Part shown: piece after piece, positions 1 through 64,000 of the stretch
Position numbering within the stretch: the first letter of the stretch is position 1
Layout of the letters: every line of letters begins with the position of its first letter
Source of the DNA: Convolutriloba macropyga
Taxonomy: Eukaryota
Reading direction: 5' to 3'
DNA: 64,000 nt
NCBI RefSeq assembly: GCF_964194025.1
Contig: NC_134482.1
Coordinates: forward strand, 13,826,001 to 13,890,000
Translations under genes and position numbers: made by a program
Notes under the pieces: generated by a model
Told to the model about the DNA's origin: nothing
Databases searched by the model: none
What the model saw: only the letters and a program-made list of their open reading frames with translations

Positions 1-120
1 AACGTTGCCATTGATCACATTGAGCAAACACTCACAGAGAAACTTTATAAAGCTATTTGGTGCTTGTTTGAGGAACTTTCTGAAAGTGCTCTCGGGCAGC
101 TCGAGCATATGCTTTAGCAT
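1..120 (-). CDS. Polinton conserved small protein following the ATPase (partial, runs off window)
   Basis: Minus-strand frame from ATG at 120 reads MLKHMLELPESTFRKFLKQAPNSFIKFLCECLLNVINGNV. The 'CEC..N...GNV' motif recurs in Maverick core-like proteins. Not in the ORF track. Confidence 0.6.
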   Translation of the reverse strand, partial: MLKHMLELPESTFRKFLKQAPNSFIKFLCECLLNVINGNV

Positions 121-784
121 ACATAACTCTTTCTCTCTCATCTGTCAAAGTAGTGATAACCGCTTTGGAGGACGGTAGATAAAAAATTTTTGGACCTGGT
201 TGTACAATATTTGAACAATAACGCAAGGAGTCTGATGTTTTTGGATCTAAGTCAATGAGTAAGTGTCCAAAGGGTTGTTTTGTTGCAAGTTCATAGCTTT
301 CCTTCAAAAAATTTGTATTGTTCAACTGTTTTCCGACATAGGTGATCTGCTGTATGTCTCTAGGTGATTTGAACAAAATGATATGGGTTGTGTTCAGATC
401 AATCGTTCGCGACCATTTACTCTGTTGAAATAAGTTATGCTTAACATAAATTACACTAATATTTCTATGGCGTCCCGCAGTTGCAAGTTTTGAAAATTCT
501 TTGTCATTGAAAATTTCTTCACACGAATCGTCAAACACAAGCAGACAATTTTCCAGCTGAGAAATGAATTCGAATCCAGAAAATTTAGTGAAAAAAATGT
601 TCACTTTACGCTCTATTGTGCTGAACTTTGGCTGCTCGTGTTGATAGAAAAAGTAAATAGAACTAAAGGTTGGATAGAAAGTGTTTCTCAGTAACATTTG
701 GAAAATAAGTTCTGTTTTTCCAGAACACGACGGACCACAAACAGCCATAAAAAGCCTATCGCTAGTGGATATTATTTTGTTCAT
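53..784 (-). CDS. Polinton/Maverick DNA-packaging ATPase (FtsK/HerA, A32-like)
   Basis: Walker A GPSCSGKT, Walker B LLVFDD, GRHRNISVIYVKHNLF and SRTIDLNTTHIILFKSPRD motifs. Likely start MNKII at 784, overlapping the upstream stop (ATGA). Confidence 0.92.
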   Translation of the reverse strand: MNKIISTSDRLFMAVCGPSCSGKTELIFQMLLRNTFYPTFSSIYFFYQHEQPKFSTIERKVNIFFTKFSGFEFISQLENCLLVFDDSCEEIFNDKEFSKLATAGRHRNISVIYVKHNLFQQSKWSRTIDLNTTHIILFKSPRDIQQITYVGKQLNNTNFLKESYELATKQPFGHLLIDLDPKTSDSLRYCSNIVQPGPKIFYLPSSKAVITTLTDERERVMYAKAYARAAREHFQKVPQTSTK

Positions 785-1061
785 AGCTTTGGATTTGGAA
801 GAGCGTAGCCAACTGTGCACGAAAGCAATGAAAACAAAATGTTGATTCCTCACAATCAAGTTGGGAAAACACAAGCTTGGTTAAAGACACTACAATAAGA
901 AAAAGTATTATCAAAATTTGAGTAAAATAGACGACTTCGGAACGTGGTAGCCGAGAATTAAAAAACTTCCACGAACGCCTCTCATGATTTTCCTCATCAA
1001 AAACTAAAGCATTCAAACCCCCTACATTAGCGGAGTCTATCTGGTCTTCTTTAACACTCAT
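781..1061 (-). pseudogene. Small membrane protein upstream of Polinton ATPase, with a 1-bp frameshift near 838
   Basis: TM helix VVYFTQILIILFLIVVSL. A shifted frame continues FSLLSCTVGYALPNPKL*, with its stop overlapping the ATPase ATG. Confidence 0.6.
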
Positions 1062-1109
1062 TTGAAAATAAGTTATTTGCAAAAATGAATCTACACTCTG
1101 TTTTTTAGT

Positions 1110-1391
1110 TTAAATTGCATTTTTGTTAGTCTCTCTTTCAATCCAAAAGAATTCATAAATAGTATATCTAGAGTCTTTGTCGTCTTTTTTGTAAGTCACT
1201 TTATAGTTTGCCTGCATTCCGTAACCACTTCCATAGTAGACAATAGACTCTACGTTGCCTTCACTGACCAACATTTTAATTTCATCAGGGAGATTGTCAT
1301 CGTCCAGAGGTACTTGAACTGGTGCTGGCCACTTGGGCGTAGGTAAAGGGGTTAGTTTCAGTTTTCTCATTTTCTGTTGTAACGACATGAT
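1110..1391 (-). CDS. Polinton accessory hypothetical protein
   Basis: Open 93-aa frame from MSLQQK within the packed gene block; overlaps its neighbour. Confidence 0.45.
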   Translation of the reverse strand: MMSLQQKMRKLKLTPLPTPKWPAPVQVPLDDDNLPDEIKMLVSEGNVESIVYYGSGYGMQANYKVTYKKDDKDSRYTIYEFFWIERETNKNAI

Positions 1392-1626
1392 ACATTTGAA
1401 AATACTCAAGTAATGAAAGATATTTCTTCAGCGTCTCAATTTCCTTAGTGTTGCAGAGAATCTGTTGTTTTCGCAGAATATTCTGTCCCCGTGATTCTAT
1501 TTTCTCTTCTTTTAAAAAAGTCAATGTGAACTGATTATCATTCGTTATGTAACTGCATACTGTCAAACTTGGAGATAAATTCACTTGAAGAACTGACGGA
1601 GCTGCCTTCTCCACTCGACGGCTCAT
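1297..1626 (-). CDS. Polinton accessory hypothetical protein
   Basis: Open frame from MSRRVEK in the packed block; no family recognised. Confidence 0.4.
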   Translation of the reverse strand: MSRRVEKAAPSVLQVNLSPSLTVCSYITNDNQFTLTFLKEEKIESRGQNILRKQQILCNTKEIETLKKYLSLLEYFQMYHVVTTENEKTETNPFTYAQVASTSSSTSGR

Positions 1627-2131
1627 TGGATGGCAGAGAGATCCAATAGAAATACATCTGTGCTTTCCTTTTAGCACAATGTTTCCTCTTTTGCTTTTCC
1701 GGTAGGTAGAAAGAGTGGAGAACACAAGTAATATTATCAATTGGAGATTTAATATCTTCAACTTCCGGACATAGAAGAGGTTCCAAATCTATTACCTCTT
1801 TCTGCAAGAGAGTTTGGAGTGATTCTGTTTTCTCTTTCTCTTTGGCATAGAATTTCCCTAACGGAAACCGAAGTTTAATGGCGACAAAAATTTGTGATAG
1901 AAACCAATAAGGATAAGTACCGCTGTTCCAAGACAAATCATGTAAAAATTTAGTAACCCACTTATGAGATCTCCTGTCACTAGCGGAAAGTGAGTTGTAG
2001 GAAATCGGCGGAAGAAAAAGAATTGTGTCCGAATAATTATTTGAACAAAGCGATAACTCTTTTATTATAAAACCAGTTTTCTTGTAACGAAAACCTTCAA
2101 AATCCAATATCACTATTTCTTGTTTCAGCAT
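1538..2131 (-). CDS. DEDD/RNase H-like fold nuclease-like protein of Polinton
   Basis: N-terminal VILDFEGF...FIIKELS, then H.LSW..G..PY, VIDLE...CP and a C-terminal C..H...HCA cluster, a pattern seen in Maverick/large DNA virus accessory proteins. Confidence 0.6.
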   Translation of the reverse strand: MLKQEIVILDFEGFRYKKTGFIIKELSLCSNNYSDTILFLPPISYNSLSASDRRSHKWVTKFLHDLSWNSGTYPYWFLSQIFVAIKLRFPLGKFYAKEKEKTESLQTLLQKEVIDLEPLLCPEVEDIKSPIDNITCVLHSFYLPEKQKRKHCAKRKAQMYFYWISLPSNEPSSGEGSSVSSSSEFISKFDSMQLHNE

Positions 2132-2541
2132 TCCAACAAAGTGAACAAATTGTTTTTGAACGTCTTCACAAACAAACAAAAAGCCAATCCCGTGATGTGA
2201 CCCAAATACTCGTTCGTAATTGGACAAGGTAACACATAGGAGTATCCAGGGCCTTTACGACTGTACTCTGCTATAAAACCTGATGCATCGTGGAGTATTG
2301 CATGAAGTCGAAGTATTTTGGACGATTTGAAGTAGTTGTCCAGCGACGAATTATCAATTCCAATTAAACCTCCATACGGTCTCAGCTTCAATGTTGCCTC
2401 GAAATCAATATCAGGGTCAAGGTATTGGCAAGCAGCTAGAAAATACAGAAACCTTTCACCGTATTTTGGATAATTGTTCTTTATCTCCAGGTAAACTTCA
2501 TGATTTTTTTTTAGATCAATGGTTGCTATCGTTTTGGCCAT
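2125..2541 (-). CDS. Polinton accessory protein with HxxLHD motif (possible phospholipase A2-like)
   Basis: LRLHAILHDASGF...GPGYSY; last gene before the terminal repeat region. Confidence 0.5.
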   Translation of the reverse strand: MAKTIATIDLKKNHEVYLEIKNNYPKYGERFLYFLAACQYLDPDIDFEATLKLRPYGGLIGIDNSSLDNYFKSSKILRLHAILHDASGFIAEYSRKGPGYSYVLPCPITNEYLGHITGLAFCLFVKTFKNNLFTLLEC

Positions 2542-2599
2542 CCTTTTCAACAAATATTATTCTGGCAAAATGAATCCTAATCGTACCTCATAGGATTGA

Positions 2600-2894
2600 C
2601 CACTCCCAACCAAAGTATATTCACACAAATACATGTAGCGAAAATACCGCTAACATGAAGGATCTTCCCTCACACTCGCGAAGTATATATACCAACAATA
2701 AGCCGCCAGACAGATACATGTAGCGCAATTACCACTTTCTTAACATAAAAGATCTCCCCTAAGGTGTTAGTGATCCCCCTCTGCCGAAAGGATCTCGAAG
2801 GATCTCCCCTAAGGGATCAGTGATCCCCCTCTGTCGAACGGATCTCCAAAGGATCTCCCCCCCCCCGATCTTCCTGTATATATACGATACTACT
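2600..2894. repeat. Polinton terminal inverted repeat region (right end) with internal short tandem repeats
   Basis: Repeats of tacatgtagcg, taacat..aggatct and gatctcccctaagg...agtgatccccctctg; ends in ACTACT. The left partner is outside the window. Confidence 0.65.
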
Positions 2895-3089
2895 CACAAA
2901 CAAGCACACACAAAACAACCAAAGATTCACGCAGCACATAAACACAGACAGATCTAAAGAAAGATGGTCAGAGCGAGAGTCGGAGTGCACTCACACACAA
3001 ACACGCTCCAAACACACACACACACACAAACCCACACACAAACATAGACACGCAGCACATAAATAGAAACAGACGTAAAGAGAAAGAGC

Positions 3090-3146
<57 letters not shown>

Positions 3147-3563
3147 GATCAAGACTATGCAAGAGGCTCTATAGCGATCTCTCAAACGCATTAGACGATG
3201 ATATGAAATTTGCTACTTTTAGAGTTTTAATTCAGACCCAAATTGACGAAACTATCCCGTATATGTATTTTGATTTTTTGGAACTTCGCACACACGAGCG
3301 CAATCACCCAGACACGCTCAAGCACCCAAGCACTCAAGCAAACACCCATATCAACAAAGGCATTCGTAGTTACACACAGAACTCGAAAACACGCACGCAC
3401 ACAAACGCACACTTACATATACATGTACACAAAGAAACACACACAGAGATACACAAACGACAAACACACACAAGCAAGCAAGCACTCACGCACACACCAA
3501 CACAAAAAAAAACTTACAAAAAATTCACGCAGCACATAAACACAGACAGACGTAAAGAGAGAT

Positions 3564-3612
<49 letters not shown>

Positions 3613-4260
3613 TCAAAACTATGAGAAAGGCTCCAAATTGATCTCTGAAACGCATCAGATGCTGAAATTTGCTAATTTTGTAAATTTCATTCAGACCGGA
3701 ATTGGTGAATTTGTCTCCTAAATCTATTTTGAACTGGATTAATTTCACACACACACACTCACACACACACTTGTACACACAGAAACACAAACACACACAA
3801 ACAAAAAGAGAAATGCACGCAAGCACTCCCGCTGAAACCAACATCCACAATGAAATCCGAAACTAAAAGCCGAAAATTGACTTAAGAACACTTGAAGAGA
3901 GATAGCTAGCGATGGAGACAGGGTCAGAGATGAAAACTGTGCAAGAGTTTCTATATCAATCTCAGAAACGCAGCAGATGCTGAGATTAAATTAGCCAATT
4001 TGACATCTTTGGCCGGAAATAGGTAAAGTTTTCAGTCAAATAATTTATGAGTAGAAACAATTTCACACACGTACGCATACACGCAAACACACACAGGTAC
4101 TCAAGCACTTACGCACACACCAATACACACAAATACATGGATAGTTGCATGCCAAACATAGTGACAGATACAAGTAAACATAGATAGCCAGGGAAAGAGA
4201 AGTGACATTTATGCGAGAAATTCTAAATCGAACTCTGGAACGCATCAGCTGGCGAGATGA
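2895..4260. repeat. Complex CA/GA microsatellite-containing satellite-like repeat
   Basis: (GA)n at 3091-3141 and 3569-3603, (CA)n tracts, and a recurring unit cacgcagcacataaacacagacaga...(GA)n gagatcaa.actatg...aaacgca.cagatg. Confidence 0.85.
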
Positions 4261-5859
4261 ACTTTTCTACTTTAATACTTTCATTCAGTGCAAGCTTGAG
4301 GAAATTATCCCTTAAAGTTCACTCGAATTGCACTGCTTATTTTCAATCCTGCAAATACAAACCGTTTACTGTTAGCCCAACCACATTCTCGTTACTTAGA
4401 AATTGGAAACATCAATATCCCTTCTTTCCCTGGCCACCAAATTCAAAACTTGCACAAGCTAATCCTAGCTATTTTCATTAAATTTTTATTGTTTCTTCCA
4501 TGCGAATAACTATTTGTATAATGGAAAAGACGAATCTGAAGCTGACATGAAAATAAGACAAACTGAAAAAACTAGCTAATTGACGATCTGATAGACTAGC
4601 TGATATGAGATCTTAAAAAGCTAGCTGATAGGGTCACAACTTTAGCCCAAAAAGTGTTAATGATAAGCTCCACCAGGTAAAAGCTTTGTAAGCACTCAAT
4701 TTCTAAATGAGCTATTTCTGCCCTCTACTCAAAAAGGACGAACTCTACTAAAAAACTTTTCGCTCAAAAAATCAAAATCAAAATAAATGGAACCAAAACT
4801 TAAAGATGAGATACATCTTAGTGACAAAATCCTTAAAAACGTTCTTTGTGATAACGTCCTTTTTAGATTTTAAGATTCAGAGTTACGAAAGGAATAAAAC
4901 TATAATCTGCTATAGTATTGGCAAATGCTATTCTGTTGTTTGTTTTCCCATTTCTCTCTTCTGTTGCAGTGACGTTTAGGTTACATAGAGATAAAGAAGA
5001 ATTCTTTTGTACTGTTCTTTGCTCGCAGTGACCTTAAAGTTACATAGAAGAGTTTAAGAAAAAATAAGTTCCTACCAAATTTTACTTTACTCGCCTTAGC
5101 ATAAAAAGAACGAAAACTGGATTTCTGTGCATTTTATTTGGGTCAAAATTCGCAAAATCAAATTTTGTTTCTTTTGTTGTCAAAAAACATTATGCCAAAG
5201 TTCTGATTGTGCTTGTATCGATAAAAACTGTATCGACGTCCTATTTTGTTATGAGGAAAACGTACTACATATTTGTAAGAACTCCGCTGAAAAAAGGTAC
5301 TGATTCTGATGACATTGAATGTTCTGAAAAAACAGCTTTGAATGAGGTACTCAAAGAGCTTGCAGAAAAATCCTTGAAAGTGGAGTATAATATAGATTAA
5401 ATTAACATATATCGTGGTATCGTTCAAAAGAGATCAAAAGTCTAGTACACCCAAAAAAAATTGGTGGAACCTAAAGCACCTAAACTAATGCTGTTGGAAA
5501 AGCAACGCAAAATGAGCAAGGTGCAAACCGCTCATTTGAAAGAGTTTCAAAACAACAATACAAGTGATCTTTTCAGCCCCTTTTTCTTAAGAGATGTCAG
5601 TTTTCATCTAACAATTTTATACAGACCTACAAAACAAAAATAAGAGAAAGCATACCACTTGTCACCAATGAATTAGCTTATTTGCAATTGTGGATCTCAA
5701 ATGCGAATTTTTTATTTTGTTTAAATTTTGAAAATTAAAATGCGCAACAGAAAAGTCTTGTCTCAGTTCCAAACTGCAATAATTAGATTTTGACGTTCGA
5801 AACTCCAATGACACTGATCTCTCAATTTATGATACAAAATTTTCTGTCAGCCGGATTTC

Positions 5860-6760
5860 ATTAAAAGACAAAAATGTCTCCCAAGGATTTGAAAAGTTCC
5901 CAATAGCCACTATAGTTTTTAGGAAAGATCTGAAACCTATTACCAAAAAAGATAACAATAAGAACAGTAATTTGTTTTATTGAAGTGCCTTTAATCAAAA
6001 GCCCAAAGTTTCAAAAATTTGGACGAAATGAAATGGAAAAATTATGCTTGAGAAAATGTATCAAAAAACTCATAAAGCCGACTACGTTCCTATTCAAATC
6101 AATGATATGCAGGGAATGCTATACCACGTACTGAAGGGTAGCTCAAATAGGACTAATTTTAAGAGACGGAAAAATTCTGATAGACCTTGCTATCAGGTCA
6201 TAAGGTTTTTAAAATCTATAATAATCTAGAGGAAATTGTTTTAAGTGTGTTTTACAAAATTGTAAGACAACTTCTCTGTTATAATCAGTTTGGTTTTTTA
6301 AAAAGACCAATAGGCCACGTTATACTTACTTCTCTTTCTAGACATTGTACAAAAAATTTGACAAAAAGCAGTCAAAGACCTGGGTTTTTTTGACATTTTT
6401 TTACACTGTGCCAGATAATGTTCTGATTCAAAAGCTTCATAACATGGGCATTGATGGAAAACTAGTTTCTTTTATTTGGCTTAACGAGCAAGTCGAAAAC
6501 AACATGCGGAAGTTTACAATGCTGTCAGATTTGCAAGAATTTTGCGGTGGCGTCCCAAAGGTTTCATTACTCAGAACTTTTTTCTTCATAATTTTCATCA
6601 CTAACTTGCCTGAAGAACTAGCTTGAGTACTGTGTTTGATTTGTTGACAAAGTAATACTAATAAGTGCAACGCAGTGTATTACAGACACTGCGACTTCGA
6701 ATTAGTCAACCTGTGTAAACAAAAGCGAAAGAGACGGCGTCTATTGATTACTATCTGCTT
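5860..6760 (+). pseudogene. Decayed non-LTR (CR1/L2-like) reverse transcriptase fragment
   Basis: Frameshifted remnants QFGF, FYTVPDNVLIQKLHNMGIDGKL and GVPKVSLLRTFFFIIFITNLP (equivalent to GVPQGSVLGPLLF..YINDL). Confidence 0.75.
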
Positions 6761-8299
6761 TATCATGGGAAAAAGCAACTCAAAACCAGCCTCTAAGCTT
6801 TATATATTTTTCTCGGAATGATAACTGCTCATTCAAAAAACAAACTGGATCTTGTCTACTTTTTAAAATCAAAAGAAACATTTTTCAAAGATATCCACAG
6901 AATTGAAATCTAAACGCCTTTGTTAATATTGTTGATAATTAAACGATAATTAACTAATAATGTTCATAGGCATGACTCGACAATAAGTCACAAGTGAAGG
7001 AGATAAAAAAATGTACTAAAGAGTGCTACAACCTGGATTTCAAATCTGAAACGGAATTTGAAACAAAACCAACACTTTTAAAATTACACTTTCTAAGACA
7101 TTACAATAAAATACACGACTGATTTCAGCTAATTGTTTCAAAAGAGGGTAATTGTAGCAAACTGATAACATGTTGAAGAAAATATTACCCGTCAAACTAT
7201 CCGAGTAAAATTACACATAAATCAAAATGGATTAGTAAGGACTGACAATACTTTTGTTTTCATTGAACAAAATTTCTTTACAGCTTTTTGGTTAAAATGT
7301 AGCCAAAATATAGAAACTTTATGTATCCCTTTAAGAATTTGCTACACAGAGGAAAACAAAACAAACTGAAGTGGTCTTTAACCCTGAAGATCAAATTGGT
7401 AACCTTTTTCTACTACTATAAGGACTGCTAATATTTACTCTTGAGCTCTGTGTCCGGCACCGCTCTAGTTGTGTTGTTGAAGATTTTATTAATTTTCCGC
7501 TGCATATGATCACTATCGGAAACGGTTGTCTAGCAGGAACTGCAGCACCACCATGATCTGATACTAACTCTGATAACGATAACACCTGAAATCCCAGAAT
7601 TTAGCGTAGATTCTTATTCCAATTTCCCACGCTTGAACTTAAAATAAATCCTAACGATATGACGCTCACAAACGAGGAATCAATTGGTATTGTTGCATGA
7701 TAATATCAGCAACACTATTAGTGAACACCGTAAGAGTTTTCACCGTCGGTGACTTATTGCAATGTTTATCCGGATTCGAAGACCGATTATCTGTTATTTT
7801 TCCCAGTGCTTTGGTTAACCCAACGTCTTTACGAGTCTTAGAACGTTCAACACTTTTGTCATCAACAAAAAGCAAAAACTCATATCACAGAGGAAAAGAA
7901 AAAACCCTGGTACCATCAACAACTCACACAAGTGCGCTCATCAGAAGAAACTAGTTTAGTTTTCTTCGATTTGTACTTGTCAAGAAAAAAAACAACCAAC
8001 ATAACAAGTTGCATTGAAACGTCCAACGAATTGGAGGAGAAGGTCTCAGAAGAGAAACCAACACAAATTGCCCAGGAAACGGCCGTCAAAAAACAAGAAC
8101 CAGAAGAAAAAGAAGTGAAGGTGAATCTACTTTAACTCTTACTAGTCCCCTGCTTTGGTAACTTCATGGAACTTTTCTGCTCCGGTGAAGTCTGGGTGGA
8201 ATGTTTGCCACCAATAACGACTACAAGTATGAGACAAATAAACTCTACCTCTGGACATGAACCAGAAGGATGGATATGTAAAAAATGCCGCAAAACATT

Positions 8300-9912
8300 C
8301 AACAATCAAATTGACAAAGTGATATAGTGCGACCAAAGCACAACGCCATTCTGCTGCAAATGCCTATGCATAACATCTACGGTTCACGAGTACATGACAA
8401 CACGTGCAGTCTTCTGGTATTAAGAAATGTGTGTCCAGGATTTCAAGAGCATCGTAAATGGAGAGAAATTGCAAGAGGTCAAAGAAATAGACGAAATGTC
8501 TAAAGAGCGATCTCATCTGGATTTATTCATTTACTCTGCAATAACTTAATTTACTCAGTAAAAACCTTAATATATTAATTTACTCAGTAAAAACTTCAAC
8601 GAACAAGTTGTACTGTTTTATGAATGGTCTCAGAACAAGAGATAAAAACCACGACACGTTTGAAGCAGAACCAACTGACGCTTGGCCAACAAAGGTGAAA
8701 ATGAAACCAGTGAACGAAATTGTTTAGAGGCCAGAAAGGAACAGAAAAGGAGGAAGAAAACTGGAGAAAGGAAAATATAATCATAATCCTAGCAATGGAA
8801 AAGCAGGATGAGGAAAGTGCAAGGAACACATAAAGCGATCAAAAAATTGTTAAAAATCTGCTAGACATCGAACTTGCCGACTTGGATGTTAAAGGCTGCA
8901 TTAGTTTGGTGAGAAACCGAGAAAAAGACGGTAATGGTAGAAATAAAAGACCACTGGGGAACTAAGAAACGCATAAAGTAACATGAAGGATCTTCGAATC
9001 TCCACAGAGGGAAAACCGAATGAACGAGAAATTGTTCATCAACTTTAACAAAATCCAAATTACAGCACTTAAAATAAAGAATACCTTCAATCAGTGAAAA
9101 GAAATCAATTCTAACTCTGCAAGCGAAAGGAAAACTAGATTCAAAAGAAACTGGTTGACTGGTTTACGATTGGTGGCAGTGAAAGGTGTTTGTCCTAAAA
9201 CTAAAGCGCTTAGCCATCAAACCGTAATTAACCGTAGTAACTGACGTTTACGCACAGAAAAGCGTTTTAGAGTGCAAGGCTCTTTGGCAAAAATTCAGGA
9301 TTTCCATTTAGAACAAAAAAAACATGAAAACTTCGAAAAATGGACGAAAAGTGGGCAGAAAGAATGTGGCAGTAAACTTTAGTAATGATAATCAAAATGT
9401 AGCGTAAGATATATCATGCAGCTTCTCAGAAATGAGTCATTCTCAACTGCAGCTGGCCACTTCTCCTCTGAGTTTTTGCTAGTTAACTAATCTAAGTGGA
9501 AAAACTTCCAATGAAAACGACGCGGAAATCAGTCAAGATTTTAATTACTTTGTAAATCAAGAGAAAAGTTGAGATACAAAGGAAATTGAAAAATGCTAGA
9601 GAAATCATACTTTCTCAGTCAATAAGTCGTCACGAGTGCTTAAAAATATACGAAACAAAATTCAATTAACTAATTGAGGAGAAAGCACCAATATAAAAGA
9701 TGAAGAGATGGAAAACACGCGATTTCACCGCATGCAGAAACTTTGGATACAATAAAGACAAAAACCAGGCCCGGAGAACAAACAAAGTGCGGAAGGTGAA
9801 TTTACTACGTTGCCAACTGATTGAAAGCAACTTTTTTACCAGTGCAATATTGACACAAACAGTTTTTTGAAGTTACGTTAAGCAGAGAACAAAAATATGG
9901 GCGACAATCCCC
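8300..9912 (+). mobile_element. 5' part of decayed CR1-like LINE (possible Cys-rich ORF1 and EN-RT linker)
   Basis: Cys/His cluster at ~8325-8440 resembles an ORF1 PHD finger. A linker-like 'F..YVKQRTKIWATIP' ends exactly at the LTR boundary and the element resumes at 11713. Confidence 0.4.
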
Positions 9913-10929
9913 TGTCTGAAATAACCAGATGCGTTGCGGCTGCTCAAGAATCTCAGCGGAACCTAATCTTCACGGCCTGGTTCTCGAGTTTTACGCCGGC
10001 CTGGTTCTCGAGTTTTACGCCGGCCTGGTTCTTCACTCGGTTCGATTTGACTAACAATCTCGTGGAAGCTATTAGTCGCCCGGTTGTTTTGACGGACTGT
10101 AACTTTAATTTGTGATTGAAGTTAAGAAAATCCTTAGTGATAATCTATGTCCAATCTCGTGCTGAAGTTTGTAAGGCTTCAGCCCAAAGCTAATACTGTT
10201 GCTAACTTCTCGTTAAGTAAGCTCAACTAACTTAAAACTAGCAAGATCTTAAGATCTAGCAAATTTTAGCAAGAAAGACCAAAGTTGTTAAAGAATCAAA
10301 GTTTAGTCAATCTGAGAGCTATCTGCTCTGTATAACAGTTTCTAATGGTTCTAAATACATTTCGGTTTTACTATTCAAGCAATTGGGTTAAAGTAAAAAT
10401 CAAATATTTATCATTTATAACATCATTGCTACTTGTTTCTGATTGGTTGATCAAGAAAATCATTTAGGTCATTGTTTACATAGTAAATGTCAAATTACTG
10501 CAATATTTACTTTTGTTGACATAAGCACTGATGGTACGTACGTAGCACTAAATGACTCAAATGTATGAGATGTGACTTTTAATAGACACCTAAGGGATCA
10601 TAGAATTAACAATTCAAGAATTTTAACAATAAATGACAAAATATCAAAAAATGCACTTTTTGCACCATATAAGTGCTAATAGCCACACTTGTAGGTATGA
10701 TGCAATGATGTTCGTTGGGTCCATTTATAGCTTAGGGGTTATCCTAACCGTGTGCTAGAACCTTGGGTTGCTCAGGGTTTCCCTTCCCAAATCGGGGCTG
10801 GACAAATTTTCGGTCCCAACTTGTAAAATTCTTCAGTTTTGACCTTTTTTAAGATTTCAAGTTTTAGGGTTTTAATTTGATTTCTGTTGGTCTGATGGCT
10901 CATGCTTCTGTTCATTAGTGGCGCCAACA
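9913..10929 (-). repeat. LTR of the BEL/Pao element
   Basis: Starts TGTTGGCGCC right after the PPT (10929). Putative ...ACA end at 9913 where LINE-like sequence resumes. Contains a 24-bp tandem repeat at ~9975-10031. Confidence 0.6.
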
Positions 10930-11712
10930 TCGCCGGCCCTGTTTTTGATCTCGGAAACACCATCATAGAAGACTGGCGCCAATTTCACTACCGGTCTGTT
11001 GATTTCGCCATGTGCCATCTTGACTCTCTCTGATCGTATGACGCCATCGTCGCCTTTGAAGACTTTGATGACTCGTCCCATCTTGTATTCATATCGTTTC
11101 ACTGAATCATATTCCATCCAAACAAGTTCTCCTTCTTTCAGGTTTCGTACATATTCTTTTGACCATTTTTATCTCTGATTCCATTGTGGAAGGTATTCAC
11201 GAGTCCATCTTTTCCAGATCAAGTCGGCATATGCTTGAGCCGTTTTGAAGGCCTTTCTCAGATCACGGTAGTGCTCGCTGGATGGCATAAATGGCGCACT
11301 TGCGTTTTCTCGTCTTAGTGAGAAGTGATTGGGTGTCAGGGCTGTCAGATCCTCTGGGTGGTCAATTACTGCTGTCAGGGGTCTTGCGCTGAGAGTTTTC
11401 TCCACAAGACACGTCGTTGTTCTGGGTGCATCATCTGTAAGGCTTCGGTTGTCCAAGATTGCAGTCATGACCTTTTTGCAACTTTGAACCAATCTTTCCC
11501 AGATTACACCAAAGTGTGGCGCTCCAGGGGGGGGATGAACTTCCAAACGATCTTTCTCTTAGCCAAGTCGATTTCAATCTTAGCTTTGTCCCATTCGTCC
11601 ATAAATGCTTTCAGTTCCTTGGCTGCTCCAACGAAGTTTGTGCCGTTGTGGCTCAAGATGGTACTTGGATAGCCACGTTGTGCGATGAATATTGTCACTG
11701 CAGCTAGACATG
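9913..11712 (-). mobile_element. BEL/Pao LTR retrotransposon, 3' fragment (integrase C-terminal half + PPT + LTR)
   Basis: Frameshifted IN: FIAQRGYPSTILSHNGTNFVGA, WKF.PPGAPHFG.IWERLV, LTPNHF, WKRWTREYLP, GRVIKVFKGDDGVIRS...RPVVKLAP, ending in the BEL-typical PPT AGGGCCGGCGA followed by TGT. Confidence 0.9.
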
Positions 11713-13110
11713 ATGAGAGAAAGACCATAATAGACACATGGAAGTTATATTTACTTTCTAATATTTCTCGTTTGTGTTTAAAAGAACAACCAAAGAGATC
11801 TTTGAATATTGCATTTGAAAATGAGTGCTAATTAAAGGATGACATTGCGTTCGCCAGAACCAAGGTACTGCAAGAGTTGGAAAAGATTGATATCTCAAAA
11901 TCAGCTCGACTGGACAATATACATCCAACAGTACAGTTTGAAAATGGAATCGTTGCGTCTTTGTTTCTAAAGGAAGATTTTAAGTTATCCTCAGAAACCA
12001 AACATCTGTACAAAGATTGGAGAAGAGATAACATTTGGGGTGTTCAATAAAATGTGCCAGAAAGGACCCATTAAATAAAAAATGGTAAGGATAACTATAT
12101 TGATACAATAACCTAACCCCAGTGCAATTCGGATTAATGGCCTTACGATCAACAACATTGCAGCTCATCAAAAACATGGACGAGTGAACTGACGCACTTG
12201 AAAGTGGACACTAACTAAATATTATATATCCAGATTTTCGGAAAGCCTTTGATATTGTGTGAAACAATTGCCCACTTAGAAAACTAGAACAGTACAAAAA
12301 AGGAGAACATTGGACTGTTTAAGAAGTTTTGTCATTAAACAAGTGCAAAAAATAGCGTCCGTTTGAATCTAATCCGACTGGCAAGCAATCCGAAGAAGCA
12401 TTCAGGAAGGGCAAACTTTTCCACTTTTTAATCATTTACATAAACTCAAATTCGAACTGCGTGAATCACCTATGCATCCTTCGCTGATGCTACTAAATTA
12501 TTCAGAGCAATCACTTGAAAAAAGAATAAAAGACTAATTCAAGAAGATTCTTTAAAGGTGGTCCAGCCACAGTCTACTACAACACAACTCACAAAATTAC
12601 GTTAGACAGAATCAATAAAAAGCAGTTCAACCAAAGAAAGGCCTCTGTGTAAGCATAGACCGGAAGCTAATGCTTCACCTTCATATAACGTCACGGGTTC
12701 AGAAAGAACATTCCGTCATTTTGATTATCAAGATAAACTTCCAGATGCTGATAATGCAGACCTTCCTTCAGCTAAACAAGGCACTTATTTTACCGCACTT
12801 TAAATATGCAAAGAACACTGGCTACCAACGTAAATACATCGCGGGAGAAGCAGAATGGTATCAATGCGCAAGATAGTGAAGGAAAACTACAATCCGCCGG
12901 TGATAAATGGCCTGTTTGGAACAATTTGTAGTAATACAAGGGGGAACTAGTGCAAAACCCTTACCAAAAAGCCGACAACTGAATTGCAGAATAAGTACTT
13001 TACAGTGAAGGCACCAAATGAGTGGAATCGGCAACCAGATGAAGTGGTGTGACTGTCTCAAAGTATTACTGGAAAAATTCTGTGTCTCCCAGCTGTACGA
13101 CACTTTTAAA
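11713..13110 (+). pseudogene. Decayed CR1-like LINE reverse transcriptase
   Basis: Remnants KSARLDNIHP, QFGLMALRSTTLQL, IYPDFRKAFD and FADATKLFRAI, with many stops and frameshifts. Confidence 0.8.
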
Positions 13111-13599
13111 ATGATTCAGATGGACCACACCGAAGAGCTGATCAAAAGAGGCGTGAGCCTGCCGATTAGAATAATGAAACTAAACGACAGATGGCAAATA
13201 CTGTTTGCGTCGTTGATAGGAATTACATACCAGTCGAGAAAAATCTCGGTCAATATATGGCTTGAACTCACCAGCAAATAAATGAACGAGTAAAGCAGCA
13301 CCAAAAAATTTTTTTTAAAACACATTATTGATAGAAAACGGGATGATAATCTTCACAGAAGCTCAGTAAGGATTCTAACAATGATCTTCAGGGTCGAAAA
13401 TTGTGTTAAAACTAAATGAAAAAATAACCAAGAAAGTGAAAGATGGCCTACTAACCGTGTCAATGCATTGATCGATGCAAAACAAAAATTGAAAAAGCTA
13501 CAAAGAAAAAATCTCATCAAAAATGTGTTTATCATCACAGTTTGGAACACACAATCCGTATTTGAAACCTGGATCGTCAAAGAGAGTGACTGCTTAAGC

Positions 13600-15130
13600 A
13601 AAGCGTCGGTTTTGGGTTTGTTGTTTACACCACGTTGTGTTTTGTAGGAATCTCAGGAAAACATTTCAGTCGGCGACCCGGCAGCTATTTGCACCTCAAA
13701 AGCTATAGGCTGGAACAAATAGCTTTTCTCGGATTTTTGTTTTGTTTTGTTGCACTAACTTTTAGGCTCTGCAGCTGCTGTGCCCGGATGGTGACCAGCC
13801 TATTCTTCTACTCTAAAAAATTTAAGGCTTAAGCAAGTCCACTACTGTAACATCAAACAAAAGCTGCTTATCTGCCTTTCGTGGTACCAAAGCAAATCTA
13901 ACTTGTCTGGGAAGCTGTTAAGACGTTTGACAAAAAAAAACAAAGTTGGAAAATGTGGTCAGTTTCTCTTAAACTTGCTTCGATCAAAGTTTTTGATGTT
14001 CAGAGTCAACTTAACCTTCTGACTGCGTTTCTCACACCAGATCTCGAAACCAATTTTAAAGATTGGTCCAATTTTTTTACCGAAGAAGTGAAGTTGACTC
14101 TGTGTGCACGCACTGCTGAGGCTAAAACGCGGGAAAATCTATTATTTTTGCAGGTGAGACAACAAGTCTACTCCTTGAGGAGAACAAGATCGCTTTGAAA
14201 AAAATTTTTATCCAGATTCACATTTTTTACGCTGCTCATTTTTTTTGTTCTAAATTCACTTGTATTTCTCCAACATAACTCGTTCCCAGACAAAGGGGCG
14301 GCTTCATCCTAAGAAAATAGCTTGATTGCAGCATACCGAAACAGTTTTTGATGAAATAAAAACCATAAAGCGCATCCAGTGTTTCAAGAAGTCCTGGCAA
14401 CTTTACAGATCTTTCATTTTCCCGAGCAAGCATTTTTCATTGTTTTTCCGAGTGGGGCTCCCATGATTAAAATATTGTCGTTTGCTGTGATCTTTTTTCC
14501 GGGACAAAGTTTTACAAATTGTTTAAGTCGTAATTTCCCTGAGCCTAGGTTGGTTCTCCCAAAAAACACAATTCACATTTTGATAGTTAATCTTCAAACA
14601 AAACATCTCCTTAGAACTTTCAATTTGTTTTAAATCTCATTACAACTTTATAGTCATCTGCCAGCTTGCCAAAAATCTTTATGACATTGCGTACAAGTTG
14701 AATATTTTTTTGCTATTTAAAGAGTTGAGGGCGTTTTTAAAGTCGCGTTCAAGTAAAACATCAGTTTTGGGGAGGTTAGTGCCAGCAAAATTTGAAAAAG
14801 ATTACCTGCTTTTGCTGCACTAATATTGGTTTCGTGAACAATTTGGTTAAAACCAAAATGTATCTTACGTAAATAATTCAATTTTGCGCCAGTTTATTTG
14901 GACGCAACACTACCTTATGTATTTTCAACAGCTTTTTGAGGAAGACTGCTATCATTTTTTGCGCAATTAGTTGTATTCGAGAAACTTGTGTTCGAAAGGG
15001 GTCAGTTTCCTTGTTGTCTGCAATCAGTCTGACAAATCTTTTTAATCTTATCAAATATCAAAAATATAAACTTGCAGTACTCTTAGTTTTACGTGTCAGA
15101 TCTTTCCAAACCCGGGAGCGAGACGTCGTG
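13600..15130 (-). mobile_element. Decayed CRE-like non-LTR retrotransposon RT region
   Basis: Minus-strand remnants DFKNALNSLN (~14715-14750), GAPLG (~14450) and LDALYGFYFIKNCFG...YFLR (~14300-14380), resembling CRE-clade RT motifs. Confidence 0.5.
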
Positions 15131-15367
15131 ATTACCTTTAATAAAATGTTTTGGAAAATTATGAGGGGGAGCATTTAATTTTGACCGCTTTTCATTATTA
15201 CTGTTATTATTGTTTGAGAAGCTGATCTAAAATGGCGGAAATTCTGCTGAAGTCAAATGATACTTGTGCACCCAGGCTGATGTCAATTATTTCTATTTTA
15301 ATTCTTGATAGTGGCATACATCAACTCCTAATGTGGTTAGTTGCTAAAACACTAAGTCAAATATAAG

Positions 15368-15980
15368 TGTAGTAAACCATAGAACTTATTGTATGACATA
15401 TTGAACGCACAATTAGAAGTTTTCACAACAAAGGGGAGAACAAACAGAGATGGTTACTAAGCGTAAACCGGATTGTAACAATATAAAGAAAGTATCATAA
15501 ATGATGGAAATCATCACGGAGTTTCATCTCGACGCGAGACGTCAATGAATGTTTGTTCTTGATGGAATTCGTCAGGCAGGTAAACTTGTTATCTGTTAGT
15601 TTAACTAAAAGGAACCCGTGCGGTAGAAAGTAACGACGAGAAAATCACAAAGAGATTAACGAAAATGGGCAAAAGTACCTAAGAATAATCAACCATTGAT
15701 AGGACCGAAACCAAAGACAATAATAAAAACTGAACGTCATAAAATTGAGCTGCCTTTCGTGGCTGCTTTTTTCAAATAGTTTTTCATCTTCTCATCTGTT
15801 AAAACTCATTGTATTCCAATCACTAATTCTAACTCTGTATTAAAAAGTTTGATTATTACATCTTCATAATTAATTTAAAGTCCTATACTAAGAAAATTTT
15901 CATCAGTAATCTTGAGGTTCAAAGTGCTTAAGAAACCCCCCAACCGAAACCGATACCGTACACAGTGCACGGATATTACA
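15368..15980 (+). repeat. 5' LTR
   Basis: TG...CA termini (TGTAGT...ATTACA); colinear with 26134-27048. Confidence 0.9.
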
Positions 15981-15981
15981 C

Positions 15982-15995
15982 TGGTGACAGAGATT
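15982..15995 (+). promoter_or_regulatory. Primer-binding site
   Basis: TGGTGACAGAG starts 1 nt after the LTR end (TGG complementary to tRNA CCA). Confidence 0.75.
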
Positions 15996-16823
15996 TTAAA
16001 AAATTTAACATTTTGAAAACTTTAACAAATTTGTCGGTAGGAAGATGCAAATAAAAAGCACTTGCACTCAAGAACTCGAGATTTGAATAAATCCCGAGAT
16101 AAATACACAAAATACAAACAAGATTTGGTATAACAAATAATCAATTTTCATCAATTTCCACCAAATTTTGTGTGAGTCAGTTGTAGAAGTCACAGCGTAA
16201 TCAGTCGCAGGAAATTAGTTTTCACAAGTGAGAATTTTGTCGCGTGTGGCTAATTATTACTCGTTGTTGGAGAGAGAAAATTCCTTGTGTAAAAAGAGCG
16301 CATCAGACCAAGTGAATTGATATAGAGAGTTTCCTCTAGTTGTCTTCGTTGATAATTGAAGTTGGTTGCCACTGCATTCGTCTTTTTTGTCTCAGAAATG
16401 CTTTTCCTTTCGATCTTGGTTAATTAATTGACTTGTAGTAAAGCACCTAATATCATTCTTGTCGTAATTACGAAAAAATATATATTATAAACATTAATAA
16501 AACAGGACAAATCAATTTCAGCTAAAATCATATTAAAATACTAAAGAAAAGTTAGGTGGGACAGTCATCTATAAGAGTGTAAACAAAAACTTCTTTTAAA
16601 TTAAGGAGAAAAATAAGTAAAAAGGAAATACCATATCAAAATAAGCGTTAGGTTTTGTAACCAAAAATTTTAAACAATAAAAAAAGGTGCTATAGAAATT
16701 CAAAGGTAAAAAGAAAAACACCTTCCAGTGACTATCTACTTGGTAATTATTTTATAGAAACTATTATTTTCAACAACTAAACAAAGTTTTAAAAGGGTTA
16801 CAATACAAGTAGGGGAACAGTAA

Positions 16824-17500
16824 AATGGCAAGAGGCTCGACCTCTAGAATGCTATTACCGGAAGCGTTTACGCGTTCAAATGACTTGGAAGGCTACATGA
16901 CGCATTTTGAGCTATAGGCGGAACTACAAAAGTGGGAAAGTACAGAAGAAGATCCAGCCGGCGAATTTCATGAACGGCCGCATTACCATGGAGTTCTATC
17001 GCACTCTACCGCGAGCTACAAGAGAAAACAATGATGATTGCGTTAAAGCTTTCCGAGAACACTATAGTCAAAAAACGGTCGTTTTCCAGGGACGGCTAGC
17101 TCTCCGCGTACAGCAACCAGGGAAAAAACTGACCGATTTTTGGTAGATCCGGGATGAAACAACAGATTTTGGTAGAGGCTGTCACGAAGCTTGTGAACCA
17201 ATTGTCAGTAGATGACAAACAGCGAAAAAAACTGTGGAAACTAAGCTATGGAGCGATGTAGTTCCCCGGGACGGTGGGGTGACAACAGACGTGATAGAGG
17301 ACAGCAACAAGATCGTGGGTTCAACGAGCCGCGGCAATTTCCAACATCAGGATCTGCTCACCAAGACAGATCTTTCGGAAGAGATGAACCGTCTAGAAAG
17401 AACGACAGGCAGGGTTTCAAGTGCAGAGCCTGTTGAAAAGAAGGACACATTTGGTGGAATTGTCGAAATTGTTGTCTATATGAAAACTCCCAACACTTGA
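16824..17500 (+). pseudogene. gag: gag remnant
   Basis: MARGSTSRMLLPEAFTRSNDLEGYMTHFEL*AELQKW N-terminus; zinc knuckle FKCRAC*KEGHIWWNC at ~17415-17465. Confidence 0.75.
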
Positions 17501-17559
17501 AAGGAAACTACCCTTTCAAAAAGAAAACCACCAAGAACTGTAATGTCATTAGAGTTTTT

Positions 17560-20500
17560 TCTACAAACACAATTAAATATCCAAACCCAGAAATTATACC
17601 TGATTGGAACAGATGCGTGGGATTAATAGAGAGTGGAAGTTGTATATCGTTTTTGAGCTGGTCCACATACGAAAAACTGGGCAAACCGAGAATTGTGCAA
17701 ACAAACACAAAAATAGTGTTAACAGCCAATAACTCAGCTGTCAAAATAATAGGGAGAGTAACGCTGTTGCCACAGTTGCAACCAAGATTACCGGAGCATG
17801 AACAGGAATTTGTTATAACTGCAGACGAAGGTATAGAATGTCTGCTGGGAATTGATTTCCTGAAAACCAATAAATGTGTATTGAACTTACACGAAAGAGA
17901 AACTATACAGCAGTCACTTTAAAACTTCAATACCTCTTACCACAGAGAGAACGCAAGGTGTTCAGGTTTTTGGCATTGCGGAACAAATTTTTTTATACAG
18001 AGTAAAAACGAAAGTCTGATGAGAGTTAGACTAGCTGCCGAAAACAGAGAACAAATTCCGGAAATGGAAGGATTGGTGAAAGCAATTGAAAATTTTGAAA
18101 TAAAGACTGATTTGTTTTTAGCCGCCTGTATGATATCAATGAAAGGTGGTTCAAGTTTAACAAAAAGTGTTAATTATAACGAATGCACCACTGGCCGTGC
18201 ATAAAAGCATTAAAGTAAGAACCTATCTTGAAAACAAACAAAACTTAGTAGTGAATAGAATTTTCACAAGTCAAAAAAAGACACATTGGAAACTTTTCAA
18301 ATGGGAAAATTCGCAAATTTGGAAAGTTCTAATCTAAATAACCAGCAGAAAGAGAAAATACAGGAACTGTTCATGAGACATCAACAGGTCTTCTCCTAAA
18401 ACTCGAATGACTTAGGATATTGTGACAAAATTATACACCAAATTAAACTCAACAAATATGCACAGCTGGTCAGAAGAAGTTGTTGCAGTATGAGTTTTGA
18501 TAAAAGAAAAGCCTTGAAAAATTTTTTCGAAGATTTGGTTGATGCAACATTAACTGAACCAACCCATTCGTATTGGGCAGCACCATAATTATTGGTGTAA
18601 TAGAAAGATTGGAGCTAAAGACTAATAGTAGATTACTGAGGTTTGCACAAACAAATCAAGAAGAAAACCAGTTGGCCGCTACCAAGGATAAATGACGTTA
18701 TTGACACTCTAGACGGAATTGTTCCTTTTCTAATATCGATTTGACATCGCCATTTTTTCAAATGACGCTGAATGAAAAGTCGCAGAAGTTGACAGCTTCT
18801 GTAACTCCAACAGGACTCTACAAGTGGAAGAGACTATCCATCGATTTGGCGTCACCGCCAGGAGATTTCAAAATTTTTTTGGAATTGATCATGGCGGGAC
18901 TCGCCTATGAAGTGACTTTTGTATAATTGGATGAGAAAATTATCTTCTGTAGATCATTTAAGGACCATCTCAGCCGTCTAATTCTCGTACTTGGACAATT
19001 TAAAGACGCTGGATTGAAAATCAAAAGGCTCAAAATAAAGATTTTTCAGGAAAATTTCATTTCCTGGGACCCATTGTATCAAAGAAAAGGCGTAGAAGTT
19101 GATCCAGAGAAAGTAGCCGCAGTAAGTAAAATGAAAATCCACAAACAATGAAATGATTGATAGCTGTATTAGGACTAGTTGGTTTTTCTAGAAGATTCAT
19201 ACAAGATTTTGAAAAAATAGCAGTGCCGCTTTATAAGCTATTAAACAAAAAAACGTTTTTATGGGAGCAAACAGGTTGAATCAGCAGTTGAACAACTAAA
19301 ACAAACACTACACAAAGCACCAATTTTGAGTTATTCGAATATGGATCCCCATACGTTACCCACCAACGTCTCTCTGTTTGACATTGGCGCAACTGTTTCC
19401 CAAAGATAACAATGGGGTGAAAGAGTTATTGCATACGCAAGCAAAACGCTCAGCAAAATTCAACGAAACTATTCTGACAAAACGAAAACTTTTGCAATAG
19501 TTTATTCCACTCAACACTTCAGAAATTTTCTTCTGGGACAAAAGTTTTTAATTTTTACCGATCATAGGGCCCTCAGGTGGTCATATAGTTTTAAGGAACC
19601 AGACAGATTATTGGCCGGATGGATAGAAAAGCTCGAACAGTTTGATTTTGAAATCAAACACGAAGGGTTAAAGAAGATCCCTCACGCAGGCTGTCTGACG
19701 CGAGTTCCACAGACTGAAGACCAAGTCAAAGACTGCGATCGAGTGAGCCAAGTAAATACAGAAGACCAAAATATTTGTTCCATTGGACTAGGGAAATCTG
19801 TTGAGCAACTAGTTGAACATCAGAAAAATGCAGCCGACCTAATTTATTAAGAAACTGGATTGAGAACGGGGAACAACCTCAAATAAAAAACATGACAGGA
19901 GCCTCTAGGGAACTGTGGAAACTTTGGACTGATTTCAGAAACCTACGAAATGAAAACGATCTAATTAAGAGACAGAAACGTATTGACAAATTTAACAACT
20001 TAACAGAAATATTCATTCAGAGATCATTTGTAAAAGAAATTCAACCTTTCCCTGATGATAAAGGCGGACATTTTGTAGGGCTAAGACATTTGATCGGGTT
20101 CGAAAACGATTCTACTGGCACGGGAGGTGAAAAGATGTCCACAAGTGGGTAAGCTCTCGCGAAGTATGCTGTCAAAAGAAGTCTTCACGCCAGAAACATA
20201 TACGCAGACTGAGAACGTGGAAACCAAGTCACCCATTTTGACAAGATGCCTTGGACATCATGGGAACTTTACCCGAGCCAAGTGAAAACAAATACATTCC
20301 CTTAGTTGGAGATCAGTTTACAAAAATGTATGAAGCAATTCCCATGAACAGCCATGAAGCTTCAAAGGTAGCTAAGGCTTTCGTAAACGTATGAGTTTCA
20401 AGGTTTGGTTTTCCGGCAAATCTCCTTTGCAACAAGGGCAGTACCTTTATGTCGAATCTTTTTGAGAACGTGCGTAAAAAGCTGGGTATTAACAGGATAT

Positions 20501-21100
20501 CAACAACAGCTTAACATCCTTAAGGAAACACAATGATAGGGCGCACCAGTCGCACAATCAAAGAGAGTCTAACAAAAAGTGGTTGAACATCACAACACCT
20601 GGAGCGACTACCTTCCGCCAGTTATGATTGATTACAGATCATCAATTCACTCTGTTACCAAGTACAGCCAATTTTATCTCCTTTCTGGACAATCATGCGC
20701 ACTGCTGATTGATTGCATCTATCAAACAGTACAAACCAAATTCTACACGTTCTTGAGTGACTACGTTGAATGCTTGACAGGCGAACTACAAACGTGCCAT
20801 GATACGGGAAAGCATGGATGTGGAGGAAGAATGACAAAAAACATACTATGATCGTAGCACATTTGGACCAAAATATGAAGTAGGTGATTTAGTAGTGAAG
20901 TTCAACCTCACAATGAAGACTGGCCAGACAAAAAAAATTAAATCTTTTCACAGTGGACCGCAGGTAATACGTGAATTAGCCAATGATCTAAACTTTGTTA
21001 TTGAAGATGAGAAAACAAAAAAAACAAAAGGTTCACTACGATCGACTCAAACTTTTTATCAGTAGATGTGCTACCATTGATAAAAAAAGAAACTAAGAAG
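17560..21100 (+). pseudogene. pol: pol remnant (aspartic protease, RT, RNase H, integrase)
   Basis: PR LIESGSCIS...LLGIDFL; RT WAAPIILV, RLIVDY, WPLPRIND, G.EVDPEKV; RH IAYASK, TDHRALRW, GWIEKLEQFDFEIKH; IN H..GGHF, LDIMG.LP, WSDYLPPVMIDYRSSIHS. Many stops and frameshifts. Confidence 0.92.
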
Positions 21101-21612
21101 GCAAAATGTGAGCCGAGAATACCACAAAATGACTTTACGGAGGTTAAAGATTTTGTGGAAATTGAAGTATTCACTCCAAAAATGAATGACACAGAAACAA
21201 GAGAATTTAATCCTGCAGGGAATAACACTCAAATTAACTCTAGTACTTAAACTAACAATGAGACAGTCAAAGAAGATTTGTTTGAAACACCAATGGGTGG
21301 GAGTATCAATAAATACTAACACAAACAACAAGAGCAGAAGCACAATGATACCTGCGCCTAAAGTAGCTACACAACAGAGGGAAATAGCCTGGCGGCAACA
21401 TACGAAAAGAGTGAAGGCAAGGAATTTCCAAACAGAAGCACGTCTTCTGCTTCGCAAAATCTTACCAAACGACGATTTCAAAAAAAAAGTCCGTCGGGAA
21501 TAAAAAGACCACGGAAACTCAATGATTATTTTCTTCTCAAGGATAACGATTCAGATGAGAAATTTGAAAATGACGTATTTTCGTAATCAGGTGATACGGC
21601 AAAATGCAGAGT

Positions 21613-24600
21613 ATGTGGAACCCACATTGAAACGTGCAGCTGAACTGCAAACTTCTCCAATTGGTTAGCATATCAGGTTCTTCACAATCCTTAGAGATTG
21701 TGCGGTTTGATTTTGAGAATATTCTGCAGACGCAAAAGTTTGCCATTTCGGAACCAACGAAATGAGAAACGTCACAAATAAATGAGGAGCAGGTAAGCAA
21801 ATGAGGACTCATCAACGCCGAGAGCAGCATGAATAAACTAAAATACTGCATGTAGAGAGCTGCATATACGGCAGCTGTGCTGAAAAAAAACTGGTTGGTA
21901 TGACGACGCAACTTACTTAAACAGTAAATCACAAATAATTCCAGCGTTTTACGCAATAAAAGAATCAGTCTTATGGCAGGCACAAAAAGCACGGTTACCG
22001 GGTCTTGTTGACTTCAATTTCAATGCTCCCAAAAAAATCATTAATGAGATGAATGTTGGCCGAACCGACGCAGAGTTTGTTCAGAAGGTATCAAAAACAT
22101 TCATGAGAGGCGGAGATGAGACAGTAGTGAATTATGTTTACCCCGTGGATTGGATCAATCCAAAAGTTGAGACAAGGAGAAGTAAAATCATGTTAAATGC
22201 TGAGATTTTCATGGGGACTATGTTCATTGGAACCAGGGAAGAAAATGAAGGTACATGGTTATACTTCAAACACCCTCTGAATCAGGAGAACCTGCCTTGT
22301 TATATCAAGGAGACACATTTTAAATAGCTTCAGTATAATATTAGTTTGACCAAGACAGAAAACTAAATATCTTAACGATAATTTAATTTTCAGAGTCGAT
22401 ACCATCAAAAATATTCCGCGCTAGAAATAAAAATTAATTGACGAGCAAATTAGACAGAAAAAAAATTAGTTGTTCAGTTGAAAAACAGGACAAAACAGAT
22501 AGACAATTTCCAGCTTTTCGAAACAATCCAAAGAAATTTGTTTTAGAATCCAAAAACTTTGACGGCCACGGAACAAAATTTCTCACCAACAAATATATCT
22601 GAGACAGATCCCAGGGACCTAAAACTCGACCAACTTTTTGTTTGGGATTTTTGAGGTGTGTTTGAAAATTTGAAACAAACAGAGTTATCAAATTGTAACA
22701 TAGAAAAACTGCACAGAGCTATGATTTTAACAAAACCAATTATCGGAAACTCAAAACAAAATTAACCAAATCAACAAAACGCTCTGGGTATACCCGCACA
22801 AAGAGCAAGAGAAATACTTTATATCCATAGGTGCGCTAAAGTTATCGTACATGTTGTCGAAAAACGGTTTTGTTCCGAGCAAGTACTAATTAGGGTGTCT
22901 TCTGACAACAGTTCAGAAGAAATTAGATACATGGGCCCTATTTCTTGAGTATTCTACAGAAATTTCACACTAATCAATTGCAGCCCCATGTACCCGAACG
23001 CTCTTGAATCGCGGAATGGAAAATGGATAACATATGGCCGACAAATACAACTGATTGATAAACCCAATGATATGCCTCATTAAAGATTTAACGTCATTTG
23101 GTCATTTGGTTAACGTCATGACGACGGAACCCACATTGAAACGTGCAGCTGAGCTGCAAACTTCTCCAATTGGTTAGCATATCAGGTTCCTCACAATCCT
23201 TAGAGATTGTGCGGTTTGATTTTGAGAATATTCTGCAGACGCAAAAGTTTGCCATTTCGGAACCAACGAAATGAGAAACGTTACAAATAAATGAGGAGCA
23301 GGTAAGCAAATGAGGACTCATCAACGCCGAGAGCAGCATGAATAAACTAAAATACTGCATGTACAGAGCTGCATATACGGCAGCTGTGCTGAAAAAAAAC
23401 TGGTTGGTATGACGACGCAACTTACTTAAACAGTAAATCACAAATAATTCCAGCGTTTTACGCAATAAAAGAATCAGTCTTATGGCAGGCACAAAAAGCA
23501 CGGTTACCGGGTCTTGTTGACTTCAATTTCAATGCTCCCAAAAAAATCATTAATGAGATGAATGTTGGCCGAACCGACGCAGAGTTTGTTCAGAAGGTAT
23601 CAAAAACATTCATGAGAGGCGGAGATGAGACAGTAGTGAATTATGTTTACCCCGTGGATTGGATCAATCCAAAAGTTGAGACAAGGAGAAGTAAAATCAT
23701 GTTAAATGCTGAGATTTTCATGGGGACTATGTTCATTGAAACCAGGGAAGAAAATGAAGGTACATGGTTATACTTCAAACACCCTCTGAATCAGGAGAAC
23801 CTGCCTTGTTATATCAAGGAGACACATTTTAAATAGCTTCAGTATAATATTAGTTTGACCAAGACAGAAAACTAAATATCTTAACGATAATTTAATTTTC
23901 AGAGTCGATACCAGCAAAAATATTCCGCGCTAGAAATAAAAATTAATTGACGAGCAAATTAGACAGAAAAAAATTAGTTGTTCAGTTGAAAAACAGGACA
24001 AAACAGATAGACAATTTCCAGCTTTTCGAAACAACCCAAAGAAATTTGTTTTAGAATCCAAAAACTTTGACGGCCACGGAACAAAATTTCTCACCAACAA
24101 ATATATCTGAGACAGATCCCAGGGACCTAAAACTCGACCAACTTTTTGTTTGGGATTTTTGAGGTGTGTTTGAAAATTTGAAACAAACAGAGTTATCAAA
24201 TTGTAACATAGAAAAACTGCACAGAGCTATGATTTTAACAAAACCAATTAACGGAAACTCAAAACAAAATTAACCAAGTCAACAAAACGCTCTGGGTATA
24301 CACGCACAAAGAGCAAGAGAAATACTTTATATCCATAGGTGCGCTAAAGTTATCGTACATGTTGTCGAAAAACGGTTTTGTTCCGAGCAAGTACTAATTA
24401 GGGTGTCTTCTGACAACAGTTCAGAAGAAATTAGATACATGGGCCCTATTTCTTGAGTATTCTACAGAAATTTCACACTAATCAATTGCAACCCCATGTA
24501 CCCGAACGCTCTTGAATCGCGGAATGGAAAATGGATAACATATGGCCGACAAATACAACTGATTGATAAACCCAATGATATGCCTCATTAAAGATTTAAC

Positions 24601-25060
24601 GTCATTTGGTCAACTTCCGCACCAATGGAAGGGTTTTTTAATGAAAAAAACCTGGAACTCAGCAAGAAGTTCCAAAGATTAAGGCATTCGAGAAAAACGA
24701 AAACAGGATGAGAAATTTTCCTTGCACAACGAGATTTGTATGAATATGAGACTTTAGAGTATTTTAACACGGACTTGAAATAAAATCATCAGCGACATGA
24801 ACTGCTAATTTTTGAATACTTTGATAGTGAAGTGAAACAAATGTGACATGCGGCCAGGGAAATGACCATCAGTTTGATGACTATCTTTATTGTATCTAAA
24901 ATCATATTTTGTTTGGTACGTGTGTTTCTTTCAGTCGATATGCTACGCAGTGGCACCAATCCTGTGATTGCGCTGCAACCCATCAACCCAATGGGGAAAC
25001 TAGGTCATTTTCATCATCTAAAACAACGTTCTAAAGAACTAAAATTGACAAGAAAGAGAA
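21613..25060 (+). pseudogene. env: Decayed envelope glycoprotein, herpes gB/chuvirus-like class III fusogen type (5' ~1.5 kb duplicated)
   Basis: Signal-peptide-like start, then IVRFDFEN..TQKFAISEPTK*E (cf. GYDC...T.SL.EP..C). Later VIVHVVEKRFCSEQVLI...RYMGPIS..YRNFTLINCSPMYP...NGKWI...KP..MP...W....GFF, and a TM segment ISLMTIFIVSKIIFCLV at ~24868. About 650 codons once the duplication is removed. Confidence 0.6.
21617..24612 (+). repeat. Near-identical direct tandem duplication (21617-23104 / 23126-24612)
   Basis: Offset 1509 bp, only scattered substitutions, and a 21-nt filler at the junction. Confidence 0.95.
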
Positions 25061-25288
25061 CGATCGCACGGTTTGATGGTAATCAAAACCTTGAAGTTAT
25101 AAAAACAAAAAAGGCTAAATCTGTTTTTAATTTTTTTATTCAAGATCGTTGAATTCAAGATCGGTAATACAAACATTGAAGTTATAAAAGCAAAAAAGGC
25201 TGTACCAGACATGACAAAAATTGAGATTGACGCCTTAGGTTAATTTAAGTGTATTATATGTAGGAGTGGTAAAGCCAACAATTGGCGA

Positions 25289-26096
25289 TTGTTACTACTA
25301 CCTAGCCGAGTTGTTCGATGTCAAGTCAATAGTCAGGCACCAAGTGTATTGGATTGTTGGAATAACTTCAAATATACCCCAAGATACGTGGTGCCATTGA
25401 CGAAAATACAACCACCAAATATAGTGGATAGAGCCGCAGTTTGTGTTATGGAGTTAAACGTAATGCATCAGCGAATTGAGGAACAGCAAAAGAAGATTCA
25501 CAACAGCGAAGTGCTGGGAAACAGCTCCTGCAGTTAAAATTTGAAGGTCAAAAGTTAATTAACCAATTACTTGACAACAAACGACTGCTTGATTACAATG
25601 GGAATCAGCAGGAGTCCTACAGGAGGCAGGTTAAAATATTGAAAAAAGAGTTGAAGGAGATTACGAATGTAGCCGAAACAAAGTCAAGAGAATGTATCGC
25701 TCTAGTGGATGAGCGGGAGTGTTTTTCTCGGGAGTTAGAGAAGGCCGAGTTAGATATCAGAAAACTAGGGAGCAGGCTAAGAACAGAGCAGACCTCAAAG
25801 AAGGTCATCCAGAGGAGGCTGGAGGCAATCAATGGAGACAGTCGACCTCCAAATTTTTTTGAGCTGCTATTCTTGCCACTTGGGGCAAATACCAGCACTA
25901 TCCAGCAACGTTTCAAAAAGTTGTCAATGCTCTGTCATCCAGGCCCGTTTCGTCGGGAGGACTTTTTCAAATTTATTCTTCATGAGAAACAAATAAGGAA
26001 AACGAGGAGGCCCGTAATAATTATGACAAGTACGGGATTGAAAAAGCAGAGGAATATTTGAACTCAAAAATGGAACCTGGAAGCTCTTGCTTGTGA
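25289..26096 (+). pseudogene. Coiled-coil + DnaJ (J-domain) ORF inside the Gypsy element, with about 2 frameshifts
   Basis: Heptad-rich KKELKEITNVAE...ELEKAELDIRKL, then NFFELLFLPLGANTSTIQQRFKKLSMLCHPG...EDFFKFI and, in a shifted frame, ENEEARNNYDKYGIEKAEEYL. Stop at 26096, 25 nt before the PPT. Confidence 0.8.
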
Positions 26097-26133
26097 GTTA
26101 GTGGAACACTCAAATTTTCTAAAAAAGAGGCAG

Positions 26134-27048
26134 TGTAGTAAACCATAGAAATTAATCTATGACATGCTCATTAAATGAATATTGAACGCATTATTCAAAA
26201 TTTTCAAAATAAAGGGGAGAACAAAAAGATAACCGGATTTTGACCATATAAAAACAGCATATGAAAACAATATATAAATATTGATGGGAATCATCACGGA
26301 ATTTCATCCTTACGGGAGACGTCAAAGAATGTTCTTGACGGGGTTCTTCAGGCAGGTAAACATTATCTGCTGGTTTAACTAACAGGGTCCCGTGCGGTAG
26401 AAAACAACTATGAGAAAATCTCAAAGAGATTAGAGAAATTGGTTAAAATAGCCTCAGCCTAAGAATAATCAACCATGGATACGACCGAAACCAAAGAACA
26501 CGACCGAAAGAAGTGTAATACGACCGAAACATGAATACGACCGAAACAAGTGTAAATAAAATGTTGTAAATGTGATTTAAACTGTAAATAAGTACAAAAA
26601 TTCGAGTTTATTTTAACTCATTTCTTAGAATTATTGTCAAAGACAAGTTTATATTTTTTGTAAATGTTTCATTTAATTTTTAAACCTGACGATGAACGCA
26701 ATGTTCGAAAACGTTCCTTTTAGTTTATCAATTTAAGTTTTAATTGACAATTACTTCTTTGCACCAAAGACCATACTAAAAACTAAAACCTCATATAATT
26801 GAGCTGCCTTCTTTAAATAGTTTTTCATCTTCTCATCTGTTGAAACTTCCTGTATTCCAATCAATAATTCTAACTCTGTATTAAAACGTTTGAATATTAC
26901 GTCTTCATAAATAAATTAAAGTCTTAAATAAAATTCTTCAAAATTAAATTAAAGTCATGAAATAATTGTTTCATGAGTAATCTCGAGGTTTAAAGTGCTT
27001 AAAAACCCCAACCCACACCGTAACCGTACACATTGCACGAATATTACC
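26134..27048 (+). repeat. 3' LTR (diverged, with a 265-bp insertion)
   Basis: Preceded by PPT AAAAAAGAGGCAG; colinear with the 5' LTR apart from 26498-26762. Confidence 0.9.
26682..26720 (+). ncRNA. Minimal hammerhead ribozyme motif (Penelope-like), one stem I mismatch
   Basis: aaac CTGACGA t GAAC-gcaat-GTTC GAAA ACGT TC cttt. Confidence 0.55.
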
Positions 27049-27091
27049 TAAACACTAATATAAAATGTAACTTAAAGTTATTCTATTTACA

Positions 27092-27129
27092 TTACAAACG
27101 TTTTCGCTCTATCAAGCATCATCAGGTAA
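27092..27129 (-). ncRNA. Minimal type I hammerhead ribozyme motif (Penelope-like)
   Basis: Minus strand: TTAC CTGATGA t GCTT-gata-GAGC GAAA ACGT TT GTAA. Stem I TTAC/GTAA, 4-bp stem II, palindromic ACGT in place of stem III. Confidence 0.7.
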
Positions 27130-28579
27130 AATCCAAGTTAAAGTTATGCTATTTACCGTTAAAATGATTTAAATTCAAATAGTTAACAAGACTATAATAA
27201 GAGGTTCTCGGAATATTCGTTTATCGGTTAGAACGAAAACTTCCGAAATTTCATTTTCCGATTTGTTTTTAATTTTTTTATTCAAGATCGTTGAATTTAG
27301 TATTTCAATGTCAACTCCTGGCTACGGTACTCATCGGTTGTGTCCAGCAATGGCTTCCTTTGTGCTATGTCTAAGGTTTCGAGAGGCATGAGTATTTGTA
27401 ATATCCAATCAATAACTGCAATCAAATAATTGGCAATTATTGCAATTTCAATTAATTTTTCCAAATCCCTGCATGATGATCTACCGGTGAGTCCTTTTTT
27501 GATGATCTGCCATCCGCGTGGTTATGTCTGCAAGTTTACCAGCATTGGTGTACCCGAATGAGTTTGCCCGACTTAAGTTTAGTAGTAGTAGTAGTAGTAA
27601 TAGGCTTTGAGGTTCCAGGGGCATCTTTGCGCGAATAAGAAGAGCTTTCAGGTTATTTGAAGCCGCAGTGAATTTCTCAGCCGTATTGAGGCCACCCCCC
27701 CCCCAACACTGAGGCAGGTTGCAATTGATTAGAGCTGCCACTAGCAGTTCGAGAGCATTCCGAACGGCTAGTGTCAGCTGCCGACGTTAGTCTGTTATGT
27801 TTACAAAATAAAATAGTACAGCACAATTACATTTGAGCCGCCAAACTTGGATATATATCAAATCCAAAAAAAACACTCATTGGGGAACTGCTTTGATCAT
27901 TGAAATCTGCGGTAACTAAGCCTTTGAGAGGGTTATCACGAGAGTACGTTGAAGAGGTCTTTCAGGGTAGCGCCTCAGTGAGTGATAACATGACGCACAG
28001 TTTTGGGATAATCTTGCGAGGAGGTTCCTAGAACCAGTTCCTAGAAGCGATTCATGCTCCTCCCCCACCACTCCACCAATAGCCCCCAGACGGCTCGCCA
28101 CGAGCCGCCCTCAATAAAGGGTTAGTAGACCAGAAAAGGGGGTATGATCGGAACAGTGAGCCCTCACTACGAAACGTCACGGTACCGCCATAGCGAACTG
28201 TATTTTAGCAGTATGCTAGACTCTAGAAGCCGCGTCAAAGGGTTGAATTTATACTAAAAATAAGGCGTCGAGCCTACCCCCATAACAGTACTACAGGTAT
28301 TATCAACCTGTTACTGGACCTCAGTTTATGGAAAATTTATAAAGACTAACAAAAATTCGTACAAACTGCTGTTGAGGTTGTGGGGCGACTTCAAGAACAT
28401 TTTTATCTGTAGTTGTCAGCCGACATCATCAAGATCATTACAAACATGCAACTTCTTAATAAGTTGATCACAACAGTTAGGCCAATTATTGGTATGGGTT
28501 ATAAAATCCGGCCCAAATAATCTGGGGAGCTCCGGAAAATCATTGAAATCTATTGACGTTAAATTTTAGATGTTTGTAG

Positions 28580-28784
28580 TGGTTGTCTGATACATCAATT
28601 AGGCTGTTGAAAGCTGCAGTAATGGAGGCTACGAGGGTCGGCGAAAACATCCCATTACTTCTTGCGCAAATTTGCGAGAATTTGGGCTGGAATGGAGCTT
28701 TTAGGATGTGTGAAAAAATGAGAAGTGCCCTAATATACAGGCGAAAAATAATCGGAAAAGAGGCATATTTTACGGAGCGTAAAG
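28580..28784 (+). CDS. STAT: STAT-like gene exon (coiled-coil region)
   Basis: AG|TGG start and G|GT donor in phase 1 matching the next exon. LLLAQICENLGW resembles STAT 'LQ.WCE.LA'. Confidence 0.55.
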
Positions 28785-28848
28785 GTGATTTGTTTGATGC
28801 TCAAATATCTTCATGATTTACCTTCTTTCAAAGAACTCACTATTTAAG

Positions 28849-29128
28849 ACTGTTTCGACAAACTGAGAGTAAAGCAGCATGAAATCTCCAAATCAGAATT
28901 CCTGATGTCCTTGTCAGCGGAGCAGAGGGCTATTAGAGACAGTAGGATTCAAGAAATTAACATGTTTATGGAGCGTTTGATCTCTTCATGTCTCAGCGTC
29001 ACGGATACGAGCTTCATTGCAAGGGAGAAAACAAGCCCAGAAAGGTGTTATTCCTTCGGGGAGATAGAACTACTGCTTAATCTAACGCCTTTTGATCACT
29101 TGGGTCTTAAAAGAACAGATGAGCGTAA
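28849..29128 (+). CDS. STAT: STAT-like gene exon (end of coiled-coil / start of DNA-binding domain)
   Basis: INMFMERLISSCLSVTD (cf. LL..LI.S.FVVE) and EIELLL (cf. VRLLV). Donor at 29124 (GTAAGT) or 29128 (GTAACA, in phase with 36070). Confidence 0.65.
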
Positions 29129-31032
29129 GTAACAAAGCAGTTTTTTCTCTACAACACCTGATGCGTTTTTGAATATACTAATTTGAAGATTCTGCACTAA
29201 CTACTTTATCATATTTTTTTTTGAAATGGAAGAAAGTCGCTCACCTAAAAAGCAATTGGTCAAATCAGGAGTGACAGGTCAATTCCTATGTATAATTATA
29301 ATTTTTGCTATTAGTCTGCAGTGTTCTACAAAGAGAAATCAGTAAGAAAGTTGACAAAGAAGAAACGTTCCAAAGAAAAATTCTAAACGCCAAGAGAGTA
29401 CCATTATCTTATTAATAGCTGTGATAGTCGATTAGTGCTAATTTTGGCTTTCTCTTGGTTTTTATATTTCAAAGAAATTGAATTGTATTGTGGGGCTGTC
29501 TTTTTAAGATATACTCGCACCTTTATCAATTTGAGTTCAGATTGAAATAGTGATTATAGTCAGGCTTGAGTCGTAAACGGAACAAAAAGCGAATAGTTTA
29601 ATGCGTAAAGTTGTTTCAAACTGCTTCTGAAGAAGAATGAGAAATTGATGTTTAACGAAATTTTCGGTTTTTGAGAGCTAAATCTTTTGAAACGCCATGT
29701 CAAGGAAGCTATCGTGGTTACTTTTTGACAAGGACAGCTAAATTTTCTTGTAGCTTTAGTTTCCACGCAACGAACGTGTATCTATCAAAGCTTCAACAAT
29801 CCTGCGTTACCGCTGGGAGCGGGATCCGGAAATGCATAAGCTTTGCATCATGGTGAAGCTTATCTTAGGTCAATTAAAAGGGCCCTCCCGTCTTAAACGG
29901 TAGTCGGTAAGCTTGGCTCTACAAGTAGACTTTTAGCGAATATGTCGATAAGCGACAGGAATCTAATGCAAAAAATACACAAGAATAGCGGTTTGAAGAA
30001 AATTCATTGAGAACATATTAACATAAAATTAAGACGAGTTTTTGATTCAGTATTTAAAGGTACTAGTAGAGTGGTCTAACACAACAACCTCTCCTTCCAA
30101 TATGGTTCCAATTAATGGTTCAAATGCGGGACGGATTCGTACTTAGCGCGCGCCATGGAGCGAGATAATGGTGCTACGCAGCACTCCAAAGCTGATTTTT
30201 GTGCTGCTTGTTTTTTTAATTGCTCTTGAACGACGTTTATAGCAATTATTGTAAACGTGTGTCTTTTTTATGCAAAATTTTTGCTTGACAGTTTTGACTT
30301 TTCGATTGACTTTTAGGCCCTTGACTTTTTCCGTTTCGTGTGATCTAAAATTCTCAATCACAATTTCAAGCAGCCGAACTCAATCGGGGGCAATTTAAAA
30401 GTCAAAGGAAAAGTGCGCCGAAACTGGTGCCATTTTCCACTTAAAAGTGGTATATGTTAGCCTCTAATGTGGTTATTACTATTGAACTTCTTAGTCCCAT
30501 TTAGACCACCCCCAACCCCCCCCCCCCCCCAACTGGAGCAGGCTGCAATTGATAAGACCTCCCGCTAGTCATTCGAGAGCAATACTTCCGACGCTTATGT
30601 TTTTTAATTGCTCTCAAATGACGTTTGTAGCAATCATATTAGTCCTGTTGGTCTTTATTTATGCGATTTTTCGCTTGGCCGATTTTTCGTCTGGACTATT
30701 TGACTTTTAGTCCACAAAAGCGGGATAAACAGGTAGCGTCCAGCGGGCCTTAAGTTCAATTAGACGCCCTTAGCCGCATTTTGTAGTTCTTCAAGTGTTC
30801 AGTGTAATGAAGCCAGCGGGAAGGCCGTAGTTTAAGGTTAAAATTTCTTTATTAGGGAGGTTTTGGAGCCCAAACTGTTGCATTGTTTCGTGTTTTTTCG
30901 TCATTTTTCGAATTTTTTGGTCAAAAAATTGAGGCCGGTTATAGTTGATTTAGGTCGTTTGCAAGACAAATACTTTTATGACCTTTTTAAGAGCTATGTT
31001 TTGGTAATCGAAACAACAAAAGGCAATTTCAT

Positions 31033-31521
31033 TAATAGCCGCACAGCGTTAGCTGGGGCTATTATTGGCCTTCTTTTTTTGTTTCGTCGCCAAGATTTTT
31101 GTTACGACCATATAACGTCACAACCACTTCAAATATGTTACTTGTTCATTCGTGCATGCAATTTCAACTGAAGCGCGTGCGTGGCGTCATTTTTCGCTCT
31201 TAGTGGAACGAGTTTTTTTGTTCATTCGCGTGATTAATTTTTTGGTCACACTTGACTTACCTCACTCTCAAAAATGACCTCACTTTGAAATTGTATTTTA
31301 TTTACTTTAATTCAGAGAGAATTCAAATGGGTGTGTGTTACTCAAAATGAAGGTTATTTGAGAGCAGCTAATAGGGCAGCAAAAACTGATTTTTAATCAA
31401 ACTGTAACATAACAGCCTTCAATGAAATGACAAATTTTTTTGGTCTGTCTTTTTTACCGTTTTTTTAGACTGCAGATCTACGAAGCTATTGCGGCTCTTT
31501 TCTGGCAATCTGCCAGTTATG
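31033..31521 (+). mobile_element. Non-autonomous Helentron/DINE-1-like element, family A (short form)
   Basis: 5' TAATAGCCGC plus internal IR GGCTATTA; 3' GCGGCT.TT subTIR + hairpin CTGGCA-ATC-TGCCAG + TTATG, then TT. Near-identical copies at 43634-44136 and 62479-62977. Confidence 0.8.
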
Positions 31522-31524
31522 TTA

Positions 31525-32950
31525 CTAATTTTCTATTTTTTTCAAGCTTTTCGAAAATTTTTGTTTTCGAGTTTTTTTTCAGTCCTAGATATCAAGGAAC
31601 CTCCTCTAAAGTTATATAATATATTACTGCAGTTTCTAGTGGTAATGGAATGGTATTCAACAGTTTACAACATTACGAATTTTAGCATTTTTTTTACAAA
31701 ACTTGAATTTTTTTCAGTTTTTTTCACAATTATTGTGATTATTCAGGTTTTTTCAACTTCAGGGGTCAGAAAACCTCCTTAAATTTGATAGTAAGTTATT
31801 AAAAATATTTTGATGAAGTTTTTTCAAATATTTAATTTTTTGTCCGGCACCAGGGACCAAGGAACCTCCTCCGGGGTTTGATGATAAACTGAAGTTTAGT
31901 TTCTAGCGTTAATGGAATGGTTATCTATTTCCTAATGACTCGAGTTTAAGAAATTTTTGATAAAATCTAATTTTCGAAAAAGTATGTACAGAGTTTTTTG
32001 ATTTTTTGAGCCAGTAACTTTATTTGAGGATTGATACAGTGATGCTGGATAGTCTCTTAAGACAATGAAATGTTTCGGATGATTTTAGTATCACAAATTT
32101 TAGCAAGATTTTGATAAATTTGCTATTGTTTTTAAATTTGTCATTGAAATTTGTCTAAATTTAAATTTTTTTTCTTTTTTAGTCTTCTCAAGCCTCAAGA
32201 GCCAAGGACCATCCTGTATGGTTTGCTAATAGGTTACTGCATAAATTTTAGATGTAATGGAATGTTCTTAAAGATTTTAATATGGCAAATGTGAGCAATT
32301 TTAAAAATGTTTGCATTATTATTCAAGGTCTCTTGAAACTGTTTCCCTTTTTTAGGTTTCTCCAGCCTCAAGTGCCAGAGAACCTCCTCTAGGGTTTAAC
32401 TATAGTTTACTGCATAACTTCTAGATGTACTGGAAAGCTTTTCAAGATTTTTATATCACGAATTTGAGCAATTTTTTTTAAAAAGCACTTTTTTTTCAAG
32501 TTTTCGAATATCTTTGGATTTTTTCGGGCACCAGGGGCCTGGGACCTCCTCCGAGGTTTTTTAATAAGCTGCTGCATAGTTTCAGGAGTTAATAGAATGG
32601 TTATTTATATCTTAATAACTCCATTTTTTGCAATTTTTTGATAAATTTTTTATTTTCAAATTTCCAAAAAATTATTATCTTGTTCCAAGATTATGGACCT
32701 TAATGAGCCAGTGAAACTATTTAAGGCTTAAAATAGGGATGCTGGATAGTCTCTTGAGACAATTAAATTGTTCTGAAGATATAAATATCATGAATTTCAG
32801 CACGATTTTTTTAAAGTTTGCAATTTTTTTAAAAAATTTTTGAATATTTTTGTCTTTTGTTGGCCAGTAATAATTCAGAAAAAGAAACGTTCTTCAAAAA
32901 TTTTAAAAACAATTGAAAATTTTAAGAAAATCTTGCTAATATTCATGCTG
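31525..32950 (+). repeat. Degenerate T-rich tandem repeat array
   Basis: Recurring gga.cctcct.t.gggttt..taata.gttactgca...tttctag.tgtaatggaatg unit; related blocks at 34420-34640 and 58000-58390. Confidence 0.7.
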
Positions 32951-35900
32951 TATTTAACGATCATTACTGGCAACTAAAACTTTTGAAGATTGGTTACAAG
33001 ACAGAACTGCAGAGACAAAAATTGGTTTGGAACATTTTTTTCACTGCGAAATGTGGAAACTGAATTTTGCACTTTCAGTTTTTTTTCTATATGATTTAAT
33101 TACTAACAAGGCTGGAAAAGCTGCAGAGGCGCATCGCATCATGGAAAATATTCCTAGATCCCTCTCTCTCTCCATTTCGTTCTTGTTCACGTTTTATCTC
33201 GCACACCATCTCTCTCTTTCTTTCTTTAACTCTTTTGTTGATGCCGCACATCAGCTGCTGTTATGCGGTGTGATGTTATCATCTATTACCTTCACCTCAC
33301 GCTTCTTCAACTAAGCTAAAGCTAGCGTCACTAAACTGTGGCTGGCTACTGCCGAAGCCAACTGCTCGCCGGTCGTTTGAAAGCAATTCGCCCGACGTTA
33401 GTCGGTTATGTTTTCTCGCTTGGTTTACCTGCTATTCTCTCGAAGGCTTTTGTGATAAAAGGTTTTGGGGCCCCAGTGAGGGACAAAATTAGTTGGTTAA
33501 TATTGCCTTTTCTACATCACGGATGAGCTGTTCTTGTTTGAGGTTTTTGATCTATTCATGAACCTTTTAGTCTCGGTAACTTTTGTATTACCGTTTAAGA
33601 TTTTTACATCAAACAAGGTCTTTCAAAGTCTTTTTCTCTTATAGTCCTGTTGCTCCGATGTGTAGCCAGCGTCAATTTAGTTGTTTTACTAGGTTTCGCA
33701 CAGGTTTCACTCCACAAATTTTTGTTTCAGCTTCTATATCGTGACAAACTTTGTCGACCAAGTTGGCAATTGAGCCGCGGATATCACTGCCCTAAATTTG
33801 TGTAGAAACACAAGTTTCTCAATTAATGTTTCCGGGCAATGTAGAACGAGAGCAGCCTGAATTGATTCTCTGTAAGTCCAGATAGAGTTTGCTGGCTCCG
33901 GATCCATACCTCAGGGCAAATTCATACTTCTCTGATTCGGTTGTTTTCTCTCACCTCAACTCTCTATTCTGCTGTCTTGTTTAAACTCGTTTTGTCTCTT
34001 CCTTGACTATAAGTGCCGCAATTCTTGCAGACTGTTCATACTCCATTCCTCTATCAACTGGAAGATGGGTGTTAATGCCGCCTTCGCGGGTTGGGAGAGA
34101 ACCATTTTTGGGCAATTTTGATTGTAGGTTGAGTGAATTGCTCTAGTTTTTAATTGCTCTCAAACGAAGTTCGTAGCAATTATATTAGTCCTGTTGGTCT
34201 TTTTTGCGATTTTTCGCTTGACCGATATTTCGTCTGACCCATTTGACTTTCCGGCCTTAAAAATTTTGTTTTTTGTCTTTTTTCGAATGTTTTTGTCTAA
34301 AATTGAGGCTGGTTCAAGTTGATAAAGGTCGTTGGCAAGACAAGTCTTTTTTATGAACTTTTAGAGAGCTATAGGTTTTGGTTGTACAAACAAAAACACG
34401 CAAATTTATACTAATATTAACATTTTTCAAGTTTTTTGAAAATTTTTGTGTTTTTTCGAGTTTTTCCAGCCCTAGGTGTCAAGTAATCTCCTCTAGGGTT
34501 TTATAATAGGTTACTGTATATTTTCTAGATGTAATGGAATGTTTTTTTATGATTTTGATATCACGATTTTAAGTTATTTAATAAACTATATTTTTCAAGT
34601 TTTTTGTATACTTGAATTTTTACATTACCAGGGACCTCCTCCAATTATATTAATCTTGTTGGTTCTTTTTTATGCGATTGTTCTCTTGGCCAATTTTTCG
34701 TCTTACCCTTTAGACTTTTCGTCCTCTGAAACAGGATATAGGTATAGAGTTCACGTAGATATTCGCCCGACGTTAGTCGGTCATGTTATTAGTTTGCTTC
34801 TGTACGGTTTTTTCGGAGAATCGGGATTGTTACTGCATGTAAAAATGAGTTCACGATGAACGGCATTGGTGAATGGTTTGGCTTTAAGCTACACCCTCAA
34901 ATTAATTTTACCCCTCTTGTCGTTCGAGAACAACCCCTCTTGTCGTTCGAGAACAGTCGTTCGATTCTCAGGTTATTAGGAAATTCAATTCTGTGGAATG
35001 TAGTTCAGAACTTCTGCTGCTATGTGTTTTTAAGATCTCTTGCAACATTTTCATGATTTTGGAAGTGATGATTTTGGTCACGCCGAATCAGGAAATTGAT
35101 TGAAAAAGCGAGTGATTTTGCGGCATAAATATTTTTACTCTAATTTTGAAGTAGATTGAGAACACGTTGTTTAACCAAAAATTCGATTTTTCCGGGCGGT
35201 TCATTTTCATTTCTAGGTTTTCTGTGAAGTCATAATAATTTTGAAATACAGGTCCGAACTTGTCCTGCAAGGTTTTTTTCATTTCGTCGAACAATTTGTC
35301 CCGCTTTACCTCAGTTTTACAGCTTGTTCAACATTTTGCTTGAAGTACTTTGGACTTCGTTTTAGTGTTTTCTCATTCTGTCGTTAGTACTTTTGAGCAG
35401 TTGTCGCTGAACAATATAGTCTCGAGACAACAGAAGCGTTATCCAAAAAAGAAATCAATAATAGAAACGAGATGAACCATAAAGCCAATTTGAAGTGCCA
35501 GCTACTTTTCAACATCGCTTTTATAACTCTTAGATACCATTTTAATGCTCATTGGTATTGGTACTTGCCCCCTGAACAGGTATATGTTCAACTTTGAAAT
35601 CTTATCGAAATAGGTCGCGTTTTAAAAAGTATTTTGTACAAAAATTGTTTTTCATTTTCTGTTCTTTCAATCCCAATTGGGGTTGTGGGAATCAATGGCA
35701 GCTGTTTTCCGGCGAGTGAAAAATGAGTTATATTTTTTCTAGACCGGCTAAGACCTGGCTAAAACAGATATCAACAGTATGAAATGAAATTCACGAAACT
35801 TTAGGAATAATATAGCTCAAATTGGCAAAAAATTTGCCTAAATTAGCTGATGTTAACTTATTGGTTGCGCGTGATTAACTAACATTTTGTTAGCTGACCA

Positions 35901-36069
35901 AGAATTAGATAATTAATTTGACGTTGAAAAAATAGTGATAGAAGTTAATTAATTTGACGTTGAAAAAAATAGTGATAGATAATTTGACGTGATAGAAGTT
36001 AAGTTCGCATGTAACTGTGATTAAAGTCGGGCAATATGTTTAAGCGGAGGAAGTTATCATTCAAAACAG

Positions 36070-36566
36070 TTTGAGGAATCGTCGCATATACCTTGTGCGT
36101 TCAAACGAGAACAAAGAACTTTTGGATCAAGTCCGGATGTATCAAAAGGATGCTTTGAAGCAATTGCTGAACAATCCCGAATCCAAGAAAAATTGCTTGG
36201 AGCTGGTAGAGGTAACCGAAAAAAGACCTCCGAAAGCGAGGAAGCTAATGAAGACTGGCACCTCTCTGGATCCGACAGTCGAGAAGATGCAGTCGAACAT
36301 TAAAGACAACCCTTACTTGTATCTTTTGAAATGGAACGATTTAGCAGCCACGTACAATGGCAGCTTCATAAATTTCAAAGATGATGGAAGGATTAAGTCA
36401 ACTAGTCGCGCGGCACAAAAGAAAAAAATTGACGCACCGCAATCGTCAAGTATCACTGACTCGGATGCGTATTTGGCCCAACGATATTACAATTTGATCA
36501 TTACTTTTGAGTGGCCTTCATTTTCGTTTTTCATCACCAACCCAAAGCGTCCAGACCCCGAAGAGC
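36070..36566 (+). CDS. STAT: STAT-like gene exon (DNA-binding domain)
   Basis: CAG acceptor and C|GTGAGT donor, phase 1 matching 40343. 165-codon open frame in AT-rich surroundings; IKSTSRAAQKK...SITD..Y.LIITF. Confidence 0.75.
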
Positions 36567-37480
36567 GTGAGTACAATTCTTTCTAATATGATGCGATTTT
36601 CGCGAGGGTCTTTTCTGTTCTTTTCATTTGTAAGACTTGAGTTGTTCTGATTGCCTGTAAAGATATTTTTGCAGATCTGTTCTCTAGGTGAGAGGTTTTG
36701 CTACTCTTGTCTTCAAAGAACAACAGTCTAATGAAAAGAAAACTAGTTGATTAGTTTCTCTCAAACATAGTTTGTTGTAGTTATTTGCGCCCTGTGTGTC
36801 TTTTCTGTACAACTTTTGGCTTGCTCATTTTTTTCGTCTGACCATTTTGACCTTTCCTCCTCAGAATCGGGATCAACTGTTGAAGCAGGAGGGTCTTTAG
36901 TGCTTCTCCATATCTCATAGAGCTCTATCAGTCTCAAAAGTATTTGTTAAACGATAATGAAAAATGCTCTGGAGGTATAAATTCATGATGAAAAATGGCA
37001 AGGTGCAATTCGGACACCCGACTTTTCCCAGCACTGTAACAGTTCCAGTAACAGCCTTTCCTTCCCTTGAAATTTCCTCTTTCCTTTTCCTTTTTTTTCC
37101 TTGAAATGTTTTCTCTTAGAGCCATTCAGCCCTCGAGTTTTCAAGTATGCGATTAACAGACTTATACTTATGGTGTGAAGGGCGACTCTTAGAAATTGAT
37201 CCCACACCCCCGCTGCTGTGCACCACCGCTGCGCTCACCTAACGCCCCCTCAATTAATCTAAAGCTAGCCTCACTAAACCGTGGCTAGCTACTGACGAAG
37301 CCAACCGCTCGCCGGCCATTTGAGAGTAATTCGCCGGACGTTAGTTGGTTATGTTTGTATATATCTGTATTTTAGAAAAAGATCTGGAAAGCCTAAGGCA
37401 GTTAGGGCTCAGAGTGCGAGCGCGACATAATAGCGCACAAAAAGTTGACGTGTAATTGCTCTCAAAGGAAGTGTCTTTTT

Positions 37481-39861
37481 TAATAGCCGCGAAGCGATAG
37501 CGGCTATTATTGGGAACATCGTGGTTTTTTTTCTACTCTTGTCTTCAAAGAACAACAGTCTAATGAAAAAAAAACTAGTTGATTAGTTTCTCTCAAACAT
37601 AGTTTGTTGTAGTTATTTGCGCCCTGTGTGTCTTTTCTGTACAACTTTTGGCTTGATCATTTTTTTCGTCTGACCCTTTTGACCTTTCCTCCTCAGAATC
37701 GGGATCAACTGAAGCAGGAGGGTCTTTAGTGCTTCTCCATATCTCATAGAGCTCTATCAGTCTCAAAGTATTTGTTAAACGATAATGAAAAATGCTCTGG
37801 AGGTATAAATTCATGATGAAAAATGGCAAGGTGCAATGGCAATTCGTCGTCTCCATCGATGATTCTTACGACCTGACTTCTTGGAGTTGACTTCAGTGAC
37901 TTCTATTGCTTTGCAGTTAAAATTTATGTACGTGACGTCGTTTCTGTTTTTAGGTCAATTGCGTGACTTACCTCACTCAAAAAAATGACTTCTGAACTCA
38001 CTTATGGAACTTTAATTTTTATGAAGATTTACTAGTTAATAGTGTGCATCTAAGTAGTGCCAATCTTATATGTCCTAATTCGTGATTATTAGTCTTGAGT
38101 TTTTGATATCGAATATCAATTTTGAAATAGCTCTTTAAGGGCTTTTTCCTTAAAGAACGTATGTGTCAAAAAATTGACAGTCCGAAGCTAACCCAAAAAG
38201 TCTAGTGGTCTATTAAAGGACTGGTGGTCGATCTGTCTATCTTATTTCTTTAGGTGTTTCAATTCATGGAAGGCCATGAGCGTCTATCGCGGCTATTTTC
38301 CGGCAATCCGCCGGCTATGTTTTGCAACATTTTTTGCTTGACCGTTTTCTAGAACGTTCTTTCGATTTCTTTTCTTGAGTATCTTTTTCTGCGCTTGAAT
38401 TCTTGTTTTTGGCGTGCGTGAATTTGTTATTATTCAGAAATTAAGTCTGTCGCTAGAGCAGAAGTGATTGTAAAATAATGTACTACAATGAATTGATAGC
38501 CAAGAAAATGCCTCAGTCTAATACACTGAATAGGTCAGGGTTTTGAAGCCCTCATTGGTCTGAATTTTTTGCACTCATAAAAAATTATCTGGGCTACATC
38601 CCCTCTACATCAAAGTGCTCAGCCTGTTATTCGAGAGCAATTTGTGCAATGTTAGTTGGTTAATGTTTAATAGCCGCCCTCATCTTCTCAGCCGGCTATT
38701 ATAGCGCTCCTATTTTTTTACAATTCAAAGAATTTGAATTCTATGGGCGTTGTCTTTTTTTTAAGATCTGTTCACACATTTTCATGATTTTTGAAGTCAA
38801 ATTGGAGTAGTGATTTTGGTCACGCCGAAACAGGATATGGAGCGAAAAAGCGAGTGGTTTTGCGGCGTGAAATTTTTTGCTCTAAATTTAAAGTAGAGTG
38901 AGAAAACGGTGTTTGAACAAAAATTCGCTGTCTCGCTAGTGGTTTTTTGTTCACATACGGCAATTTCACTTTGATTTTTACTGTTTTTTCAATTTTTTGG
39001 ATCGGATTGTTTTTCTAAATGGTTTTTCCAATCCATTCATAGTCCGTTTTAGGTCTAGTTTTTTTTAAGTCAATGAAAATTCTTTGAATTGTACGTCAGG
39101 ACTTGTCCTGCTATGTTTTTTTACTTCGTCGAATAAAAAAAATGTTTCGCTTTACCTCATTTTGCCGCCTTTTCAACATTTTGCGTGAAATCTTTTTGAC
39201 TTCTGTAGGCTAGTTTCTCTCTTCTCTCATTCTGCTAAAAGTGATTTTGAATATCAGGTGCTCAGCAAAGCAATTCAAAATGAACAGAGTCAGTATAAAA
39301 AATTGAAGTCAGAAATAGAAACGGGATAAACCCGCTATTTGAACGCTAAGTCAATGAAAATTCTTTGAATTGTACGTCAGGACTTGTCCTGCTATGTTTT
39401 TTTACTTCGTCGAATAAAAAAAATGTTTCGCTTTACCTCATTTTGCCGCCTTTTCAACATTTTGCGTGAAATCTTTTTGACTTCTGTAGGCTAGTTTCTC
39501 TCTTCTCTCATTCTGCTAAAAGTGATTTTGAATATCAGTTGCTCAGCAAAGCAATTCAAAATGAACAGAGTCAGTATAAAAAATTGAAGTCAGAAATAGA
39601 AACGGGATAAACCCGCTATTTGAACGTCGCTCCTATAAGTATTAGTTACCTCTCTCTAATGCTTATTGTTTTTGATAGTAGCCCCTGTAGCCTCTCTCTA
39701 AGAAACAGAAGTATGTTCAACTACGAAATGCCATCAAAATAAATCGGACTTAAAAAAATGTTTTTGTAAAAAAATCTTTTTTCAATATCTTCTGTTATTT
39801 CAATCCCAATCATGCTTATTGGAATCAACGGCGGCTATTTTCCGGCAATCTGCCGGGTATG
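37481..39861 (+). mobile_element. Cluster of family A variants (37481-38319, 38668-39861) with B remnant and nested C
   Basis: TAATAGCCGC starts and GCGGCTATTTTCCGGCAATC.GCCGG.TATG ends; a 281-bp internal tandem duplication at 39066-39626. Confidence 0.7.
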
Positions 39862-40342
39862 TTTCTGTTTCTGAAAATCAAGTATCCTTACTTCGAACAG
39901 CCCATAGCTTGATACTTGCAACAGTTACTTGGATTCAAATGTCAATCTTGAATCTTAGTGCTTTTTCTTAGTAGCAGAATTTGGGTAAAAGCGTCTTGAG
40001 GTACATGGTAAACTGCAAAAGCCAGAGGGCGTTGAGACTCTGAGCAATTATCTAAGAGCCTTACTTTCTCTACGTATGGGATTCACGGAAACTACTGAGA
40101 AGTCTTGAATTCATGATGTTAGGGCAAGTTTTTGAAGTTTTAGTGCCTAGCTTATTTCAGTTTAATTAGCTGATAATTGTCTGTCAAAAATGCAGCTTGA
40201 CGTGTCATTTTACGTTTGACATCCTAATTATTGGCCGAATTTTTGAACCGTGGTTTGATTTTTAGTGTGTATTCTTTTTCTTGGTAAGACAAGTAATCAA
40301 TTTACATTCAATATTCATTTAACGCAGTTAACTATTTTTTAG

Positions 40343-40542
40343 ACATGGTTGACCAGCCGGTCATTTATGCTGTAACGCCAGAATTTGTGCTTGAAAATCA
40401 CACAAAACCTGAAATCGACTCTGATGGCTTCTATCTTTGGAAACTGTGTTTTGGTGCTTTCGATCAAAGGAGAACTGTAGCTGAAATAGTGGAGCAAATG
40501 CTCATACCTAGGTATGAAGCTGTCGTCACAAATGCGGTAGAG
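40343..40542 (+). CDS. STAT: STAT-like gene exon (DBD end / linker start)
   Basis: ttttttAG acceptor in phase with the previous exon. AVTPEFVLENHTKPEIDSDGFYLW aligns to STAT 'TLSLPVVVIVHGNQ..AWATILW'. Donor uncertain (40511, 40536 or 40542). Confidence 0.7.
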
Positions 40543-40931
40543 GTTAGATTCCGCTTAGAATTTTTTCGATTGTGTTAAGTGAACAAGAAAAATTGACTCG
40601 ATATAAAATGAAACTACGTTTCGATCAGTTCAGGCGACGAATTTCTAGTCAGTCTTTTGCTTACAGTTTTTTGTGGGATTCATTTTTGATCCACGCGGCT
40701 CCAATGTGTAACCATTTGAAATTGATATTACAGTGTTGTTGGCAATCACCTATTATAGCTATTGACGTTCAAAATTTACTCATATTTTTTTTTTCTTAAA
40801 TTAATGTATTTGCTTTTGTAAATAATTTTTCATTTTTTATCACTGAGTGGACTGATTTGTAAACAGTGTTTATGACAACGTTCTTTCGATTATCCTTTCA
40901 TTGAATTTTTCTGTTAATGAGATGTGGTGTT

Positions 40932-41332
40932 TAATTGCTCTTGAACGAAGTTCATAGCAATTATTGTAAACGTGTTGGTTTTTTATGCAAAATTTTCGCT
41001 TGACAGTTTTGACTTTTCGAGTGACTTTTACGCCCTTGACTTTTTGCGTTTCGCGTGATCTAAAACTCTCTCTCAATCACAATTTCAAGCAGCTGAACTC
41101 AATTTATGGCAGTTTAATACTAAAAGTCAAATGAAAAGCGCCGAAACTGGTGCCATTTTTCACTTTTAATCTTAACAGTGGTATATGTTAACCTCTAATG
41201 TTGTTATTTGAAGCCCACTATTGAATTTCTTAGTCACATTTAGACTCCCCCCCCCGACTGGAGTCGGCTGCAATTGATTAGAGCTCCCACTAGTTGTTCG
41301 AGAGCAATTCATCCGACGTTTAGTCTGTAATG
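40932..41332 (+). mobile_element. Helentron/DINE-1-like family B
   Basis: 5' TAATTGCTCTTGAAC...AGCAATTA; 3' GTTCGAGAGCAATT + hairpin + TAATG. Similar copies at 30217-30599, 34150-34784 and 48892-50108. Confidence 0.75.
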
Positions 41333-43633
41333 TTTTTGTTTGCATAAAATTTTACTTAGATAAACCAGTTTCTGCGGTTTATTTCCAATTGTTCTTTTCT
41401 CCTTGTATTTTGTTTTGATTTACTAAAATAAGGATTTTTCTGCACCGCCGGGAATTTCAAATTTGCTGTATTAATAATCCAATCATATTTGGTATTAAGT
41501 GTTTAAAATAGATGAGAATTTGTATCTTTATTGCTATTTTCACAATGTCTTGCTTTTCTGTCAAAACTATAAACGTTTCGAGTATTTCGATCCTTTCATT
41601 TTTGGAGGTAGTAATGTACCTTTACAGCACCCCAAATACTAAAGCATGAAATACACTTGTTTTTCTACGTCTTAATACGGATGCCATTCAGTGATGGCTG
41701 TTTTGTAGCATTTTGCGGGCTATCTCTAAAAAATCTGTCTTTCACCTTAAGAAGGAACTCCTAATCTAATGAGGACCTCTTCTTGATAATATTTGCAGAT
41801 TTCAAACATTTGAAAAAACGGCAATTTTTTTAAACAAAATATGAATTTTGTGCTGTTCTAGTGCTATAGCTTGTTTTCAACGATCCTTTTTTTGTGTTAC
41901 AGAATAAAACGAAGAGCTATTAGCTAAACAAATTGTGAATGTCATAATCGTATGCTGAGAGTTCGCAGATTGTTTGATCAATTTCTCTCGAACGTAGTTT
42001 GAAACATTCATTGTAAACGTAGTAGTATTGGTTCGAAGAGCAGTATTGGTTTTTTTTTTTTTTGAGGTTTTCTAACCGGCAGTGCTAATTGTTCTGGCGG
42101 CACTCTGGCCCAAAGGCAAAAAGAGAATAAAATAACCATGTGAACTAATTTTTTTATAAAGATGTTTTAAGGTGCTGCATGCAGTGAATGAATTTAAGAC
42201 TGGAAAATGTTTATGAAAGCATGGGAGTGTTAAGATAACCGTTTTTGGTTGTTCTGCTGTCAGTTCCGCTCAATTTTTGTTCACATTTTTTGTGGAGTTA
42301 TTTTTGAACCACGGGGTATCAATGTGTAGCCATTTGAAAATGATAGTACAATGTTTTGAATGGCTATCTCTAAAGAATCTGTCTGTCATCTTAAGAAGGA
42401 ACTCCTAATGTAATAACGACCTCTTCTAGATAATGTTAACAGATTTCAAGCATTTGAAAAAAATGGCAAAGTTTTTGAATCAGAATATGAATTGAGTGCT
42501 GTTGTTCTAGTGCTATAGCTTGTTTTCAAGGATATTTTTTGTTAAGGCGCTGTATGCAGTGAATGAATTTTTGACTTCAAAATGTTTTTGAAAGCATGGG
42601 AGTTTAGATAACCGTTTTTGGTCGTTCTTTTGTCAATTCCGCTCAATTTTTGTGGAATTTATTTTTGAACCACGGGGCATCAATGCGTAGCCATTTGAAA
42701 TTGATAGTACAATGTTTTTGGCAATCAACTTGAATCGTTTTTAATAGCGATTGTCGTTCAAAATTCACTCATATTTTTATGTATTTGCTTTCAAAATAAT
42801 TTCTTTGGATCTTTGAACGGACTGTTTTGTGAACAGTGTTTATGATAATGTTTTTCGATAATTCTTGTGAATTCCTCTGTGTTTGAAATGAGGCGTTTTT
42901 TTAAAACTTTACCAAAATAAACTGATTTTTTGTTTTCCAATTTTCTCTTTGAATTTTGTTTCGATTTACTAGCGTAAGGATTTTGCTGCACTGTTGGGAA
43001 TCTCAAGTCTGCGGTATAGATAATCCGGTCATCTCCGGTATTGTGTTTTTTGTATTAAGTTGGATGAAAATTTGTATCTATAATTGGCATTTTTGTCAAA
43101 ATCTCTACCGTTTCGAAAAAATTCTTTTTTGCTGTTTGATTTTGTCAGGAGGTAGCGATGTAATTTTCAGGAACCCCAATTGCTGAATCATGAAATGCAC
43201 TTATTTTTGTATTTCTCAATCCCGATGATGGTCTGTGATGGCTGTTTTCCAGCATTTTGCCGGCTATTTGTCAGGAGGTAGCTATGTAATTTTAAGGAAC
43301 CCCAATTACTGAATCATGAAATGCACTTATTTTTGTATTTCTCAATCCCGATGCTGGTCTGTGATGGCTGTTTTCCAGCATTTTGCCGGCTATTTGTCAG
43401 GAGGTAGCTATGTAATTTTCAGGAACCCCAATTGCTGAATCATGAAATGCACTTATTTTTGTATTTCTTAATCCCAATGGTGTTCTGTGATGGCTGTTTT
43501 CCAGCATTTTGCCGGCTATTTGTTTTTCTGCTTAAAAAGATCTGTCTGCCATCTCATGAAGGCACTTCTGAGGTAATAACGAGCTGTTCTTGGTAATATT
43601 TGCAGATTTCAAACATTTGAAAAATAATGTAAT

Positions 43634-44136
43634 TAATAGCCGCACAGCGATAGCGGGGCTATTATTGGCCTTCTCTTGGTTTTTTTTTTTATTTCGTCGT
43701 CATGATTTTTGTTACGACCATATGACGTCACAGCCACTTTTTGTTCATTCGTTCATGCAATTTCAACTGAATTGCATGTGTGACGTCATTTTTCGCTCTT
43801 ATTGGAGCGAGTTTTTTTGTTCATGCGCGTGATTAAATTTTTGGTCACACTTGACTTACCTCACTCTCAAAAATGACTTCCTCACTTTGAAATTGACTTT
43901 TATTTACTTTAATTCAAAGAGATAAGGTCAAATGGGTGTGTGTCACTCTAAATGAAGGTTATTTGAGACCAGCTAATAGAGGCAGCAATAAGTTATAAAG
44001 ATTTTAAATCAAAATATAACAGATCAGCCATCAATGAATAGACGAATTTTTTTGTCTGTCTTTTTTTTCACTGTTTTTCTTAGACTGCCGATCTACGAAT
44101 CTATTGCGGCTATTTTCTGGCAATCTGCCAGCTATG
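43634..44136 (+). mobile_element. Helentron/DINE-1-like family A (short form)
   Basis: Same termini and body as 31033-31521. Confidence 0.8.
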
Positions 44137-44312
44137 TTTTTTCATTTCGCCCTTTGCCTGTAAAAACTTTCCAAGTAGCAAGGGGAACAATGTGAGTCCT
44201 TTTGCATTCTTTAGAGATGAAATGTTTCAAAAATTTCCGGGTTATGGATGTGGGACTTGCATTACATCGTGCCAAAACATCTAATTTAAAATATCATTTT
44301 GAACTCTATTAT

Positions 44313-45205
44313 TAATAGCCGCACAGCGATAGCTGGGGCTATTATTGGCCTTCTCTTGGTTTTTTACAGTTCGAAGAATTTGAATTGTATTGGGGCGCTG
44401 TCTTTTTTTAAAGATCTGTTCACAGATTTTCAAGATTTTTAAAGTCAAATTGGAGTAGTGATTTTGGTCACGCCGAAACAGGAAGTGGAGCGAAAAGCGA
44501 GTTGTTTTGCGGCGTGAAATTTTTTCGCTCTTATTTTAAAGTAGAGTGAGAAAACGGTGTTTGAACAAAAATTCGCTTTCTCGCTAAGTTTTTTGTTCAC
44601 ATGCAGCAATTTCACTTTGATGTTTACTGTTTTTTCAATTTTTTGGATCGGATTTTTTGCAAAATGGTTTTCCCAATCCATTCATAGTCCGTTCTAGGTC
44701 TAGTTTTTTGTTTAGTCAATGAAAATTCTTGAATTGTACGTCAGGACTTGTCCTGCTATGTTTTTTTTATTTCGCCGTCGCGATTTTTGTTACGATCATA
44801 TGACGTCACAACCTTTTCAAATCTGCTTTTTGTTCATTCGTTCATGCAATTTCAACTGAAATCCGTGCGTGACGTCGTTTTTCGCTCTTAGTGGAGCGAG
44901 TTTGTTCATTCGCGTGATTAAATTTTTGGTCACACTTGACTTACCTCACTCTTCCTCACTTTGAAATTGACTTTTATTTACTTCAATTAAAGAGATCGGG
45001 TCAAATGGGTGTGTGTCACTCTAAATGAAGGTTTTTTGAGAGCAGCTAATAGAGGCAGCAAAAAACTTATATAAATTTTTGATCAAAATATAACATATCA
45101 GCCTTCAATGAAAAGGCGATTTTTTTGGTGTCTCTTTTACTGTTTTTTGGAGACTGCAGATCTACGAAGCTATTCCGGCTATCTTCTGGCAATCTGTCAG
45201 CTATG
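44313..45205 (+). mobile_element. Family A element carrying nested family C element (~44365-44760)
   Basis: Family A termini. The insert is bounded by TACA.TTC.AAGAATT and AATTCTTGAATTGTA + hairpin CAGGACTTGTCCTG + CTATG. Confidence 0.8.
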
Positions 45206-45229
45206 TTTTCTGTTCTTGAGAGAGATATA

Positions 45230-48200
45230 TTTTTTACAGAAAAAATGGTGCATGAGCTTCTACAAAAATAATTTATTGGCAGCGCCTAAAGTTGGCTACC
45301 ATCGTCCCTTTCCCACTAATATATAATCAAACGGAGAATTGCTTTCGAGGACACAATAATGACACAACACTTGACCGCCTCCGGTCAATACTTGACTGGA
45401 AAAAATTATGCAAAAAAAATTTGTTGACATATTTGACTTTTCTATTGATTGGTTATTCTCACGTTTTTGAGAAATGCGCCTTAATTTCGAAACCATAGTG
45501 AAACTATTTGGCGTCCCTCTAACAGCCGGTTATCCGCATTGAGCAGGGTACATTAAAATTGATTCCTTGTTTGTCATTTGAAAGTTTTGTCAGTCGTTAA
45601 TTGGTTACGTACACAAGCGGGCGGCTTCTGAGTTTTCTGCCAATTTCGGATTGTTTCTTAGTCTTCTGGTATTTTGTACAATTTTTCTTTGTCAGCTGAA
45701 AACCAGCATTTGATTGAACTACTTATATCGCTCCTCGAGGAGCCGATATGTACATCTTAGTATTTCACTGATTACTTATTGTAATTGAACAATATCATAT
45801 TTGCAGCTTTTTATCGGTGTTTAGAAAGCGTTCGATTTTTGCAGGAAACGTTGATCTGTTGTTGAGGAGTTCACAGTTAGACGGTGCTTTTCTGATTAAC
45901 AATAACAGAGTGCAAGGCTTCTATCAGATCATTTTCTAACTCATATCTATATCATGACTGCGTAAACATAAGTGCGTCATCTTTGGTACTGCATTAATGG
46001 ATAACCATTTGGTGTTTTTCATCTTACATCATTGGCATATAAATCGAATAGTAGTGCTCAGAGTATTGTTCCTCGTGGTACACCTTGATAAAGTTAAATC
46101 AAGTCCGATTCATTGCCGGTAGCTCTTGTTTTCTTGTGCTGTTCGGACAAGTAGTCAAGTGTCAATATTTGATTCATTGCGCTGAATCTTTTTTCCTCAA
46201 GCTTCGAAATCAAAATGTTGTTATCAATTGAATTAAACGCTTTAGACAGATATAGTAATGCATTTGTTTTATATTTCTTCAATTTGAAATCTGAGGTTTT
46301 CAGTGCTGAAAATTAGAGTATCCATCTTATTTTTTCAATCGAAAACCAAATTAAGTTTCTGGGGAATTTTTTTTCTAATTAAAATTTGAACTATTTGATC
46401 TCTAAGTAAAATCATTTGAAAACTCCAGAAAGTGAACTAGTTATTGGTATAGTTCTGTAATTTTCAGGATTTATGCTAGCTTGATTTTTGAGTAGTGGCG
46501 TAGTGTCGGCTTACTTTATGATACTGGAAGTATTTTACCTCGATAGGGTGCATTAATACATCATTGAATTCTATAAAGAGCGCAAGCAGGGTTATCTGTG
46601 GGTCCTATCGGTTCAAAGTACGTAAGCGTTTTGAAATAATGTAAAACTTCTTTTGATGTGATAAAGAGAACTAACTGATTTTCTCTTATATATTTTATCC
46701 GATTTAATCGGCCTGCTTTTACCAAAGTAAGCACGTAATTTAGAGAATCGGAAAGACACGTTCACTATTTGTTTGCTGTCATACAGAGATTCACCAGAAG
46801 ATTTTTATGGCTGGAAATTTTGCTATTATCTACAGTTGTGTTTCGAGTACCGTTATTGAGAGGCCATTTTTCGTGTCGAGATAGATTTTTTGTTTGGAAA
46901 GGTAATTATTTTTAAAACACGCATAAAGCTAGAGCACATCACAAAAAGACAGAGACCAACAAATCAATCTTTTTTCGGCAAAGCAAATTATTCAATCATT
47001 GATTTCACATCAGAACTAAGGCTTTGTGACTATAATTTCACATACAATATGGAGCATGCAGTAAAATATGCTCAGTTCAACTCAACTTTGTCTTCTATTG
47101 TTCAAAAACTATGCTTTTGAATGATAGAAGACAAAGTTGAGTTGAACTGTGCATATTTTTCTGCATGCTTCGTTTTGTGTGTGAAATTCTAGTCACAAAG
47201 CCTTAGTTCCGATGTGAAATCGTTGATTGAATCAGTTAACTTGCCGAAAAATTTGATTATTGTTTCTACTTTTTGTAATGCGATCCTGTTTTATTGTGCC
47301 TATTTGGTACGGTGATCAATTTTATTTTCAAAATCAAATATGTGAACATTTTTGTCGATTGGGTAATTACCTTCCGTTATATAAACAATGAGGTGTTTTT
47401 TTCGTGCTATTTTTTGCTTTCCAACTTTTGGATCATAATGGATGAAAAATGTATCTGAACCGTTTTTGTTTTTGTCGTTCAAGTAATTGATTAATAGCCG
47501 CGGTCAGCCTCTCAAATGGCTATTATTTGGTCGCTCTCCTTTTTTAACTGGCCTTTTGATCACGTTTTTCTTTTTACATAAGTCATTTCTAACTTACCTC
47601 GCTCACTGTTTCAACTGAGGGGATTCTAAATTCTTTCACGCATGGAATTACGCCATGTAGTGAATACGTGAATATCGAAAGAGCAAAATCTAAAGAAACG
47701 GGATAAACCGATAAAGCTCGGTCATTAAGACGGAAAGCATTAGGTTATTAAAGTTCATTAGAGCGATTGATAGCTGATATTAGTATTAAGCTTAATACCC
47801 TTCAGTTTAGAAGCTGAAGCAAGCATGAGTTCGGAATTTAACTGAAACTGCAAACTGAGTTAGAACAATTTTTGAAACTTAGGAAAAAAATTTTGTCGAT
47901 TTCTATCTCTTTTTAATGGCCGCCCTCATCTTCTCAGCCGGCTATTATAGCGCTCCTAATTTTTTTTTACTTCGTTAAACTTTTTTTCGCTTTACCCATT
48001 TTGCCGCTTTTTCGACATTTTGCGTGAAATCTGTGACTTCTCTGGGCTAGTTTCACTCTTCTGTCATTCTGCTCAAAGTCCTTTTAAACAGCAGCTGCTC
48101 AGCAAAGCAATTCAAAATGAAGGGAGTCAGTATAAAAAAGTCAGAAATTGAAACGGGATAAACCCATAAAGCCCATTTTGAGATGCCCGGTACTTGAACT

Positions 48201-48890
48201 TTGTTCTCATAAGTTTTAGTTACTATCTGCAATGCTTATTGGTATTGATACTAGACCCTGTAGCCTCTCACTGAGAGACAGGAGTAGGTTCAATTACGAA
48301 ATGACATCAAAATAAATCGCACTTAAAAATGTTTTTATTCAGAAATCAATTTTTGTTGATATTTTCTTTTCTTTCAATCCCAATAGAGTTATGGGAACCA
48401 ACGGCGGCTATTTTCCGGCAATCTGCCGGGTATGTTTTCTTTTTCTGTTCCAATCCCGATGTGCGTCTAGCGCATCAACGGCGGCAATTTTCCGGAAATC
48501 TGCAGGGTATGTTTTCTTTTTCTGCTCCAATCCCGATGTGCGTCTAGCGCATCAACGGCGGCAATTTTCCGGAAATCTGCCGGCTGTGTTTATATAGTCA
48601 TCATCAGAATCGCTCTTCTTCTTTGATTTAGTATTAAAACTAAGAGAACTCCACCTTTTGTAGCGTTTCCACTTTGCTGTCTATCATAGCGAAAGGCAGT
48701 ATATTTTTGATTGTAGATGTCCTGAAGTCTGTGGTCCTTTTCACACTTGAGCCAAGTTTTTGTTAGGCCAACAATTGTATTATCAGATTTTTGTTTCAAC
48801 GAGTACTTGCTAAAGATCTCGTTGATCTTGGATTGCTGCTTTTCAGCATGTTCTGCATTCTCGATCTGATTATTTGGAATCGAGTTTTGA
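45230..48890 (-). mobile_element. Decayed CR1/L2-like LINE (APE endonuclease + RT), interrupted by family A insertions 47491-48589
   Basis: EN: IVGLTKTWL...YTAFRYDRQ...KGGVLL (48590-48799). RT: NYRTIPITS (~46450), LYLSKAFNSIDNNILISKLE and GVPRGTIL (~46060-46280). Confidence 0.8.
46918..47299. repeat. Long imperfect inverted repeat (~190-bp arms, ~7-nt loop at 47108-47114)
   Basis: ...cagttcaactcaactttgtcttctattgttcaaaa actatgc ttttgaatgatagaagacaaagttgagttgaactg... Confidence 0.92.
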
Positions 48891-51548
48891 TTAATTGCTC
48901 TCGAACGATGTTCATAGCAACTATATTAGTCATGTCTTTTTAATGAGACTTTTTGCTTGACCGATTTTTTGTCGACCAATTTGACTTTTTGTCCTCAAAA
49001 ACGGAATAAACAGATAACGCCCGGATGGCACTAAGAGCTCTTAGAGCCTGACGCCTTAAACCAGTCAAAAGTAATTCACCAAAACTGTTTTCAAGACAAA
49101 TTTATGGATAGTGCTATGGGCAGTTCTTATTCTGAAAACTTTGACCCCCTCAGTCAACCACCTTTACGAAGCATGGCACAAGGCATACGAAGCATGGCAC
49201 AAGGCATACGAAGCATGGCACAAGGCATTACGATGCATGGCACAAGGCATAAAATCAGTCTATGCATTACGAAATAGCGTTCCGGAAAGCTTCAAAAAAT
49301 GATTAATTCTCTTTTAGTGACCTGCAATATCCAGCAGTTCTTTTGTGCTCAGTACCTGAGAATCTTATATCAACTCGCAAAAAGCAATTAAACTGGGCTT
49401 TCAATGCTTGCTACAATCGTGGAAAGCTTGATTCATCTCACGCTCTTAAACTGATCAATAACATGTTACCTGTTCGAATGTGAATACAATATAGGGTTGC
49501 ACTATACACTAGACAATTTTTCAATTATAGAAAGCTAGCATTTAAAAATATTTCTGGCATTCCATTGCCAACGGCCAAGTTTTTTTCACAATCGGACGAG
49601 AAAATTGCTAGAACTAAATACCTTGAACCAGGGGTGATCAATAGTGGTGTAAGATATCATAATGTAATTTTGAGGGCGAATGAAACCTTGTCAAGATGTT
49701 CTGCAACTGCCAAAAAATAAAGCTGACTTTTTAGAAAAATTTAAGAAGGAACCATGCCAAATGCAGTTCGGCCAATTAACATGGCTTGAATTTAAATTTA
49801 GTTTATGATGTTTGCTGTTCCTACCGATCTATATTTTAATCTATTTATCTATCTACCTATTCAATTATTCGGTGTTCATAATTCGAAAATGACTTTTTCT
49901 GATTATTTACGTATTACATACACTACCTGCATTATGTATTTTATATATCATTTCAGGAATTAACGTGTTCGTTTTTTAGTCACCCCCTCCCACCCCCCCC
50001 CCCAACAGCGCACCCCCCATGCCAGCATCTCTCCCAAGCTGGGTACTACCAAAGCCAGCCTGTCGTTTGAGAGCAATTCACCCGATGTTAGGTCGTTAGT
50101 CGGTTATGTTCTGATTATTTTGTGTCAAGTTCAAATTTCATTTTACTCAGCCTTTCATTTGCAGTTTTAAGCTGTGTTCACTCTAGCCTTTCTACTTGTA
50201 GCTCCTGATTTTATTTATGCTACCGCTCTGACAACTTCAACTGCATTGACTGAATCTGTTGTGTATGCTTCAAGGCCGCCACTTCCTGAGCATCTTCCTG
50301 ATGAAAGAGCAGTTTTCCTTGCGCTGTCAAATGTCCGAGACCTAGACTGACTAATGCAATCCTTTTAAACAGCAGCTGCTCAGCAAAGCAATTCAAAATG
50401 AAGGGAGTCAGTATAAAAAAGTCAGAAATTGAAACGGGATAAACCCATAAAGCCCATTTTGAGATGCCCGGTACTTGAACTTTGTTCTCATAAGTTTTAG
50501 TTACTATCTGCAATGCTTATTGGTATTGATACTAGACCCTGTAGCCTCTCACTGAGAGACAGGAGTAGGTTCAATTACGAAATGACATCAAAATAAATCG
50601 CACTTAAAAATGTTTTTATTCAGAAATCAATTTTTGTTGATATTTTCTTTTCTTTCAATCCCAATAGAGTTATGGGAACCAACGGCGGCTATTTTCCGGC
50701 AATCTGCCGGGTATGTTTTCTTTTTCTGTTCCAATCCCGATGTGCGTCTAGCGCATCAACGGCGGCAATTTTCCGGAAATCTGCAGGGTATGTTTTCTTT
50801 TTCTGCTCCAATCCCGATGTGCGTCTAGCGCATCAACGGCGGCAATTTTCCGGAAATCTGCCGGCTGTGTTTATATAGTCATCATCAGAATCGCTCTTCT
50901 TCTTTGATTTAGTATTAAAACTAAGAGAACTCCACCTTTTGTAGCGTTTCCACTTTGCTGTCTATCATAGCGAAAGGCAGTATATTTTTGATTGTAGATG
51001 TCCTGAAGTCTGTGGTCCTTTTCACACTTGAGCCAGGTTTTTGTTAGCATTTAAAAATAGCATTTAGAATTGTGGTGCGAGAATAGCAGTTATTTACGTA
51101 TTACATACACTACCTGCATTATGTATTTTATATATCATTTCAGGAATTAACGTGTTCGTTTTTTAGTAACCCCCTCCCACCCCCCCCCCCCCAACAGCGC
51201 ACCCCCCATGCCAGCATCTCTCCCAAGCTGGGTACTACCAAAGCCAGCCTGTCGTTTGAGAGCAATTCACCCGATGTTAGGTCGTTAGTCGGTTATGTTC
51301 TGATTATTTTGTGTCAAGTTCAAATTTCATTTTACTCAGCCTTTCATTTGCAGTTTTAAGCTGTGTTCACTCTAGCCTTTCTACTTGTAGCTCTTGATTT
51401 GATTTATGCTAACGCTCTGACAACTTCAACTGCATTGACTGAATCTGCTGTGTATGCTTCAAGGCCGCCACTTCCTGAGCATCTTTCTGATGAAAGAGCA
51501 GTTTTCCTTGCGCTGTCAAATGTCCGAGTCCTAGACTTGACTAATGCA
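48079..51548 (+). repeat. Recent ~2.3-kb tandem duplication with internal deletion in copy 2
   Basis: 48079-48766 matches 50360-51046 (offset 2281), and 49903-50358 matches 51088-51548. Confidence 0.9.
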
Positions 51549-51629
51549 ATCAGGAGGACTGCATATAATGTGATATTGCAGCATTCTGCCATTAAGTGTT
51601 CCACTAGAAAGCAAAGCGAGGGCCCGCGA
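51391..51629 (+). CDS. Possible STAT-like linker exon (boundaries uncertain)
   Basis: Only one open frame. LSDERAVFLA resembles STAT linker 'LTEENLVFLA'. A phase-0 GT at 51630 fits the next exon; the acceptor phase is not resolved. Confidence 0.35.
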
Positions 51630-51721
51630 GTTGGATGTAAAATCCTATGCATACAATTTAACAATTCACATTTGGCAAATGCTTATAAACACTAGTAATG
51701 TGAAATGTTTGTTTTCTTCAG

Positions 51722-51954
51722 AGGGAGAGGAAGAAAACAGTTGATTGGTTCAAGTGTTGTGGCGCGACGAAGAAATCGATGATCTCGGCACTCTCTAGTT
51801 TTCGCAAAGCATCATTAAACCACAAAATGAATGCTAATGAACTAATTAAAGATAAATACGTTGAAGGAAAGGTGGTTGTCAAAGGCTCAAAGGATGGCAT
51901 TCGAATCTGGAACTGGTTCAGAAATATTTGCGATTCAATTGGACTCGAGAGATC
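51722..51954 (+). CDS. STAT: STAT-like gene exon (linker domain)
   Basis: ttttcttCAG acceptor and GTAAGT donor. TVDWFK...IRIWNWFRNICDSI (cf. ISWSQF / FTFW.WF..I..L). Missed by the ORF track. Confidence 0.85.
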
Positions 51955-52051
51955 GTAAGTTTTTATGCTTTTATGTTAATAGATAGCTGAGAGGCTATCA
52001 TCGGTCACATTTCAAACTTCAATGTCATTTTCAAGAAAAACTATTTGATTA

Positions 52052-53320
52052 TGTGCTCTCAAACAAAGTTTGTAGCACTAATATTAGTCTTGTGGTTTTT
52101 TAATAGCCGCACAGCGATAGCTGGGGCTATTATTGGCCTTCTCTTGGTTTTTTTTACAATTCAAAGAATTTGAATTGTATTGGGGCGCTGTCTTTTTTTT
52201 AAGATCCGTTCACACATTTTCATGATTTTTAAAGTCAAATCGGAGTAGTGATTTTGGTCATGCCGAAACAGGAAGTGGAGCGAAAAAGCGAGTGGTTATG
52301 CGGCGTGAAATTTTTTCGCTCTAAATTTAAAGTAGAGTGAGAGAACGGTCTTTGAACAAAAATTCGCTTTCTCGCTAGTGGTTTTTTGTTCACATGCGGC
52401 AATTTCACTTTGATTTTTACAGTGTTTTCAATTTTTTGTATCGTATTTTTTTGGAAATGGTTTTCCCAATCCATTCATAGTCCGTTCCTGGTCTAGTTTT
52501 CTGTTTAGTCAATGAAAATTCTATGAATTGTGTGTCAGGACTTGTCCTGCTATGTATTTTTATTTAGTCGTCATGATTTTTGTTACGACCATATGACGTC
52601 ACAGCCACTTTTTGTTCATTCGTTCATGCAATTTTAACTGAATTGCATGTGTGACGTCATTTTTCGCTCTTAGTGGAGCGAGTTTTTTTGTTCATGCGCG
52701 TGATTAAATTTTTGGTCACACTTGACTTACCTCACTCTTCCTCACTTTGAAATTGACTTTTATTTACTTTAATTGAAAGAGATAAGGTCAAATGGGTGTG
52801 TGTCTCTCTAAATGAAGGTTTTTTGAGAACAGCTAATAGAGGCAGCAATAACTTATACAGATTTTTAATCAAAATATAACAGATCAGCCTTCAATGAAAA
52901 GACGAATTTTTTTAGTCTGTCTGTTTTACTGTTTTTTAGACTGCCGATCTACGAATCTATTGCGGCTATTTTCTGGCAATCTGCCAGCTATGTTTATGCA
53001 ATTTTTCGCTTGACAATTTTTTCTCTGACACATTTCACTTTTCGTTCTCAAAAACGAGATTAACAGGTAGCGCTCGGAGGGATTAAGTGGCCGACCAACT
53101 CACTTAGGGCCTTTGGCCATACTAGTCTCTGAGTATTTTAATCACCGAAACTGTGAGGAGACATTTTCCGGGTGTAAGGGGGCTGTTCTTAGTCTTAAAA
53201 GTTTGACCCCCTTAGTCACCTCCCCCCCCCCCCCTAATGCTAGCATCCCTAAGCCCCGGCTAGCTTCTAACAAAGTCAATCGTTCTGAGAGAGCAATTCG
53301 CTCGACTTTAGTCGGTAATG
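52052..53320 (+). mobile_element. Family B element containing nested A+C composite (52101-52992)
   Basis: B 5' end (TGCTCTCAAAC...TAGCA.TA) is interrupted at a T-run by TAATAGCCGC...CTATG. B then resumes and ends GAGAGCAATT + hairpin CGACT-TT-AGTCG + GTAATG. Confidence 0.75.
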
Positions 53321-53726
53321 TTTTTAGCTGTGAAGCTGTAAGTTGAGCGTAGTTATGTTGCGATACTCTTGTATTGAGGAGCTGTCTTTTTTACGACTCG
53401 AAGAGGAGTATTGGTTTTTTGCCTTTTGTAACTAGAAGTACTATTTGTTCAGGCGGCGTGTTTACATAAAAGCGAAAGTGAGTAAAATTTCCATGTGAAC
53501 TAATTATCTTAGCGTGAGAAATTTTTTGTTCATACGCTGCGTGTAGTGAATGATTTTCCTACTGAAATTCTTATTACAACTATTTCTTGAATCAAACTCC
53601 TCTGTTTAATAACCACCTTAAGCCTCTCAAGGGCTCATTTTTAGGCACTCTCCTTTTTAATAGCCTCGTCAGCGATTCCAGCCTGCTATTATTGCGGTCT
53701 AATATAAAAGCGGTTGATTCACAAAA

Positions 53727-53803
53727 GCGTTGTAGCTTAGTGGTTAGGGTCTGACTGCGATCCTTGAGGTTGCGAGTTCGAACCCGCAGGAGGTCCCAGT
53801 TTT
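53727..53803 (+). ncRNA. tRNA-derived Pol III cassette inside a family B element end
   Basis: A box TAGCTTAGTGG, B box GAGTTCGAACCC, TATAAAA about 24 nt upstream, TTTT downstream. The acceptor stem does not pair, so it is not a functional tRNA. Confidence 0.7.
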
Positions 53804-56800
53804 GCGCCCATAAAAAGATTTCTAAGCTACAACCCTAAATTAAATCCCCCCGACTGTCGTTCGAGAGCAGTTCATCCGAGGGTAGTCGGTTTATGTTTAA
53901 TAGCCGCGTCAGCAATTCCAGGCGGCTATTATTGCGCTCCTACTTTTTTAAATTCAAAGAATTTGAATTGTGTTGGGGCGCTGTCCTTTTTTAAGATCTG
54001 TTCACACATTTTTATGATTTTTGAAGACAAATTGGAGGAGTAATTTTGTTCACGCCGAAACAGGAAGTGGAGCGAGTGGTTTTGCGGCCTTAATTTTTTT
54101 TGCTCTAAATTCAAAGTAGAGTGAGAAAACCGTGTTTGAACAAAAATTTGCTTTCTCGCTAGTGGTTTTTTGCTCTCATGCGGCAATTTCACTTTGATTT
54201 TTACTGTTTTTTCAAGTTTTTGGATCGGATTTTTTGCTAAATGGTTTCCTAGGTTTCCTAATCCATTCATAGTCCATTCTAGCTCTAGTTTTCTGCTTAG
54301 TCAATGAAAATTCTTTGAATTGTACGTCAGGACTTGTCCTGCTATGTTTTTAACTTCGTCTAGCAGATTTTTGTTTTATCTTACCCTGACTTCTTGAAGT
54401 TGACTTAACTCACTCAAAAATGACTTCTGAACTCACTTAATGAACTTTAAGTTTTATGAACATTTACTAGTTTAAGATCAATAGTGTGCATCTAAGTAGT
54501 GCCAAACTTATATGCCCTAATTCTTGAGTGTGAGTCTTGAGTTTTTGATTTCAAAAATCAATTTTGAAGAAGTTCTTAGGGCTGTTTCCTTATAGACCGT
54601 ATGCGTATCATAAAAATGAGAGTACGTATCTAACCCAAAAAGTGTAGCGGTCTACTAAAGTACTTTTGGTCAGTCTGCCTATCTTGTTTCTTTAGTTGTT
54701 CCAATTCATGGAGGCCACAAGCGTCTATCGCGGCTACTTTCCGGCATTCTGCCGGCTATGTTTAAAATTCGAAGGATTTAGATTGTATCGATACAATTTT
54801 TTTTAAGATCTCTTCACTTTTTTCAACTTTATGATGTCATTGAGAAGTCAAATTATAGCGTCGTTTTCAGTGACGCCGGAGTACTATAGGCAGAGAAAAG
54901 GGAGTAGTTTTCAAGCGTATTTTTTACGGTGCTTTTAAAGAAATGTAAAACTAGTGCTCTAATAGTTTTCGGTTTTTGAAAGCGAATTTTTTAACGTGCT
55001 GCAATATGACTTAGTATCCCTCGATGTTTTTTAAGGGTTTCAAAAGGTGTTACACGTGTTCTAATATTTTTAACTTGTTTTTTGGAGTCATCAAAGCCTA
55101 ATTAGTGGTTTATATGACTCAGTCACTGTTTGTTTGAATGGAATATCAGATTTTTTGAGTTTTGCCCCGTTTCAAAGTTCTTCGTGTTTCTAAGTCTCAG
55201 TGATGGTTAATCGTTTTGGCCCACTATTGGGGCTCAAAAAAGATATATGATAATTTAGCTTGACATCCAAAGGTTTTGCATTGCTCTCGAAATGTGTTGA
55301 AGCAATTATTGTAAACGTGTAAGTTTTTGCTTGACGTTTTCTAGAACATTCTTTCGATTTCACTGCTCGATTGAGTTTTTCACGTTTGAGTTTCTAATTT
55401 TTCTGAGCCTCATCAATTGTGATAGGAAATTTAGTGTAATAATAATAGTTTTCAGAAATTAATAGTTTTCACAAATAGTTTTCAGAAATTAAGTGTAATA
55501 AAATAAAACGATTTCAGGAAATGACGGTACATAGACCATGGAGCATAGAGGTTAATGTTTGCGCCTCTTATCCTGGAGGTCGCAGGTTCAAACCCTTACC
55601 TAGTCAAAAGTTTTTTATCAAAGTTTTCTCTACCCTATACCCATCTTCTAAATTGTTTGCCTAGCCTGTTGTCCGAGAGCTTTTCGGCCGATGTTAGTCA
55701 ATTTATGTTCAATATTTCGTCACAAATTGTTTTCAAAAAATATCATCGTTCTTTTGCATTTCTTTTGTTGTTTTTATCAATTAGCCTCGTTACTGACACT
55801 TCTTATTGTTTGCTAACAAGGTATGAATGGATCTATTTAATGGTTTGAGTTCATGTTTTGCGTATTTAATTCGTCGTCTTCATCGATGATTCTTGCTACC
55901 ATTGACTTTTTCAATTTCAGTGACTTATGTTTTGCAGTTAAATTTGTGTGCGTGACGTTATTTGTTCTGCTTTTAGGTCAATTGCGTGACTTACCTCACT
56001 CAAAACATTATTTCTGAACTCACTTAATGAACTTTAAGTTTTAATGAACATTTACTAGTTTAAGATCCATAATGCGCATCCAAGTAGTGTCAGACGTATA
56101 TGCCCTAATTCCTGGGTATTAGAGTCTAAAGTCTGGTGGTCTATCAAAGGACTGGTGGCCAATCTGTCTGTCTTATTTCCTCAGTTGTTTCAATTCCATG
56201 GAAGGTCACAAACGTCTATCGTGGCTTTTTCCCGGCACTCTTAATTAGTGTTTTTCATGACTTCGAATTTATTTGTTTTGAAAAACTATTAGCAATTTTT
56301 TGGCGTTTTGTATTGTTGTCTTAACATTCAATCTTGACTTAGATAGCATTTGTTTTCTTGGTAAAATTTTGAATCTTGTCTACGTTTGCTTTTTTTCTCA
56401 CCTTTTAACCTAACTGAGATGCTAATAATATTTTTCTAATTCTAAAATTATTACTTATTATTAGATCTGCTCACAAATTTTTGTTTATAGTTTTTGCGTT
56501 TATCGTTCTGTGACGCCACTACTCGTCAAATTGTTCATTCTCGTTTTTGCCAATTTTCTGTTTTGCCTGACAATTTTTTTCTAGAACATTCTTTTGTCCG
56601 CTTGACCTTTAGATTTTGTTGAGGGATTTGAATTGCTGGCATTCAGAAATTAATTTTGTTGCTGAAATAAAACCAACTGTATGCGACGATCGTACATAAT
56701 CGGTGTAGCGTACTTAGTAATGTCAAAGAATCTCATCTGAGAGATCGAGGGTTCCAACCCATCGCTAGTCAGAAGTTTTGCACCATAAAATTTTTTAAGC

Positions 56801-57536
56801 CTATAGTTAAATTGTTTGCCTCTCCAGTAGTTTGAGATTCTTGTCCGACGTTAATTGGTTCAGGATCTCTTTTTCTGTTTCAGTCCCGATGTGCATCAAG
56901 CGGGTCAAAACTGGCTATTTCCTGGCAGTTTGTCGGCTCTATTTTTGACGTCCCTATTCTATGGACACAGATAAATGTTTTCCGGTTTTTGTTAATTTTC
57001 TTTAGGCAAGAATCTTTTATCTCAGCGCAACGTCTCTGCTCAAAAACTTCCTATCAGCACTTGCTTAATTGGAATCTATGTCGATAAACGAAATCAGAAG
57101 TGGAAACGGAATAATCCCATAAAGCCTACTTTTAGATGTCCGTTACTTTTTTTTACCTAGCCTTTGTTTCCAGTTCTAATGCTTATTGATATTGATGTTA
57201 ATCCTTCTATACACTAATATAAAAACAGACGTAAACCTTACTACCAAAATAAATGAAGCTGATTTGATATTCGTACTTTTGATATTCTGGTGGAAGAGAA
57301 CAGTCAATCTCATTTTCTTAGTCCAATGCCAATTGGGATTACCGAATTCAATCGCAGATATTTTCCGGCAGCCTGATGGGTATGTTTAAATTTGAGCCGC
57401 CTGTGTCCAAAATTTTCATGAAGTTGTCTGCTAAGCTTTACGGTTCAAGAATTTAAACGGATCTTGATCTAGAGTGTTGTTTTTATACTTATGACTATAA
57501 AATACAAAACTGACTATAATATTTTATTTATTATAG

Positions 57537-57660
57537 TGGAAGTGAGAGCACCAGGGATACAGTTGTGTCTAAAGAGAACTTCGGTCAGTTGATTTACGAC
57601 GGATTTCACTTTGGCATTTATTCCAAAGAAGAATCCGAAGCTGCCCTGGCATCCTTTCCA
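57537..57660 (+). CDS. STAT: STAT-like gene exon (linker end / SH2 start)
   Basis: Phase 2 in and phase 0 out fit both neighbours. LIYDGFHFGIYSKEESEAALASFP (cf. LWNDG.I.GFISKE..R.LL). Confidence 0.88.
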
Positions 57661-59711
57661 GTTGGTATTTTTCATCGTATTACTGATTATTTGAAGAATT
57701 TTTAATAGCCGCGGTCATCCTCTCAGCGGCTGTTTTTTAGGCGCTCTCTTTTTACAATCCAAAGAATTTGGATTGTATTGGCGCGCTGTCTTTTTTTAAA
57801 ATGCCGCACTTTTTCTGATGACTTTTTAGCTTTCGAAACGGGATAAACTTATAACTCGGCGGGCATTAAGTTGCAATTGAGGCCCTAAGTGGACTGTAGT
57901 AGTCTTTCAAGTGTTTAAAGTGCTGAAGTTGCTAGCAGCGTCTAAGTTCAAGGTGAAAAGTCCCTTTCTGAAGTTTGTCCTGTTCTTCATGCTTTTTTGA
58001 AATTGTCCTGTTTTTCATGCCTTTTTGTCTGTTTTTTTTTAGTTTTTTTCCTAAACGAGTGTTGAATTGACATTGGTTAAAGCTCCTAGTAGTCTTCCCC
58101 CAGCTAGAAATATTTTTCAGCATTTTTTGGTAATCCAAACTTAATTACAATAATTTGTTGAGATTTTTGCAATTTTTTTAAGTTTTTCAGAATTTTTTGG
58201 CATTTTTCATGTTTTTCTATCATAAGGGGTCAAAGAGTCTATTTTACGAGCTTGAAAGTGGGTTAATTAGTAGTCTTATGTGACAACAAATTTAATTTGA
58301 TGATTTTAATGTAGGAGGAATTTTAGCAAGTTTTTGCTTAAAGTTGCTATTTTTTTCATGTTTTTTGAACGTTTTTGTCAGTTTTGGAGTTTTTAATTGC
58401 TCTCAAACAAAGTTTGTAGCAATTACAATTAGTCCTATTGGCCTTCTTAAATGCGATTTTGTGTCCGACCCTTTTGACTTTTCGTCCTCAAAAACATGAT
58501 AAACAGGTAGCGCCCAGCGGTCATTAATTGCTCTTAGAGCCCTTCAGCTCTCTAGTCTCCAAGTAGGCTATTCACAGAAACAGTTTTGGAGACTTACTTG
58601 TGGTGCGAAGCGCGGTTCTTAAAGGTTGAAACCCTTCCTCACTTGCCCTATAATTTATTTATTATTTTGATTTTTCCAAGGATGAATTGGTCTTGATGAC
58701 CGACATGTGAATTTTTTGTTAGTAAGAAAAGGCAAATTTGCAATCATATAGTTTTTAAAGATTTTTTGTCATTTTTAATGTTCGTGAACTCAAGTCGTCA
58801 ATAAAGATTTTTGACGTTGTTGCTAGTTTCATGCGCAGAAGAAAAGAATTACCACTTTGGTTTTGAAGAAGGTGACATCAGAAATTCGAAGCGAAGCTGC
58901 AGCACTTCTGATAAAGAACGGTATTTAACATATTTGTTCTTGAATTGTTTCCATTTTGAATGACGTTGTTTCTTCTAAATTTGTGAAACAGTTTTTCCCT
59001 CTGATTCGAAATAATCATTTGGTTTACTGGTCGGTTGGTTGACTGCTTAGTCTTTCATTTAATTCTTTAGATTGTTTTTCAGACTTGTCATGCTATGTTT
59101 TGTAATTCGCTTTACCTTTTGATCACGTTTTTCGTTTTACATAAGTCATGATTTTCACGCTCGACTTATGACATACTTCACTCGAATTCGAACTGCATTG
59201 ATTTTAATTTCTTGCATGCATTGAATTACGCAATATTGTGAATACGGCCAAAGTAAAAAGAGCAGGATCAAAAGAAACAAGATAAGAATATAAAGCCTGG
59301 TCATTAAGTCATAGAGCATTAGATTATTAAAGTTCATTAAAGCGATTGCTAGCTGGCATTATGCTCAATCGCTCAAACCGAATATGCAGAATTTGCACAC
59401 CGAAAAAAATGACACTTAGAAAAAAAACTGTGAGTTTCTATCTCTTTTTTTCTTTTTCAATCCCGATGTGTGTCAAGCGGGTCAACAGCGGCTATTTTTC
59501 GGCAATTTGTCGGCTATATTTTTTTTATAATTTGACCCACATATTTCCTGATTCATTATCGTACATTATCCCCCAGTACGGCAAATAATATACACCTACT
59601 TAGTTGAGAGGGGTACAAACGTTTTAACAGTATTAAAGGGATAGTTAACCAATCGAAACGACCAGCAAATGGGCATATTGTTAAAAAAAGTTACGTTTCT
59701 TTTTGTTTCAG

Positions 59712-59877
59712 CCTGGAACAGCCTTGATTCGGTTCAGCACATCTCGGCTCGGCTGTGTGAATATTGTGAGTGTTGGGGAAGGCACAAAATTCCACCATTA
59801 TTCTTTTGGAGTGGAGAATAAGAAAAGTGTCTTGATTAGAATCCTCAAAGAACTCCTGCATAATCACTGTTATAGAG
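59712..59877 (+). CDS. STAT: STAT-like gene exon (SH2 core)
   Basis: PGTALIRFSTSRLGCVNI equals STAT SH2 'PGTFLLRFS.S.LGGITI'. tttCAG acceptor; G|GT donor in phase with 60810. Confidence 0.9.
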
Positions 59878-60809
59878 GTACCAGTTCAGCTAACCGTACC
59901 TTTACGTAACACTTAGGTCATTTTTGGGTTTTCGTTACTTCGCTGAGTAGTGAGACTATATTTTCAGAGCTGCGAAGCTGTAAGCTAAGCGGAAATATAT
60001 TGGGGTGTCCCTGGTTTTTTTAACTACCCGAAGAGGAGTATTCGTTTTCCTGAGGTTTTTTAAAACCGAAAGTACTCTTGTTCTATTGGAGTTTTGATCT
60101 AAACGCGATAGTAAAATGATTTTGTGAACTGATTTTCTTCTGAGCGCGAAAATTTTTTGATCATGTGCCGCGCTAAGTGAATTACTTTCCAACCTTGAAA
60201 AGTGTTTTTTAAAGAACGGCTGCACATTGATAACCGTTTTCTTCCATTTGGCTCAATTTTCTTGCTTATTAAGAGCTGCCCTTAGTTTTTCAGAGACTCT
60301 TTTGTGCTCCAATTTTTAAAATGCAAAGTATTTAGATTGTATCGATGTGCTGCCTTTTTATTTAGATCTGTTCACACTTTTTGCGGCTTCTGTACGTCAT
60401 TGAGAAGTCAAGTTAGAGTGATGATTTTAATCACGCTGGAGTACCAAAGGGAGTGAAAATTAGAGTTAGTTTGAGGCGTGAATTTTTATTCAAAGTACAT
60501 TTAAAGTTGATTGAGAAATCGGTGTATAAACAAATTTTCGATTTTTAAAAAGAAAATTTTTTCTCACGTGCGGTAATTTGACTTATTTGTTCAGTTTTTC
60601 TGTTCTTGAGTACTGTTAAAATGATAGCACGTGTTTCTAATTTTGCCTATTCAATTGCTTGAATTAATCAGCGGGCACTTAATGCATTTTTATGACTTTG
60701 ACACTATTTGTTGTCGTAATATATTGGTCAATATTTGACTTTTGCCCATTTTCTATAAATTAGAGGTCGTTTAAGAGCAATTCGTCCGACGCTAATGTTT
60801 GCATTTCAG

Positions 60810-61453
60810 TGTTGAGGAGAGTTAGAGATTCATACCCGGAAGTTGTTGAAGTAGAACAGTTGAAAGAGTACTGTGATGTGAAGTCGGAAAGCGAGTATAG
60901 CAGTGGTGACTATCAGGACGGATTCACTGGCATGAGTGAATTGACTGCCCGACTTGGTCGTATGAGCATGAGTGAAAGAACAATAAATTCACCCTCCAGT
61001 ATGTCTTGCACCAGTAGCGTACTCTCTGTTAACCCAAACGATGCTTGCGGTACTGCAGGTCCAGTAAATCATTCTGTAAACCATCTAATTGGGACCATGG
61101 GTAAGGAAATGCCCGTTTTCGACTCTTTCGATGTTGATGACGTTCTTGCCAACGCTGACATTCCACAAACAGGAGCACCAATCAATTTTGGAGGGAATAA
61201 TCCTCAGTTTGATGACTTGTCGAATGCAGCTTTTTCTGGAAATCAGGGTTATGTATTTGCCCAAGGTGAAGAAAATATGCCATTTTTACACGAAGGGAGC
61301 GTTCCTTCCATCAGTACCATCTTGAGTCCGAGCAGTGACAACAGTTCCTTGTCGCCACAAGGATCCAATACTTATGATGGTTCGCCCTCGAGCAATGAAG
61401 GTCAATACCAAAGTGCGAACCCACCATACAAAGTTCACCCCTCCCATTTTTAA
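60810..61453 (+). CDS. STAT: STAT-like gene last coding exon (SH2 end, candidate phospho-Tyr, Ser/Pro-rich transactivation tail)
   Basis: tttCAG acceptor; LKEYC...SGDYQ, then a long S/P/N-rich low-complexity tail with SP sites; stop TAA. Confidence 0.85.
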
Positions 61454-61915
61454 ATTTCTCAGCAACAGGAAAAATTTCCACGGGTGTTCATGGGTAAATT
61501 TCTGGAAATCTGAGATGTTAGGAATCAATTATAGCGTAATCTGCCGGTGACTCAATCTGCCACTTTGCATTCTAACAGCAACTCTGTTGCTGTTGTAATA
61601 TTAAGCCAAAACTGATTGAAAACACAAAAACTTCACTTAATTCTGTGCTTCTTTAAGTTCGTGCTTGTAATTTCTTCTATCCTGCTTTAAATGTAGAACC
61701 GTTGAGGTTAAACTTTGCAATTTTAGTACTTGATTGTTTGCTCTAACAATGTCCTCTGTCATCTATCTACCAATGAAAGGTTTTAATCAACTCTTGTTGC
61801 GATAAAAAATAGTTGCTTAAGTGAGCAATTAGGGGTGAATATTACCACATGAATTTTATCGACTTCTCCGAAGTTGAACAGCAATGAATTATCAGCTGTG
61901 CTGTTGTTTTGTTGT

Positions 61916-62292
61916 TAATTGCTCTCGAACAAAGTTTGAAGCAATTATTGTAATCGTGAGTCTTTTTCATGTGAAGTTTTTACTCGAAGCTTTAGAGCTT
62001 ATGTTATAGAAAATTCTTTTACTTCTCGGGTGACTTTTTCACGCTTCTTTTCTTCATTTTGAGTGATTGCAGTTGCTCGCATTCTTGAAATGAAGTTTGT
62101 TGCTAATATAAAAGCGGTTGACTCACAAAGGCGTTGTAGCTTAGAGGATAGGGTCTGACTGCTATCCTTGAGGTTGCGAGTTCGAACCCACAGGAGGTCC
62201 CAGTTTTTGCACCCATAATAAATTTCTAGGCTACACCCCTAAATTAAATTGCCCCCCGTTCGAGAGCAGTTCATCCGAGGGTAGTCGGTTTG
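61916..62292 (+). mobile_element. Family B element with tRNA-derived cassette (62130-62208)
   Basis: TAATTGCTCTCGAAC ... A/B boxes ... GTTCGAGAGCAGTT + CCGA/TCGG hairpin. More degenerate versions at ~55280-55708 and ~56560-56860. Confidence 0.75.
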
Positions 62293-62383
62293 TTTGTTGT
62301 TTTTGTTTTAGTGGGTTACACACTCTTCTGGTCACCTTGTCTGGTTTTTATATTGAGCAGTAATAAAGATGTAAATAGTTTAT

Positions 62384-63690
62384 TAATAGCCGCACAGCGA
62401 TAGCTGGGGCTATTATTGGCCTTCTCTTGGTTTTTTACAATTCAAAGAATTTGAATTGTATTGGGGCGCTGTCTTTTTTAATAGCCGCACAGCGATAGCT
62501 GAGGCTATTATTGGCCTTCTCTTGGTTTTTTTTTATTTCGTCGTCATGATTTTTGTTACGACCATATGACGTCACAGCCATTTTTTGTTCATTCGTTCAT
62601 GCAATTTCAACTGAATTGCATGTGTGACGTCATTTTTCGCTCTTAGTGGAGCGAGTTTTTTTGTTCATGCGCGTGATTAAATTTTTGGTCACACTTGACT
62701 TACCTCACTCTCAAAAATGACTTCCTCACTTTGAAATTGACTTTTATTTAGTTTAATTCAAAGAGATAAGGTCAAATGGGTGTGTATCACTCTAAATGAA
62801 GGTTATTTGAGATCAGCTAATAGAGGCAGCAATAACTTATACAGATTTTTAATCAAAATATAACAGATCAGCCTTCACTGAAAAGACAAATTTTTTTGGT
62901 CTGTCTTTTTTACTGTTTTTTTAGACTGCCTATCTACGAATCTATTGCGGCTATTTTCTGGCAATCTGCCAGCTATGTTTTTTAAGATCTGTTCACACAT
63001 TTTCATGATTTTTGAAGTCAAATTGGAGTAGTGATTTTGGTCACGCCGAAACAGTGAGAAAACGGTGTTGGAACAAAAATTCGCTTTCTCGCTAGTGGTT
63101 TTTTGTTCACATGCGGCAATTTCACTTTGATTTTTACTGTTTTTTTCGGTTTTTGGGTCGGATTTTTTTCTAAATGGTTTTCCCAATCAATTCATAGTCC
63201 GTTCTAGGTCTAGTTTTCTGTTTAGTCAATGAAATTTCTTTGAATTGTACGTCAGGACTTGTCCTGCTATGTTTTTTATTTCGTCGTCATGATTTTTGTT
63301 GCAACCATATGACGTCACAGCCACTTTTTGTTCATTCGTTCATGCAATTTGAACTGAATTGCATGCGTGACGTCATATTTCGCTCTTAGTGTGATTAAAT
63401 TTTTGGTCACACTTGACTTACCGCTCTCAAAAATGACCTCCTCACTTTGAAATTGACTTCTATTTATTTTAATTCAAAGAGATAAGGTCAAATGGGTGCG
63501 TGTCACTCTAAATGAAGGTTATTTGAGATCAGCTAAATGAGGCAGCAATAACTTATACAGATTTTTCATCGAAATATAACAGATCAGCCTTCAATGAAAA
63601 GACGATTTTTTTTGGTCTGTCTTTTTTACTGTTTTAGACTGCCGATCTACGAGTCCATTGCGGCTATTTTCTGGCAATCTGCCAGCTATG
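62384..63690 (+). mobile_element. Family A+C composite with a second family A copy (62479-62977) nested inside C
   Basis: The inner A copy splits the T-run of gtcttttt|ttttaagatctg, which is contiguous in other C copies. Confidence 0.85.
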
Positions 63691-64000
63691 TTTGCCTTTG
63701 CACAAAGGTAATTGGTGTGTCGAATTAACTCCAAAATTGCTTTGACGTTACTTTCATAAAATAGAATTTTTGTTTAGTTTCACTGCTTTTCATCCCCGAT
63801 TGATTTAACCTCCGCCCATATTTTAACCGTATCGTTTACGCCTCTATTCCAACGCGCCGATTCCCCCTCCCCCATCTCTTTCTCTCTCATCAAATCGATG
63901 GGTATCAATCCCTAAACTTACCCAAACCTTACGTATCTGTTATAAGTGCTCTCAGTCGAAGTTTTGTAGCCGATATGTTAATCCTGCTGGTCTTTTGTAC

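Follow-up and report, generated by a model that had tools for sequence, protein, structure and literature searches.

The window, the whole 64,000-nucleotide stretch of DNA analysed here, contains an old, dead copy of a Ty3/gypsy retroelement at positions 15368-27048 (+ strand). This copy comes from a recently active family. On balance, we read the family as having four genes, of which the last (ORF4) encodes a conserved J-domain protein. It is a predicted Hsp70 binder, likely made from spliced RNA and likely aiming Hsp70 at the element's own particle. The initial annotation described the lineage as a relic. Young, intact sister copies exist in the same genome, with LTRs up to 99.8% alike and 4-bp target duplications, and this description was therefore abandoned.

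The window copy presents the layout first proposed for it: LTR, primer-binding site (PBS), gag-pol, env, J gene, polypurine tract and LTR, with both LTRs at the claimed ends and all parts on the + strand. The 5' LTR (TG...CA) spans 15368-15980 and has TAAG directly before it. The PBS (15982-15994) has one mismatch relative to young copies, whose PBS is complementary to the 3' end of the host tRNA-Ser(GCU). The polypurine tract lies at 26119-26133. The 3' LTR (26134-27048) carries a foreign insertion of ~250 bp near 26496-26762 and has TAAA directly after it. The flanks TAAG/TAAA are a worn 4-bp target duplication. The two LTRs are identical in 495 of 575 aligned columns (86%).

The genes of this copy are decayed. 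The gag-pol gene (16825-21586), with a CCHC knuckle, protease, RT, RNase H and integrase, has accumulated 19 stops, 26 frameshifting indels and one 233-bp deletion. The broken env (21604-25243), assigned to the class III fusion glycoproteins of chuvirus G / herpes gB type, has an acceptor-like AG directly upstream and contains 14 and 18 stops in its two aligned parts. Likewise, ORF4 has an acceptor-like AG directly upstream and six frameshifting indels over the whole gene. It consists of an N-terminal small beta-barrel (25266-25420; Tudor/PWWP/SH3-like in the intact-copy model), a coiled coil (25421-25850; a single helix of ~140 residues in the model) and a J-domain (25851-26081), which has HPG in this copy. 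Both extra genes score poorly here because they are too broken: DnaJ stays under the Pfam cut-off (E=0.007-0.07), and the env Pfam match is absent from the stop-read-through frames.

Two features go beyond the initial annotation. One is the beta-barrel that opens the coiled-coil and J gene. The other is a tandem duplication of 1,488 bp in the 5' part of env (21617-23104 and 23126-24612, + strand), which raises the length of the gene. Its two units are 99.2% identical, and the duplication is far more recent than the insertion of the element.

The pol region places the element in Ty3/gypsy (Metaviridae). In stop-read-through frames of the window, the Pfam matches to protease, RT, RNase H and integrase follow the gypsy order, and the domains are of gypsy type. 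The intact sister gag-pol is one frame of 1,686 codons. Its best solved relative is Ty3 Gag-Pol (E=1e-112), above caulimovirus and retrovirus enzymes. The structural marks of the group are also present: TG...CA LTR ends, a target-site duplication, a tRNA PBS and a polypurine tract. Some young copies begin with TA, not TG. A BEL/Pao (Anakin-like) identity was rejected, as none of the 12 Pfam families found in the intact gag-pol is BEL-specific and the best match was Ty3. The RT tree comprised five local families only.

The sister copies keep the order gag-pol, env, ORF4, and 14 of the 18 with both ends located have a perfect 4-bp target duplication. In the family of the window copy (family A), env adjoins the J gene in 29 of 31 copies examined. 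A lack of both extra genes in other members would have pointed to a one-off capture; these 29 copies hold both. Two divergent families, B and C, have the same gene order, with env adjoining ORF4 at 15 of 18 loci in B and the order kept at 16 of 19 loci in C. Compared with A, their ORF4 is 27-32% identical and their env 31-37%. ORF4 therefore occupies the same slot in three families. Homologues also exist outside the source genome, at ~30% identity and with HPD present. The more distant families D and E possess the same env type and a fourth ORF that lacks a J-domain and ends in a basic, serine-rich tail. They have many copies with identical or near-identical LTRs. The J-domain is thus not required by every relative. 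A coiled-coil ORF occupies the slot after env in all five env families examined.

By its sequence and modelled fold, env is classed as a chuvirus/gB-type class III fusion protein, as first annotated. The env of an intact copy matches the Monjiviricetes fusion family PF24664 (Pfam, E=2e-14), and its Atlas match is 0.96 (211 of 256 features). The fold search returned chu-like glycoproteins (E=1e-22) and HSV gB (E=5e-9) from a low-confidence query model (pLDDT 57, TM-scores 0.15-0.26). An intact env behind pol with a class III fusion fold corresponds to the gB-type errantiviruses in the operational sense of PMC13524379. An infectious habit, as first proposed, may follow from the presence of this env.

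Intact ORF4 is one protein of 280 residues, in which a small barrel of Tudor/SH3-like type is followed by a coiled coil of 140 residues and a J-domain that carries HPD. The unbroken sister copies, natural equivalents of the repaired frames, match DnaJ (PF00226, E=2e-12 to 4e-13) as well as the gB-like profile, and so the coiled-coil and J gene of the initial annotation holds. The J-domain is above the Pfam cut-off in family A, family B and six of seven outside homologues. The predicted J part has the four-helix fold with HPD between helices II and III, and its model lies 1.2 A (rmsd) from Sis1 J. The nearest solved sequences are the J-domains of Sis1, DNAJC5 and DNAJA1 (E ~1e-7). HPD is present in 25 of 31 family-A copies and lost in six. 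Among the young copies, the shares of HPD and of open frames are inflated because these copies were picked by likeness to an intact ORF4. The arrangement of the domains is not fixed by the whole-protein model (pTM 0.38).

Across families, no part of ORF4 is better conserved than the barrel (41-51%, compared with 30-36% in J), which also carries several basic residues. In structure comparison it resembles a PWWP domain (Z 7.9) and, over 49 residues at rmsd 1.3, the TDRD3 Tudor (Z 7.5), and the Hpy99I endonuclease barrel is on par with them (Z 7.6). Its sequence found no match in the Atlas or the PDB. To the eye, the barrel also looks like the integrase C-terminal domain and the ORF4 of D and E. 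An origin from that integrase domain and a homology with D/E ORF4 were rejected, as their profile scores (8.6 and 9.6) did not reach the highest scores obtained with shuffled columns (13-15). The best 150 matches include no named protein that combines barrel, coiled coil and C-terminal J. The viral contigs searched contained no ORF4 relative. At 80 metagenome loci no RT, env or barrel match was found, and the loci that were read are ordinary DnaJ-type genes or chance frames.

We compared old and young family-A copies to estimate selection, as had been proposed for env and the J gene. ORF4 has a dN/dS of 0.089 (CI 0.04-0.16; 36 synonymous and 13 replacement changes), with 0.09 in its J part and no replacement among five changes in the barrel. 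Values are 0.11 for env and 0.066 for PR-RT-RH. On the other hand, private changes in dead copies, our neutral control, give 0.66-1.02 (about 0.8). Purifying selection acts on ORF4 as strongly as on env and pol. This selection rules out a one-off capture of the J gene.

ORF4 is likely translated from spliced RNA, judging from sequence signals. An acceptor-like AG lies within 25 nt of nine of ten env and ORF4 starts, against a background of 8-16%, under a rule fixed after the sequences were inspected and with three of the ten starts placed by hand. In family B, ORF4 has no in-frame ATG ahead of the barrel. Env and ORF4 may thus arise from alternative 3' splice sites. Among 33 copies mapped in a search for spliced retrocopies, the deletion junctions showed no clear donor-acceptor pair. 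One copy (L013) has its PBS fused to the region of the ORF4 acceptor, but with a short duplication, and a donor is not seen. The 15 joints listed out of 198, from four runs of one study (contigs of unspecified kind), include no GT-AG joint leading into env or ORF4.

ORF4 very probably recruits Hsp70. The complex model with the cytosolic Hsp70 of the host scores 0.69, against 0.00 for the best of three controls. At least 95% of the contacts recur between its runs, and the partner pLDDT is 84. The predicted contacts put H233-P234-D235 of ORF4 on residues 393-395 of the Hsp70 linker. This mark is reached by 51 of 78 solved pairs and 2 of 108 mismatched pairs, and the docking shows likeness because J-Hsp70 complexes are already solved. 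Of the self-encoded Hsp70-recruiting accessory gene first claimed, the accessory J gene stands (selected, in three families) and Hsp70 binding is a model prediction.

ORF4 has no hydrophobic segment, signal peptide or membrane segment, and so would stay in the cytosol or nucleus. A role in Env folding in the ER was discarded for want of a signal peptide. We suggest that the barrel would grip a client, the coiled coil would space or oligomerise the protein, and the J-domain would fire Hsp70 so that the client is remodelled. If ORF4 recruits Hsp70, the client could tentatively be the Gag/RNA particle, with a chance a little under even, during assembly, hand-over to Env at the membrane or uncoating after entry. 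The coiled-coil ORF beside env in all five families is consistent with a function linked to the enveloped cycle. J-domains of RNA viruses have been proposed to help polyprotein folding and virion assembly (available text of bioRxiv 2022.02.15.480533).

An unlikely alternative is counter-defence. The Tudor-like barrel would bind silencing proteins such as PIWI/Argonaute, on which the J-domain would set Hsp70, weakening small-RNA silencing of the element. In flies, Hsp70 reportedly displaces factors of the piRNA pathway and lifts the repression of transposons (bioRxiv 423210, in the text available). The Tudor and PWWP likeness and the strong conservation of the barrel agree with this. However, Z values below 8, equalled by Hpy99I, may mean just a common small barrel, and among PDB sequences its profile picks up no Tudor. 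Rapid evolution is common in genes that antagonise the host, and a dN/dS of 0.09 is slow for such a gene.

Rather improbable is a nuclear regulator, in which the barrel would bind chromatin or unspliced element RNA while Hsp70 strips a repressor or licenses RNA export, like polyomavirus T antigen or CERV of Cer1. The PWWP/Tudor-like fold with its basic residues, the need of a two-acceptor element to control spliced versus unspliced RNA, and the basic, serine-rich tails of the J-less ORF4s speak for it; so does CERV, a spliced accessory protein required for genomic RNA export (PMC10309623, in the part available). Nevertheless, homology of D/E ORF4 to the J-type barrel is not detectable. That ORF4 is a functionless passenger, a captured host DnaJ fragment, is highly improbable: HPD is lost in six copies including that of the window and D and E manage without J, but the selection test (0.09 against 0.8 under neutral decay) already refutes it unless an alignment artefact underlies the comparison of old and young copies, the gene is kept in three families and in the outside homologues, and the ORF4 J-domains share one branch of the tree apart from 48 others (bootstrap not settled).

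Returning to the Hsp70 co-chaperone reading, 'complex' retroelements with a spliced, self-encoded co-chaperone probably make up a clade of enveloped gypsy elements that spans more than one host. Its Tudor-like barrel would pick the client and J would turn host Hsp70 on it, whether the element's own capsid or the host small-RNA silencing machinery. In invertebrates, enveloped gypsy elements are the counterpart of retroviruses. A selected, probably spliced fourth gene shows that accessory genes evolved in some of them, as in complex retroviruses. The small size, solubility and modular build of ORF4 make its Hsp70 activation and its client directly testable, and the presence of J-bearing and J-less sister families in one genome offers a natural control.

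The new part is ORF4. The initial annotation knew of no gypsy family with this combination; the J gene is indeed new, but gypsy elements with a gB-type env were already published as HSV/gB-type 'ancient errantiviruses' (Chary and Hayashi, eLife 2026, PMC13524379). They share with our element the Ty3/gypsy pol, gag-pol-env order, LTRs, tRNA PBS, multiple young copies and a gB/chuvirus-like env with a signal peptide and one C-terminal membrane segment. However, they are described with three ORFs. The terms DnaJ, J-domain, chaperone and accessory do not occur in the main text, nor DnaJ in seven supplements. That search covered only gag, pol and env, and so a fourth ORF could sit unremarked in those elements. 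Their entry route into cells is stated there as unknown. Anakin and its kin use the same glycoprotein class (PF24664) but are BEL/Pao, according to the available text of PMC13524379 and PMC12440569. No report of a J-domain gene in any LTR element was found in the literature searched. We know of none in Anakin and related BEL/Pao elements.

Other mobile genomes encode Hsp70-activating domains fused to others, such as polyomavirus T antigens and 11 RNA virus families (bioRxiv 2022.02.15.480533, in its available text). Those belong to DNA viruses or RNA virus polyproteins, whereas ORF4 is a separate gene with J C-terminal behind barrel and coiled coil, and extends virus-encoded J-domains to reverse-transcribing elements. 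Cer1 CERV (PMC10309623), made from spliced RNA, and the bdelloid ORF3 enzymes (PMC5408684) are likewise extra element-maintained genes near the 3' LTR. In the available parts of these sources, they replace env, whereas ORF4 comes after it, and the products are an RNA-export factor, esterase, exonuclease and dUTPase, none a co-chaperone. Cellular class C J-domain proteins also join a four-helix J fold with HPD to a separate client-binding domain, and share the J-domain alone with ORF4 (E ~1e-7).

The LTR retroelement lies at 15368-27048 on the forward strand of the window, where the initial annotation had placed it. Pairwise alignment delimits a 5' LTR (15368-15980, preceded by TAAG) and a 3' LTR (26134-27048, followed by TAAA), which are 86% identical over 575 aligned columns. 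The PBS starts at 15982, adjoining the 5' LTR, and a purine tract stands directly before the 3' LTR. Pfam matches protease, RT, RNase H and integrase in the broken frames, in gypsy order. The 3' LTR carries an insertion (26496-26762). Similar sequence (70-91%) lies outside elements at L018 and L030, which marks the insertion as a small repeat in its own right.

Compared with an unbroken sister copy, gag-pol is interrupted by 19 stops and 26 frameshifting indels. The env gene has 14 and 18 stops in its two aligned parts, and ORF4, the fourth gene, 6 frameshifting indels. A 1,488-bp env piece is tandemly duplicated (units 99.2% identical). From the window sequence alone, Pfam gives no env match and a J-domain match below cut-off. 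Hence, the case for a gB/chuvirus-like envelope and a J-domain protein rests on the sister copies, where both identifications hold.

The intact env matches PF24664 (E=2e-14), and Atlas places it with viral fusion glycoprotein clusters (0.96). It begins with a leader, has a single membrane segment at 587-605 and carries six sites for N-glycosylation. Its structure model is weak (pLDDT 57). With this model, chu-like glycoproteins rank first in the viral fold search (E=1e-22 to 1e-23) and herpes gB in the PDB search (E=5e-9), all with low TM-scores. According to PMC13524379, gypsy elements with this same env type are already known across animals. At L093:6158-8609 (-), two frames resemble a different envelope, F-type by eye. 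In these, a hydrophobic stretch comes after a basic cleavage-like site and a membrane segment stands at the C-terminus; Pfam gives no match.

The intact ORF4 is a single protein of 280 residues. Its model (pLDDT 90, pTM 0.38) consists of a barrel (9-47), a helix (59-197) and a J-domain (205-279). The latter matches Pfam DnaJ (2e-12) and superposes on Sis1 with an rmsd of 1.2 A. The barrel resembles PWWP, Tudor and endonuclease barrels (Z 7.5-7.9, a middling score), with no sequence match in Atlas or PDB sequences. A sequence scan found no signal or membrane segment. We docked ORF4 on a host cytosolic Hsp70 (L208) with ATP. The score was 0.69, whereas the best of three controls reached 0.00; contacts agreed at ≥95%, partner pLDDT was 84, and the HPD was placed on the Hsp70 linker. 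The docking mark is attained by 51/78 solved pairs and 2/108 mismatched pairs. Because J-Hsp70 complexes are already solved, this pass shows likeness, not binding.

Searching the 1.18-Gb genome for the J gene yielded 447 candidates at the DNA level, of which 40 were scored, and 1,971 at the protein level, of which 138 were scored; these figures are not copy numbers. Ten old copies were examined, together with the 20 that best match an intact ORF4. Among the latter, 17 have an open ORF4 frame, four an open env of 688-689 codons, and only L035 has all frames open (LTRs 99.8% alike). A 4-bp target duplication flanks 14 of the 18 copies with both ends located. The closest solved relative of gag-pol is Ty3 (E=1e-112). 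By complementarity to the PBS, host tRNA-Ser(GCU) is the primer tRNA, and at least 43 matches to its 3' pattern are arrayed at C10:2.70-2.80 Mb. The env adjoins ORF4 in 29/31 copies of the family, so other copies keep both extra genes. One copy has shrunk to LTR-PBS-ORF4-LTR (L013:8084-9241), with its junction at the ORF4 acceptor region marked by a short duplication. On C10 near 58.95 Mb there are also arrays in which env tail, ORF4 and LTR repeat in tandem. A host-type DUF1907 protein (P0109, 4 cluster members) is predicted with a tail that corresponds to the C-terminal half of the J-domain of the element, either an insertion artefact or an exonisation.

We estimated dN/dS by comparing old and young copies column by column. 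Values were 0.071 for gag, 0.066 for PR-RT-RH, 0.072 for IN, 0.11 for env and 0.089 for ORF4; selecting young copies by ORF4 likeness affects the open-frame counts more than these between-group values. Inside ORF4, the J part had 0.09 and the coil 0.10, and the barrel showed 5 synonymous and 0 replacement changes. On the other hand, private changes of old copies gave 0.66-1.02, matching the expectation for decay. Among young copies, shared ORF4 variants had 0.17 and private variants 0.62. The element is of a known kind, and its accessory gene is new and under selection. We found no J-domain gene in any LTR element in the openly searchable literature. Term look-ups in PMC13524379 (text and seven supplements), PMC12440569 and PMC8616336 gave none either.

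Distant ORF4 homologues led to two further families in this genome with the same gene order. Compared with the element's own family A, family B is 76% identical in RT, 31% in env and 27% in ORF4 (J motif HPDAGG; env adjoins ORF4 in 15/18 loci). Family C is 78%, 37% and 32% identical (HPDKGG; 16/19 loci). Across families, ORF4 identity is 41-51% in the barrel, 21-32% in the coil and 30-36% in the J-domain. Families D and E, 61% identical in RT and 27-28% in env, are very young: their LTRs are 99.3-100% alike, and for D dozens of near-identical env frames are among the matches listed. Their fourth ORF (L191:8304-9293, 330 residues, in D; L194:8119-9339, about 390, in E) starts with a disordered stretch, contains a coiled coil and ends in a tail that is basic and rich in serine. 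It has no Pfam family and no J-domain, and profile comparison detected no link with the J-type barrel. In the RT tree, A+B+C separate from D+E with 100/100 support; the tree is unrooted and so compatible with J gain or J loss. In the J-domain tree, whose bootstrap had not settled, a 98/95 branch separates twelve ORF4 J-domains plus one fragment from 48 other J-domains. For the ORF4 homologues P0160 and P0187 and for env P0289, none of the scored candidates from this genome is a close match, which places them in other hosts. Contigs of 9,213 and 3,326 bases appear in the cluster of J protein P0149 as well as in that of env P0289, indirect evidence that the two are linked there as in these elements.

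Across families A-E, nine of the ten start sites of env and ORF4 have a T-rich tract with a terminal AG no more than 25 nt away (background 8-16%). Family D has TTTAG|ATG at both starts, and family-B ORF4 lacks an in-frame ATG ahead of the barrel. Since the acceptor rule was defined after viewing the sequences and three of the ten starts were hand-placed, we only infer that env and ORF4 would be made from spliced RNA.

In J-proteins, the non-J part selects the client and the J-domain triggers Hsp70. Likewise, the non-J part of ORF4 would pick a client and its J-domain would trigger host Hsp70. We favour the element's own particle as this client, because each of the five env families has an ORF at this position and because viral J-domains have been proposed to help folding and assembly (bioRxiv 2022.02.15.480533). 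ORF4 may instead counteract silencing (bioRxiv 423210), or it may act in nuclear regulation, as CERV does (PMC10309623).

Elsewhere in the window, 53-880 (-) encodes a packaging ATPase that Pfam assigns to the poxvirus A32 family (E=2e-5). Beside it is a 238-codon frame of no family (1538-2254, -). Both probably mark the edge of a Polinton-like element. Dense dispersed and tandem repeats with 77- and 126-bp units fill 29400-64000, including a 137-bp inverted repeat at 46971-47251.

Follow-up and report, generated by a model that had tools for sequence, protein, structure and literature searches.

Gypsy elements with a gB-type env gene are widespread and have been described as 'ancient errantiviruses' (Chary and Hayashi, eLife 2026; PMC13524379). 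They comprise Gag-Pol-Env with the Ty3/gypsy order of pol domains, a class III chuvirus/gB-like env, and multiple young copies. The pipeline used to collect them sought three ORFs, and the words DnaJ, J-domain, and chaperone are absent from the main text of that report, as is DnaJ from seven supplementary files. The LTR element Anakin (PMC7642597; named in PMC12440569) likewise possesses a captured class III chuvirus glycoprotein, and no J gene is mentioned for it in the passages concerned. Bdelloid rotifer LTR elements (Rodriguez et al. 2017; PMC5408684) have additional captured ORFs ahead of the 3′ LTR; their ORF3 is typically expressed from spliced messages, encodes a GDSL esterase, a DEDDy exonuclease, or a transmembrane (TM) protein, and replaces env, and neither DnaJ nor chaperone occurs in the text of that article. 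Polyomavirus T antigen and Rki of phage RB43 are viral class C J proteins and work through the Hsp70 of the host (PMC13254874).

The window analysed here is a stretch of 64,000 nucleotides from the 1.18 Gb genome of Convolutriloba macropyga (contig NC_134482.1, positions 13,826,001 to 13,890,000, forward strand), and it contains one LTR element at 15366–27056, in the order gag-pol, class III fusion env (PF24664), ORF4, polypurine tract (PPT), and LTR (Table 1). The element thus resembles the published errantiviruses in gene content, pol order, env type, and the presence of multiple young copies, but differs from those described (PMC13524379) in having a fourth, J-domain gene behind env. It is assigned to Ty3/Gypsy, unlike the BEL/Pao element Anakin, on the order of its domains and on Pfam families, in part shared by BEL/Pao elements; by its gB-type env, and as far as genes alone define the group, it is an errantivirus in the broad sense. 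ORF4 is intronless and lies shortly 5′ of the PPT and 3′ LTR, which confirms a first-pass annotation of the locus. That annotation had overlooked the env gene, the N-terminal barrel of ORF4, and two further families of the element. Its 'accessory-gene slot' had to be redrawn, since ORF4 comes after env and does not replace it, in contrast to the rotifer ORF3.

Table 1. Features of the LTR element, in window coordinates.
Feature	Position	Strand	Basis or remark
Likely target-site duplication, 5′ copy (AATATA)	15360..15365		identical 6 bases at both LTR ends; AT-rich
5′ LTR	15366..15982	+	AGT...ACT ends; aligned to 3′ LTR
Primer-binding site	15982..15992	+	overlaps last LTR base
gag, decayed	16824..17500	+	translation; sisters with zf-CCHC PF00098
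pol (protease, RT, RNase H, integrase), decayed	17500..21560	+	
env, class III (chuvirus/gB-like) fusion glycoprotein, decayed	21590..25240	+	sister env matches PF24664
Predicted splice acceptor region ahead of ORF4	25240..25265	+	branch-point-like motif and AG
ORF4 N-terminal SH3/Tudor-like beta-barrel	25266..25425	+	start codon lost; frameshift near 25375
ORF4 long helix / coiled coil	25426..25845	+	frameshift near 25520
ORF4 J domain and tail	25846..26096	+	HPG 25936–25944; frameshift near 25984
5-bp stem, 3-nt loop motif preceding PPT	26098..26112	+	GAGTG-NNN-CACTC
Polypurine tract	26121..26131	+	purine run abutting 3′ LTR, window and sisters
3′ LTR	26132..27056	+	about 270 extra bases relative to 5′ LTR
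Likely target-site duplication, 3′ copy	27057..27062		

The element has two LTRs, a primer-binding site (PBS), a PPT, gag, and pol; the window pol matches aspartyl protease and RT_RNaseH, and the full PR-RT-RH-IN order is seen in sister copies. Its LTRs are identical in 504 of 579 alignment columns (87%), and the target-site duplication is called from this AT-rich copy alone, with its length not established from other copies. Drosophila errantiviruses have LTR ends AGT...ACT and a PBS overlapping the last LTR base. The window LTRs also have AGT...ACT termini instead of TG...CA, and their PBS overlap recalls these elements. The PBS sequence TGG(C/T)GACAG abuts the LTR in all three families, designated A (that of the window), B, and C. 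Just ahead of the PPT, families A and B retain the stem but differ in its loop, and C lacks the motif, which possibly acts in cis in RNA processing or in the priming of the plus strand. About 1.5 kb covering the end of pol and the start of env is duplicated in tandem (21617–23104 and 23126–24612, 99.2% identical), and a duplication of similar period, repeated several times, is present in a family C copy (L246, 683–6862, oriented).

A DNA search with the window ORF recovered at least 39 other full matches at 79%–84%, collinear with it (40 of 577 candidates scored). ORF4 lies directly 5′ of the 3′ LTR in 20 of 20 family A loci, 19 of which have env sequence upstream of it and 17 RT or integrase. 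It is therefore not a host-gene insertion: a processed insertion of this kind, which had been entertained earlier, was rejected on this collinearity and position, the segment recurring in sisters without an insertion signature of its own. The LTR pairs of family A are 98.5%–99.8% identical in young copies (three pairs) and 87%–96% in older ones (four pairs). Against PF24664, the Monjiviricetes fusion glycoprotein, family A env scores 52.7 bits (cut-off 27). A public protein cluster of ORF4 has 81 members, none of the 40 inspected bearing a name. More family A and family B copies (L007/L035 and L076/L086) lie within about 140 kb of the window element on the same contig. At several loci (L032, 7271–9310, and L087, 7584–9612, oriented; L125, L137, and L138), there are deleted derivatives with little beyond ORF4 between two LTRs, or ORF4 and LTR form tandem arrays.

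A search of the genome with PF00226 gave 910 candidates, 150 of which were scored, and revealed family B, which has separate gag and pol frames, env (33.9 bits against PF24664, cut-off 27), and an ORF4 that spans some 300 codons and ends in HPDAGG. Family C was reached through a weak match of the barrel profile. Both families share the layout and the ORF4 of family A. Between families, identity is 75%–77% in RT, 27%–38% in env, 39%–47% in the barrel, 22%–34% in the coil, and 32%–36% in the J domain. The env of families A and C has a C-terminal hydrophobic segment. Most family B copies have an upstream ATG out of frame with ORF4, and a short tandem repeat stands between env and ORF4 in this family (L081–L090, about 8060–8160). 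A fourth J-bearing family was sought and rejected: ten divergent matches were all family C-like, and 20 odd DnaJ loci resolved into 17 J ORFs of family A or B, two host-like genes, and one that returned no row.

The predicted ORF4 protein consists of an SH3/Tudor-like barrel, a helix of 147 residues, and a C-terminal J domain. The earlier description of a J domain placed C-terminal to a coiled coil, unlike class A/B DnaJ proteins, thus stands, albeit with a helix longer than the 100 or so residues first given. Only PF00226 passes the Pfam cut-off in ORF4: against a threshold of 27.8 bits, sisters score 48.8 and 52 bits in family A, 60.5 in B, and 41.4 and 32.3 in C. This supports the proposed J-domain accessory gene of an LTR element and disposes of one refuting result that the first-pass annotation had named, the want of a PF00226 match, whereas the window copy itself does not reach the cut-off (see below). 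A model of a sister protein (13 sequences; mean pLDDT 76.5) comprises a small beta domain, a helix at 51–197, and the J domain, whose helices at 206–278 superpose on the Sis1 J domain with an rmsd of 2.2 over 70 columns (Foldseek probability 1.00, E 0.004). By sequence, the closest solved structures are the cytosolic J domains of Sis1, DNAJC5, and DNAJA1 (E 6e-15 to 1e-12). Class A and B DnaJ proteins are defined by an N-terminal J domain, a G/F region, and beta-sandwich domains, and class C proteins by a J domain anywhere alongside unrelated domains (PMC13254874). With its C-terminal J domain, ORF4 falls outside the former and within the latter; HPD predominance (see below) and a helical J fold accompany the profile scores in the sisters.

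Folded alone, the barrel reached a pLDDT of 86.7 in the best model and 51–76 in the other four. Its fold matches PWWP, Tudor, and KOW domains (Z 7.3–8.1, rmsd 1.3–3.3 over 48–55 residues), and these and SH3 fit about equally, with no clear best match. Its sequence matched no Tudor/PWWP or other reader family in Pfam or the PDB. The integrase C-terminal domain was suggested as the source of the barrel by visual inspection and by a weak match to PF22938 (E 0.14), but was rejected, profile comparison giving a probability below 1%, with 11 of 150 shuffles equally good.

Selection was gauged from net divergence, that is, the between-subfamily distance minus the mean within-group pairwise distance, which strips most post-insertion decay. 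Net dN/dS of ORF4 is 0.11 in family A (bootstrap 0.07–0.17 on a subset of pairs; 20 old versus 10 young copies, the latter being loci taken from the DnaJ match list by a 283-codon open frame), 0.10 in family B (11 versus 3 divergent copies), and 0.19 in family C (15 versus 6 copies, with 10 intermediates omitted and a heterogeneous second group). Within family A ORF4, the values are 0.03 for the barrel, 0.14 for the coil, and 0.08 for the J domain, as against 0.12 for env, 0.08 for gag, 0.02 for RT, and 0.03 for integrase. The barrel is the most constrained part of ORF4 in A and also in C (0.01), and the J domain ranges from 0.05 to 0.12 across families. Because net dN/dS between subfamilies is low, ORF4 was a working gene in each lineage; on these estimates, purifying selection has kept it, to an extent like env.

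The window holds a decayed copy of this real accessory gene under selection. Compared with natural open sisters, this ORF4, starting at about 25266, has lost the start codon and carries three frameshifting indels (Table 1) and an in-frame deletion near 25835, rather than the single frameshift first reported. The J-like residues then listed—helix I–II, HPG, EDFFKFI, and R..YDKYG—are all in the translation, split by the last of these frameshifts. The in-frame piece scores 17 bits against PF00226 (E 0.0066). In a read-through test with a profile built from 11 host J domains, the J domain with an X at the break scores 20.7 bits and its separate pieces 14.4 and 7.3. Relative to old sisters, window ORF4 has a dN of 0.157 and a dS of 0.280, near the values of its dead pol genes. 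The stop noted at the outset, some 25 nt 5′ of the PPT, is correct for the window, where it is the read-through stop of this copy, but is not a family feature, since sisters stop about 40 nt before the PPT.

In a J-domain tree of 73 columns, the five element J domains lie on one side of a branch (95/90), apart from 12 J domains of host type and from 24 viral ones, the first in a set of 54 distinct sequences, although branches are long and most deep forks open; the comparison with host DnaJ genes that had been called for was thereby made. The simplest reading is that ORF4 was gained once, before families A, B, and C diverged. In all 54 distinct viral J ORFs (IMG/VR), HPD is followed by 79 or more residues, compared with about 45 in ORF4. 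The J domain of polyomavirus T antigen is N-terminal. Protein searches for relatives returned same-family copies and two generic J proteins but no other barrel-coil-J protein, and scans of viral and metagenome collections matched essentially the J domain alone (at least 80 loci each), again with no barrel-coil-J arrangement. The literature searched, with Repbase, subscription journals, and bioRxiv supplements outside its scope, contained no J-domain gene in an LTR element; PMC8616336, PMC9940879, and PMC3852528 concern, in the parts consulted, host J proteins and not element genes.

Other env-bearing lineages of the same genome provide a comparison. The envs of the J-bearing families group together against those of the other lineages (100/100), and an ORF4 profile matched none of 20 loci of the latter (RT about 30% identical). 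These lineages multiply without a J gene, which is therefore not a general requirement. Behind env, they often have an ORF of their own, among them ORFs of 284 and 320 aa with coiled-coil tails, one of 611 aa that matches nothing in Pfam, and a RING-like one of 165 aa; a fourth gene seems common among env-bearing LTR lineages in this genome.

The preferred reading, held as somewhat probable, is that ORF4 is the element's own Hsp70 co-chaperone, acting on element nucleoprotein complexes. The messenger for ORF4 would be a spliced subgenomic RNA, in which a GTGAGT donor 200–330 nt after the PBS is joined to an acceptor just before ORF4. Such a donor is present 3′ of the PBS in 11 of 11 loci listed, from all three families, and copies of families A and C have a branch-point-like motif and an AG 2–8 nt before the ORF4 start. 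Spliced retro-copies were sought with three junction patterns, which matched 0, 13, and 3 times; no match had the letters expected in the middle, a result that does not count against splicing. ORF4 of families A, B, and C has no hydrophobic segment, and the protein would for this reason be soluble and cytosolic or nuclear. It would probably dimerise through the coil into a rod with the barrel at one end and the J domains at the other. The barrel would then grip element nucleoprotein complexes—the client being the least certain step—while the J domain would recruit cytosolic Hsp70 and stimulate its ATP hydrolysis, so that Hsp70 may remodel the client as particles assemble or uncoat or as the element integrates. 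As in T antigen and Rki, a parasite-encoded HPD J domain is combined with a non-chaperone targeting part, and the logic is likely the same, although those proteins come from DNA viruses and ORF4 from an LTR element (PMC13254874).

Ranked behind remodelling of the element's own nucleoprotein is counter-silencing, in which the barrel would bind either silenced chromatin or a silencing complex with small RNA, and Hsp70, brought in by the J domain, would dismantle it. This reading is rather doubtful, albeit consistent with the strong constraint on the barrel in families A and C and with its PWWP and Tudor reader neighbours, some of them bound to PIWI peptides. Precedents exist in SILENZIO, a plant module of reader and J domain that acts on transposon chromatin, there as a repressor (PMC8616336), and in T antigen, which takes apart Rb-E2F with Hsp70 (reference cited in PMC13254874). 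By fold, however, Tudor cannot be told from KOW or SH3, and no reader family is matched in sequence. Antagonists of host defence often evolve fast, whereas ORF4 is as conserved as env. Third and unlikely is a role in envelope function or transport, with the coil binding the cytosolic Env tail or a motor adaptor and Hsp70 moving or budding particles. The position of ORF4 directly behind env in three families, the grouping of their envs, and the coiled-coil ORFs behind env in other lineages speak for such a role; adjacency is, however, expected of any late-acquired gene, and the barrel resembles a nucleic-acid or peptide binder more than a membrane adaptor.

Two further readings, a decoy and a passenger, are all but excluded. 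The HPG of the window might be a selected decoy, a pseudo-J protein blocking Hsp70; J-like proteins with altered HPD do exist (PMC13254874). HPD, however, is the state of 62 of the 78 other copies: 22 of 29 among the old A copies, 10 of 10 among the young ones, all 15 in B, and 15 of 24 in C. This speaks to the question of ancestry put by the first-pass annotation. The young A and B counts are inflated because those copies were picked by J-domain score; the old A set, which contains two near-duplicate pairs, and the C set were chosen without it. HPG occurs in none of the 78, the non-HPD states being scattered single decays (one C copy was unreadable), and H, P, and D are invariant in the three-family alignment, so ORF4 does not fit type IV pseudo-J proteins, in which HPD is replaced lineage-wide. 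Given these counts, the decoy is unsupported and HPG is, as far as the copies compared can tell, private decay; a selected decoy is very improbable, all the more in a copy with a lost start codon, three frameshifts, and the divergence given above. Post-insertion decay had been the other suggestion made at the outset and is borne out, but not as a lone GAC>GGC change: 7 of the 11 bases at 25941–25951 deviate from the usual sister sequence, a patch found in 0 of 29 sisters. Eight bases of the patch are repeated 67 nt further downstream, the only other place in the window where they occur, which hints, post hoc, at templated repair. Public contigs equal the window exactly over 25250–25807 and 26036–26200; after a filter that drops contigs, none covered 25840–26020, where the patch lies, and an assembly error there would escape this comparison. 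No more credible is that the J segment is a passenger, a recently captured and drifting fragment of a processed host DnaJ gene: its homology to the J domains of cellular proteins is plain, yet it is present in three families at the low identity and under the constraint reported above, and is not nested among the 12 sampled host J domains.

Elsewhere in the window, a minus-strand ORF at 53–880 with a match to the Pox_A32 packaging ATPase (24.9 bits, E 1.7e-5, above the cut-off) is accompanied by further minus-strand ORFs up to 2556, which suggests a Polinton- or adintovirus-like element. The region 29000–64000 is dense in dispersed repeats on one strand, including a 52-nt unit in up to 22 copies, and has a 137-bp inverted repeat at 46971–47251; the ORFs tested from this region had no Pfam matches.

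Env-bearing Gypsy elements are themselves already published; what appears new, in one genome and against the literature searched, is the J-domain accessory gene. A wider conjecture, offered tentatively from the analysis as a whole, is that an old enveloped Gypsy lineage is the first reverse-transcribing element with its own Hsp70 co-chaperone and aims Hsp70 through a reader-like barrel, possibly at host silencing complexes. Since the ORF4 protein would be small and soluble, its Hsp70 activity and its client are directly testable. For annotation, among the 910 DnaJ candidates of this genome, most inspected matches below the top host genes are element copies. To our knowledge, retroelements have been thought to borrow host chaperones, not to encode their regulators. 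If the reading proposed here is true, the strategy of T antigen would extend to reverse-transcribing elements, and invertebrate Gypsy elements would be 'complex' in the retroviral sense.
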